From positions 10,312-74,311 of the forward strand of contig CAUWBF010000005.1 in NCBI GenBank assembly GCA_963557785.1: a DNA stretch of 64,000 nt, given 5' to 3'. Both the position numbers and the translations under genes were made by a program. This document shows, in pieces, positions 1-64,000 of the stretch. The notes below the pieces were generated by a model. The model was not told the DNA's origin. It saw nothing but the letters and a program-made list of their open reading frames with translations, and searched no databases. How positions within the stretch are numbered: position 1 is the stretch's first letter; each line of letters starts with the position of its first letter. The DNA comes from an uncultured Clostridia bacterium. Lineage in GTDB: Bacteria > Bacillota > Clostridia > TANB77 > CAG-508.

Positions 1-383
1 GACATATCATTATGAATCCATGCAATCTTTTTTGTGTTTTTATTTTTTATACTAAATAGTCTAGTAATAGGTCCTTCTAAAAAAGCAATTTCTGTGTCAT
101 AATCGCCTTTAATATATTTTTTATATATACTTTTTTTACAGAATAATATTTTTATAGGAACTAATATTTTTTGCATTTTTGTTAGTTCATTATATGATTT
201 ATCATATAATGAACTAACTTTTATATTACCATTTAATGACTTTTCAAATTCTCCTTTACTATAAATTGTAAATATGGTAATTTCAAAATCTTCTTTTTCT
301 TGTAGTTTGTTTGATAAATCTACTAATACTCTTTCCGCTCCGCCTATAGTTAAACTAGTTATTCCAAAAAGTATCTTTTTCAT
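1..383 (-). CDS. Glycosyltransferase family 1 (GT4-like), N-terminal 127 aa only; gene runs off window start
   Basis: Minus-strand ORF starting ATG at 383 with SD aaggaaggg upstream. N-terminus MKKILFGITSLTIGGAERVLVDL is the typical GT1/GT4 N-terminal Rossmann motif. Truncated by the window edge. Confidence 0.6.
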   Translation of the reverse strand, partial: MKKILFGITSLTIGGAERVLVDLSNKLQEKEDFEITIFTIYSKGEFEKSLNGNIKVSSLYDKSYNELTKMQKILVPIKILFCKKSIYKKYIKGDYDTEIAFLEGPITRLFSIKNKNTKKIAWIHNDM

Positions 384-426
384 ATTAAACATTCCCTTCC
401 TTTTTTGTATCTTTAAAATTATATAT

Positions 427-1821
427 TTAAATCATTAATAATGAATTAATTACAATTTCAATCATCATAGTTGATGCGTTAAAGAATGTATATCCAGAAA
501 AGAATGATAGTGCAAATGTAAATCCGCTTCCTGCAAGTAACATTAAGTATTCGCTATCAATCTTTCTTATGTTCTTTATTGCCATATAAAATGCATATGC
601 AAACACTGCAAAGAAAGGTATAAAATATAGTATAAATCCTATAACTCCGAAATTAAATAAGAATGCTGGTACTTCCATTTCTAATACCATTTCATAAAAT
701 TGATTCATATATCCATTTCCAAATAATATGTATACTATATTTGATTGATTTTTAACCAATCTAAAATTATATATTAACTGTAAAGTTCTCATTTGTGTAT
801 GGCTTAAATCTTTTTCTTTTGCAATATTGTATAAATCTATAACAGATTGTTTTTCAGGTTCATTCATAAATCCTTCTTCTAATGTTCCATTTTCTATTTT
901 TGATTTAATTTTCATTAAATCTCCTGTTATATGAGCACCTTCATTTAATTCTTTATCAATAACCTTTATTTCTTCTTCCTCTAAGTATTTTCTTCTTTCT
1001 AGTGTATTTGATCCCACTAGAATTACTATTATTACTACTCCTAGAATTACAATAATTCCTCCAATTATTAGCTTTTTATCTATCTTTATTTTATTTAAAA
1101 AAGATATTATTATTTCAATTAATAAATATACTCCTAATACTAAAACAAACCCAAATAATCCAACTCTAGTTCCTATTAAAGTGGTTAAAAATACTCCTAT
1201 AGCTAATATAGTTCCAAGTGCAGTCCATCTGTATTTCTTATCTTTTACCATAGTTAATAATACAAATAGTGTTAATGTTAAAATTGCGCTTATACTATTT
1301 CCAGATTCAAACCATCCTTTAAATCCCATTCCTGTCTCCATATATGTTGCTGATGAAGTTCCTGTAAGTATTGCTATGTATATTGAAACTATATATATGA
1401 TACTAGAAATTAGTATACATTGTTTTAATTTATTCTTTTCTTTATCTTTAAAAATGTATATGTAAATAAATAAGTTAAGCACCATAAATGTGTAATTTAT
1501 TAAATATTGTAATTCATGTACAATTCCACTATATGAGCTTCCTGATTGTAATGTTTTAAATACTAATAAATGTGCTATAGCATATATTCCATAGATTGCT
1601 CCTGCTATAATTAGTTTTACTTTAAATTTATATTTAAAAAAGATGTATACAATTGAAATTATTGCAATTAATGGTCTTACTATTGTTGATGGTGAAATAC
1701 TAGTATTAAATATATTTCTAAATATAAAACTTGCCATATCTAAAATTGGACATAATATTATATAAATATATAGTAAAGTTTCTATATTAAAATTAATCTT
1801 ATTTTTCTTTTTTTCTTCCAT
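427..1821 (-). CDS. Polytopic membrane protein, O-antigen polymerase/ligase (Wzy/WaaL-like)
   Basis: 464 aa with about 10 or more predicted TM helices and a large extracytoplasmic loop. Embedded among glycosyltransferase genes. SD taggagt 4 nt before the ATG. Confidence 0.55.
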   Translation of the reverse strand: MEEKKKNKINFNIETLLYIYIILCPILDMASFIFRNIFNTSISPSTIVRPLIAIISIVYIFFKYKFKVKLIIAGAIYGIYAIAHLLVFKTLQSGSSYSGIVHELQYLINYTFMVLNLFIYIYIFKDKEKNKLKQCILISSIIYIVSIYIAILTGTSSATYMETGMGFKGWFESGNSISAILTLTLFVLLTMVKDKKYRWTALGTILAIGVFLTTLIGTRVGLFGFVLVLGVYLLIEIIISFLNKIKIDKKLIIGGIIVILGVVIIVILVGSNTLERRKYLEEEEIKVIDKELNEGAHITGDLMKIKSKIENGTLEEGFMNEPEKQSVIDLYNIAKEKDLSHTQMRTLQLIYNFRLVKNQSNIVYILFGNGYMNQFYEMVLEMEVPAFLFNFGVIGFILYFIPFFAVFAYAFYMAIKNIRKIDSEYLMLLAGSGFTFALSFFSGYTFFNASTMMIEIVINSLLMI

Positions 1822-1829
1822 TTTTACTC

Positions 1830-2789
1830 CTATTTTTTTATTCTAAAAATATTGCTATATATTTTATATGTAACCTTATTTACACTTCTCATATATAAAT
1901 TTTTTCCTAACTTTTCACTTTTTAATATCTTATTTTTCTTCCATTTTGGGAAATTTTTATTTAGTCTATCCCAAGTTTCATTAAGTGCTTTTTTTCTAAC
2001 CTCTTTATCATTAATTTTAACCATTCTTAAGAAAGAACTGCACAACAAATATCTTGCATAAACGTACTCTAATTCTTCTTTGTATTCATCATATATATTT
2101 TGTTCTTTATAGTATTTAATTACATTGTCTAACACATAGAATATTTCTTTTGTTCTTTCATTTTGTGAATTTGATAATGAATTATTTCTTTGAATATAAT
2201 GTATAAATGGTTTTTTAACGAAAGATATTTTATTTAAATGTGGATTTAATTTATAGAAAAATTCTACATCCTCATACTTATATCTTTTAGGAAATCTAAT
2301 ATTATATTTATCTACAATATCTTTTCTTATTAATTTATTCCAAGCAACCACTCTTGCTTTTACTAAAGCGTCATGTTTTCCTTGATATAAAACTCCTATA
2401 TCTTGTTTTGTTTTGTTAGGATATTCCCACCAAAAGTCACATTCTACCATATCACTATTTTCTTCTTGTGCTTTTTTTAGCATTTCTTCATACATATCTT
2501 TCTCTACATAATCATCCGAATCAACAAAAGCTATGTATTCTCCTTTTGCATATGGTATTCCATAATTTCTAGCATCACCTAATCCGCCATTTTCTTTTTC
2601 TAAATATACTATTTTTTCAGGATATTTTTCTGAATATTTTTTTGCTATATTTATAGAATTATCTTTTGATCCATCATTTACTAAAATTATTTCTATATCC
2701 TCTAAAGTTTGGTTTATAAGTGATTTTATACATTTTTCTATATAGTTTTCTACATTGTAAAATGGAACAATTACACTTACTTTGGGCAT
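1830..2789 (-). CDS. Glycosyltransferase family 2
   Basis: N-terminus VSVIVPFYNVENYIEKCIKSLINQT...IEIILVNDGSKDNS and DSDDY (DxD) are canonical GT2-A fold motifs. SD aaggag upstream. Confidence 0.85.
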   Translation of the reverse strand: MPKVSVIVPFYNVENYIEKCIKSLINQTLEDIEIILVNDGSKDNSINIAKKYSEKYPEKIVYLEKENGGLGDARNYGIPYAKGEYIAFVDSDDYVEKDMYEEMLKKAQEENSDMVECDFWWEYPNKTKQDIGVLYQGKHDALVKARVVAWNKLIRKDIVDKYNIRFPKRYKYEDVEFFYKLNPHLNKISFVKKPFIHYIQRNNSLSNSQNERTKEIFYVLDNVIKYYKEQNIYDEYKEELEYVYARYLLCSSFLRMVKINDKEVRKKALNETWDRLNKNFPKWKKNKILKSEKLGKNLYMRSVNKVTYKIYSNIFRIKK

Positions 2790-2799
2790 AATATTCTCC

Positions 2800-3744
2800 T
2801 TATCTCATCTTTAAATATAACTTAATATTTATATTTAATATTATTTTCTTAACCAACTGTTTAAAATTTCTCGCTTTTATGTTTTTTATCATTTTTCTTT
2901 TTTTAATTTGTTTAATATATTCTTTTTGGTCTTCTTTATTTAGTCTTTCAATTTTTAGTAATATTGTATTGGTACAAAAAAGTCTAACATTTTCTTTAGT
3001 ATAATTATCTATATCATAATCTTTTATTTCTGTATTTATATTATCATATTGTTCTAAACTATCATATGCCTTTTTTAATTCTTTTTTATATTCATTTCCA
3101 CGCATTATACTTGTCTTTGTTTGCACATAAAAATAGTTATATTTTTCTATTGAGACCATCGATTTTGCTTTTACTATAATTAGTGGTAATAGTCCAAAAT
3201 CTTCATGATAAGTATTTGTTGTAAATTTGAAATCATTTTCTTTAAAAATGCTTCTCTTTATTGCATATACCCATAAAGCATCTATAAACGTATCTTTTGA
3301 ATATAATTTATTAAATCCATTTTCTCCTGTCGTTTCTTCGAAAACTGGTCCATTAATTTTTGAAATTTCTTTTCCAGTTTCATCTACTAAAACGCCTTTC
3401 CATTTAATAAGTTCTATTCCGTTTTCTAAATATTCTGATATGTCTGTAAATATTGTGTCTTTAACATAATCATCTGAATCTACAAACACGATATAATCTC
3501 CACTTGCTTTTTTTATACCATAGTTTCTAGTATCTGCAACTCCAGAGTTTTCTTTTGAGAAATATTTTATTCTATCATCTGTTTTTGTATATTCCAATAT
3601 TATTTGTTCAGAATTATCTTCTGAGCCATCATTTATTAGTATAATTTCATAATTTGAATATTTTTGATTTAATATTGAATTTATACATCTTTTTATAGTA
3701 TTTTCTGCATTATATACAGGAATTATAATACTTATTTTTGGCAT
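2800..3744 (-). CDS. Glycosyltransferase family 2
   Basis: ISIIIPVYNAENTIKRCINSILNQ...EIILINDGSEDNS and VDSDDY motifs. Tandem with the previous GT2. Confidence 0.85.
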   Translation of the reverse strand: MPKISIIIPVYNAENTIKRCINSILNQKYSNYEIILINDGSEDNSEQIILEYTKTDDRIKYFSKENSGVADTRNYGIKKASGDYIVFVDSDDYVKDTIFTDISEYLENGIELIKWKGVLVDETGKEISKINGPVFEETTGENGFNKLYSKDTFIDALWVYAIKRSIFKENDFKFTTNTYHEDFGLLPLIIVKAKSMVSIEKYNYFYVQTKTSIMRGNEYKKELKKAYDSLEQYDNINTEIKDYDIDNYTKENVRLFCTNTILLKIERLNKEDQKEYIKQIKKRKMIKNIKARNFKQLVKKIILNINIKLYLKMR

Positions 3745-3761
3745 AGTCTTTCCTCTCTTAT

Positions 3762-5315
3762 TTAAAGTATTGTTTCTAATTCTTTTAAAATTTCTTGATT
3801 ATATTTTTCTGGTGAAAATTCTTTTTGTATTTTATATCCTTTTTCTATAAACTCTTTCATCGCATTATATATTTCTTCAGTATTTTTATTTGTTACTATT
3901 CCATATTTATTTTCTATATCTTCTCTACTATCTGATATATCTGTTGTAATTATTGGTAATCCTAATATTTGCGCTTCTATAAAAACTACAGGATATCCCT
4001 CATATTCTGATGACAATAACAAACAATCACTTATATTAAAATATGGATAAGGATTTTTCTGTGCTCCTAAAAATATAATATACTCTTCTAATTTTTTTTC
4101 TTTAACCATTTCTTCGTATTTCTCTTTATCTGGCCCATCTCCTACGAAAAGTACCTTACATTTTATATTATCCTTTTTTAATTTTTCTACTGCTTCTATT
4201 ATTCTAGATAATCTTTTTTGTTTTTCGTCGTGCCTTCCAACATTTATAAAAGTAACTTCGTTATATTTTTCAAAATCTATTTGTTCTTTAGCTTTTTTTA
4301 TTATTGATTTATAATCTATTAAATTATTAAATACTCGTAGTTTTTCTTTCAGTTCTGGAAAATATTCTTCAAAATTATTTTTATCAAAGTTTGATACAAA
4401 TACTATATTTTTAAATTCTGCTGCTTTTATATTATTAAAAAATTCTTTATATTTTTCTATATCTCTTTCATAAAAATCTAAATAATTATTGTGCACCCAT
4501 AATGCATTATTTTTGCTTGCTGTTCTAGCTACAAATGAATCTGCTAAGCTATATGTTGCAAAGTCTACTGCAAAATCAAATTTATTTTTATATTTAATAG
4601 TAAATCTGATCCTTTTTAATAAATTTGCTATTTTTCTAAATAATATAAATTTATTTTCACTCGGAGTATATGTAATTGTTTTTACACTCTTGTCTAATTT
4701 TTCTAAAAATATTCCTTCTTTCTTTTCTAAAACAAGAGTAATATCATATCTTTCAGTTTTTGCTAAGTAATTTATTAGAGTTAAAAGTGCTGTTTCTATT
4801 CCTCCTACATCTAAAGAATAGGCTGCAAATAATATTTTCTTTTTTTCTATAAAGTTTGATATTATTTCTATTATTTTGCCTTTAGAAGCTTCAAATTTTA
4901 CTGGTTCAAAACTATCTATATCTCTTATTGCTTTGTCTAATTCTTCAACTTCTTCAATTCCTTTTATATATCCTTGTTCATCAAATGTTTTTATTATTTG
5001 TAATTGATGATCATTAACATGTTCTTCATATTTATGAAGTCTTGGAACTGCAATTACTTTCTTATTTTGTTTTATACAATCTACAATAGAACCAACTCCA
5101 CCATGTGTAATTATGAAACTTGCTTCTTTTTCTAATTCCTTTAGTTTTTTTGCTGAAATTATATCAAAAATTTGCATATTTTTTGATTCAAATTTTGTAT
5201 TTCCTGCTTGAACAATAACTTCTTCTTTTATTATTCCTTCATCTATACATTTTTGAATTTTTTCTAATAATCTATGAAAACTATTATTTTGAGTTCCTAA
5301 TAATACTAAAATCAT
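3762..5315 (-). CDS. Bifunctional glycosyltransferase: N-terminal Alg13-like (GT28 C-terminal domain) fused to a GT1/GT4 C-terminal domain
   Basis: N-terminal about 150 aa (ITHGGVGSIVDC...VIAVPR...HQ) matches the MurG-C/Alg13/EpsF fold. C-terminal half carries the GT4 EX7E-like motif (SEYEGYPVVFIEAQILGLPIITTD). Start overlaps the stop of the Alg14-like gene. Confidence 0.7.
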   Translation of the reverse strand: MILVLLGTQNNSFHRLLEKIQKCIDEGIIKEEVIVQAGNTKFESKNMQIFDIISAKKLKELEKEASFIITHGGVGSIVDCIKQNKKVIAVPRLHKYEEHVNDHQLQIIKTFDEQGYIKGIEEVEELDKAIRDIDSFEPVKFEASKGKIIEIISNFIEKKKILFAAYSLDVGGIETALLTLINYLAKTERYDITLVLEKKEGIFLEKLDKSVKTITYTPSENKFILFRKIANLLKRIRFTIKYKNKFDFAVDFATYSLADSFVARTASKNNALWVHNNYLDFYERDIEKYKEFFNNIKAAEFKNIVFVSNFDKNNFEEYFPELKEKLRVFNNLIDYKSIIKKAKEQIDFEKYNEVTFINVGRHDEKQKRLSRIIEAVEKLKKDNIKCKVLFVGDGPDKEKYEEMVKEKKLEEYIIFLGAQKNPYPYFNISDCLLLSSEYEGYPVVFIEAQILGLPIITTDISDSREDIENKYGIVTNKNTEEIYNAMKEFIEKGYKIQKEFSPEKYNQEILKELETIL

Positions 5316-5785
5316 TAATAAATTGAGCCCCCTAACACTGCCTTAGGATATACCTCAAGCATTTCTTTCCATTGAACAATGAATACATCTGCTATTGGAT
5401 ATATTAGTCTGCCAGTAGCTGTTTTTGTATTTTTGTTTGCGAAAGTCTCTATGTATATTATTTTGCTTCCAAATATTTTCCCTAAATAACACATTGGACC
5501 TGCTGTATGTGTTCCTGTTGTTACAATATATTTGGGTCTATATTTAAAATATAAAAATATTGTTTTGAAGCAATTGTATATAAACTGAAAAAAATATTTA
5601 AATAAATGGCTTCTAGTACCATAGGCTAAATATGATATTTTATCTTTATATTCTTCTTTAAAAGATTCTGTCATTTTATCTTTTTCTGTTACTATATGAT
5701 AATCATATCTATCGAATAATGGTTTTAATTGCATAAGCTCATTAAAATGTCCACCCGTACTAGATATAAACATTACTTTTTTCAT
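5315..5785 (-). CDS. Alg14-like oligosaccharide biosynthesis protein (MurG N-terminal-like, Cps14F/EpsE family)
   Basis: 156 aa with FISSTGGHFNEL glycine-rich motif as in MurG N-domain/Alg14. Directly upstream of and translationally coupled to the Alg13-like gene. SD ggagg upstream. Confidence 0.65.
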   Translation of the reverse strand: MKKVMFISSTGGHFNELMQLKPLFDRYDYHIVTEKDKMTESFKEEYKDKISYLAYGTRSHLFKYFFQFIYNCFKTIFLYFKYRPKYIVTTGTHTAGPMCYLGKIFGSKIIYIETFANKNTKTATGRLIYPIADVFIVQWKEMLEVYPKAVLGGSIY

Positions 5786-5879
5786 CTTATTCCTCCAATT
5801 TTTTCTATGTTTATATAATATACTAATATTTGCTTTTTTTCAATATTTTCTAAGCTAAAACAGTATTTATACATAAAAA

Positions 5880-5916
5880 AATATGGTCTTATGTATAAAA
5901 TGCATAAGACCATATT
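5880..5916 (-). terminator. Rho-independent terminator after the AMP-ligase gene (13-bp stem atatggtcttatg/cataagaccatat flanked by A7 and T7)
   Basis: Perfect inverted repeat with about 9-nt loop, T-run on both strands. Lies directly downstream of the stop at 5920. Confidence 0.7.
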
Positions 5917-5919
5917 TTT

Positions 5920-7782
5920 TTATTTGTTTTCTTCTTGTTTTTCTTTATCCTTTTTTAATTCTGCATATCTTTTTATTTTCATTGTTGTAGTTTTTTCAAA
6001 TTCATCTTTTTTTATTTCTAAGTTCTTGATTGCTTTGTATGAAGTTAATTGTTTATTAACTTTCTTTATTTCATCCCATATTATTTTATGTATTTCTTCA
6101 TCAGATAAGTTTTCACCATGTTTTTCTAATTCTTCCTTATTTGGTATAACTTTAGCTGAAATAATTAATTCTTTTTCTCCTTCAACTTCTTTTCCATATA
6201 CCATGCATTCTTCTATTTCAGGAATTTTTCCTAACATTATTTCTATTTCTTCTGGATAAATATTTTTTCCATTTTGAGTTACTATAACATTCTTACTTCT
6301 TCCTGTTATAAATAAGAATCCATCTTTATCCATATATGCTATATCTCCTGAATTAAACCATCCATCATGCATAACCTCATTTGTTGCTTCTTCATCTTCA
6401 TAATATCCTAACATTACAGTATCACCTTTAATCCAAACTTCTCCTTCTCCTTTTTCATTTGGATTATGAATCATTATTTCATCTCCTACAACTGCTTTAC
6501 CAGCTGATCCTACTCTTGGATCAAAATCTGGTGTTAGAGCTGCTATAGGTGCTGTTTCTGTTAGTCCATATCCTTGTAAGAACATTATTCCTATATCTTG
6601 TACCCATTTTCCTACTTTTGGGTCTATTGGTGCTGCCGCTGAAACTATTATTCTTATATTTCCACCTAAATTATCATATATTTCTTTAAATACTTTTTTC
6701 TTAATATCTACTCCAACTGTTTTTAAAGCATTTGTTACATGTATCATAGAATTAACAAGACCTGATTTTCCACTCTTCTTTATTGATGCATTTATCTTTT
6801 TATGTAAGTTTTCGACTAGTAATGGAACTGCAAGCATAGCTGTTGGATGTGTCTCTTGTAAGTTTGGTACAATATATTTTAATCCTTCGCATATTGCTAT
6901 TGATGATCCTCTTGCCATTGGTAATAAAAACCCTATTGTAGATTCATATGTATGGTGTAATGGTAACACTGAGAAAAATCTATCTGATGGATAAATTTTT
7001 ACATATGGATTTACAGCATTTATATTTGCAGCTAAGTTTTTATTAGATATCATAACTCCTTTTGATTTTGAAGTTGTACCAGATGTAAATATTAATACTT
7101 TAAATTCTTCTGGAACAATATTTATTTTTAAGTAGCTATCATCACCATTTTCTACTAGTTTTTTACCTTCTTCTAATATTTTATTAAATCCAACATCTCT
7201 TCCTTTAACTTCGTCATTAGAATACATTTTAATAAAATATTTTACCATTGGTATACTATCTTTAATTTTATTTATTTCGTCTTCTTTTTTAGCTGAATAT
7301 ATAACAGCTGTTGCTCTAGACCTATTTATTACATTTTCTATTTCGTTTACAGGTAATTCTTTGTCTATAGGCACTGCTATTCCAGCTCCACAAAGAAGAG
7401 CTATATAAGATACATACCAGTCATATGTTGTTTCACTTATAATTATTATACGTTCATCTTTTAAATTTAGATAATTTGTAAGACCTGTTCCAAAATTAAT
7501 CACATCTTCTTTAAATTGTCCGTATGATATTTCTGTATATTTACCTTTATGGTCATATTTTTCTAATACAAATTCTTTATCTTTATATTTTTCAGTTGAT
7601 TCTAAAAATATCTCTTTTATTGTTTGATAATTAGTTCCTGGGTAATTCTTTTTAGAAGCTTTATCATTTACTTTTTCCATTTTTTCATAATCTAATTTTA
7701 CTTCTTCTATTTCTTCTATTCCCTTCATTTTCATTTTTGGAAATTTAAAATTTGGTACCTTAAAATCCTTTAACATACTCAT
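5920..7782 (-). CDS. AMP-dependent synthetase/ligase (long-chain fatty acid--CoA ligase, FadD-like)
   Basis: 620 aa. AMP-binding signature FTSGTTSKSKGVM, later GYGLTET and GWFNSGD...KDGFLFITGRSKNVI motifs typical of the acyl-CoA synthetase family. Confidence 0.85.
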   Translation of the reverse strand: MSMLKDFKVPNFKFPKMKMKGIEEIEEVKLDYEKMEKVNDKASKKNYPGTNYQTIKEIFLESTEKYKDKEFVLEKYDHKGKYTEISYGQFKEDVINFGTGLTNYLNLKDERIIIISETTYDWYVSYIALLCGAGIAVPIDKELPVNEIENVINRSRATAVIYSAKKEDEINKIKDSIPMVKYFIKMYSNDEVKGRDVGFNKILEEGKKLVENGDDSYLKINIVPEEFKVLIFTSGTTSKSKGVMISNKNLAANINAVNPYVKIYPSDRFFSVLPLHHTYESTIGFLLPMARGSSIAICEGLKYIVPNLQETHPTAMLAVPLLVENLHKKINASIKKSGKSGLVNSMIHVTNALKTVGVDIKKKVFKEIYDNLGGNIRIIVSAAAPIDPKVGKWVQDIGIMFLQGYGLTETAPIAALTPDFDPRVGSAGKAVVGDEIMIHNPNEKGEGEVWIKGDTVMLGYYEDEEATNEVMHDGWFNSGDIAYMDKDGFLFITGRSKNVIVTQNGKNIYPEEIEIMLGKIPEIEECMVYGKEVEGEKELIISAKVIPNKEELEKHGENLSDEEIHKIIWDEIKKVNKQLTSYKAIKNLEIKKDEFEKTTTMKIKRYAELKKDKEKQEENK

Positions 7783-7948
7783 ATTAAAACTACCTCTCCT
7801 CTTATTTTTAATACTATTATATTATGTCATATTATTTTTAAAAAGTAAATATTTTCAAAATTTCTGACTATACAGTATAATTTTATTGTTTTTCATTTTT
7901 ATGTATGTTAAAATTCAAATGTTTTATATATAAGGAGATGAATATTTT

Positions 7949-8680
7949 ATGTCTTTTTTTGAACATGATTTTAGTGTAGGTTTTAGAGATACTGGTAAAT
8001 CGAATACTCTAACTAATAAAGCTTTTTTATCTTTTATGGAAGATGCTGGTGGTTTGCATTCTGAAAGTGCTGGTTTTGGAATGAACGAAATTAAAACTAC
8101 AAATTTATCTTGGATTCTTTTAGGATGGAAATTAAAAGTTTTAAGTAGACCTATTTACGGCACTAAGTTAAAGGTCATCACTTGGGGACGTGAATTTTCA
8201 AAAGTTCATGCTTTTCGTGATTTTGAAGTATATGATGATAAAAATAATTTAATTGCAATAGCAACTTCAAAATGGCTACTATTTAATATAAAAGAAAATA
8301 AGATAGCTAGAATTACACCAGAAATTATAGAGTCTTATAGTATAGAAAAAAAATCTGTTTTTCCTTTAGATAAAGTTAACTTTTCTATTGAAAATGAGCC
8401 AAATAATGTATTAAATACTTTTGATTACACTATTTTAAGAAATAATATTGATATTAATAATCATATGCATAATTTATGTTATTTAGATATAGCATATGAA
8501 GCTCTACCTGAAGACGTTTATAGAAATACAAATTTCGATAATGTTGAAATCATTTATAAAAAAGAATGTTCTTTATATGATAAAATTAAATGTGAATATT
8601 ATTTTGACAACAATATTCACTATATATATATTAAAAGTTTAGATAATTCAGTTCTTCATGCAGTTATTAAATTATATTAA
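7949..8680 (+). CDS. Acyl-ACP thioesterase (FatA/FatB-like)
   Basis: 243 aa on the plus strand (rare in this window). N-terminal hot-dog domain pattern F..DF.VGFRDTG......FLSFMEDAG.LHSE typical of PF01643. SD aaggag 8 nt before ATG. Confidence 0.7.
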   Translation: MSFFEHDFSVGFRDTGKSNTLTNKAFLSFMEDAGGLHSESAGFGMNEIKTTNLSWILLGWKLKVLSRPIYGTKLKVITWGREFSKVHAFRDFEVYDDKNNLIAIATSKWLLFNIKENKIARITPEIIESYSIEKKSVFPLDKVNFSIENEPNNVLNTFDYTILRNNIDINNHMHNLCYLDIAYEALPEDVYRNTNFDNVEIIYKKECSLYDKIKCEYYFDNNIHYIYIKSLDNSVLHAVIKLY

Positions 8681-8683
8681 TTA

Positions 8684-8714
8684 AAAAATCTCAGAATAAA
8701 TTCATTCTGAGATT
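8684..8714. terminator. Bidirectional terminator (tctcagaat-aaattc-attctgaga) between convergent thioesterase and deacetylase genes
   Basis: 9-bp perfect stem flanked by A-run and T-run. Between convergent stops at 8680 and 8718. Confidence 0.7.
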
Positions 8715-8717
8715 TTT

Positions 8718-9578
8718 CTATTTTATAACATCATAAAAATTTTTAAAACTATAGCCTTGTTCTCTTAAATAAGCTATTACTTCTGGTAACATTTCATAAG
8801 TTAATGTTTTATCTCCTGCATCATGCATTAAGATTACAACAGTTTGTTTGTTTCCTATCGTTTCTTTTAAATACTGCATCATTTCTTCTCTTGTCTTTTT
8901 ACCTTCTGAATCTCCATTTAATGCATTCCAGTCAACATATAATATATTATTTTCATTTAATACATTTATTGTTTCATTTTTTATATCTCTATATCTTCCA
9001 CCCTTTGAACCTCCTGGAAATCTGAACAAATGAGAACTATAATTTTGATCTCCTATTGCATTTTTTATAAGTTGTTCCGTTTTATTATATTCATCTAAAA
9101 CAGCATTTGTGCTTGAATATATACTACTATAATTATGTGAATATCCATGGTTTGCAACATAATGTCCTTCTTTGTATTCTCTTTCTACTATTTCAGGATA
9201 GAATTCTATTCTACTACCTAATGTGAAAAATGTTGCTTTTATATTTTCTTGTTTTAATAAATCTAAAATAGGTATTGTAACTTTTTTAGATGGTCCATCA
9301 TCAAACGTTAAAAATACTCTTTTTTCTTCTGAGGAATATAAATTATTCATTCTATTTTTTATCTCATCAGTTATTTCGATATTTCTATTAAAATTGTATA
9401 CATGTTCTGCTGCTTGCTTTTCTGATATTTTACTTATATTATTTTTAGAATTTCTATTAACATGTACAATAAAAAAAGTAAGGCTTAAAAGTATTACTAT
9501 AGCTAGTAATACTAAAGATACAATAAATATTTTATTTTTATACCATTTTTGTTTTACAACAATTAAATCATATGCCAT
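8718..9578 (-). CDS. Polysaccharide deacetylase (NodB homology domain, CE4), membrane anchored
   Basis: N-terminal TM helix, then FLTFDDGP and ANHGYSH motifs of CE4 deacetylases. Confidence 0.85.
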   Translation of the reverse strand: MAYDLIVVKQKWYKNKIFIVSLVLLAIVILLSLTFFIVHVNRNSKNNISKISEKQAAEHVYNFNRNIEITDEIKNRMNNLYSSEEKRVFLTFDDGPSKKVTIPILDLLKQENIKATFFTLGSRIEFYPEIVEREYKEGHYVANHGYSHNYSSIYSSTNAVLDEYNKTEQLIKNAIGDQNYSSHLFRFPGGSKGGRYRDIKNETINVLNENNILYVDWNALNGDSEGKKTREEMMQYLKETIGNKQTVVILMHDAGDKTLTYEMLPEVIAYLREQGYSFKNFYDVIK

Positions 9579-9669
9579 TTATTTATCACCTTTTACTTTT
9601 GCTATAATTATACACTATTTTGTAGAATTTTGGTAGTGCATAAGCATAAAGATTATCTAAAATTTGTTA

Positions 9670-10260
9670 TTAATCTAGTTCGTCTCCTATTTCTTCATAT
9701 TCTTGTTCATTATAAAATGCTACTTTTAAAGACATAATAATCATTTCTATTCCTAGTATAATTATATGCTCTTCAACTTTTTCAAATGGATCAAATACTA
9801 ATAATATTGACAATGATGTTTCTATAATTGCATGTATTAGTTCTCCAACAAACCTTTTATTATTTGCCTTATTAAATATTGCAACATTAAATCCTTTTAT
9901 TCCTTTTCTTAATCCTGAGATTCCCCATACAATTGCTATAAATGATATTGCATTATTACGTTTAAATAGAGTCATTATACCCAATATCATTACAACAATA
10001 TTTTCTGGTATTTTCATAGTATCTAATGTTTTATATTCTTTATTTTTTATATTTCTTATTATATTAATTATAGATATATTAATTGTTGTTATCCCAGTAA
10101 TAATTGATAGTTTTTCTTTCAAATAACTTGCAAAAATTATATGAATTAAACCAATAACTATTAATATCATTTGTATAGTAAATTTAAATTTATCTTTTTT
10201 ATTTTCTTCAATATTTGCTTTACAATATTCTTTTATTTTTTTTATATTATTTTCGCCCAA
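9670..10260 (-). CDS. Small polytopic membrane protein (possibly HdeD/DUF308-like), TTG start
   Basis: 196 aa, 4-6 hydrophobic helices. First codon is TTG preceded by aaaggag plus 8 nt. No in-frame upstream ATG before a stop. Confidence 0.5.
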   Translation of the reverse strand: MGENNIKKIKEYCKANIEENKKDKFKFTIQMILIVIGLIHIIFASYLKEKLSIITGITTINISIINIIRNIKNKEYKTLDTMKIPENIVVMILGIMTLFKRNNAISFIAIVWGISGLRKGIKGFNVAIFNKANNKRFVGELIHAIIETSLSILLVFDPFEKVEEHIIILGIEMIIMSLKVAFYNEQEYEEIGDELD

Positions 10261-10421
10261 AAAAATTCTCCTTTATAACAACATTTCTCTCTTTACTAAA
10301 AAGTTAAAAATATTATATTCTTTATTTTTAGCAAAATCAACAGTAGAGTGCCAATTTTTACATAAATTTCACATAAATTATATTTATTCTCCTACTTTAT
10401 CTCTTTGTATAATAACATAAA

Positions 10422-10462
10422 AAATAGTTGCAATTTATGTATTACATAATTGCAACTATCAT
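10422..10462 (-). terminator. Terminator of the P-type ATPase gene (12-bp stem atagttgcaatt/aattgcaactat)
   Basis: Perfect 12-bp inverted repeat followed (minus strand) by ATTTTTTAT. About 60 nt downstream of the stop at 10519. Confidence 0.65.
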
Positions 10463-10518
10463 GTTCTGTAGACATCTTTTAAAATCTTCCAAATGCTAGT
10501 AACAGACTAGTATCATTA

Positions 10519-13245
10519 CTAAATTTCATCTTTTGATACATTTATTTTTAGTAATTTAAATATTTCGACAATTATTATTGGTGCTATTATTAATCCTGCT
10601 ATTTCTAGTATATTTCCTACTGGTAATACTGGTATACTAAATATTTCTCTTAAAGCTGGTACTAATAATATAACGAACATTAAAGCAGCAGATCCAAGTA
10701 TTGCCCAAATTAATTTGCTATTATTAAATACTTTTGTTTTAAATAATGATTCTTTATTATTTCTAATATTAAATACATGTACTAATTCTGATAGTGCTAA
10801 AACTACAAATGCCATTGTTTGACCAACTTCTATTTTTGTTTCTTCTAATGATAAACCTTGTATTGGTTCTGTAGTCGTTGCTAAACCTATAATAAATGCA
10901 GCAAGTGTTAATAATCCTATCATTACCCCTTGATATATAACTCTCCAAGTCATTCCTTTTGTAAATATACCTTTTCCTGGCTTTAAAGGTTTTCTATTCA
11001 TAACATCTGCGTTTGCTGGATCAAATGCTAGGGCTAAAGCTGGTAATGAATCTGTTACTAAGTTTATCCATAATATATGGATTGGAAGTAATGGTTCTAA
11101 TGCGGATATATTAGCAATTCCAAACCATTTTGCAAGTAAAGGTGTTATTAAAGTTGCTATGAATAAAACAATTATTTCTCCAACATTACTTGATAATAAG
11201 AACTGAATAGCTTTTAATATATTATCATATATTCTTCTTCCTTCTTCTACTGCTGATACTACTGTTGCAAAGTTATCATCCGTTAAAATTACATCTGCTG
11301 CCTCTTTTGCAACATCTGTTCCAACAACTCCCATTGCACATCCAATATCTGCTGTTTTTAATGCTGGTGCATCATTTACACCATCACCTGTCATCGCTAC
11401 AATTTCTCCGTTTTTTTGCCAAGCTTTTACTATTCTAACTTTATGTTCTGGTGAAACTCTAGCATATACAGAATATTTTCTTATATTCTTTTCTAATTCT
11501 TCGTCAGACATTTTTTCTAATTCTAATCCTGTAATTGCCTCTGATTCATCTTCTAATATTCCTAATTGTTTTGCTATTGCTGTTGCTGTAATTTTATGGT
11601 CACCTGTTATCATAACAGTTTTTATTCCTGCTGTTTTACACTTTGCTACTGCTTTTTTAGCTTCTTCTCTTGGTGGATCTATCATTCCTACCATACCAAC
11701 ATATGTTAAATCATTTTCAATGTTTTTAACTTCTTCTGCTGATGGTTTATGGTCTAATACTTTGTATCCCATTGCTAGTACTCTTAAAGCATTTTGAGCC
11801 ATTTCTTTATTATTAATATCGATATCTTTTCTGAATTCTTCTAGATTTTCTTTTATTTGTCCATCAATTACATAGTTTTTACATCTTCTAAGTAATTCAT
11901 CTACTCCGCCTTTTGTATATACAATATATTTTTCTCCTAATTTATGAACAGTTGTCATTAATTTTCTATCTGAATCAAATGGTATTTCATCTACTCTAGG
12001 AAATTGCTCATATATGCTAGGATCAAAGTTTAATTTAAATCCCATATCTACTAATGCTGTTTCTGTAGGATCTCCTGTTAAAGTATTATCTTTCGAAATT
12101 TTTGTATCATTACAAAGCATACTTGCATATACCAATTGTTTTAATTCTTCTGACTCTTCTTCATTTATTTCAGATATATTTACTAATTTATTATTCCAGT
12201 ATAATTTTTCTACTGTCATTTTGTTTTGTGTTAAAGTACCTGTTTTATCAGAGCAAATAACTGTTGCACTACCTAAAGTTTCAACTGCTGGTAATCTTTT
12301 GACAATAGCATTTCTTTTTACCATTCTTTGAACACCTATAGCCAAAACAATTGTAGATACTGCTGCTAATCCTTCTGGAATTGCTGCAACTGCTAAGCTT
12401 ACTGCACTCATAAACATATGAATAGGTTCTTTACCTTGTATTAAACCTACAGCAAATATAAATGCACATATAACTAAAGCTGCTATTCCTAATGTTTTTC
12501 CTAATTTATTTAATTTTGCTTGAAGTGGAGTCTCTGTTTCTACTGTATCATTTATTATTCCTGCAATCTTTCCAACTTCAGTATTCATTCCAGTTTCTAC
12601 TACTATACCTTTTCCTCTACCATATGTTATTAAGCTAGAAGAAAATGCCATATTTATTCTATCTCCAATACCAACTTCTTTTGTTTCAATTACTGCAGTT
12701 TCTTTTTCTACTGGAACTGATTCTCCTGTAAGAGCTGATTCTTGAGATTTTAAATTGACAGCTTCTATTAATCTTAAATCTGCTGGAATATAATCTCCTG
12801 TTTCTAAAACTACTATATCTCCTGGTACTAACTCTTTAGATGGTACCACTTCCATTTTACCATTTCTTATAACTTTAGAAGCATGGTCACTTAATTTTTG
12901 TAGTGCCTCTAAAGATTTTTCAGCTTTGTTTTCTTGCATTACACCTATAATTGCATTAACTATTACAACTATTAAAATAATTATAGTATCTGTAATTCCT
13001 TCTCCTTCTGCAATTCCCACTGCACCAGAAACAATAGCTGCAATTATAAGAACAATTATCATAAAATCTTTAAATTGTTCTAAAAATTTTTGAAATATAC
13101 TTTTCTTCTTTTTTGCTTGTAATTCATTTTTACCATATTTTTCCCTGTGAGCAACTACTTGCTCATCTGTTAGTCCACTTACTAAATTTGTTTCTAACTC
13201 TTTTTCAATTTTTTCTTCAGTTTTATTAAACCAATTTTCTCCCAT
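10519..13245 (-). CDS. Cation-transporting P-type ATPase, type IIA (SERCA/YloB-like Ca2+ ATPase)
   Basis: 908 aa. DKTGTLT phosphorylation site, TGDGVNDAPALK hinge, and PEGL motif in TM4 (AIPEGLAAV) diagnostic of Ca2+ pumps rather than MgtA. SD aaaggag upstream. Confidence 0.9.
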   Translation of the reverse strand: MGENWFNKTEEKIEKELETNLVSGLTDEQVVAHREKYGKNELQAKKKKSIFQKFLEQFKDFMIIVLIIAAIVSGAVGIAEGEGITDTIIILIVVIVNAIIGVMQENKAEKSLEALQKLSDHASKVIRNGKMEVVPSKELVPGDIVVLETGDYIPADLRLIEAVNLKSQESALTGESVPVEKETAVIETKEVGIGDRINMAFSSSLITYGRGKGIVVETGMNTEVGKIAGIINDTVETETPLQAKLNKLGKTLGIAALVICAFIFAVGLIQGKEPIHMFMSAVSLAVAAIPEGLAAVSTIVLAIGVQRMVKRNAIVKRLPAVETLGSATVICSDKTGTLTQNKMTVEKLYWNNKLVNISEINEEESEELKQLVYASMLCNDTKISKDNTLTGDPTETALVDMGFKLNFDPSIYEQFPRVDEIPFDSDRKLMTTVHKLGEKYIVYTKGGVDELLRRCKNYVIDGQIKENLEEFRKDIDINNKEMAQNALRVLAMGYKVLDHKPSAEEVKNIENDLTYVGMVGMIDPPREEAKKAVAKCKTAGIKTVMITGDHKITATAIAKQLGILEDESEAITGLELEKMSDEELEKNIRKYSVYARVSPEHKVRIVKAWQKNGEIVAMTGDGVNDAPALKTADIGCAMGVVGTDVAKEAADVILTDDNFATVVSAVEEGRRIYDNILKAIQFLLSSNVGEIIVLFIATLITPLLAKWFGIANISALEPLLPIHILWINLVTDSLPALALAFDPANADVMNRKPLKPGKGIFTKGMTWRVIYQGVMIGLLTLAAFIIGLATTTEPIQGLSLEETKIEVGQTMAFVVLALSELVHVFNIRNNKESLFKTKVFNNSKLIWAILGSAALMFVILLVPALREIFSIPVLPVGNILEIAGLIIAPIIIVEIFKLLKINVSKDEI

Positions 13246-13261
13246 TATCTAATCTCCTTTT

Positions 13262-13445
13262 CTTTTATTATATACAAAAATAAGACTTTTAAAAGAACTT
13301 ATATTTTTGCATATAGAAATTCTTTTAAAAGTCTTGCTTACCTATTAAAAGGTTACTAACCAGATATTTCGAGATTGTTGATTAGTAGTTAATAAGCTAC
13401 TCCCTTTTAACTGATTAAAATTTTATCATATATTTTTTTATTTTT
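13262..13445 (-). promoter_or_regulatory. Long 5' leader of the Ca2+ ATPase gene: sigma-A-like promoter (TTGAAA-17-TAAAAT) and a terminator-like 16-bp hairpin before the SD
   Basis: Minus-strand TTGAAA/TAAAAT about 200 nt upstream of the ATG. In the leader a perfect 16-bp inverted repeat aagacttttaaaagaa / ttcttttaaaagtctt (about 13281-13296 and 13321-13336) is followed by ATTTTTG: an attenuator candidate. Confidence 0.4.
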
Positions 13446-13463
13446 CAAGATTATAATTAAAAA

Positions 13464-13494
13464 AACTGCATAAATATGTTTATGCAGTTTTTTG
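13464..13494. terminator. Bidirectional terminator (ctgcataaa-tatgt-ttatgcag) downstream of the sortase gene
   Basis: 9-bp stem with A-run and T-run flanks immediately after the stop at 13499. Confidence 0.7.
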
Positions 13495-13498
13495 TATT

Positions 13499-14182
13499 TT
13501 ATTCTGCTTTTGCCCAAATTATTAATCTACCTTTACTATCATCTGTACAAGTAGTTAATGATATTTCTCTTGCTCCGGCTGTATCTCTTAACCAATAGTC
13601 TGTATCTTCTGGAGTTGTTTCGTATTTATTATATATTGTATATTTAACTTTTGTTCCTGAATTATCTGTTATGTATATTGTATCTCCAATTTTTAGTTTC
13701 TTGTTATTTGAAAAAAATAGTCCATTTCTATAATTATGTCCTGCAATAATTGTATTTCCTGGTAAATTTGGTCCAGGTCCATATTGAATACCTACAGCTA
13801 CTTCTATTTCTTTCTTTCCTGCTTGACTTAATATTGGATAATCTAAGTCTATTGCTGGTATTTGTATTCTTCCACTTACATCAAATCCTTTATATTGTGG
13901 TTTCTTTGAAGATGTATTTGTTGTTGATGTAGTAGTATTAGTTGTCATATTCATTTCATTAAATGGATTTTCTGCCTCTACCACATTTTCTTCTTCTGTC
14001 AAGTTCTTTATTGTTGTTCCTATTTCGTTTTCATAATTTTCTAAGAAGTCTTTAGCATCTTTTTCAATAAAATACTTTTGATATAAATCGAATCCTAAAA
14101 ATCCTAATAAACCTATTATTGCTATAATTACTATTACTAATAATACTGTTAAAAATTTACTATATTTACTATCAGCGAACAT
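13499..14182 (-). CDS. Sortase (transpeptidase), N-terminal membrane anchor
   Basis: TLxTC catalytic motif (ISLTTCTDD), conserved His (IIAGHNY) and Arg. ORF-track start is TTG, but ggaggt plus 6 nt precedes the internal ATG (MFADSKYS), so 14182 is taken as the start. Confidence 0.8.
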   Translation of the reverse strand: MFADSKYSKFLTVLLVIVIIAIIGLLGFLGFDLYQKYFIEKDAKDFLENYENEIGTTIKNLTEEENVVEAENPFNEMNMTTNTTTSTTNTSSKKPQYKGFDVSGRIQIPAIDLDYPILSQAGKKEIEVAVGIQYGPGPNLPGNTIIAGHNYRNGLFFSNNKKLKIGDTIYITDNSGTKVKYTIYNKYETTPEDTDYWLRDTAGAREISLTTCTDDSKGRLIIWAKAE

Positions 14183-14273
14183 AACTTTTACCTCCAATTA
14201 TTCTCATATACTTTATTATAACATATTTTTTAATATTTTAACAGAGTATTTGAGCTTTTTCTTTTGCTTTATA

Positions 14274-14621
14274 TTAATTACAAATTTTAGTTCCTAATTC
14301 TTTTCCCGCTATTAAATGAAAATGTAAATGCATAACTTCTTGTCCTGAGTCTTTACCACTATTTGTTATTACTCTATATCCTGACTCTGAAACACCTTGT
14401 TCTTCAGCTATTTTATTTATAATTGAATATATTCTTCCAATTAATGCTTCATCTTCTTTTTTCATATCTTTTATTGAATCCATATGTTTTTTTGGAATTA
14501 CTAATATATGTACTGGAGCTGCAGGATTTATATCTTTAAATGCTATTACTTCATCATCTTCATACACTATAGTTGAAGGTATTTCTTTATTAGCTATTTT
14601 ACAAAATAAACAATCTCCCAT
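14274..14621 (-). CDS. HIT-family (histidine triad) nucleotide hydrolase
   Basis: 115 aa with HLHFHLI histidine-triad motif. SD aaggag upstream. Confidence 0.85.
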   Translation of the reverse strand: MGDCLFCKIANKEIPSTIVYEDDEVIAFKDINPAAPVHILVIPKKHMDSIKDMKKEDEALIGRIYSIINKIAEEQGVSESGYRVITNSGKDSGQEVMHLHFHLIAGKELGTKICN

Positions 14622-14639
14622 TATTTTATTCTCCTTATT

Positions 14640-16400
14640 TTATTCTTTTATTAAAACTGCTTTTATTCTTCTTACACCTGATGAACTAGATTCTTCCTTC
14701 TTTATCTTTAATTTTCCAAGTTCCGCTGTATGTTTCACATGAGGTCCACCACAGATTTCTTTGCTAAAATCTCCTATTGTATATACCTTTACTCTATCTC
14801 CATATTTATTAGTAAATAAACCAATTGCACCAGATTTTTTTGCTTCATCATATGTCATTTCTTCGCATGTAACTGGTAAATCTTTTTGTATTTGTTCATT
14901 TACTAAATCTTCTACTTTTTTAATTTCTTCTGGAGTCATTTTTTGTGGATGTGTAAAGTCAAATCTTAATCTATCTACTGTAATATTAGATCCATTTTGT
15001 TTTACGTGTTCTCCCAATACTTCTCTTAAAGCTTCGTGTAAAAGGTGTGTAGCAGTATGATAAGCTGTTGTTACTTCATTTTGTTCTGCTAATCCTCCCT
15101 TAAATTTTTGTTCAGCACCTTGTCTTGATTTTTCTTGATGAGCTTTGAATAATTCATCAAATTTATTTAAATCAACTTTCATGCTATTTTCTTCTGCAAG
15201 TTCTTTTGTTACTTCTGGTGGGAATCCATAAGTATCATATAATCTAAATACTACTTCTCCTGATATTTTGTCTTGTCCTTGTTCTTTAGCTTTTTTTATT
15301 TCTTTTTCAAATTCTCTTTCACCATGTGCTAAAGTTTTTACGAATTTATCTTTTTCTTCTATAATTACATTTTTAATTGTCTCTTTATTTTTATCTAAAT
15401 CTGGATACATTTCTTTTAAGTTTTCTACGTTTAGGTCAATTAAATTTGATATTTCATCTAAGTTAATTTGTAATTTATTCATATGTCTTATCATTCTACG
15501 AATTAATCTTCTTAAAATATATCCTCTATCTATGTTACTTGGTCTTCCTCCATCGCATATAATCATCATACTAGAGCGAAGATGTTCTGCAACTACTCTT
15601 CTACTTTGTATACTATCTACTTTTTGTAATTCTTCTAATTTGTGCATTATTGGTGCAAATAATTCTGTATCATATGGTGTTTCTTTTCCTTGAAGAAGCA
15701 TTGTCATTCTTTCTAATCCAAGTCCTGTATCTACGTTTTTCTTTTCTAATTTTGTATATTTTCCGTCTTTACTTTTAAAGTATTCCATAAATACATTGTT
15801 CCATATTTCTACATATTTACCACAATCGCAAGATGGTTCACAATGGTCTGAGCATGCTGGTTTTCCTGTATCGTAGAACATTTCTGTATCTGGTCCACAT
15901 GGTCCTTCTTCTCCTGCTATCCACCAGTTATCATCTTTTCCATAAAAATATATATGGTTTTCTGGTATTCCAGCTTTTTTCCAACATTCATATGCTACAT
16001 TATCTCTTGGAGCGTCTTCGTCTCCTGCAAAACAAGTAACAGATAGTTTTTCTACTGGTATTCCTAATTCTTTAGTTAGAAAATCAAAGCTCATTTGAAT
16101 TGATTCTTCTTTGAAGTAATCTCCTAAAGACCAGTTTCCTAGCATCTCAAAATATGTTAAATGACGATTATCTCCTACTTCATCTATATCAACAGTTCTA
16201 ACACATTTTTGATAGTCTGTTAGTCTTGTTCCTTCTGGATGTTTTTCTCCTAATAAATATGGTACTAATGGTTGCATACCAGCTGTTGTAAATAATACAG
16301 ATGGATCATTTTCTGGTATTAATGGTGCACTTGGTATTATTTTATGTCCATGATTTTCAAAAAATTTCAAATATTTATTTCTTATCTCTATAGCTTTCAT
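14640..16400 (-). CDS. alaS: Alanine--tRNA ligase-like, short form (586 aa) lacking the C-Ala domain and part of the editing domain
   Basis: N-terminal class II AlaRS catalytic core (FTTAGMQP, WSLGDYF, CGPDTE, EIWNNVFMEY, GLGLERM). Retains editing-site zinc motifs HTATHLLH and CGGPHV. Ends about 290 aa short of canonical 870-880 aa bacterial AlaRS. Confidence 0.8.
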   Translation of the reverse strand: MKAIEIRNKYLKFFENHGHKIIPSAPLIPENDPSVLFTTAGMQPLVPYLLGEKHPEGTRLTDYQKCVRTVDIDEVGDNRHLTYFEMLGNWSLGDYFKEESIQMSFDFLTKELGIPVEKLSVTCFAGDEDAPRDNVAYECWKKAGIPENHIYFYGKDDNWWIAGEEGPCGPDTEMFYDTGKPACSDHCEPSCDCGKYVEIWNNVFMEYFKSKDGKYTKLEKKNVDTGLGLERMTMLLQGKETPYDTELFAPIMHKLEELQKVDSIQSRRVVAEHLRSSMMIICDGGRPSNIDRGYILRRLIRRMIRHMNKLQINLDEISNLIDLNVENLKEMYPDLDKNKETIKNVIIEEKDKFVKTLAHGEREFEKEIKKAKEQGQDKISGEVVFRLYDTYGFPPEVTKELAEENSMKVDLNKFDELFKAHQEKSRQGAEQKFKGGLAEQNEVTTAYHTATHLLHEALREVLGEHVKQNGSNITVDRLRFDFTHPQKMTPEEIKKVEDLVNEQIQKDLPVTCEEMTYDEAKKSGAIGLFTNKYGDRVKVYTIGDFSKEICGGPHVKHTAELGKLKIKKEESSSSGVRRIKAVLIKE

Positions 16401-16486
16401 ATAAGATTCTCCTTTTTATTTATCTAACGATGAAATTATATTACATTATGTTAGAAAAATCAAGAAAATCCGGCTTTTAGACATAA

Positions 16487-16520
16487 AAAAATACTAGTGT
16501 ATAAAGCTAGTATTTTTTTA
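16487..16520 (-). terminator. Terminator hairpin (atactag-tgtataaag-ctagtat) between the hypothetical gene and the alaS promoter
   Basis: Inverted repeat flanked by A7/T7 right after the stop at 16524. The alaS promoter TTGATT-17-TATAAT lies just downstream. Confidence 0.55.
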
Positions 16521-16523
16521 GAA

Positions 16524-17354
16524 TTAATTGTTTAAGATTTTATCTGCTCTTTCTTTTAGGTTAGAATCTTTTTCCATATAATAATATCCTTGTTTAATTA
16601 ATTTTTTTAGTATTCCTTTTTCTTCTTCAGTTATTTTTTTACTTTCAGATACATCTAATATAATATTATATAACTCTATTTCTTTTTCTTCTAAATCTCT
16701 AGGTCCATAATTTTTTACTTTATTTATTTCAATTACTTCTTCATATACTTTTTCAAAATTATTATTATATTTTTTTAGAATTTCAATTGCTATTTCTTGA
16801 TTGTTTTTTGATTCTTCTATTATTTTTGTTTTTTCTTGCATTTCATCACTATTTGAATATAGTTTATATGAATCATCTAGTTTAAAATAATCTCTTACTG
16901 TAGTTTCTATTCTTTCATTATCTTTATTATTTCCATATATCTTTATATAATTTTCATAACATTCATTAACCATATTAATATATTGTTCATTGTCTTCTTC
17001 GTTCCTAGTCTCGTATCCTAAATCATAGTAATATTCATAAAATATTTCTGCTAATTTAACTTTTATAGGTTTATTTTTTTCTTTATCAAATTTAAGATTA
17101 TAATCTCCAATTTCATATATTATTTCCGAAAATTCTGTACCTGTATAACAATATTTATTTATTTTATATCCTAATCCTATAGCTTCCCATGATCCTCCGT
17201 CGGCATATGTCGCTTTATAATACATAGTAAATGATAATGGATTTTTTTTATTTTTTACTCTATTTTTATTTATAAAAAAAGTTATTACTACAAATATCAG
17301 CATAAATATAAATATTCCTAATATTATTTTTAATATTTTAGATAAAAACTTCAT
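16524..17354 (-). CDS. Hypothetical membrane-anchored protein (N-terminal TM, acidic/Lys-rich extracytoplasmic domain)
   Basis: 276 aa with a single N-terminal TM helix and no recognisable domain. 11 nt downstream of, and co-directional with, the preceding exported protein gene. Confidence 0.5.
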   Translation of the reverse strand: MKFLSKILKIILGIFIFMLIFVVITFFINKNRVKNKKNPLSFTMYYKATYADGGSWEAIGLGYKINKYCYTGTEFSEIIYEIGDYNLKFDKEKNKPIKVKLAEIFYEYYYDLGYETRNEEDNEQYINMVNECYENYIKIYGNNKDNERIETTVRDYFKLDDSYKLYSNSDEMQEKTKIIEESKNNQEIAIEILKKYNNNFEKVYEEVIEINKVKNYGPRDLEEKEIELYNIILDVSESKKITEEEKGILKKLIKQGYYYMEKDSNLKERADKILNN

Positions 17355-17365
17355 ATTATTCTCCT

Positions 17366-18682
17366 TTATATATCATATATTTCAGATAATACTGTACTTG
17401 TTCCATTTGCATATCTAAATGTATTATATACTATAATTTGTTTTTTTCCATCTTTATTATACATATAATATGTCCTTTGATTAGATATCTTTGAGTTTAA
17501 TATTTCATAATTCTGCACGTTGCTCGCAGTAGCTAAAGCACTATACTGGCTGGTATTTATAGTTTCTATATCGGTAGACAATATATTATTTTTTTCTTCT
17601 TCTGAAATGTATATAGTAGAGTCTACAATTTTAGTTACTTTACTATTATTTACGAATATTTTATATTGCGATTCTGTATAAAACTCACCAATCTTTCTTG
17701 TTAATACTATTGTATATGTTTCTTCATCTAACATTGTTTTATTTTCTACAATAGAATACTCATCTTTATTAAAATTATTATCATAATCACTTATAGCATC
17801 AAATATGTCCTCATAATATCCACTTGTAAATTCTATATTTGTATCTCTAATATTTGGTATTTCTTTTATTATCGTAGGATTATAACCTAAGTTTTCAACT
17901 TTTGCTTTGGATTTCATTACTTCTAAATTATATGTATTAACTCTATAATCGGACAATTTAGTATATCCTCCATCATTACTATATTGAATCAAACTTGTAA
18001 CATTTGATCCTTCTGGATATGTTTGAGCTGCTCCTGCATATTCTAAGGCATCTCTAATTGTATAATCTTGAGTTAAAGCCCAATTTAAATGTTTACAAAA
18101 ATCTTTCTGTGCACCTGATTCTACCTGATATCTCCAACCTATGGTATTTTTTGTACCCTTGCTATAAAATAATTGCGCCAAATTAGGTGTGGAAATAGTA
18201 GGTTCACTATCTCCAGTTGAAGCTGTTTCACATCCTGCTAGTATTACTAATATATTTGTATTTTTTTCCATATTGTTAAGCGATACGTATTTATATCCGT
18301 TAGATTCATACCCATCACTTTGTCTTCCATGTACTCCGCAGGCATATTCTCCTCCTTTTTGCTTATAGTTCCAATCCATAGTATATCTACTTCCATGCCC
18401 ATCTAAATATAATATATCACTTTCCCAAAGTCTTATATTATAATCCCCATATCCACCTCTTAATAACCACTCATATGTTGGTTGAGTTAATATAGCAGTA
18501 TCATATCCAAATGATTTATAACAATTCCTTGCATATTCTACATTTTCCGTTGTGTTTAGTCCAAATAGCCCACTTCTATAGTCTGTTCCTATCCCTGAAG
18601 CTTTGTTATATAATGCATACCCTTCTGTATTTAGTATTACTAAAAAAGCTATAAAAATTGAAATAAAAATTTTTTTTATCAT
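17366..18682 (-). CDS. Exported hypothetical protein with clan-CD-like (caspase/legumain/clostripain-type) His...Cys signature
   Basis: Signal peptide (MIKKIFISIFIAFLVIL). LYLDGHGS and, about 50 aa later, VILAGCETAS resemble the His-Gly/Ala-Cys catalytic dyad spacing of clan CD cysteine peptidases. Start set at the second ATG, which has an aaaggggg SD. Confidence 0.45.
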   Translation of the reverse strand: MIKKIFISIFIAFLVILNTEGYALYNKASGIGTDYRSGLFGLNTTENVEYARNCYKSFGYDTAILTQPTYEWLLRGGYGDYNIRLWESDILYLDGHGSRYTMDWNYKQKGGEYACGVHGRQSDGYESNGYKYVSLNNMEKNTNILVILAGCETASTGDSEPTISTPNLAQLFYSKGTKNTIGWRYQVESGAQKDFCKHLNWALTQDYTIRDALEYAGAAQTYPEGSNVTSLIQYSNDGGYTKLSDYRVNTYNLEVMKSKAKVENLGYNPTIIKEIPNIRDTNIEFTSGYYEDIFDAISDYDNNFNKDEYSIVENKTMLDEETYTIVLTRKIGEFYTESQYKIFVNNSKVTKIVDSTIYISEEEKNNILSTDIETINTSQYSALATASNVQNYEILNSKISNQRTYYMYNKDGKKQIIVYNTFRYANGTSTVLSEIYDI

Positions 18683-18783
18683 AATGTTTCCCCCTTTAAT
18701 TATATATATCATATTTTCATATAAAAAAACCGAAAAGTTGAAAAAGTTGAAAAAATTTATTTATATCGACTTTGTCAAAAAAA

Positions 18784-18814
18784 GACCAAAATATAATTTA
18801 ATTTTGGCCTTTTT
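18784..18814. terminator. Terminator hairpin after spoVT (gaccaaaat...attttggcc with A/T flanks)
   Basis: Imperfect 9-bp stem with A7 upstream and a T-run downstream, immediately after the spoVT stop at 18822. Confidence 0.55.
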
Positions 18815-18821
18815 TATTTTT

Positions 18822-19376
18822 TTATATTTCCATTTGACTTCCTAAAAAGTTTGCTGCTGATTGTGCAACCTTTTGCTCAACTTCTGTCATTTTAGTATTT
18901 GGTTCTTTAGACATAAGTATCACTGTTCCAATAACATCTCCATTAGATACTATTGGATATACTACTTGTGAATTAAATTTTCTTTCTTTATTATCATTTT
19001 TTATTATAGGAATAGACATATCATCATTTTCTTTACTTGTGTATACTTCTTGGTCTTCCATTACTTGTTCTAATTCAGTACTTAGGTCTTGTTCTAATAA
19101 TTCTTTTTTTAGTCCTCCAGAAATTGCTATCACTGTATCTTTATCAGTTATACAAGCTATATGTCCTGTAGTTTTTGCAAGTGTTTCTGCATATCCAACT
19201 GCAAATTCTGATAATTCGCCTATTGGTGAATATTTTTTTAATATTACTTCTCCTTCTTTATCTGTAAATATTTCAAGTGGGTCTCCTTCTTTTATTCTTA
19301 ATGTTTTTCTAATTTCTTTTGGGATAACAACTCTACCTAAATCGTCAATTCTTCTTACTACACCTGTTGCCTTCAA
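18822..19376 (-). CDS. spoVT: Stage V sporulation protein T (AbrB-family N-domain plus GAF-like C-domain)
   Basis: KATGVVRRIDDLGRVVIPKEIRKTLRIKEGDPLEIF matches SpoVT/AbrB. Length and C-terminal domain match B. subtilis SpoVT. The ORF track begins 22 codons upstream, but aaaggagg plus 7 nt precedes a TTG giving the canonical MKATG N-terminus. Confidence 0.85.
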   Translation of the reverse strand: MKATGVVRRIDDLGRVVIPKEIRKTLRIKEGDPLEIFTDKEGEVILKKYSPIGELSEFAVGYAETLAKTTGHIACITDKDTVIAISGGLKKELLEQDLSTELEQVMEDQEVYTSKENDDMSIPIIKNDNKERKFNSQVVYPIVSNGDVIGTVILMSKEPNTKMTEVEQKVAQSAANFLGSQMEI

Positions 19377-19469
19377 CTTTCTACCTCCTTTATTTGTTTT
19401 TACTATATTTTTATTATTTGTTTTAGAATGTTTTTTATTCATTATTTTGACAATTTATTTTCATGTTTC

Positions 19470-20135
19470 TTAATCCCTTGCTATTGTTAATATTCCAACT
19501 TTTTCTGCATCATATTTTTTTAAAATTTTTGCACATTCATTTGCAGTGCTTCCCGTTGTAAAAATATCATCAAATATTAATATTTTTCTATCTTTTATTA
19601 TCTCTTTTTTATTTATATCTATTTTATATACGTTTGATATATTAAGTATTCTGTCCTCTTTATTTAATGAACTTTGTGGCTTTATGTTTTTTGTTTTTAT
19701 TAATAAATCTTTTACATATTTTAAAGTTTTATCATTTTTACATACATCTTCTATTATTAATTCAGATTGATTATATCCTCTGCATTTTTTTCTTTTTTTA
19801 TGTATTGGTACACATATTATGATGTCATACTTTTTTATGTATTTCATAATTTTTTGGTTTTTTAGTATCATATATGAAAATGCTTTGTATAAATATGATT
19901 TTTCATTAAATTTATATTTAATAATTAAATCACGTATAATATCTCTATACCTAAATAAGTAAATATGTTCATCAAAATACCTTTCTTTAGTTTGTATGTA
20001 TACTTTTCTTCCACTTATTAAATTTTTATTTATTCTATGCATACAATTATTGCAAATTGGTGTATCACATGTTTTTTCACATATTGCACATGTATTTGGA
20101 TAAAAAAAATTGAGAACTATCTCTAAAAGATTCAT
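19470..20135 (-). CDS. comFC: ComF family protein (competence protein FC, phosphoribosyltransferase-like)
   Basis: N-terminal double CxxC zinc-finger (CAIC...CNNC) and C-terminal PRTase motif ILIFDDIFTTGST. Confidence 0.8.
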   Translation of the reverse strand: MNLLEIVLNFFYPNTCAICEKTCDTPICNNCMHRINKNLISGRKVYIQTKERYFDEHIYLFRYRDIIRDLIIKYKFNEKSYLYKAFSYMILKNQKIMKYIKKYDIIICVPIHKKRKKCRGYNQSELIIEDVCKNDKTLKYVKDLLIKTKNIKPQSSLNKEDRILNISNVYKIDINKKEIIKDRKILIFDDIFTTGSTANECAKILKKYDAEKVGILTIARD

Positions 20136-20165
20136 AAAACCTCCTAAATTGCCCCCAATTTAATT

Positions 20166-22379
20166 TTATATATTATATAATTTATATTCTAATCCTGTAT
20201 TTCTCTTTCTTGTATCAGAATTTTGTATCATATAATTTATTATATTTTCGTTTCCTATTATAAGTAGCATTTCTTTTGCTCTAGTAATACTTGTATATAA
20301 TAAATTTCTTGTAAGTAGCATTGGTGCCGTTTGTGTTGCTATAACTATTACTACATCAAATTCACTTCCTTGTGCTTTATGTATTGTTATTGCATATGCA
20401 TGTTCAAGTTGTTCAAGTTCTGAATATAAATACCAAGCTTCTTTTCCATCATCAAATAATACTTTTATTTGCTTTTCTAATTCATTTATTTTTTGTATAC
20501 GTCCAAGTTCACCGTTATATATTCCTGTTCCATTTTCATATTCATTATCTACTCTTTGCCAAAAAATATCATAATTATTTTTAGTTTGCATTACTCTGTC
20601 GCCTTCTCTAAAAATTATTTCTCCTGATTTTTTTTCTTTTTTATCTTTTGATTCTGGATTAAGTTCATTTTGCAATATTTTATTTAGTTCTTTAGTTCCA
20701 AGCATTCCTTTTTTCGTTGGTGTTAGAACTTGAATATTATTAAAAAAATCATAATTTCCATATTTCTTTAGACGTTCCTTACAAAGAGATATAAGTTGTC
20801 CTAATATTTTTTCTTGGGATGATTCATTTATAAAAAAGAAATCTTCTTTTAATTCTTCTTTACTTTCTTTCTTGTTTAAAAAACTCTCTCCATTATTTAC
20901 TCTGTGTGCATTTTGTATAATTTTACTTTTAGCTGCTTGTCTAAATATTTTATTTAAATGTATTGTAGTAATTTTTTCTGAATTTATAATATCTTTTAAT
21001 ATTGCTCCTGGTCCAACTGATGGAAGTTGATCTACATCTCCTACTAATATTAGTTTTGTTCCTAAATAAATTCCTTTTATTAGGTAATTCATTAAAAATA
21101 AATCTACCATAGACATTTCATCAACTATAATAACATCAGCATCTATAGGGGCCACATCATAATCGATACTTGCAATATTGCCTTCTTCTTCAAATTTTCC
21201 TATTTCTAGTAATCGATGTAATGTTCTTGCTTCCTCTCCTGTAGTTTCTGTCATTCTTTTGGCAGCTCTACCTGTTGGTGCACAAAGTACTACTTTTTTA
21301 TCGTGACTTTTGTATATTTCTAATATGCTTTTTATTATAGTCGTTTTTCCTGTTCCCGGACCTCCAGTAATTATTGTAACATTATGATCATTAATAGCTT
21401 CTACAGCTTCTTTTTGCTTTTCCGATAACTTTATTTTTGTAACTTTTTCAACTTTTTTTAACTCTTCTTCGAAGAAGTCTATTCTTTTTATATTTTTTGA
21501 AGAATCTAATAATACTAATTTACTTGCTACATTTCTTTCTGCAATATAAAATTCGATTAAATATACCCATTCTTCTTCATCTCTTTTTTCTATTACAATT
21601 TTCTCTTGAACATTTAAATCTATCAGGCAGTGCTCTATAGAATCTACTTCTACTTTCAGTAAATCTTTTACATATTGTATTAGATTTTGCTTTAATACAC
21701 AGCAATGTCCATTATATGATATTTTAATTAAACTATGCTTTATTCCACTTTTTATTCTTTTATAATTATCTATATCAAATCCCATATCTAGAGCTATTTT
21801 ATCTATTTTACCAAAGTCTACTCCTCTTATTATATCTATTAATATATATGGGTTTGATTCTATTTCTTCTATCGTAGAATCTCCTAATTCTTTATATACT
21901 TTTTTTGCATTAGCTGCGCTAATTCCAAATTTATCTAAAAATCCAACAATTTGCCATACTTCCCAGTTTTCTATAAAGCTCTGTGACATTTCCATTGCTT
22001 TTTCTTCTGTTATGCCCTTAATTTGAGCTAATTTCTTAGGTTCTGATTTAAATATATTTACTGTATCTTCGCCAAATGTATCAACAATCTTTTTAGCTGT
22101 AGATGGACCTATTCCTTTTATGCTTCCAGTTGCTAAATATTTTTCTAGTGCTTCTAAAGTTTGAGGCATTACTTTTTCAAAAGTATTTACTTTAAATTGT
22201 TCTCCATAGTCTTTATGTGTAACAAAATTTCCAACTACCTTTAAAGTATCTCCAACATTAATAAACGGAAGATATCCAACAATTGTAATTGTTTCATCTT
22301 CTGTATCAAATATTGCTATACAATAACTATTCATTTCATTTTGATATATTATTTCTTCTATTTGACCTATTAGTTCCAA
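20166..22379 (-). CDS. recD2: ATP-dependent RecD-like DNA helicase (RecD2/YrrC family), TTG start
   Basis: 737 aa. Walker A GGPGTGKTT, Walker B DEMSMVD, and N-terminal HhH/OB region typical of RecD2. First codon TTG with gaggt SD. Confidence 0.85.
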   Translation of the reverse strand: MELIGQIEEIIYQNEMNSYCIAIFDTEDETITIVGYLPFINVGDTLKVVGNFVTHKDYGEQFKVNTFEKVMPQTLEALEKYLATGSIKGIGPSTAKKIVDTFGEDTVNIFKSEPKKLAQIKGITEEKAMEMSQSFIENWEVWQIVGFLDKFGISAANAKKVYKELGDSTIEEIESNPYILIDIIRGVDFGKIDKIALDMGFDIDNYKRIKSGIKHSLIKISYNGHCCVLKQNLIQYVKDLLKVEVDSIEHCLIDLNVQEKIVIEKRDEEEWVYLIEFYIAERNVASKLVLLDSSKNIKRIDFFEEELKKVEKVTKIKLSEKQKEAVEAINDHNVTIITGGPGTGKTTIIKSILEIYKSHDKKVVLCAPTGRAAKRMTETTGEEARTLHRLLEIGKFEEEGNIASIDYDVAPIDADVIIVDEMSMVDLFLMNYLIKGIYLGTKLILVGDVDQLPSVGPGAILKDIINSEKITTIHLNKIFRQAAKSKIIQNAHRVNNGESFLNKKESKEELKEDFFFINESSQEKILGQLISLCKERLKKYGNYDFFNNIQVLTPTKKGMLGTKELNKILQNELNPESKDKKEKKSGEIIFREGDRVMQTKNNYDIFWQRVDNEYENGTGIYNGELGRIQKINELEKQIKVLFDDGKEAWYLYSELEQLEHAYAITIHKAQGSEFDVVIVIATQTAPMLLTRNLLYTSITRAKEMLLIIGNENIINYMIQNSDTRKRNTGLEYKLYNI

Positions 22380-22439
22380 CTTATGTACCTCGCTTATTTT
22401 TATATACTATCATTTTAAAAATATATTTTCAATATTATT

Positions 22440-22793
22440 TTAATTTATATCTATATTATCTAATAATTCTTTGCATTCTCTCCAATCTGATATTTTTATG
22501 CAACTATAGTCTTTGCTTAATTTTTGAAGTATCTCTAAAGTCTTATCATTAGAATCCAAATCTACTGCAATTATATCTTTTATGCTTTCCTCTTTTCCAT
22601 AAATAATTCTAAATAAAATAGTTCTCATAAAAGCTTCTATTGTATTCTCTTGATTTTTTGCTGCAATAATTACATATATTCCATCGGATTTTAGTTTTGT
22701 ATATGAACATATATAGACTATTTCTCTAATTATTTCTATTAATCCATATAAAGCTAAAGTCCATATTACCCCATTAATAATAAAATTTTCCAA
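22440..22793 (-). CDS. Small hypothetical protein: N-terminal TM helix plus a GT2-like N-terminal half-domain, TTG start
   Basis: 117 aa. IYVIIAAKNQENTIEAFMRTILF...IIAVDLDSNDKTLEIL resembles the first beta-alpha-beta of GT-A glycosyltransferases but lacks the DxD half. aaggtgat SD before TTG. Confidence 0.4.
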   Translation of the reverse strand: MENFIINGVIWTLALYGLIEIIREIVYICSYTKLKSDGIYVIIAAKNQENTIEAFMRTILFRIIYGKEESIKDIIAVDLDSNDKTLEILQKLSKDYSCIKISDWRECKELLDNIDIN

Positions 22794-22840
22794 ATAGTAT
22801 CACCTTCTTTTGTATTATATGTATTTATAAATTATATGTG

Positions 22841-22874
22841 AAAAAGCGAGTAGAATAATTTCTACTCGCTATTA
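22841..22874 (-). terminator. Terminator after mreB/mbl (10-bp stem agcgagtaga/tctactcgct)
   Basis: Perfect 10-bp stem, 7-nt loop, followed on the minus strand by TTTTCAC. Confidence 0.65.
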
Positions 22875-22911
22875 TAAAAATCTATATAATTAAAGAGGGC
22901 TAATCTTTAAA

Positions 22912-23916
22912 TTATCTTCTTGTTTTTCCGTCTAATGAATCTAAGTTATCTAATGCTTTTCCTGTTCCTAAAGCTACACATGAAACTGTGTCTTCTGCTA
23001 TCATAACATTGATTCCTGTTTTTTCTTGTAAAAGTTTATCTAGACCGTCTACTAGACATCCTCCACCTGTCATATAAATTCCTTTATCGCTGATATCTGA
23101 TGCTAATTCTGGTGGTGTTCTTTCTAATACTGAATGTACTGCATCTACTATCATCATTGCAGGTTCAATAAGTGCTTCCAGCATTTCGCTAGAATATATT
23201 GTTATTGTTTTTGGTAATCCTGTTGTTAAATCTCTTCCTCTAATATCCATTTCCATATCTTGAATTTTTGGATATACACATCCAATATTTACTTTTAAAT
23301 CTTCTGCTGTTCTTTCTCCTATCATTACATTGTGTTTTCTTTTTATGTATTTTACGATTGCTTCATCAAATTTATCTCCGGCAACTTTTAGAGAAGTACT
23401 AACAACTGAGCCTCCAAGTGAAATAACTGCTATATCTGTTGTTCCTCCACCAATATCAACTATCATATTTCCGCATGGTTTAGATATATCAATTCCTGCT
23501 CCTATTGCAGCTGCTATTGGTTCTTCTATCAAATATACTTTTCTTGCTCCTGCTTGTGAAGCAGCATCTATTACTGCTCTTTTTTCAACCTCTGTTACTT
23601 GTGATGGAATACATATCATAATTCTTGGTGCAAATATAAATTTACCGCATACTTTATTAATAAAGTGTTTTAACATTTTTTCTGTTACAGTGTAATCTGA
23701 TATTACACCTTCTCTTAAAGGTCTTGTCGCAATTATATTTCCTGGTGTTCTTCCAAGCATTTTTCTTGCTTCTTGACCTACTGCTAGAACATCACCTGTG
23801 TTCTTATCAACTGCAACAACAGAAGGCTCTCTTAAAACAATTCCTTTTCCTTTTACATATGCTATTACTGTAGCTGTCCCTAAATCGATTCCTATATCTT
23901 GCCCAAAGCCAAACAT
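22912..23916 (-). CDS. mreB: Rod shape-determining actin homologue MreB/Mbl
   Basis: MFGFG..DIGIDLGTATV, DIGGGTTD and GGG...G motifs of MreB. Start moved to the ATG preceded by aaggaggg (ORF track begins 9 codons upstream). Confidence 0.9.
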   Translation of the reverse strand: MFGFGQDIGIDLGTATVIAYVKGKGIVLREPSVVAVDKNTGDVLAVGQEARKMLGRTPGNIIATRPLREGVISDYTVTEKMLKHFINKVCGKFIFAPRIMICIPSQVTEVEKRAVIDAASQAGARKVYLIEEPIAAAIGAGIDISKPCGNMIVDIGGGTTDIAVISLGGSVVSTSLKVAGDKFDEAIVKYIKRKHNVMIGERTAEDLKVNIGCVYPKIQDMEMDIRGRDLTTGLPKTITIYSSEMLEALIEPAMMIVDAVHSVLERTPPELASDISDKGIYMTGGGCLVDGLDKLLQEKTGINVMIAEDTVSCVALGTGKALDNLDSLDGKTRR

Positions 23917-24008
23917 GTTATTCCCTCCTTGATATTTATTCATGTTACGAATTCGTTACAATTATATTACAGTTTTTATAAAATAGCAATGTTTTTTATA
24001 ATAAAATA

Positions 24009-24042
24009 AAAAAAGTTCTAGTAAGTCAATTTACTAGAACTT
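24009..24042. terminator. Bidirectional terminator (gttctagtaa-gtcaat-ttactagaac)
   Basis: 10-bp perfect stem flanked by A7 and T6, downstream of the stop at 24048. Confidence 0.65.
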
Positions 24043-24047
24043 TTTTA

Positions 24048-24557
24048 TTAAAATGGGAAAATTCCAAATAAAAATCTTGCTGGCATGTAATATGTTACAA
24101 TTAAGCCTCCTACAAATAATGCTAATTTATCTGTATCTGATAATTTATAACTGAAAGTATATGAATCTGGTAACTCATCTACAAGTGTTGCTACTATTTT
24201 TGTTACTCCTTCAAATTTATGGTCTAGCTTAAATTCTTGAGATTCTCCTACATCTAAATTATTTATTTTTAAATACTTTGTTCCTAAATTATTATCATAT
24301 TTTGAAAAGAAGTCTAATTTTATATATTGATTATCTATTTTACTTTTTGTATTATTGGTTATTCTTGCTATTACAAATCCATTTATATTAGTTGACCTAG
24401 CTTCTAATATTTCTATTTTTGGAGATTCAGAAACTACTTCAGACTTACTTATTAGTGTATATGTTGACATTACAAAAGCATGTGACATATAACTTACAAA
24501 TACAAACATAAATATAAATAATATAAATAGATTTCTAAACAATTTCATTGTTTTCAT
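24048..24557 (-). CDS. Hypothetical membrane/exported protein
   Basis: 169 aa with N-terminal signal/TM, C-terminal hydrophobic segment and ggggagg SD. No recognisable domain. Confidence 0.45.
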   Translation of the reverse strand: MKTMKLFRNLFILFIFMFVFVSYMSHAFVMSTYTLISKSEVVSESPKIEILEARSTNINGFVIARITNNTKSKIDNQYIKLDFFSKYDNNLGTKYLKINNLDVGESQEFKLDHKFEGVTKIVATLVDELPDSYTFSYKLSDTDKLALFVGGLIVTYYMPARFLFGIFPF

Positions 24558-24645
24558 AATTTTCCTCCCCTAGAAAAAAATGCTATTATTATTATATACT
24601 AGTATACATAATTTGTAAAGTGAATTTATTAATTTATTTCTATAT

Positions 24646-24680
24646 AAAAAGAGAAGTTATTTTATATAACTTCTCTCGAA
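24646..24680 (-). terminator. Terminator after pyk (gagaagttat-tttata-taacttctc)
   Basis: 9-10-bp stem with A-run before and T-rich after on the minus strand. Confidence 0.55.
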
Positions 24681-24684
24681 TTTA

Positions 24685-26133
24685 CTATATTCTAACAATT
24701 CCACCGATTGTTCTATTTGTTTCATAAACTTCTTTATCATTTTCTACTATATCAGATTCTCCAGAAAGAACTACTGTATCACCTTTTTCTAATATTTCTT
24801 TTGATTTTAATTTTTCAATTCCGGCTTTTATAGTTTCATCTGTATTAGCTTTTGCATCTACATATACAGGTGTTACATTCCAAGCAATACCTAATTGGTT
24901 GAATGTTCTTCTATTGTCTGTTATAGCTAAAATTGGGCATCCTGCTCCTAAACCAGCTAATCTTCTTGCAAAGTTTCCTGTATGTGTGTAACATACAATA
25001 GCATCTGCCTTTGTATTTTTAGCTAATATACATGCAGCATATGCAATGTTTGAATCTAAATCATTTAATTCTATATTTGTATTCTCATCAAATCTTTTCC
25101 AGTAGTTGATTGTTGATTCAACTCTTTTTGCTATTTTATCCATTGTTTTAACACATTCAACTGGATAATCACCCATAGCGCATTCACCAGATAGCATTAC
25201 AGCACTTGTTCTATCAAATACAGCATTTGCAACGTCACTTGCTTCAGCTCTTGTTGGTAATGGTTGATGTGTCATTGATTCAAGCATTTGTGTAGCTGTT
25301 ATAGCTGGTTTATTTGCTTTATTGCTTAATTTTATAAATTTCTTTTGCATAATTGGTGGTTCTGTAAAGTCTGTTTCTGTAGCCATATCTCCACGAGCAA
25401 TCATTTGAACGTCTGCATTCTCTACTATTTCTTCCATATTTTCTAGACCTTCAACATTTTCTACTTTTGTTATTATTTTAACGTCTTTTCCACCGTTTTC
25501 ATCTAATACTTTTCTAACTTGATCTATATCATCTTTGTTTCTTGTGAATGATACTGCAACGTAATCATATTCATGTTCACAAGCTGTTTTTAAGTCATTT
25601 ATATCTTTTTCTTTTAAAGCTGGTAATCTTACAGCTGTACCTGGTAAGTTCATTGTTTTTCTACTTCCTAATCCATTTCCATGAACTACTGTACAAACTA
25701 TATCTTTTCCTACTATTTCATCAACTTTTAATTCTATAGCACCATCATCTATTAATACCTTAGCACCTGGTTTTAAGTCTTTGTATAATTCTTTATAAGA
25801 TACAGAAACTCTATCTTTATCTCCTATTATATCTTCATTTACTAATGTAAATTTTTGTCCATCTTCTAATTTTATTTTTTCATTTTTTCCTGTAACTAAC
25901 ATACCTGTTCTTATTTCTGGTCCTTGCATGTCAAGAATCATTGGAACTGGTATATCTAATTCTTTTCTTAATCTAATTATTTCTTCAGTTTTTTCTTTTT
26001 GTTCATCCCAACTACCGTGTGAATAGTTAATTCTTGTTACATTTAATCCAGCTGAAAATAATTCTTCTAATCTATTTTCACTTGCTGGTCCTATTGTTCC
26101 TACTATTTTAGTTTTTCTTAAATCCTTTTTCAA
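24685..26133 (-). CDS. pyk: Pyruvate kinase, TTG start
   Basis: TKIVGTIGPAS N-terminus, MQGPEIRTG and MIARGD motifs. 482 aa. aaggggg SD plus 4 nt before TTG. Confidence 0.9.
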   Translation of the reverse strand: MKKDLRKTKIVGTIGPASENRLEELFSAGLNVTRINYSHGSWDEQKEKTEEIIRLRKELDIPVPMILDMQGPEIRTGMLVTGKNEKIKLEDGQKFTLVNEDIIGDKDRVSVSYKELYKDLKPGAKVLIDDGAIELKVDEIVGKDIVCTVVHGNGLGSRKTMNLPGTAVRLPALKEKDINDLKTACEHEYDYVAVSFTRNKDDIDQVRKVLDENGGKDVKIITKVENVEGLENMEEIVENADVQMIARGDMATETDFTEPPIMQKKFIKLSNKANKPAITATQMLESMTHQPLPTRAEASDVANAVFDRTSAVMLSGECAMGDYPVECVKTMDKIAKRVESTINYWKRFDENTNIELNDLDSNIAYAACILAKNTKADAIVCYTHTGNFARRLAGLGAGCPILAITDNRRTFNQLGIAWNVTPVYVDAKANTDETIKAGIEKLKSKEILEKGDTVVLSGESDIVENDKEVYETNRTIGGIVRI

Positions 26134-26241
26134 TTTAATTCCCCCTTAGAAATTTTAACACAATGATTATTATATCACTCTCTTTTAACATAATCAAGAT
26201 TTTATTTTTAAAAATTTATTTTTTCGACATAAGTTTATTTT

Positions 26242-27366
26242 TTATTTAATTACTTCACTTATTACTTTGCTTAAATATTTCATACTAGTTAAACATTGAT
26301 CTAAGGTATTTCCTGTTGCACCAACTTCAATTATAGTTGCTGCATTAGCTACATGCTGATTATATCTAGAGTTCCTAACAATTATAGGTTTAAATAAACC
26401 TGGATATAATTCATTTGCTTTTTCTTGTATTTTTATTGCGAATTTCAGGTTTTGTTGCCAATTAGGATGATTTAGTCCTCCTCCATCTGTTCCTATTACA
26501 AACATAATTTGTGCTGCATATTCATCTCCTATTCTTACAGTAGGAGCATATTCTGGACTAGAACCTATAGCATCTCTATGTAAATCAAATACTATTTGAG
26601 TATTTGGTTTTGTACTTAAATTGTTTTTAACTGTAATTAATGATCTGCTATATGATCCTGTATATGCTGGATAATCATGATAAGTTTTATCGTGATTTAC
26701 TTCATATCCATAGTTTACTAAATATTTTTGTAATTCATCGCCTACTCTTGATACAGTATAATTTAAATCTGTTGTTCTATAATTTCCTGTTGCTTCATAG
26801 TTATATGCTTCACTTTGTGTATAGCTTTCGCAGGTATGCGTATGAAATATTAATATATCTTTTGTATCATTTAATTGAATATTAGGCTCTAAGACTTCTT
26901 GTGTTAATTCTTTATTCGATTCATTCTTAATTAATACAGTTCCATATGTATCTGTATATTTAGTAGATATTTGGTTATTCTCTATTACTTCAGTTTTTAC
27001 ATCTGTTTTTGCTTCTTCTATTTTTTCTTCTTGATTTTTTTCTGGAATAATATTAACCTCTTTTGCTTTTATATTTTTACTCATTCCAAGTTCCATATTT
27101 AATATTTTTTCTATAAAAGTTTCATCTATATTATTTGTGGTCTCCTTTTTATTTAATAATGGTACCGTATCTTGCAGAGAATTTTTTATTAATTTTATTC
27201 TTATTTGACTTATATTAATGTTCATCTTTATAAGGCTAACTTTTTCTTTCTTTATCTTTAAATCAGAAAAATATCTAGCAATCCCAACAGTTATTATTAA
27301 TATAATTGTTAGTTTTACTAGATATTTTAATATATCTTTTATATTTAATACTTTTACATTTATCAT
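26242..27366 (-). CDS. spoIIP: Stage II sporulation protein P (SpoIIP amidase/peptidase family)
   Basis: N-terminal TM, then ILIFHTHTCESY and FDLHRDA motifs characteristic of SpoIIP. Confidence 0.8.
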   Translation of the reverse strand: MINVKVLNIKDILKYLVKLTIILIITVGIARYFSDLKIKKEKVSLIKMNINISQIRIKLIKNSLQDTVPLLNKKETTNNIDETFIEKILNMELGMSKNIKAKEVNIIPEKNQEEKIEEAKTDVKTEVIENNQISTKYTDTYGTVLIKNESNKELTQEVLEPNIQLNDTKDILIFHTHTCESYTQSEAYNYEATGNYRTTDLNYTVSRVGDELQKYLVNYGYEVNHDKTYHDYPAYTGSYSRSLITVKNNLSTKPNTQIVFDLHRDAIGSSPEYAPTVRIGDEYAAQIMFVIGTDGGGLNHPNWQQNLKFAIKIQEKANELYPGLFKPIIVRNSRYNQHVANAATIIEVGATGNTLDQCLTSMKYLSKVISEVIK

Positions 27367-27425
27367 AATTAGTAAATTTCTCCTTTGTTATATACTACTC
27401 TTTACTAATTTATGATACTTATTTT

Positions 27426-28745
27426 TTATTTATTACCATTAATTTTTTCTATTACTTTATCTAATGATAATGTTTCTTGACTACCTGTATTCATGTCTTT
27501 TAATGTTACTACATTATTTTTTATTTCATCTTCTCCTATTACTATTACATAAGGTATATTTAATTTATCTGCATATTTAAATTTTGCTTTTATTTTTTTA
27601 TCATTTAAATATACTTCTGTACTAATTCCTGAATTTCTTAATATCGTAGCTGTCTCGATGCTCTTTTCTATGTCTTCTCCCATTGAAACTACCAATACTT
27701 TTGATACAGATTTTTGCTCAGCTTTTATTATATTCATTTCATTTAATTTATAGAATAGTCTTGTAAGTCCTATAGATACACCTACTCCAGGAAGTTTCTT
27801 GTCTGTATAATATTCTGCTAAGCTTTCATATCTTCCTCCTGAGCATACACTTCCTAAACTTCTATAATCATCTAAAAATGTTTCATATACTGTTCCTGTA
27901 TAATAATCTAAACCTCTTGCTATAGTATAATCAACTTTAAAGTTTTCGTCAGGAACTCCAAATAATCTTATATTTTTTACAACGTCTTTTAGTTCTTTTA
28001 AACCTTCAGCAAAAAGTTCATTTTTTATATTTAATTCTTCTAATTTTAATAATTTTTCATCTGTATTTCCTGATATTTCTATAAAGTTCATAATTGTATC
28101 TATTGAATTATTATCTATATTTAGTTCTTGTAATTCTTTTACAACTTTATCTTTTCCAATTTTTTCTATCTTATCTATAATTCTCATTATTTCTATAGAT
28201 TTTTCTTTTAATTTTAATGATTCATATAGTCCATTTAATATTTTTCTGTTATTTATACGAATTGTAAATTTATCAAAACCTAATTGTTTGAATATATTAT
28301 ATATAACGCTTGGTAGTTCTGCATCATATATAACGCTTAGCTCTCCATCACCAATAATATCTATATCACATTGATAAAATTCACGAAATCTTCCTTTTTG
28401 AGGTCTTTCTCCTCTATATACTTTTCCAATTTGGTATCTTCTAAATGGAAAACTTAATTCATTATAATACTGTGATACATATTTTGCTAGTGGTACAGTT
28501 AAATCAAATCTTAAAGATAAGTCATTATCTCCTTTATTAAATCTATAAATTTGTTTTTCTGTCTCTCCTCCAGCTTTTGCTAGCAATACATCTGATAGTT
28601 CTATAATTGGTGTATCTAATGGTAAAAATCCATAATTTTCATATGTATTTTTAATTATATCTTTTATTTGATTAAATAGAATTTGCTCTGTTGGCATTAA
28701 TTCCATAAAACCTGGTAAAGTTCTTGGTTCAACTTTTTTATTCAT
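27426..28745 (-). CDS. hisS: Histidine--tRNA ligase
   Basis: Class II motif 2 (FRYQIGKVYRGERPQKGRFREFYQCD), HisRS-type N-terminus, C-terminal anticodon-binding domain. Only 10 nt from the upstream gene, so no room for a T-box leader. Confidence 0.9.
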   Translation of the reverse strand: MNKKVEPRTLPGFMELMPTEQILFNQIKDIIKNTYENYGFLPLDTPIIELSDVLLAKAGGETEKQIYRFNKGDNDLSLRFDLTVPLAKYVSQYYNELSFPFRRYQIGKVYRGERPQKGRFREFYQCDIDIIGDGELSVIYDAELPSVIYNIFKQLGFDKFTIRINNRKILNGLYESLKLKEKSIEIMRIIDKIEKIGKDKVVKELQELNIDNNSIDTIMNFIEISGNTDEKLLKLEELNIKNELFAEGLKELKDVVKNIRLFGVPDENFKVDYTIARGLDYYTGTVYETFLDDYRSLGSVCSGGRYESLAEYYTDKKLPGVGVSIGLTRLFYKLNEMNIIKAEQKSVSKVLVVSMGEDIEKSIETATILRNSGISTEVYLNDKKIKAKFKYADKLNIPYVIVIGEDEIKNNVVTLKDMNTGSQETLSLDKVIEKINGNK

Positions 28746-28755
28746 ATTTTACCTC

Positions 28756-49608: not shown

Positions 49609-50544
49609 CTATTGCTCCTTTACATTATTTATATTTATAGCTAATTTTCCTTTTATTTCTCTTCTAAATTTTTCTGGATTTTGTTCATCATATTCTGGTA
49701 ATTCATACATAGCTTCTTCATCACACTTTTCAGTTTTACTTCTTGATATTTCATCTAAATCTCTTTTGCTAATTATAGTAGAGTTATTATTATCTTTTAG
49801 ATAACACAATCTTTTAAATAATTTTTCTAAATTAATGTTTAATATATATGGATTTATCTCAAGTGTATATTTAAATAAATCTATGTAGCTTATTCCTTCT
49901 CTTACTAGAAAATTTTCACTTATAATTGAAAACATTTTTATTTTTTTTACTGAATTTCTAAATATATGTGGAGTACTTTTTATTATTTCATTTGTATCTT
50001 CTTTAGTAATACCTTCTTGCAAATCTATTATCTCACATACAGGTTTTATTTTTTTATTTATGTCACTAGTCATTAATTTATTATCTTTAATAATCATTTT
50101 TATCAAGTCTTCTTTAGTAATATATCCTCTACTTCCTTCTGCTAATCCTTGATTTCTTTCTTTGCAAAATTCTAATAAATCTAACAATTTTAATACAAAT
50201 GTGTCTTTTGACATTTTTACATGTGGATTTTTAGACATATTACTGTATATAATTTCAATATCTGTTTTATTTATACCTTTATTTACTAATTCTTCAACTG
50301 CTTGTTTATATCGTTCTTCTCCTATAATCTTCTTTTGATTTCTTATACTAACTCTGTTTTTTCTGCAGTTTAATTTTAATTTGTTTTCAAATTCTTCTTT
50401 TTCCTTTGAATTTAATACTTCTAGTATATACTTTTTTAAAGTTTTTCTATCAATTTTAATTTCTTTAGCTACAGAACTTATTGAATCTCCATTCATTATC
50501 CTATTTCTTGCTTCAAGTAATTCTTCATTACTTAACTTTTTCAT
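49609..50544 (-). CDS. Hypothetical protein with N-terminal helix-turn-helix
   Basis: 311 aa. Residues about 15-40 (DSISSVAKEIKIDRKTLKKY) look like an HTH; the rest is unrecognised. Wedged between miaB and mutS (2 nt from mutS). Confidence 0.5.
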   Translation of the reverse strand: MKKLSNEELLEARNRIMNGDSISSVAKEIKIDRKTLKKYILEVLNSKEKEEFENKLKLNCRKNRVSIRNQKKIIGEERYKQAVEELVNKGINKTDIEIIYSNMSKNPHVKMSKDTFVLKLLDLLEFCKERNQGLAEGSRGYITKEDLIKMIIKDNKLMTSDINKKIKPVCEIIDLQEGITKEDTNEIIKSTPHIFRNSVKKIKMFSIISENFLVREGISYIDLFKYTLEINPYILNINLEKLFKRLCYLKDNNNSTIISKRDLDEISRSKTEKCDEEAMYELPEYDEQNPEKFRREIKGKLAININNVKEQ

Positions 50545-51955
50545 TTAAATCTCCCTTCAAATACCACATATGTTCTGATACAATTTTTATATCAATCATT
50601 TTGTTTATTAATTCTTCTTTTCCTTCGAATATTACAACTTTATTGCTATCTGTTCTTCCACTTAACATATTCGTATTGTTTTTGCTATATCCTTCGACTA
50701 ATACCTTTTGCATAGTTCCTACATATTTTTCATTATTTGATTGTATTTGACTTTCAACTAATGCCTTTAATCTATCAAATCTTTTATGTTTAATATCTTC
50801 TGGTATTTGATTTTCCATTCTATCTCCTGGAGTTCCTACTCTTCTAGAATAAATAAACATATATACTTGTTCAAAGTTTACTTTTCTTACAACATCTAAT
50901 GTGTCCTCAAAGTCTTCCTCTGTTTCTCCTGGGAAACCAACTATTATATCGGTAGATAATGTAAGGTTTGGTATCTCCTTTTTCATTTTCTTAACAAGTT
51001 CTAAATATGCTTCTTTAGTATATTTTCTGTTCATTATTTTTAATATATTACTACTTCCTGATTGTAACGGTAAATGTATTAATTTGCATACTTTGTCGCA
51101 ATCTCGTATTGCTTCTATTACGTCGTCTGTAAAATCCTTTGGATGAGGAGATACAAATCTAATTCTTTCTATTCCTTCAATTTTATTTATTTCTCTTAGT
51201 AATTTTGCAAACGAATCAATACCTTTATATTCTTCTATTTTTGCTTTTCTTATTCCTGTGTTTTCACTTCTTAAATATGAATTAACATTTTGTCCTAATA
51301 ATGTTATTTCTTTGTATCCTTCTTTCGCTAATTGTTCTACTTCTTCAATAATGTCTTTTGGATTTCTACTTCTTTCTCTTCCTCTTACATATGGTACTAT
51401 ACAATAACTACAGAAATTATTACATCCATTCATAATTGTAACAGAAGCCTTTATCTTGCTTTCTCTTTTAATTGGTAAGCCTTCATATACTTCTCCATCA
51501 ATATCTATTACATCTTTTATTTTTTCTCTTTTAGTTAGTATTTCATATAAGTCTTCTGGAAATTTTTGAAGTGTATGTGTTCCAAATATTATATCTACAA
51601 ATGGATAGCTTTGTTTTATTTTATCTGTAATATGCTTTTCTTGCATCATACATCCACCAATTGCTACAACTATATCTTTTTCTTCTTTTAGTTTTTTTAA
51701 TTCTCCTAATTTCCCAAAAAGCTTGTCCTCTGCATTTTCTCTTACGCAACATGTATTAAATAATGCTAAATCTGCTTTTTCATAATTTTCTGTTTTTGTA
51801 TATCCCATATTTTCTAACATTCCACAAAGTTTTTCAGAATCGTTTTCATTTAACTGGCATCCCATAGTTAGTATATTGTACTTTAGATTATTTCCTTTAT
51901 TTATTTCTTTTACTTTATCTATATATTCTATTTGTTTTTCGATTTCTTGTTTCAC
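50528..51955 (-). CDS. miaB: tRNA-2-methylthio-N6-dimethylallyladenosine synthase (radical SAM methylthiotransferase MiaB), GTG start
   Basis: MGCQLNENDSE UPF0004 N-domain cysteine, radical-SAM CxxxCxxC (CNNFCSYC), TRAM C-domain. ggaggg plus 8 nt before GTG. Confidence 0.85.
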   Translation of the reverse strand: MKQEIEKQIEYIDKVKEINKGNNLKYNILTMGCQLNENDSEKLCGMLENMGYTKTENYEKADLALFNTCCVRENAEDKLFGKLGELKKLKEEKDIVVAIGGCMMQEKHITDKIKQSYPFVDIIFGTHTLQKFPEDLYEILTKREKIKDVIDIDGEVYEGLPIKRESKIKASVTIMNGCNNFCSYCIVPYVRGRERSRNPKDIIEEVEQLAKEGYKEITLLGQNVNSYLRSENTGIRKAKIEEYKGIDSFAKLLREINKIEGIERIRFVSPHPKDFTDDVIEAIRDCDKVCKLIHLPLQSGSSNILKIMNRKYTKEAYLELVKKMKKEIPNLTLSTDIIVGFPGETEEDFEDTLDVVRKVNFEQVYMFIYSRRVGTPGDRMENQIPEDIKHKRFDRLKALVESQIQSNNEKYVGTMQKVLVEGYSKNNTNMLSGRTDSNKVVIFEGKEELINKMIDIKIVSEHMWYLKGDLNEKVK

Positions 51956-52019
51956 TTATTAAACCCTCCAATTTTGATATAATTTTATTATATTTATCCG
52001 CCTTTTTCAAGTGTTTTTA

Positions 52020-52058
52020 GGGATTATAGGCAAAAAAATAAAGCAACTTTAAGTTGCT
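52020..52058. terminator. Terminator after rpmE (aaagcaactt-aa-agttgcttt)
   Basis: 10-bp stem flanked by A7/T-run, about 10 nt after the rpmE stop. Confidence 0.65.
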
Positions 52059-52065
52059 TTTATTT

Positions 52066-52266
52066 TTATTGAATTCCATATTTCTTTTTGAATTTATCTG
52101 CTCTACCACCTGTTGTATCTTTTCTTAAATTACCTGTCCAGAATGGATGACATTTAGAACATACATCAACTTTCATTTCTGATTTTGTTGAATTTGTTTC
52201 TATTACGTTTCCACATGCACATGTTATTGTTGATTCTGTATAGTTTGGATGTATTCCTTCTCTCAT
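52066..52266 (-). CDS. rpmE: 50S ribosomal protein L31 (zinc-binding type A)
   Basis: 66 aa, CxC...CxxC zinc ribbon (CACG...CSKCH), HPFWTG motif. Confidence 0.9.
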
Positions 52267-52354
52267 TTAAGTTCACCTCTTCCTTATTTTCATAAAAAAC
52301 GCTATTTATAATAATATCATACTTTATTTGTTTTTTCAATACTATAATTTAAAT

Positions 52355-52525
52355 TTATTTGTTTTGTTCTGCTTCTTCATCATATTTTTGTTCTTGAACA
52401 TATAAAGCTGATGCTTCTAACTCGTCTCTTACGGATGCTTTTGATACAATTTTTATAACTATATTAAATAGACAAGCTATTACTACTACTATAAGTCCTA
52501 CTTTCTGCCAATATTTAGCTATCAT
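52355..52525 (-). CDS. Possible small membrane protein (56 aa; one TM helix plus acidic tail); below ORF-track cut-off
   Basis: Translation MIAKYWQKVGLIVVVIACLFNIVIKIVSKASVRDELEASALYVQEQKYDEEAEQNK. Weak SD agaaggg. Lies in an otherwise empty 316-nt gap upstream of rpmE. Confidence 0.35.
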   Translation of the reverse strand: MIAKYWQKVGLIVVVIACLFNIVIKIVSKASVRDELEASALYVQEQKYDEEAEQNK

Positions 52526-52649
52526 ATACACCCTTCTTTCTTTTTTAACTCATAGCAATATTATACTCTACTTATCTCATTTTTGTCAATATTTATTGTT
52601 TTTTTGGGAATACTACACCTTATATCAATTAAAGGAGTATTTTTTATTA

Positions 52650-53338
52650 TGAAAAAATTTTTATGTATAATTTTAATAATTATTATAGCCATTTTTTTAT
52701 TTTTTTATTTTTCACATTCAAATAACAAATCTGATAATAATAATATAACAAATACTAATAATACTACCAATAATTCTAATAATAGTAATAATTCTAATAC
52801 TAACTCTACTGAGCAAAATAATTTAGATATAAGTAGAATTTCTCAGAATCAAACTGTAAATGAAATTAATCCTTCTACAACAGAAGAAGAAATTTCTAAA
52901 TTTTCCACAAAAATTTATACGAAAGATTCCAGTAGACAAAATAACTTATCAATTACTTGTTCCGCTTTAAATGGACATGTGGTTAAGTCTCATGAAACAT
53001 TTTCTTTTACTCAAACTATAGGTCCTTCTACATCTTCTAAAGGCTATCAAGAAGCTGATATTTTTGATTCAAACGGAAATAAGAAGAAAGGATTTGGTGG
53101 TGGTAATTGTCAAGTTAGTAGTACTTTATATAATGCTGTTTTAAATACTTCTGGTTTAACTGTTGTAGAAAGACACGAACATAGCAACAAAGTACCTTAC
53201 GTTCCTACTGGAAAAGATGCTGCTGTAGCATATGGGAGTGTAGATTTCAAATTTAGAAATGATAATGATTTTGATATAAAAATTAATTCTTCTACAGATG
53301 GAAATAATGTATATATAACATTACTAAAAATTCAATAA
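52650..53338 (+). CDS. VanW-family protein with Asn/Ser-rich low-complexity linker
   Basis: C-terminal GFGGGNCQVSSTLYNA matches the VanW core. N-terminal TM, then (N/S/T)n tract. Start set at MKKFL with aaaggag SD (ORF track begins 22 codons upstream). Confidence 0.7.
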
Positions 53339-53393
53339 TTATTCTAAATTTTATATACCTGAATATATTTTTATTATATTGGAGGTATATCTT

Positions 53394-54617
53394 ATGAAAT
53401 TTTATAAAAATATTATAAATATATTTATTATATTGCTAATGCTATTTTATTTACTAATTCCTATATCTTATGGTTTTTCTGATTTTCCTGTATGGAATAG
53501 TAATATTTCTTCTACATTTATAGAAACTTCTGCTACTCCTTCTGTTTCTCTTGAATTAGAATCTGAATCTGCTATTCTAATTGAACAAAATAGTGGTCAA
53601 ATACTATATGAACATAATATTCATGAGCAATTACGTCCTGCCAGTGTTACTAAAATAATGAGTATTTTACTTATTATGGAACAGATTGATTCTGGAAAGC
53701 TTTTATATACTGATAAAATTACTTGTAGTGAAAATGCTACTTCTATGGGTGGTTCTCAGATATGGCTTGATAGTACAGAACAATTAACTGTAGATGAAAT
53801 GCTAAAGGCCATTTGTGTTGTTTCTGCAAATGATTGCGTTGTAGCTTTAGCAGAACATATTGCTGGAACTCAAAGTGCTTTTGTTAATATGATGAATGAT
53901 AAAGCTAAAGAACTTGGCATGAATGATACTGTGTTTAAGAATTGTCATGGCTTAGATGAAGATGGTCATCTAACTTCTAGTTATGATATAGCACTCATGT
54001 CTAGAGAACTTCTTACCAAGCATCCTGATATTATTAAATATACGACAATTTATATGGACAGTCTAAGAGATGGTAAATCTCAATTAGTTAATACTAATAA
54101 ATTAATTAGAACTTATAATGGTATCACTGGTCTTAAAACAGGTTCAACCTCTCTTGCATTATATAATTTGTCTGCTTCTGCTACTCGTGACAATTTGTCT
54201 CTTATCGCTGTTATTATGAAAGCGCCTTCTACTAAAGTAAGATTTGCTGAAGCAAAATTATTATTAGATTATGGTTTTAATAATTATAGCTATTATAAGT
54301 TTGGAAATAAGAATGATGTTGTAAAAAACATATCTGTTAGTAAAGGAACTGTTGACAATGTCGATGTAGTTATCGATTCCGACTGTGGTACTTTGCTTGC
54401 TAAAGGAACTGAAAAAGAAGTAGTTCAAAATATAAATCTTCCAAATAATATTTCTGCTCCTATAGAAAAAGGTCAAATCATTGGTACTATAACATATTCT
54501 CTTAATGATAATGTAATTGGCAGAGCAAATATTGTTTCTAGTTCTGATATTGATAAATTAAATATATTTACGATATTTAAAAAAGTCTTTAATACTTGGA
54601 TTAATTTATCTGCATAA
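53394..54617 (+). CDS. D-alanyl-D-alanine carboxypeptidase (serine-type, PBP5/DacB-like)
   Basis: SVTKIM (SxxK), SAND (SxN) and KTGST (KTG) motifs in order. Signal peptide. Start set at MKFYKN with ggagg SD. Confidence 0.85.
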   Translation: MKFYKNIINIFIILLMLFYLLIPISYGFSDFPVWNSNISSTFIETSATPSVSLELESESAILIEQNSGQILYEHNIHEQLRPASVTKIMSILLIMEQIDSGKLLYTDKITCSENATSMGGSQIWLDSTEQLTVDEMLKAICVVSANDCVVALAEHIAGTQSAFVNMMNDKAKELGMNDTVFKNCHGLDEDGHLTSSYDIALMSRELLTKHPDIIKYTTIYMDSLRDGKSQLVNTNKLIRTYNGITGLKTGSTSLALYNLSASATRDNLSLIAVIMKAPSTKVRFAEAKLLLDYGFNNYSYYKFGNKNDVVKNISVSKGTVDNVDVVIDSDCGTLLAKGTEKEVVQNINLPNNISAPIEKGQIIGTITYSLNDNVIGRANIVSSSDIDKLNIFTIFKKVFNTWINLSA

Positions 54618-54618
54618 A

Positions 54619-54650
54619 AAAATAGGCTATATTTGCCTATTTTTTTCTTT
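54619..54650. terminator. Bidirectional terminator between convergent dacB-like and fbp genes (aataggc-tatattt-gcctatt)
   Basis: 7-bp stem flanked by A7 and T8. Confidence 0.6.
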
Positions 54651-56600
54651 TATAATTCCATTTTTATATGCATCTAATAATTTATTTAAATCTTCTATCT
54701 GTTCTACTAAATCATTTCCTTTATCTGTATCTATTATTTTCTTTCTTTCTACCTTTTCAACAATTTGCTTAGTTGAATGTAAATCTAGTTCATCTTTTAT
54801 CGCATCTTCAGTAGAAGTAAAGGTTTCATGTGCTGCTAATATAAGTCCATATGAATTATATATTAAAGTATATCCAGCTATTCCTGTAGTCTTTTGATAA
54901 GACTTTGATAAGCCTCCATCTATTATTAACATTTTACCATTTGCTCTTATTGGTGATTCACCTGCTTTAAATTTTACCGGTATATGTCCACATATTATAT
55001 GTCCCTTATCCTCGTCTAATCCAAACTCCTTTAAAATTTTAACACAATATTCCTCATCCTTTGAAAAAGTATAAAATGGATTTTTATTTTCTTTCCAAGT
55101 TGTTTCTTCTTCTAAGAAATATCTTTCAAAAGTTTTCATAGCATCTTTACAAAATATTGGTGAATTAGGTCCACACCACAAATACCAAAGATAGTCCATT
55201 GCATTTTCTTTTTCTATTGTATTTTCATCTGCAAAATATGCTTGCCTTGATATTCTATCTATTCTATCTAAAAATTCTTTTCCTTGTACAATTTCTCCTT
55301 CTATTTCTACTTGAGTAAATTGTCCTTCTTCATCCATTGGAACGCAACCATGTATTAATAAATTATCATTATAAATTTTATACAAGCTTCCTTTACTGTA
55401 TAAGAAATTAACATGCCTTTGTAATTTTTCACTGTTTCTAAATGCTTTTATTAGTTTATTTACTACTTCTTCTTCCTTAGTTGTTAGCTTGTATGGATTT
55501 TCTGCATCGATACTTGGGAAATTATTATCTAATAATTTATATTTATCTTTTCCTATTTCTATTTTTCCATTTCTATAGTTGATTTTATCTAATAATAGTC
55601 TATCATCCATTTTATATTCCGGATGTTTTTTTATTAGTTGACCTTCTAATTTAAATTGAATTATAGTAGCAGCTTTTTGAGTTTTACTTAGTAATTCTGT
55701 ACTAAATTCACTTTTGTTTCCATCTTGTATATGAGGCATAAATCTCTTGCAATCATCATTTGCATATTCTTCCATTGCAAATTCTGTTATAGTTCTTATA
55801 TTAATTCCATATCCATCTTCTAATATGTCTAAATTATCATATCTTGCACATATTCTAATAACATTAAAAATACAAGCTGGATTTCCACATGCTGCTCCCA
55901 TCCAAATAATATCATGATTTCCCCATTCTATATCTATAGAATGATAATTCATTAGCTTATCCATTATTATATGTGGACCTGGGCCTCTATCATAAATGTC
56001 TCCAATTATATGTAAGTGATCTATTGCTAGTTGTTGTATTAAATTTGATATTGCTATTATAAATACTTCAGCCCTGTCTAGTTTTATTATTGAATCTATA
56101 ATTTGATTATAATAAAACTCTTTATCTGTTATATTTTGATTTGCATGTAATAGTTCATCTATTATATATTCATAACTTTTAGGCATAGCTTTTCTAACTT
56201 TTGATCTACTATACTTTGACGCTATAACTCTACATATTTCTATAAGTCTATATAAAGTTATTTTATAATATTCATTTAAATCCTTCGTTTCTTTTTTGAT
56301 TAATTCTAATTTTTCTTCTGGGTAATATATAAGAGTAGCTAATTTTTTTCTTTCATCATTTGTCATTGAGTTACCAAATATTTCATCTATCTTTGTTTTT
56401 ATAACCCCTGAAGCATTTTTTAAAATATGTAAGAAAGATTCATATTCGCCATGTAAATCACTTAAAAAGTGTTCTGTTCCTTTTGGTAAATTTAGAATTG
56501 CTTTTAAATTTATTATTTCTGTACATACTTCTTGTATATTTGAAAATTTTTCTGATAGTAATTCCAAATATTTTAATTCTTTTTCATTATAATTCTCCAT
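54627..56600 (-). CDS. fbp: Fructose-1,6-bisphosphatase class 3 (Firmicute Fbp/YydE type)
   Basis: 657 aa. HIIGDIYDRGPGP and WGNHDIIWMGAA metallophosphatase motifs as in B. subtilis Fbp. Confidence 0.9.
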   Translation of the reverse strand: MENYNEKELKYLELLSEKFSNIQEVCTEIINLKAILNLPKGTEHFLSDLHGEYESFLHILKNASGVIKTKIDEIFGNSMTNDERKKLATLIYYPEEKLELIKKETKDLNEYYKITLYRLIEICRVIASKYSRSKVRKAMPKSYEYIIDELLHANQNITDKEFYYNQIIDSIIKLDRAEVFIIAISNLIQQLAIDHLHIIGDIYDRGPGPHIIMDKLMNYHSIDIEWGNHDIIWMGAACGNPACIFNVIRICARYDNLDILEDGYGINIRTITEFAMEEYANDDCKRFMPHIQDGNKSEFSTELLSKTQKAATIIQFKLEGQLIKKHPEYKMDDRLLLDKINYRNGKIEIGKDKYKLLDNNFPSIDAENPYKLTTKEEEVVNKLIKAFRNSEKLQRHVNFLYSKGSLYKIYNDNLLIHGCVPMDEEGQFTQVEIEGEIVQGKEFLDRIDRISRQAYFADENTIEKENAMDYLWYLWCGPNSPIFCKDAMKTFERYFLEEETTWKENKNPFYTFSKDEEYCVKILKEFGLDEDKGHIICGHIPVKFKAGESPIRANGKMLIIDGGLSKSYQKTTGIAGYTLIYNSYGLILAAHETFTSTEDAIKDELDLHSTKQIVEKVERKKIIDTDKGNDLVEQIEDLNKLLDAYKNGIIKEKNRQI

Positions 56601-56664
56601 TATAATACCTCGTTTCCTATTTATGCATGCAATTATATCATATTTATACTTATTTGTATATAAC

Positions 56665-56705
56665 GCAAAAAGAGTGCAGAATTCTTAAACTATCTGCACT
56701 CTTTA
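56665..56705 (-). terminator. Terminator after rubrerythrin (agagtgcaga...tctgcactct)
   Basis: 10-bp stem, about 15-nt loop, T-run after on the minus strand. Confidence 0.6.
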
Positions 56706-56710
56706 TTTTA

Positions 56711-57250
56711 TTAATAATTTTCAGCTTTTATTTCAAAGAATGATTGAGGATGATTACATACTGGACATACTCCAGGAGCTTCTTTTCCTATGCAAATGTG
56801 TCCACAATTTCTACATTTCCATATTTTATCTCCATCTTTAGAAAATACTAATCCATCTTCTACATTAGCTAATAATTTTCTATATCTTTCTTCGTGTTCT
56901 TTTTCGATTTTTCCTACTGCTTCGAATAAATACGCAATTTTGTCGAATCCTTCTTCTTTAGCTTCTTTAGCCATTCTATCATACATATCTGTCCATTCAA
57001 AGTTTTCACCTTCAGCTGCGTCTTTTAAATTTTCTGTTGTTGATGGTACATCTCCATCGTGTAATAATTTAAACCATAATTTAGCATGTTCTTTTTCATT
57101 ATCAGCTGTTTCTAAGAATAAACTAGCTATTTGTTCATATCCTTCTTTTTTTGCTTTGCTTGCATAATAAGTATATTTATTTCTTGCTTGTGATTCCCCT
57201 GCAAAAGCCTCCATTAAATTCTTCTCTGTTTTTGATCCTTTTAATTCCAT
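56711..57250 (-). CDS. rbr: Rubrerythrin (ferritin-like diiron domain plus C-terminal rubredoxin-like CxxC..CxxC)
   Basis: EKEHAKLW / EKEHEERY diiron motifs and CRNCGH...CPVCNH rubredoxin fold. Confidence 0.9.
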
Positions 57251-57273
57251 TAGTATATACCTCCATTTTTATT

Positions 57274-57660
57274 TTAGCTATTTTTACATTTCTCACAGAT
57301 TCCATGAATTATTATATTTGGATTTTCTGATACAATAAATTTCTCATGCTCTTCTAAATATTTTTTAGTTTCATTTAGTTGTACATCGTATTCAAAGTCA
57401 AATACTTTTCCACATACATCACATATAGCATGATTATGATTGTTTCTAATATAGTCAAACCTATCTGCAGAATTTTTTATTGGTATTTTTATTATCATAC
57501 CTTTTTCTACTAATAAATTAAGATTTCTATATATAGTTCCTCTACTTGCTGTTGAATTATTTTCTTTTAATTTATTATAGATATCTTCTGCTGTAGGATG
57601 ATTATAGGAATTCATTAAAATTTCTAATATTTCATTTCTCTGTTTAGAATTTTTTTCCAT
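57274..57660 (-). CDS. perR: Fur-family transcriptional regulator (PerR-like given rubrerythrin neighbour)
   Basis: DNA-binding helix TASRGTIYRNLNLL, HNHAICDVCG and CEKC zinc motifs. Start set at MEKNSKQ (ATG after aagaaagg), 25 codons inside the ORF-track start, because a promoter-like TATAAT and a perfect palindrome occupy the upstream part. Confidence 0.75.
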   Translation of the reverse strand: MEKNSKQRNEILEILMNSYNHPTAEDIYNKLKENNSTASRGTIYRNLNLLVEKGMIIKIPIKNSADRFDYIRNNHNHAICDVCGKVFDFEYDVQLNETKKYLEEHEKFIVSENPNIIIHGICEKCKNS

Positions 57661-57679
57661 TTTGTAATAGCCTTTCTTA

Positions 57680-57700
57680 AAATAGGAATAATTCCTATTT
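57680..57700. promoter_or_regulatory. Perfect 10-1-10 palindrome aaataggaat-a-attcctattt immediately upstream of the Fur-family gene SD; candidate autoregulatory operator
   Basis: 21-bp perfect dyad located between a TATAAT (minus strand) and the SD of the regulator gene. Confidence 0.5.
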
Positions 57701-57763
57701 TTGTAAATTATATCAATATGCAAAAATAAAATCAAGTAAATACTAAAAAAACTTCACTAAATT

Positions 57764-58612
57764 TTAGTGAAGTTCTTCATTTTTTGTATTTTTGTATAAG
57801 ATAAGATTTGCAGTAATTATTAATATAATTCCTATTATTAAAACTACAATTCCGTTAGTTAATATATTATTCATAATACTATGTAATATATTTCTTAATG
57901 TTATTGAAAATCCATTATTAAGAACTGTTATGTAGTCTATTTTTACTTTTGAATTCACAATAAAATTAACTACTATGTAAAATATACCTGTTGATGATAA
58001 TACTATTCCTATTTGTGCAATTCCTCTTAATATATTTTTCATATTTAATAATAGTAGTAATATTACTAGAATAACATCTACAATTATTGCTACTGTTTTT
58101 ATTTTTGATGAATATCTTATAATTTTAGTTAATACTTTATTTATACTGGTTTCATATTTGGTATGAATAATTGTATCTTTATATTCCTCTGTAATCTTAT
58201 TTATAAATTGAGTAATTGATTTCTTTGTAGAATCTGATATTTTTTGTCCAGATAGAGAATTATATATATTTTTTTCTAGTCTTTCTTCTATTTTACTAAT
58301 ATCGACTTCTGTAACTTCTTTGTTATTATAAATATTATTAATTATTTGTATTGTATCAGATTTAATATCCTCTTCTGATATTATACCTTTAATTACATCT
58401 TCATCTAGTCCTGATTGATATATATAATTTTCAAAGTTTGATTCTACTTGATTATATACATTATTATAATAATTAGTTTCTTCTATTTTTCCTAAAATAT
58501 AGTCTTTATTTAGAATCGTAGAAGTTAATACTTTTACTGCAAGTGTCAATATTATAGATATAATTAAAAGAATTATTACTATGTATTTTATAATATTTGA
58601 TATTATTTTCAC
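57764..58612 (-). CDS. Hypothetical polytopic membrane protein, GTG start
   Basis: 282 aa. N-terminal TM, long charged coiled region, 3-4 C-terminal TM helices. ggaggag SD before GTG. Downstream of, and co-oriented with, the sortase/substrate pair. Confidence 0.5.
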   Translation of the reverse strand: MKIISNIIKYIVIILLIISIILTLAVKVLTSTILNKDYILGKIEETNYYNNVYNQVESNFENYIYQSGLDEDVIKGIISEEDIKSDTIQIINNIYNNKEVTEVDISKIEERLEKNIYNSLSGQKISDSTKKSITQFINKITEEYKDTIIHTKYETSINKVLTKIIRYSSKIKTVAIIVDVILVILLLLLNMKNILRGIAQIGIVLSSTGIFYIVVNFIVNSKVKIDYITVLNNGFSITLRNILHSIMNNILTNGIVVLIIGIILIITANLILYKNTKNEELH

Positions 58613-58624
58613 TTTATTCTCCTC

Positions 58625-59236
58625 CTACTTTTCTAATTCTGCATATACAACATATCTTTGAGTTGCATAACCCACATTGTTAAATGGATAGCATGTATAT
58701 ACCATTAAAATTTCTTTTTCTTTTTGAATTGGCACTTTGTCTAATTCTGTTTCTTTAATTAATTGCATATCATATATTTTATATTTATATACTCCATAAC
58801 TTGTTGTTACTGTTATCTCATTTCCTACTTGTAGCTCAGAAAATCTTCTAAATACCTTTCTAGAGTTATGTCCCATATATACTATACTTCCACCTTCTCC
58901 TGGGAAGTAACTACCACTTGAATGTCCTACACCTTTTTTTAAGATCTCAAGAGTATCTCCAAAGTATACTGGTAGGTTTACATCAATTTTAGGTATTTCA
59001 ATTGTTGCATATTGCGTTCCATATTCTGGGTAGTTTATTAATTTTTTTTCTTGTTCATTAATTACTGTTTCAGCTGTTTCTTCTTTATTACTAATATCTA
59101 TTGATACTTTATTTACCAATGAAAAGGCTTCACTTATTTTTTGCCCATAAAGTAAGTTTATGCCTTCCAACAAAATTGTTATAATTAAAAAAGCAACTAT
59201 TACGTCTATAATAGTTGCTTTTAATACTTTAACCAA
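58625..59236 (-). CDS. Sortase (small, N-terminally anchored), TTG start
   Basis: Catalytic TLxTC-like motif MVYTCYP near the C-terminus, conserved His in IVYMGHNS, Arg downstream. 203 aa. Confidence 0.75.
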   Translation of the reverse strand: MVKVLKATIIDVIVAFLIITILLEGINLLYGQKISEAFSLVNKVSIDISNKEETAETVINEQEKKLINYPEYGTQYATIEIPKIDVNLPVYFGDTLEILKKGVGHSSGSYFPGEGGSIVYMGHNSRKVFRRFSELQVGNEITVTTSYGVYKYKIYDMQLIKETELDKVPIQKEKEILMVYTCYPFNNVGYATQRYVVYAELEK

Positions 59237-59242
59237 TTTAAA

Positions 59243-64000: not shown

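What the first reader, a model, noticed from the sequence alone, without database searches (positions are those of the whole stretch)
14640..16400. Unusually short AlaRS (586 aa) lacking the C-Ala domain and part of the editing domain
The catalytic core motifs are intact, and the zinc-binding editing motifs HxxxH (HTATHLLH) and CxxxH (CGGPHV) are retained. The segment that normally forms the beta-barrel subdomain between the aminoacylation and editing cores appears to be missing, as is the entire C-terminal C-Ala domain (about 290 aa in canonical bacterial enzymes). The architecture resembles catalytic domain plus an AlaX-S-like minimal editing core. No T-box leader precedes the gene, only a plain TTGATT-17-TATAAT promoter with a 123-nt gap. 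Either this is the sole, minimised AlaRS of a reduced genome, or a paralogue.
Basis: partly seen in the sequence, partly recalled or inferred. Interest (0 to 1): 0.55.

Follow-up and report, generated by a model that had tools for sequence, protein, structure and literature searches.

The report
Known "small" alanyl-tRNA synthetase variant
The gene is an intact, conserved alanyl-tRNA synthetase of the already described "small-AlaRS" type, which naturally lacks two of the five usual domains; it is the ordinary enzyme of a large group of uncultured gut Clostridia, not a truncation or an oddity of this genome.

Summary
ORF 14640-16400 (-) encodes a 586-aa AlaRS with a complete aminoacylation and tRNA-recognition part (1-427), a 13-residue linker, and a 146-residue zinc-type editing core (HTATH, CGGPH). 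That core superposes on free-standing AlaX-S. About 105-115 aa of beta-barrel and about 180 aa of coiled coil plus C-Ala are absent.

It is not a frameshift. More than 500 species-level genomes carry the same 583-587-aa protein in the same alaS-HIT-sortase arrangement, and no barrel or C-Ala coding sequence exists in the window or in 603 kb of related loci.

It is not new. The protein matches NCBIfam NF002436 (PRK01584, "alanine--tRNA ligase", 595 positions) end to end. A 2023 preprint describes this architecture as "small-AlaRS". Among the 150 closest cluster representatives, 67 share it; the few named homologues are mostly Patescibacteria.

The missing T-box and the TTGATT-17-TATAAT promoter are confirmed, and the promoter is conserved in relatives.

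Whether this is the only AlaRS of the genome could not be tested directly. Conservation, synteny and the small genomes of relatives (1.6-1.75 Mb contigs) make that likely.

Low novelty, modest interest.

The parts
14640..16400 (-). alaS, small-AlaRS type: 586 codons plus the stop codon at 14640-14642
   Evidence: The ORF is listed. NCBIfam NF002436 matches 1-585 to profile positions 1-594 of 595, at 879.6 bits against a cutoff of 529. TIGR00344 scores 657.5 bits against a cutoff of 457.
15681..16400 (-). Class II catalytic core, residues about 1-240. Family-invariant residues include R68, W160, N201, D224 and G226.
   Evidence: Pfam tRNA-synt_2c. Invariant columns. The AF2 model has pLDDT mostly above 90 here. 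Foldseek TM-score normalised to target is 0.87 for E. coli 3hxu and 0.89 for human 5knn.
15120..15680 (-). Helical tRNA-recognition domain (the 'ATL' domain of the preprint), residues about 241-427. It carries N289 and D389, which align with the E. coli Asn and Asp that read G3:U70.
   Evidence: PDB alignments to catalytic fragments cover query 2-434. N289 is invariant among the 42 cluster representatives and in at least 90% of the 146 sequences. The alignment to the E. coli sequence is; that sequence and its residue numbers are from my memory.
15081..15119 (-). Linker, residues 428-440, standing where canonical enzymes have the 111-153-aa beta-barrel segment
   Evidence: This is the only stretch of the AF2 model with pLDDT below 50 (428-438). 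The length between residues 428 and 448 is 20 aa in 126 of 146 family members.
14643..15080 (-). Minimal editing core, residues 441-586, AlaX-S-like
   Evidence: phmmer aligns query 446-577 to AlaX-S residues 7-144 and to A. fulgidus AlaRS residues 598-732. Foldseek gives TMt 0.86-0.89 and rmsd 1.7-1.8 A for 1v7o, 1wnu and 1v4p. Pfam tRNA_SAD matches 537-579.
15045..15059 (-). HxxxH zinc motif (H448-T-A-T-H452)
   Evidence: H448 and H452 are invariant in 42 and in 146 family sequences.
14739..14753 (-). CxxxH zinc motif (C550-G-G-P-H554)
   Evidence: C550 and H554 are invariant. C550 aligns with E. coli C666 (E. coli numbering from memory).
16435..16463 (-). Promoter-like TTGATT-17-TATAAT. The AAAGGAGA ribosome-binding site is at 16408-16415. 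The leader is only about 30 nt.
   Evidence: Found by the scan and read directly. A near-identical cTTGATTTTTT...gTATAAT lies 55-130 nt upstream of the start codon in most of 77 relatives.
14274..14621 (-). HIT-family (HinT-like) gene 18 nt downstream, possibly co-transcribed. It is a conserved neighbour, not part of the enzyme.
   Evidence: NCBIfam and Pfam HIT hits. It sits directly downstream of alaS in 68 of 80 relatives.

Best explanation
This is the functional, housekeeping and probably only alanyl-tRNA synthetase of a low-GC, spore-forming, small-genome lineage of uncultured gut Clostridia. It belongs to the 'small-AlaRS' subgroup (NCBIfam NF002436).

Inferred mechanism:
1. Residues 1-427 activate alanine and charge tRNA-Ala. 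They recognise the G3:U70 pair through the helical domain (N289, D389), as isolated N-terminal fragments of canonical AlaRS do.
2. A flexible linker of about 13 residues tethers a 146-residue zinc-dependent editing core (H448, H452, C550, H554, Q468, R577/R578). This core hydrolyses mischarged Ser-tRNA-Ala in cis.
3. Without the coiled coil and C-Ala, the enzyme should be a monomer that does not grip the tRNA elbow.
4. Without the barrel, with its Gly-rich loop, its editing may resemble AlaX-S: Ser but perhaps not Gly.
5. Expression comes from a plain sigma-70-type promoter with a short leader, not a T-box.

Shown: the architecture, the conserved residues, the fold, the conservation and synteny, and the absence of a T-box. 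Inferred: enzymatic activity, monomeric state, editing spectrum and single-copy status.
For: Family membership: the match to NF002436 runs end to end and lies above the curated cutoff. TIGR00344 (alaS) is also above its cutoff.

Structure: the deep-alignment AF2 model has mean pLDDT 88.8. It shows two well-defined modules and a disordered linker. The modules match AlaRS catalytic fragments and AlaX-S respectively.

Conserved residues: the active-site and zinc residues are invariant across 146 family members. Residues aligning with E. coli N303, D400, Q584, C666 and R693 are present.

Conservation in the lineage:
- At least 531 species-level genomes encode a relative, and the best 80 are 74-84% identical and 583-587 aa long.
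- Median identity of AlaRS is 78.5%, against 64.6% for the HIT gene and 51.3% for the sortase next to it.
- The order alaS-HIT-sortase is kept in 63-68 of 80 relatives.
- Identical proteins of relatives lie on contigs of 1.60 and 1.75 Mb among housekeeping genes such as gatCAB and pyrG.

Wider family: sources name the short homologues 'alanine--tRNA ligase' in Patescibacteria, whose genomes are small. The subgroup is published as small-AlaRS.

Supporting literature:
- An E. coli 1-700 truncation is monomeric with near wild-type charging (abstract of PMC4649089).
- An A. aeolicus N-terminal fragment charges a G3:U70 minihelix (PMC10036535).
- The long helices between the editing domain and C-Ala mediate dimerisation, and PhAlaX-S clears Ser- but not Gly-tRNA-Ala (PMC11260482).
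Against: No enzymatic data exist for any small-AlaRS in the literature I could search.

Single-copy status was not tested. Only 64 kb of this genome and about 600 kb of relatives' loci could be read, and the tools cannot scan a whole genome of this lineage.

The assignment of the lineage to a reduced-genome order (GTDB TANB77) rests on my memory of what the CAG:354 and CAG:389 names map to, plus the 1.6-1.75 Mb contigs.

N-terminal positions were off by one.
Confidence: 0.8

Rival explanations
1. The short gene is an accessory paralogue. A canonical alaS of about 875 aa, possibly T-box regulated, lies elsewhere in the genome and does the housekeeping work. The short enzyme would then serve a side role, for example backup charging, resistance to an AlaRS inhibitor, or supply of Ala-tRNA for cell-wall synthesis.
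For: Only 64 kb of the genome could be inspected, so a second gene cannot be excluded. Firmicutes commonly regulate alaS through a T-box (my own knowledge), and this gene has none.
Against: The gene is kept in at least 531 species-level genomes at 74-84% identity and in a fixed position. It is more conserved than its neighbours. Relatives have genomes of only about 1.6-1.75 Mb, where duplicate synthetases are uncommon. There is no biosynthetic or resistance context around it. The same form is the annotated alanine--tRNA ligase of Patescibacteria.
Confidence: 0.13
2. The gene is a truncated or frameshifted remnant of a canonical alaS, or an assembly artefact.
For: Nothing beyond its length being about 290 aa below the norm.
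Against: Both deletions are clean and in frame. The same length recurs in hundreds of independent assemblies. The stop codon is followed after 18 nt by a conserved HIT gene. tblastn with barrel and C-terminal parts of 12 barrel- and/or C-Ala-bearing relatives finds nothing in the window. In 603 kb of relatives' loci it finds only one marginal 39-aa match (E = 0.007). The short forms sit on one side of a single split in a distance tree.
Confidence: 0.01
3. It is the sole AlaRS, but its editing function is weakened or narrowed because the barrel is missing. The lineage would then tolerate or exploit Gly/Ser-for-Ala mistranslation, or depend on trans factors such as DTD or AlaX.
For: Free-standing AlaX-S, which also lacks the barrel, does not clear Gly-tRNA-Ala (PMC11260482). 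No dtd or alaX gene lies in the window, including the relA-hisS interval where dtd sits in Bacillus subtilis (the gene order is from memory).
Against: All zinc ligands and the residues aligning with E. coli Q584 and R693 are conserved, which argues for maintained editing. The window is 64 kb of a genome probably around 1.6-1.75 Mb, to judge from relatives' contigs, so the absence of dtd here says little.
Confidence: 0.25

Closest known systems
small-AlaRS subgroup (bioRxiv 10.1101/2023.05.29.542759), equivalent to NCBIfam NF002436 / PRK01584 'alanine--tRNA ligase'
   Same: The three-domain architecture is identical: catalytic domain, tRNA-recognition (ATL) domain and editing core, with no cradle-loop barrel and no C-Ala. 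The HMM match runs end to end.
   Different: The preprint lists CPR bacteria, Thermoplasmatota, DPANN and Asgard archaea. This copy is from spore-forming gut Clostridia, a host group the preprint does not name. A 'Clostridia bacterium' MAG protein does appear among the homologues.
Canonical bacterial AlaRS (TIGR00344; E. coli AlaS, about 875 aa)
   Same: The aminoacylation and tRNA-recognition domains are 42-49% identical to canonical representatives. The editing-core fold and zinc motifs are the same.
   Different: This protein lacks the barrel subdomain of about 110 aa and the coiled coil plus C-Ala of about 180 aa. It should therefore have no elbow binding and no oligomerisation. It also has no T-box leader.
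AlaX-S (Pyrococcus horikoshii PH0574; PDB 1v4p, 1v7o, 1wnu)
   Same: Residues 441-586 cover the whole AlaX-S fold (TMt 0.86-0.89, rmsd 1.7-1.8 A) and carry the same HxxxH and CxxxH site.
   Different: AlaX-S is a free-standing trans-editing protein. Here the core is fused in cis to the synthetase. Sequence identity is only about 25%.
Tupanvirus mini-AlaRS (PMC10036535)
   Same: It is a natural AlaRS without C-Ala that still charges tRNA-Ala through the acceptor stem.
   Different: The viral enzyme also lacks the editing domain and the conserved Asn and Asp. The protein here keeps an editing core, N289 and D389.
Engineered E. coli AlaRS 1-700 (PMC4649089) and C. elegans mitochondrial AlaRS with a residual C-Ala (PMC8887476)
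   Same: The chain ends at or near the end of the editing core. The E. coli construct is monomeric and active.
   Different: Both of those retain the barrel. The nematode enzyme serves elbow-less tRNAs, and nothing suggests that applies here.

Membership tests
NCBIfam NF002436 (PRK01584) alanine--tRNA ligase, short form | Full-length match to the 595-position profile above the curated cutoff of 529 bits | tested here: met
   879.6 bits, residues 1-585 matched to profile positions 1-594.
small-AlaRS (bioRxiv 10.1101/2023.05.29.542759) | Catalytic, ATL and editing domains are present; the cradle-loop barrel and C-Ala are absent | tested here: met
   Pfam domains; alignment with canonical forms; linker and tail lengths; AF2 model and Foldseek; definition of the subgroup.
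AlaRS (TIGR00344 alaS equivalog) | Score above the curated cutoff of 457 bits | tested here: met
   657.5 bits in two stretches, the best being 5-432 to profile positions 1-433 of 847.
AlaRS | Conserved alanine-pocket and class II core residues | tested here: met
   R68, W160, N201, D224 and G226 are invariant in the 42-sequence family alignment. In the 146-sequence alignment R68, W160, D224 and G226 are invariant and N201 is in at least 90%. They align with E. coli R69, W170, N212, D235 and G237 (E. coli numbering from memory).
AlaRS | Asn and Asp of the tRNA-recognition domain that read G3:U70 | tested here: met
   N289 and D389 align with E. coli N303 and D400. N289 is invariant among representatives. 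The Asp is not conserved across the whole short family, where the consensus reads LYxTxGFP.
AlaRS / AlaX editing fold | HxxxH and CxxxH zinc motifs | tested here: met
   H448, H452, C550 and H554 are invariant.
AlaRS | Alanylation of tRNA-Ala and hydrolysis of Ser-tRNA-Ala | not testable with these tools
   Needs enzyme assays.
Canonical four/five-domain AlaRS | Beta-barrel subdomain and C-Ala (DHHA1) domain | tested here: not met
   There is no DHHA1 hit. The linker is 19 aa against 111-153 aa, and the tail 4 aa against 162-272 aa.
Free-standing AlaX (NF040865 AlaXM) | Score above the cutoff of 300 bits, as a stand-alone protein | tested here: not met
   76.9 bits, covering only the C-terminal 140 residues, and the domain is fused to the synthetase.
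T-box-regulated aaRS genes of Firmicutes | T-box leader (Rfam RF00230) upstream | tested here: not met
   No Rfam hit in the window or in 19 related loci. The leader is only about 30 nt.

The most novel reading that the evidence does not exclude
In a whole order-level lineage of gut Clostridia with ordinary L-shaped tRNAs, a CPR-type small-AlaRS has displaced the canonical T-box-regulated alaS and is the only AlaRS. On this reading, both the tRNA-elbow-binding C-Ala domain and the barrel of the editing domain are dispensable in free-living spore-formers. Editing may also be narrowed to serine.

The nearest non-clade homologues (57-61% identity) carry Patescibacteria and Clostridia MAG labels, which is compatible with horizontal acquisition. 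I did not build a robust phylogeny.
Probability: 0.45. Interest if true: 0.4.

Novelty: already known. Interest (0 to 1): 0.22.

Why it matters
AlaRS reviews repeatedly state that the enzyme keeps one prototype architecture throughout biology. They list only a few exceptions: the Tupanvirus mini-AlaRS, the C. elegans mitochondrial enzyme, the split N. equitans enzyme and the L. major enzyme.

The small-AlaRS subgroup is far more common than that list suggests. It accounts for 67 of the 150 closest 50%-identity clusters. It occurs in at least 531 species-level genomes related to this one.

The subgroup is therefore a ready natural test of three questions:
- what C-Ala and the barrel contribute to charging;
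- what they contribute to editing specificity (Ser versus Gly);
- what they contribute to oligomerisation.

For this window the practical message is smaller. The gene is a normal, correctly called alaS and needs no correction.

Tried and rejected
1. Frameshift or truncation. Rejected. tblastn of the protein against the window finds only the gene itself. The barrel and C-terminal parts of 12 barrel- and/or C-Ala-bearing relatives find nothing in the window and only one marginal match (E = 0.007) in 84 loci.

2. A second alaS, a split AlaRS, or a stand-alone AlaX, C-Ala or DTD in the window. None was found. All ORFs of 100 aa or more were scanned with Pfam or NCBIfam. The only DHHA1 domain is in RecJ.

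3. A direct test for a second alaS in the same genome. This was not possible. The cluster look-ups returned no names or accessions. The exact protein was 'not on record' for contig look-up. The contig look-up tool shows only 10 kb either side of a gene even on contigs above 1 Mb.

4. A first AF2 model from a shallow alignment (26 sequences, at least 74% identical). It was poor in the catalytic core (mean pLDDT 66). It was replaced by a 146-sequence model (pLDDT 88.8).

5. The conserved KF(G/K)G motif of the linker as a stand-in for the Gly-rich loop of the barrel. Not supported. E. coli has a similar SGFG at the end of its N-terminal fragment (my recollection of the sequence), and the model is disordered there.

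6. Searches for PRK01584 and for Borrelia plus AlaRS found nothing useful. My recollection that Borrelia AlaRS is about 594 aa and belongs to this family remains unverified.
Full report
OBSERVATION

The ORF at 14640..16400 on the minus strand encodes 586 residues.

Pfam places tRNA-synt_2c on residues 5-453, using only profile positions 1-454 of 552. It places tRNA_SAD on residues 537-579. There is no DHHA1 (C-Ala) hit. A canonical relative scanned the same way (P0151, 878 aa) uses profile positions 1-536 and does carry DHHA1.

PDB sequence search aligns residues 2-434 with catalytic fragments of Aquifex, E. coli and human AlaRS. It aligns residues 446-579 with the editing domain of A. fulgidus AlaRS (598-732), with the whole of AlaX-S (7-144), and with only the C-terminal half of AlaX-M (97-212).

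WHAT EXACTLY IS MISSING

I aligned the query with ten short and eight canonical representatives. The query lacks the block that in long forms holds the FYAExGGQxGD barrel. It ends at RRIKAVLIKE, which corresponds to RRIEA(I/V)TG, the point where the coiled coil of long forms begins.

I then measured all 150 best cluster representatives from the exhaustive representative search:
- The segment between the tRNA-recognition domain and the HxxxH motif is 13-31 aa (mostly 19) in short forms. It is 111-153 aa in canonical forms.
- The tail after the editing core is 0-14 aa in short forms. It is 162-272 aa in canonical forms.

So roughly 105-115 aa of barrel and about 180 aa of coiled coil plus C-Ala are absent.

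STRUCTURE

A first AlphaFold model from a shallow alignment was unreliable in the catalytic core. A model built from 146 family sequences has mean pLDDT 88.8 and pTM 0.70. The only stretch with pLDDT below 50 is residues 428-438.

Foldseek against the PDB gives the following:
- The N-terminal module matches AlaRS catalytic fragments. TM-score normalised to target is 0.87 for E. coli 3hxu and 0.89 for human 5knn.
- The C-terminal module matches AlaX-S (1v7o, 1wnu, 1v4p) with TM 0.86-0.89 and rmsd 1.7-1.8 A over about 150 columns.
- AlaX-M is covered only by half (TM 0.50-0.52).

The protein is two rigid modules joined by a short flexible tether.

NOT AN ARTEFACT

- tblastn of the protein against the window finds only the gene itself.
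- tblastn with the barrel and C-terminal parts of twelve barrel- and/or C-Ala-bearing relatives finds nothing in the window. In 603 kb of 84 related loci it finds one marginal 39-aa match (E = 0.007).
- The stop codon is followed after 18 nt by a HIT-family gene.
- The 120 best homologues are all 583-587 aa long.

WHO HAS IT

A scan of one genome per species found at least 531 relatives. The best 80 are 74-84% identical. All come from uncultured gut Clostridia MAGs, under NCBI names such as Clostridium sp. CAG:389, CAG:354 and 28_17.

The order alaS-HIT-sortase is kept in 63-68 of those 80 genomes. Median identity is 78.5% for AlaRS, against 64.6% for the HIT protein and 51.3% for the sortase. 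Identical proteins of relatives lie on contigs of 1.60 and 1.75 Mb, and the gene sits among housekeeping genes such as gatCAB and pyrG.

The window itself is ordinary chromosome of a 26%-GC spore-former. It carries spoVT, spoIIP, ytfJ, recD2, mreB, pyk, hisS, relA, recJ, mutS, miaB and recA.

I believe these MAGs belong to the GTDB order TANB77, which is described as an uncultured clade with reduced genome size and distinct GC content (PMC11680825). I did not verify that mapping.

THE WIDER FAMILY

NCBIfam NF002436 (PRK01584.1) is an equivalog model named alanine--tRNA ligase, 595 positions long. It matches the protein end to end at 879.6 bits against a cutoff of 529.

The 150 closest 50%-identity clusters break down as follows:
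- 67 have the same barrel-less, C-Ala-less architecture;
- 72 are canonical;
- 4 lack the barrel but keep C-Ala;
- 2 keep the barrel but lack C-Ala;
- 6 are partial.

In a distance tree one split separates all 67 short forms from the rest. The four barrel-less forms with C-Ala nest among canonical sequences, so the barrel has been lost more than once. This is a neighbour-joining tree with long branches and should be read as indicative only.

Most homologues carry no source name. Where one is given, the short homologues are called alanine--tRNA ligase, in Candidatus Nealsonbacteria, a Parcubacteria bacterium (there annotated only as hypothetical) and other Patescibacteria. A Clostridia MAG and a Deltaproteobacteria MAG also appear.

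[quoted passage not shown] The architecture is thus both catalogued and published. The AlaRS-focused papers I read do not mention it. They list only the Tupanvirus, C. elegans mitochondrial, N. equitans and L. major enzymes as exceptions to the prototype.

HOW IT MOST LIKELY WORKS

Shown. The class II core residues R68, W160, N201, D224 and G226, the zinc ligands H448, H452, C550 and H554, and Q468 and R578 are invariant or nearly invariant (90% or more) in alignments of 42 and 146 family members. N289, D389, Q468, C550 and R577 align with E. coli N303, D400, Q584, C666 and R693. That alignment used an E. coli sequence and residue numbers recalled from memory, and N-terminal positions were off by one.

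Inferred. Residues 1-427 charge tRNA-Ala by reading G3:U70, as isolated N-terminal fragments do. An A. aeolicus N453 fragment charges a minihelix (PMC10036535). An E. coli 1-700 truncation is monomeric with near wild-type activity (PMC4649089 abstract).

Because the long helices that mediate dimerisation are absent (PMC11260482), the enzyme should be a monomer with no elbow contact.

The tethered editing core should clear Ser-tRNA-Ala. Free-standing AlaX-S, which also lacks the barrel, clears Ser- but not Gly-tRNA-Ala (PMC11260482). A narrowed editing spectrum is therefore possible. No dtd or alaX gene lies in the window, but 64 kb is too little to draw a conclusion from that.

REGULATION

No Rfam family reaches threshold in the window. 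No T-box appears in 19 related loci.

The promoter-like TTGATT-17-TATAAT lies at 16463-16435. Such matches are common in AT-rich DNA: 5 were found against 14 expected in shuffles. However, a nearly identical cTTGATTTTTT...gTATAAT lies 55-130 nt upstream of the start codon in most of 77 relatives. That conservation is better evidence.

The leader here is about 30 nt, with an AAAGGAGA ribosome-binding site. A 12-bp AT-rich inverted repeat followed by a T run lies after the upstream gene. It may be that gene's terminator; the terminator scan did not score it.

SOLE ENZYME OR PARALOGUE

This is the one part of the interpretation I could not settle. No tool allowed a whole genome of the lineage to be scanned.

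Four points favour a single housekeeping gene: retention in hundreds of species, higher conservation than its neighbours, a fixed position, and small genomes. The use of the same form in Patescibacteria points the same way. I put the paralogue alternative at about 0.13.

VERDICT

The thing itself is an already known kind, present in public databases under the correct name. It is of modest interest, mainly as an uncharacterised natural variant that the AlaRS literature has largely overlooked.

Noticed in passing
window 16524-18712 (-): Two ORFs (276 aa and 448 aa) lie between spoVT and alaS. The larger has a sub-threshold CHAT/caspase-like hit. Neither has a tblastn match in the 80 related loci. 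They look like a strain-specific insertion.
   Followed up: partly
window 27426-31635 (-): The gene order is relA, an MBL-fold hydrolase (28756-29403), then hisS. There is no D-aminoacyl-tRNA deacylase (dtd) gene here or anywhere else in the window. DTD is the enzyme reported to clear Gly-tRNA-Ala (PMC8583063). This could matter if the barrel-less editing core cannot clear it.
   Followed up: partly
L063:1724-2349: In one relative a full-length OLE RNA (Rfam RF01071, 346.6 bits) lies directly upstream of the small-AlaRS gene.
   Followed up: no
L003, L005, L009, L010, L012, L024: the 120 nt upstream of alaS: The alaS leaders of a sub-group of relatives hold two or three copies of a motif of about 25 nt, roughly gacaaacgaac(t/c)caatg(g/c)gaca. 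It is absent from the window. Its meaning is unknown.
   Followed up: no
proteins P0125 (776 aa) and P0134 (781 aa): Two small-AlaRS cluster representatives carry a foreign domain inside the aminoacylation part: His_Phos_1 in P0125 and Ham1p_like in P0134. These could be real insertions or chimeric gene calls.
   Followed up: no
proteins P0166, P0208, P0230, P0270 (773-814 aa): These AlaRS forms have lost the barrel but keep C-Ala (DHHA1). They nest among canonical sequences in the distance tree, which implies independent loss of the barrel. Two other forms (P0162, P0203) keep the barrel but lack C-Ala.
   Followed up: partly
window 57764-59758 (-): A second sortase (58625-59236) is flanked by two ORFs with no Pfam hit (282 aa and 171 aa). 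This may be a pilin/sortase locus. A conserved pilin has been reported for the TANB77 clade (PMC11680825).
   Followed up: no
window 44764-49606 (-): mutS (46991-49606) is followed by a DUF2207 membrane protein rather than by mutL.
   Followed up: no

What the first reader, a model, noticed from the sequence alone, without database searches (positions are those of the whole stretch)
16524..18682. Two-gene operon encoding an exported clan-CD-like putative cysteine peptidase and a membrane-anchored partner of unknown function
The 438-aa exported protein has LYLDGHGS and, about 50 residues later, VILAGCETAS. Both the motifs and the spacing resemble the His-Gly / Ala-Cys catalytic dyad of caspase/legumain/clostripain-type peptidases. 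A beta-rich C-terminal domain of about 200 aa follows. Eleven nt downstream is a 276-aa protein with one N-terminal TM helix and an acidic, Tyr/Glu/Lys-rich ectodomain, which could be an inhibitor, immunity protein or substrate. Neither protein matches a family I can name. The pair has its own tandem-repeat-containing upstream region (gttgaaaaa x2).
Basis: partly seen in the sequence, partly recalled or inferred. Interest (0 to 1): 0.5.

Follow-up and report, generated by a model that had tools for sequence, protein, structure and literature searches.

The report
Secreted caspase-fold peptidase with membrane partner
A gut Clostridia genome carries a small operon for an exported enzyme with the caspase/gingipain protein-cutting fold, from a family nobody has named, and it is repeatedly found next to a small membrane-anchored protein that is probably its regulator or target.

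Summary
On the minus strand, a 438-aa ORF (17366-18682) and a 276-aa ORF (16524-17354) lie 11 nt apart, between two strong terminator hairpins.

**Peptidase (geneA)**
- It has a signal peptide, His96 and Cys151.
- It reaches no Pfam or NCBIfam cut-off; Pfam CHAT scores 21.9 bits against a cut-off of 24.
- An exhaustive HMMER search found about 160 cluster representatives with the same architecture. His is kept in 78 of 82 aligned members and Cys in 81 of 82.
- A profile alignment places the family's His and Cys on residues whose numbering matches the validated SAVED-CHAT dyad.
- Other members carry SLH, choline-binding or dockerin anchors, so the family works outside the cell.

**Partner (geneB)**
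- It carries an unnamed module: a TM helix followed by PIF…DGG[TS]xEYxGLGYK.
- The module sits within 800 nt of the peptidase gene in 6-7 of 14 distinct loci and nowhere else in about 150 kb of flanking DNA.
- It also occurs without the peptidase.

**Verdict:** a new, uncharacterised clan-CD family with a recurrent membrane partner. Enzyme activity and the partner's role (inhibitor, anchor or substrate) are inferred, not shown. Interest is moderate.

The parts
18778..18815 (-). Terminator hairpin of the upstream spoVT gene. It marks the 5' boundary of the two-gene unit.
   Evidence: 15-bp stem followed by a U-run. MFE -14.8 kcal/mol, z = -5.11 against shuffles.
18699..18752 (-). Conserved promoter/operator block: TTTCAAC TTTTTCAAC TTTTCGGTTTTTTT ... 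TG-A-TATATA(AT).
   Evidence: The ~30-nt core is identical, and the -10 stretch nearly so, in four copies from three locus types whose coding DNA is only 76-91 % identical. There is a single copy in the 64-kb window, with 0 expected by chance. Its role as a promoter is inferred.
18737..18754 (-). It lies about -41 to -58 from the inferred transcription start and is a candidate activator site.
   Evidence: Read directly from the sequence and exactly conserved in L001 (twice) and L017. Its function is inferred only.
18703..18711 (-). Candidate extended -10 element (TG-A-TATATA). No recognisable -35 hexamer.
   Evidence: Sequence reading. The generic promoter scan was not enriched over shuffles, so this rests on conservation, not on the scan.
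17366..18682 (-). geneA: 438-aa exported clan-CD (CHAT/gingipain-like) peptidase homologue.
18611..18682 (-). Signal peptide of geneA (residues 1-24; MIKK + hydrophobic core + GYA|L).
   Evidence: Sequence features. Nearly all 82 family members have the same n-h-c layout, ending just before the conserved A[FY]S[VI]GT[DN]Y start of the mature protein. The cleavage site is inferred; no SignalP run was possible.
17948..18610 (-). Caspase-hemoglobinase-fold catalytic domain (residues 25-245).
18395..18397 (-). Codon of His96 (GHG motif after strand 90-94).
   Evidence: His in 78 of 82 members. Aligned with H355 of chain 8tl0_A, which matches catalytic H375 of SAVED-CHAT at the same 20-residue offset as the Cys.
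18230..18232 (-). Codon of Cys151 (AGC-x-TA motif after strand 145-149).
   Evidence: Cys in 81 of 82 members. Aligned with C402 of chain 8tl0_A, which matches catalytic C422 at the same offset.
17369..17830 (-). C-terminal tandem alpha+beta domain (residues 285-438), possibly PepSY/FTP-like.
16524..17354 (-). geneB: 276-aa type-II membrane protein, 11 nt downstream of geneA with its own ribosome-binding site.
17271..17336 (-). Single TM helix of geneB (approximately residues 7-28).
   Evidence: Hydropathy maximum 3.28.
17070..17270 (-). Conserved juxtamembrane module of geneB (residues ~29-95): N-[KR]-V-K-N..P-[LI]-[SF]...DGG[ST]xExxGLGYK..Y...IGxY/W.
   Evidence: A profile search finds the module in 37 protein clusters. 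It is adjacent to distant geneA relatives. No Pfam or NCBIfam family covers it.
16527..16859 (-). C-terminal Glu/Lys-rich module of geneB (residues 166-276). In relatives it is a separate 167-aa TM protein.
   Evidence: Alignment with P0007 (87 % identity). The gene is split in L017 by a 230-bp indel.
16484..16520 (-). Terminator hairpin ending the two-gene unit.
   Evidence: 14-bp perfect stem followed by a U-run. MFE -11.8 kcal/mol, z = -5.12.

Best explanation
geneA and geneB form one transcription unit. It has a conserved activator-type promoter and is bracketed by terminators.

**geneA.** It encodes a Sec-exported, two-domain protein. The N-terminal domain has the caspase-hemoglobinase fold of clan-CD cysteine peptidases, with the catalytic pair His96/Cys151. 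It is followed by a tandem alpha+beta domain that packs against it. The protein belongs to an unnamed family of about 160 clusters (at 50 % identity). The members I examined look like Bacillota proteins and are distant offshoots of the CHAT/gingipain branch. It most likely acts as an endopeptidase on the outer face of the membrane or in the cell wall.

**geneB.** It is a type-II membrane protein whose small beta-rich juxtamembrane module recurs next to family members. It most likely binds the peptidase at the cell surface. My preferred role is a membrane-tethered inhibitor or latency factor, by analogy with the staphopain/staphostatin, SpeB/Spi and Bfp/Bfi operons. Anchor or substrate are the next options.

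**Shown:** fold, conservation and alignment of the dyad, export signals, family size, surface-anchor fusions, operon structure and recurrent gene adjacency.

**Inferred:** catalytic activity, the signal-peptide cleavage site, the role of the C-terminal domain, physical interaction with geneB, and its direction (inhibition, anchoring or cleavage).
For: - **Sequence:**
  - Pfam CHAT scores 21.9 bits for this protein.
  - 14 of 82 members hit CHAT weakly.
  - The SLH-fused member P0013 passes the cut-off at 31.8 bits.
  - The family profile hits 8TL0 CHAT at E 0.005, with GHG on GHG and C on C.
  - Those residues match the mutationally validated dyad H375/C422 at a constant offset.
- **Conservation:** His 78/82, Cys 81/82, Gly95 81/82, Thr153 77/82.
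- **Export:** signal peptides are present throughout the family. Members are fused to SLH, choline-binding, dockerin, Big_2, SH3_3 and CARDB domains.
- **Operon:** 11-nt gap, ribosome-binding sites, and flanking hairpins with z about -5.1.
- **Partner linkage:**
  - The module gene lies 9-15 nt downstream in the window, L001, L030 and L032.
  - It is divergent in L012 and convergent in L039. L039 was not used to build the HMM and scores E 4e-32. L037 is a weak hit.
  - No module hit occurs elsewhere in about 150 kb of flanks.
Against: - No enzymatic data exist for any member.
- The window protein is below the Pfam CHAT cut-off, so membership of a named family is not established.
- I could not read the model coordinates, so His-Cys proximity rests on topology and alignment.
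- Four of 82 members lack the His, and one of these also lacks the Cys (P0010, P0046, P0087, P0103). Non-catalytic roles therefore exist within the family.
- The partner is not obligatory.
  - 7-8 of 14 loci lack it.
  - A 91 %-identical relative has the same promoter driving the geneB homologue with no peptidase gene at all.
  - Distant module proteins sit in unrelated contexts.
- Nothing distinguishes inhibitor from anchor or substrate.
Confidence: 0.68

Rival explanations
1. geneB is merely co-transcribed and has no functional tie to the peptidase. The TM + DGG-GLGYK module would be a generic membrane-anchor module with its own role, and geneA a mobile cassette that landed between its promoter and its coding sequence.
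For: - Relative to L017-L019 (91 % nt identity), the window differs by a clean ~1.3-kb indel that is exactly the geneA ORF. There, the same promoter block drives the geneB homologue directly.
- Module proteins P0005, P0160 and P0170 have no clan-CD neighbour.
- The module carries varied C-terminal domains, with precomputed Pfam hits PF11518, PF20251 and PF17225.
Against: - Module genes lie next to family members that are only 25-30 % identical to geneA, in several arrangements. In four loci they sit 9-15 nt downstream.
- All 8 module hits in the peptidase-centred loci lie within 800 nt of the peptidase gene, with none in about 150 kb of remaining flank.
- If placement were uniform, each hit would have about a 12 % chance of falling there, so roughly 4e-8 for all eight (my own estimate).
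Confidence: 0.2
2. geneA is a processing or sorting enzyme (sheddase or transpeptidase). Its substrates would be the proteins that carry the N-terminal TM + DGG-GLGYK module. It would cut at the conserved juxtamembrane NRVKN..PIF stretch and release or re-attach their variable C-terminal domains. Precedents are PorU (C25) in the T9SS, GPI8 and legumain-type ligases, and the proposed site-1 cleavage by the periplasmic CHAT of DdvA.
For: - The module is an N-terminal anchor carrying variable passenger domains.
- The juxtamembrane motif D[YF]NRVKN.K.PIF is strongly conserved.
- DdvA's periplasmic CHAT has been proposed to clip a juxtamembrane linker (PMC11506125).
- Two module genes flank the peptidase gene in L030.
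- Single-pass regulators (an ECF sigma with a TM protein, and XRE-HTH proteins with a TM helix) sit directly upstream in L034/35, L036 and L040.
Against: - Many module proteins are minimal (87-93 aa) and have no passenger to release.
- No cleavage data exist.
- Half of the peptidase loci have no module gene.
- The motif could be purely structural.
Confidence: 0.12
3. geneA is a non-catalytic caspase-fold protein (a pseudo-peptidase) that serves as a binding or scaffolding protein on the cell surface.
For: - The family contains members with the dyad replaced: P0010 has Ser/Ser, P0046 has Ile, and P0087 and P0103 have Glu at the His position.
- The caspase fold is used non-catalytically elsewhere (Raptor, c-FLIP).
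Against: - The window protein and its 74 % relative keep the full motifs: GHG, AGC-x-TA, and the conserved Gly32, Pro68 and Gly182.
- His and Cys are among the handful of most conserved columns in the family.
Confidence: 0.1

Closest known systems
CHAT-domain proteases (Pfam PF12770): SAVED-CHAT (PDB 8TL0), Csx29/TPR-CHAT of Craspase, DdvA, and the related separase
   Same: - This is the only named family detected by sequence: sub-threshold for this protein, above threshold for family member P0013.
- It is the best profile-to-PDB hit, with the catalytic His and Cys aligned.
- DdvA shows that a CHAT domain can work outside the cytoplasm.
   Different: - Known CHAT proteases are cytoplasmic, or are fused to TPR, SAVED or anti-sigma modules and switched on by signals. 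They belong to defence or cell-cycle systems.
- This protein is a stand-alone Sec-exported enzyme with a C-terminal alpha+beta tandem domain.
- It has no TPR or SAVED domain and no PADLOC match.
- It is below the Pfam cut-off.
Gingipains RgpB/Kgp (MEROPS family C25)
   Same: - They are secreted, surface-associated clan-CD endopeptidases with an accessory domain after the catalytic domain.
   Different: - No sequence-level match to any C25 model.
- No N-terminal prodomain, no Ig-like domain and no T9SS C-terminal domain.
- The host is a Gram-positive Clostridia rather than a Bacteroidota.
Clostripain-type C11 peptidases of gut anaerobes (clostripain, PmC11, thetapain/iotapain)
   Different: The structural similarity is much weaker than to C25 or CHAT. 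There is no Pfam C11 match, and the domain architecture differs.
Legumain (C13) with its C-terminal prodomain
   Different: The C-terminal domains are unrelated: a helical LSAM domain in legumain against tandem alpha+beta units here. Autoinhibition in this protein is pure inference.
Cysteine-protease/inhibitor operons: staphopain-staphostatin, SpeB-Spi, Bacteroides Bfp-Bfi (from my own knowledge, not tested here)
   Same: A secreted cysteine peptidase gene is followed within a few nucleotides by a small beta-rich protein gene. Orphan copies of the small gene also occur.
   Different: Those peptidases belong to clan CA (C47, C10). Their inhibitors are lipocalin-like barrels or propeptide mimics. 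I tested no homology to geneB, and no inhibition has been shown.
FTP/PepSY propeptide of M4 peptidases and YycI (for the C-terminal domain only)

Membership tests
Clan CD cysteine peptidases (caspase-hemoglobinase fold) | Alpha/beta/alpha sandwich with a central sheet; structural similarity to solved clan-CD enzymes | tested here: met
   [not shown]
Clan CD cysteine peptidases (caspase-hemoglobinase fold) | Catalytic His (in an H-G motif) and Cys (in an A/G-C motif), each directly after a hydrophobic beta strand, with His before Cys | tested here: met
   ILYLD-G-H96-G follows strand 90-94. LVILA-G-C151 follows strand 145-149. His is kept in 78/82 members and Cys in 81/82.
Clan CD cysteine peptidases (caspase-hemoglobinase fold) | His and Cys side chains within catalytic distance | not testable with these tools
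   Model coordinates are not exposed. The point is inferred only from topology and from alignment onto the 8TL0 dyad.
Clan CD cysteine peptidases (caspase-hemoglobinase fold) | Cys-dependent peptide-bond hydrolysis with strict P1 specificity | not testable with these tools
   This needs biochemistry.
CHAT domain (Pfam PF12770) | Score at or above the Pfam gathering threshold (24 bits) | tested here: not met
   The window protein scores 21.9 bits, E 1.4e-4, covering only profile positions 191-262. 14 of 82 members give weak hits. One member, P0013, passes at 31.8 bits.
CHAT domain (Pfam PF12770) | Dyad equivalent to that of validated CHAT proteases | tested here: met
   The family profile against 8tl0_A gives E 0.0048. 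GHG aligns with G354-H355-G356 and Cys with C402. Both sit at a constant offset of 20 from the published H375/C422.
Gingipain family (MEROPS C25 / Pfam Peptidase_C25) | Sequence match to the C25 model | tested here: not met
   The Pfam scan at E<=10 lists only CHAT. HMMER's filters drop most matches above about 0.1, so very weak matches may not be listed.
Gingipain family (MEROPS C25 / Pfam Peptidase_C25) | N-terminal prodomain, Ig-like domain and T9SS C-terminal sorting domain | tested here: not met
   The mature protein starts directly with strand b1 after the signal peptide. The C-terminal region is a tandem alpha+beta domain. The host is a Clostridia.
Clostripain C11, legumain C13, caspase/metacaspase C14 | Sequence match to the respective Pfam models | tested here: not met
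   [not shown]
PepSY / FTP (C-terminal domain) | Sequence match to PF03413 or PF07504 | tested here: not met
   No match for residues 285-438 or for either half at E<=10.
PepSY / FTP (C-terminal domain) | Helix packed on a 3-4-stranded antiparallel sheet, in tandem | tested here: inconclusive
   [not shown]
Protease-inhibitor operon (staphostatin/Spi/Bfi type), for geneB | The small protein encoded next to the peptidase binds and inhibits it | not testable with these tools
   Only gene adjacency was shown.
Anti-phage defence systems with CHAT proteases | Match to PADLOC models, or neighbourhood with CRISPR, CBASS or gasdermin genes | tested here: not met
   No PADLOC match for geneA, geneB, P0008 or P0013. 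The neighbours are housekeeping or sporulation genes.

The most novel reading that the evidence does not exclude
The exported CHAT/gingipain-like family and the TM + 'PIF...DGG[TS]xEYxGLGYK' module proteins together form a previously unrecognised two-component surface system of Bacillota. It would be one of two things. Either it is a dedicated protease/membrane-tethered-inhibitor ('immunity') pair, or it is a sorting/shedding system in which the clan-CD enzyme cuts the conserved juxtamembrane stretch of module-bearing proteins (a Gram-positive analogue of PorU or of a site-1 protease). In the Merdicola-like lineage it may be controlled by Spo0A_C-type regulators through the TTTTTCAAC repeats.
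Probability: 0.2. Interest if true: 0.65.

Novelty: new variant of a known kind. Interest (0 to 1): 0.45.

Why it matters
Clan-CD peptidases include caspases, gingipains, legumain, separase and the CRISPR- and CBASS-linked CHAT proteases. Exported Gram-positive members outside the clostripain family are hardly known.

This work defines a family of about 160 clusters of exported, often wall-anchored, caspase-fold proteins. The locus studied is from a gut Clostridia. No family database names the group. It has a conserved catalytic pair, a new domain combination and a recurrent small membrane partner that is itself an unnamed family.

If the proteins are active, these would be new extracellular proteases of gut Clostridia. 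Possible targets are host proteins, cell-wall proteins or membrane-tethered regulators. The pair would also offer a tractable protease/partner system for studying how a clan-CD enzyme is controlled outside the cell.

If they prove inactive, or the partner unrelated, the finding reduces to a routine annotation gain.

Tried and rejected
- **Direct family and PDB sequence searches.** Searches with the single proteins gave nothing above threshold.
- **Word-indexed homologue search.** It found only two near-identical relatives of geneA. The exhaustive HMMER search was needed to find the family.
- **AF2 with a 2-sequence alignment.** It failed (pLDDT 39). It succeeded only with 82 sequences.
- **AFDB50 fold search.** This was unavailable.
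- **GTDB genome scans.**
  - The family alignments were too diverse for pattern design.
  - The single protein found no relative.
  - The promoter block gave only three chance hits in unrelated phyla.
  - The organism could therefore only be placed near Candidatus Merdicola, through its SpoVT cluster.
- **First view of the partner.** I initially concluded from L011, L012 and L014 that the partner was lineage-specific. I dropped this after translating the small neighbouring ORFs and running an HMM over all loci.
- **RNA element in the upstream region.** Rejected: no Rfam match anywhere in the window, and the repeat has no self-complementarity.
- **Generic sigma-70 and terminator scan.** It was uninformative in this 27 % GC DNA: 29 sites against 22.7 expected.
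- **Defence-system reading of the CHAT-like domain.** Rejected: no PADLOC hits, and the protein is exported.
- **Sporulation role.** A role implied by the neighbouring spoVT is not supported. The unit has its own promoter and terminator, and relatives sit in unrelated contexts.
- **Literature.** Searches for DUF6345 and for secreted CHAT or clan-CD proteins in Firmicutes found no prior description.
Full report
**1. What is in the sequence**

Both ORFs are on the minus strand.

- **geneA:** 17366-18682, 438 aa. The ATG at 18682 lies 8 nt after a GGGGG ribosome-binding site. The same 438-aa product is called in public assemblies.
- **geneB:** 16524-17354, 276 aa. It starts 11 nt after the geneA stop, behind AAGGAGAA.
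- **Boundaries:**
  - Upstream, the spoVT gene ends in a 15-bp hairpin with a U-run (18778-18815; -14.8 kcal/mol, z -5.1).
  - Downstream of geneB there is a 14-bp perfect hairpin with a U-run (16484-16520; -11.8 kcal/mol, z -5.1).
  - The pair is therefore a self-contained transcription unit. It sits between spoVT and a 586-aa AlaRS-like gene, in a 26.6 % GC genome.
- **Motifs and composition:** LYLDGH96GS and VILAGC151ETAS lie 55 residues apart, and GTTGAAAAA x2 is at 18737-18754. The composition of the geneB ectodomain is as described: K 14.2 %, E 14.2 %, Y 10.9 %, pI 5.07.
- **Organism:** the SpoVT protein falls in a 90 %-identity cluster with Candidatus Merdicola faecigallinarum, a Clostridia incertae sedis from chicken faeces. 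Identical loci occur in several metagenome assemblies.

**2. geneA is a clan-CD fold protein of an unnamed family**

*Sequence searches*
- The single sequence reaches no Pfam, NCBIfam, PADLOC or PDB threshold. The only signal is Pfam CHAT at 21.9 bits against a cut-off of 24, covering the Cys region.
- The word-indexed search found only an identical protein and a 74 % relative.
- A profile of those two, searched exhaustively against 1.84 billion cluster representatives, found 160 proteins at E<=1e-3 and 80 at E<=1e-10. Most are 400-450 aa and match end to end.

*Conservation in an 82-sequence alignment*
- The most conserved columns are Gly32 (82/82), Gly95 (81), His96 (78), Cys151 (81), Thr153 (77), Gly182 (81) and Ala216 (81).
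- The family consensus is ...SDI-x-F-L-x-GHGN ... L-x-x-F-A-G-C-x-T-A...
- Almost every member starts with a Lys-rich, hydrophobic, Ala-x-Ala-type signal peptide. This is followed within a few residues by A[FY]S[VI]GT[DN]Y, the first strand of the fold.

*Structure*
- AlphaFold2 failed with two sequences (pLDDT 39). With the 82-sequence alignment it gave pLDDT 90.5 and pTM 0.90.
- The order of elements is the clan-CD one. His comes directly after strand 90-94 and Cys directly after strand 145-149.
- Foldseek agrees.

*Alignment onto a validated dyad*
- The family profile finds 8TL0 (SAVED-CHAT) as the best PDB sequence, at E 0.0048. GHG aligns with GHG and Cys with Cys, at chain positions 355 and 402.
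- The published catalytic dyad of that enzyme is H375/C422, inactivated by H375A/C422A and about 4 A apart (bioRxiv 10.1101/2023.06.23.546230).
- Both aligned residues differ from the published numbers by the same 20 positions, so they are almost certainly the same pair.

**3. The family works outside the cell**

- Longer family members carry N-terminal SLH repeats (P0013, P0018, P0050, P0056), choline-binding repeats (P0093), a dockerin (P0064), or Big_2/SH3_3 or CARDB domains.
- P0013 passes the CHAT gathering threshold at 31.8 bits. This ties the family to CHAT at the sequence level.
- A few members have lost the dyad: P0010 has Ser/Ser, P0046 has Ile, and P0087 and P0103 have Glu at the His position. 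The window protein and its 74 % relative keep it.
- The only named member I found is a 'hypothetical protein' of Vallitalea sediminicola. Literature searches found no description of the family.

**4. The C-terminal domain**

- Residues 285-438 are modelled with high confidence (pLDDT mostly 93-97) as two helix-plus-antiparallel-sheet units. They follow a lower-confidence linker.
- No Pfam model matches this region.
- The high pTM implies that the two domains pack together. By analogy with prolegumain and with M4 propeptides, the domain might hold the enzyme latent or bind substrate. This is inference.

**5. geneB and the question of partnership**

*What geneB is made of*
- Close homologues show that geneB is a composite.
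- Residues 1-165 correspond to stand-alone 170-181-aa proteins. Residues 166-276 correspond to the C-terminal part of a separate 167-aa TM protein (P0007).
- A profile of the N-terminal part finds 37 clusters of small Bacillota proteins. They share a TM helix followed by D[YF]NRVKN.K.PIF ... DGG[TS]xEYxGLGYK[IV]I.[YF] ... IGxWF.Y, with varied C-terminal additions.
- No Pfam or NCBIfam model covers this module.

*How my view changed*
- At first the partner looked lineage-specific, because the gene tables of L011, L012 and L014 showed nothing obvious.
- Translating the small neighbours changed that. The 111-aa and 87-aa genes lying 15 and 13 nt downstream of P0015 and P0012 carry the module. So do a 181-aa gene upstream of P0015 and a 92-aa gene divergent from P0009.
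- I then fetched nine further family loci from metagenomes and ran an HMM of the module over all ORFs of at least 45 aa in all loci.

*Result*
- Of 14 distinct peptidase loci, six have a clear module gene within 800 nt: the window, L001, L012, L030 (two copies), L032 and L039. L039 was not used to build the HMM and scores E 4e-32.
- L037 has a weak hit (5.5e-4).
- No hit occurs anywhere else in the roughly 150 kb of flanking DNA.
- If placement were uniform, each hit would have about a 12 % chance of lying that close, so about 4e-8 for all eight. This is my own rough estimate.
- Loci without the module often have another small exported protein directly after the peptidase gene. Examples are a 132-aa protein with a signal peptide in L034/35 and a 145-aa lipoprotein with a weak DGGS motif in L040.

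*Evidence that the link is facultative*
- Module genes occur alone (L020, L024-L029).
- In contigs 91 % identical to the window (L017-L019), spoVT and the same promoter block are followed directly by the geneB homologue. Window 17366-18691, which is exactly geneA, is absent there.
- In those relatives geneB is also split into 181-aa and 167-aa genes by a 230-bp indel. The peptide MMKEKTAI is encoded at the end of the first gene and again within the second.
- The 74 % relative P0002 sits in a different locus (L001) with its own 177-aa partner 9 nt downstream.
- L001-type and L017-type contigs occur together in three samples. One sister genome probably holds both.

**6. Regulation**

*Promoter block*
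- The block TTTCAACTTTTTCAACTTTTCGGTTTTTTT...AAAAT[AG]TGATATATATA is conserved upstream of four genes: geneA, the L017 geneB homologue, P0002, and a second secreted-protein gene downstream in L001. The ~30-nt core is identical in all four, although the coding DNA is only 76 % identical.
- It reads as an extended -10 (TG-A-TATATA, 18703-18711) without a -35 hexamer. The TTTTTCAAC x2 repeat lies about -41 to -58 from the inferred start, the usual place for an activator.
- All of this is inferred. The generic promoter scan is uninformative in such AT-rich DNA, and no Rfam family matches.

*Regulator genes next to family members*

| Locus | Neighbouring regulator |
|---|---|
| L014, L039 | Spo0A_C-type regulators (REC + Spo0A_C in L039) |
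| L001/L002 | REC-domain protein, divergent from P0002 (cut by the contig end) |
| L020 (partner-only locus) | Spo0A_C fragment |
| L034/35 | ECF sigma factor plus a TM protein, directly upstream |
| L036, L040 | XRE-HTH proteins with a TM helix, upstream |

**7. Most likely mechanism**

1. The unit is transcribed from an activator-dependent promoter.
2. geneA is exported by Sec and its signal peptide is removed, probably after GYA24.
3. The mature protein is a clan-CD cysteine endopeptidase that uses His96/Cys151. It acts at the membrane-wall interface. Relatives are held there by SLH, choline-binding or dockerin modules.
4. geneB is inserted with its N-terminus in the cytoplasm and displays its small beta-rich module next to the membrane. 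It most likely binds the enzyme.

I favour a membrane-tethered inhibitor or latency factor, for three reasons: the tight downstream position of the gene, the existence of minimal 87-93-aa versions, and the orphan copies. All three are typical of protease-inhibitor pairs in other bacteria (staphopain/staphostatin, SpeB/Spi, Bfp/Bfi; from my own knowledge). Anchor and substrate remain open.

The substrate or sheddase reading has a precedent: the periplasmic CHAT of DdvA has been proposed to clip a juxtamembrane linker (PMC11506125). The conserved NRVKN..PIF stretch also lends it some support.

**8. Comparison, novelty and scores**

- The protein works like a clan-CD peptidase and is closest to CHAT by sequence and to gingipains by structure.
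- It fails the membership tests of every named family that I could test: Pfam CHAT below cut-off, and no C25, C11, C13 or C14 match.
- It differs from all of them in being a stand-alone exported enzyme of a Gram-positive organism, with a tandem alpha+beta C-terminal domain and a recurrent unnamed membrane partner.
- I rate it a new variant of a known kind, with interest 0.45. It is a solid and testable new family, but uncharacterised clan-CD homologues are not rare and no function has been shown.
- The most novel reading still open is a dedicated protease/partner surface system (immunity or sorting). I give that a probability of about 0.2.

Noticed in passing
window 18699-18752 (-); L001 397-450 and 2418-2470; L017 578-632: A promoter/operator block of about 55 nt contains TTTTTCAAC x2. 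Its ~30-nt core is identical upstream of four different genes in three locus types, although the coding DNA is only 76-91 % identical. In L001 it also precedes a second secreted-protein gene, which suggests a small regulon.
   Followed up: partly
window 17366-18691 versus L017 638-645 (also L018, L019): geneA is a clean presence/absence difference. In contigs 91 % identical to the window, the same promoter joins directly to the geneB homologue. Both junctions carry a TAAAGG-type ribosome-binding-site sequence.
   Followed up: partly
window 16841-16857 versus L017 1154-1383: geneB is a single 276-aa ORF here. In relatives a 230-bp indel splits it into overlapping 181-aa and 167-aa genes, the second with its own TM helix. 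The peptide MMKEKTAI is encoded at the end of the first gene and again within the second, which suggests repeat-mediated deletion or duplication.
   Followed up: partly
L014 230-892; L039 3633-4340; L001 1-348(-); L020 1428-1718(-): Spo0A_C-type regulators lie next to family members or partner genes in several loci. They include a REC + Spo0A_C paralogue, a version with a degenerate receiver domain, and a 96-aa Spo0A_C-only gene. The TTCAAC repeat loosely resembles a 0A box (TTCGACA on the opposite strand; my own comparison).
   Followed up: partly
L034 3613-4961 and L035 3613-4964; L036 90-1169; L040 3034-3513: In other family loci the peptidase gene directly follows an ECF sigma factor plus a single-pass TM protein, or an XRE-HTH protein with a TM helix. 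This might point to a role in membrane-tethered regulator signalling.
   Followed up: no
L034 6259-6657; L035 6251-6649; L040 6247-6684; L011 5701-5961; L038 257-694: Family loci that lack the DGG-GLGYK partner usually still have a small exported, lipoprotein or TM-anchored protein immediately next to the peptidase gene. The L040 and L011 proteins contain a weak DGG[ST]xxY motif.
   Followed up: no
P0010 (L014 1012-2346), P0046, P0087, P0103: Some family members have replaced the catalytic His (Ser, Ile or Glu). In P0010 the Cys is replaced too (Ser). These are probable pseudo-peptidases within the family.
   Followed up: partly
L001 2491-3249: A secreted protein of more than 253 aa is encoded downstream of the P0002 pair, behind a second copy of the promoter block. 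It has no Pfam match and is cut by the contig end.
   Followed up: no
window 14640-16400 (-): The AlaRS-like gene encodes only 586 aa (tRNA-synt_2c + tRNA_SAD). From my own knowledge, canonical bacterial AlaRS is about 870 aa, so this one apparently lacks the C-terminal part.
   Followed up: no
window 18822-19442 (-): The spoVT ORF is listed as 206 aa, but most proteins of its 90 % cluster are 184 aa. The true start is probably the internal codon before KATGVVRRIDDLGR.
   Followed up: no
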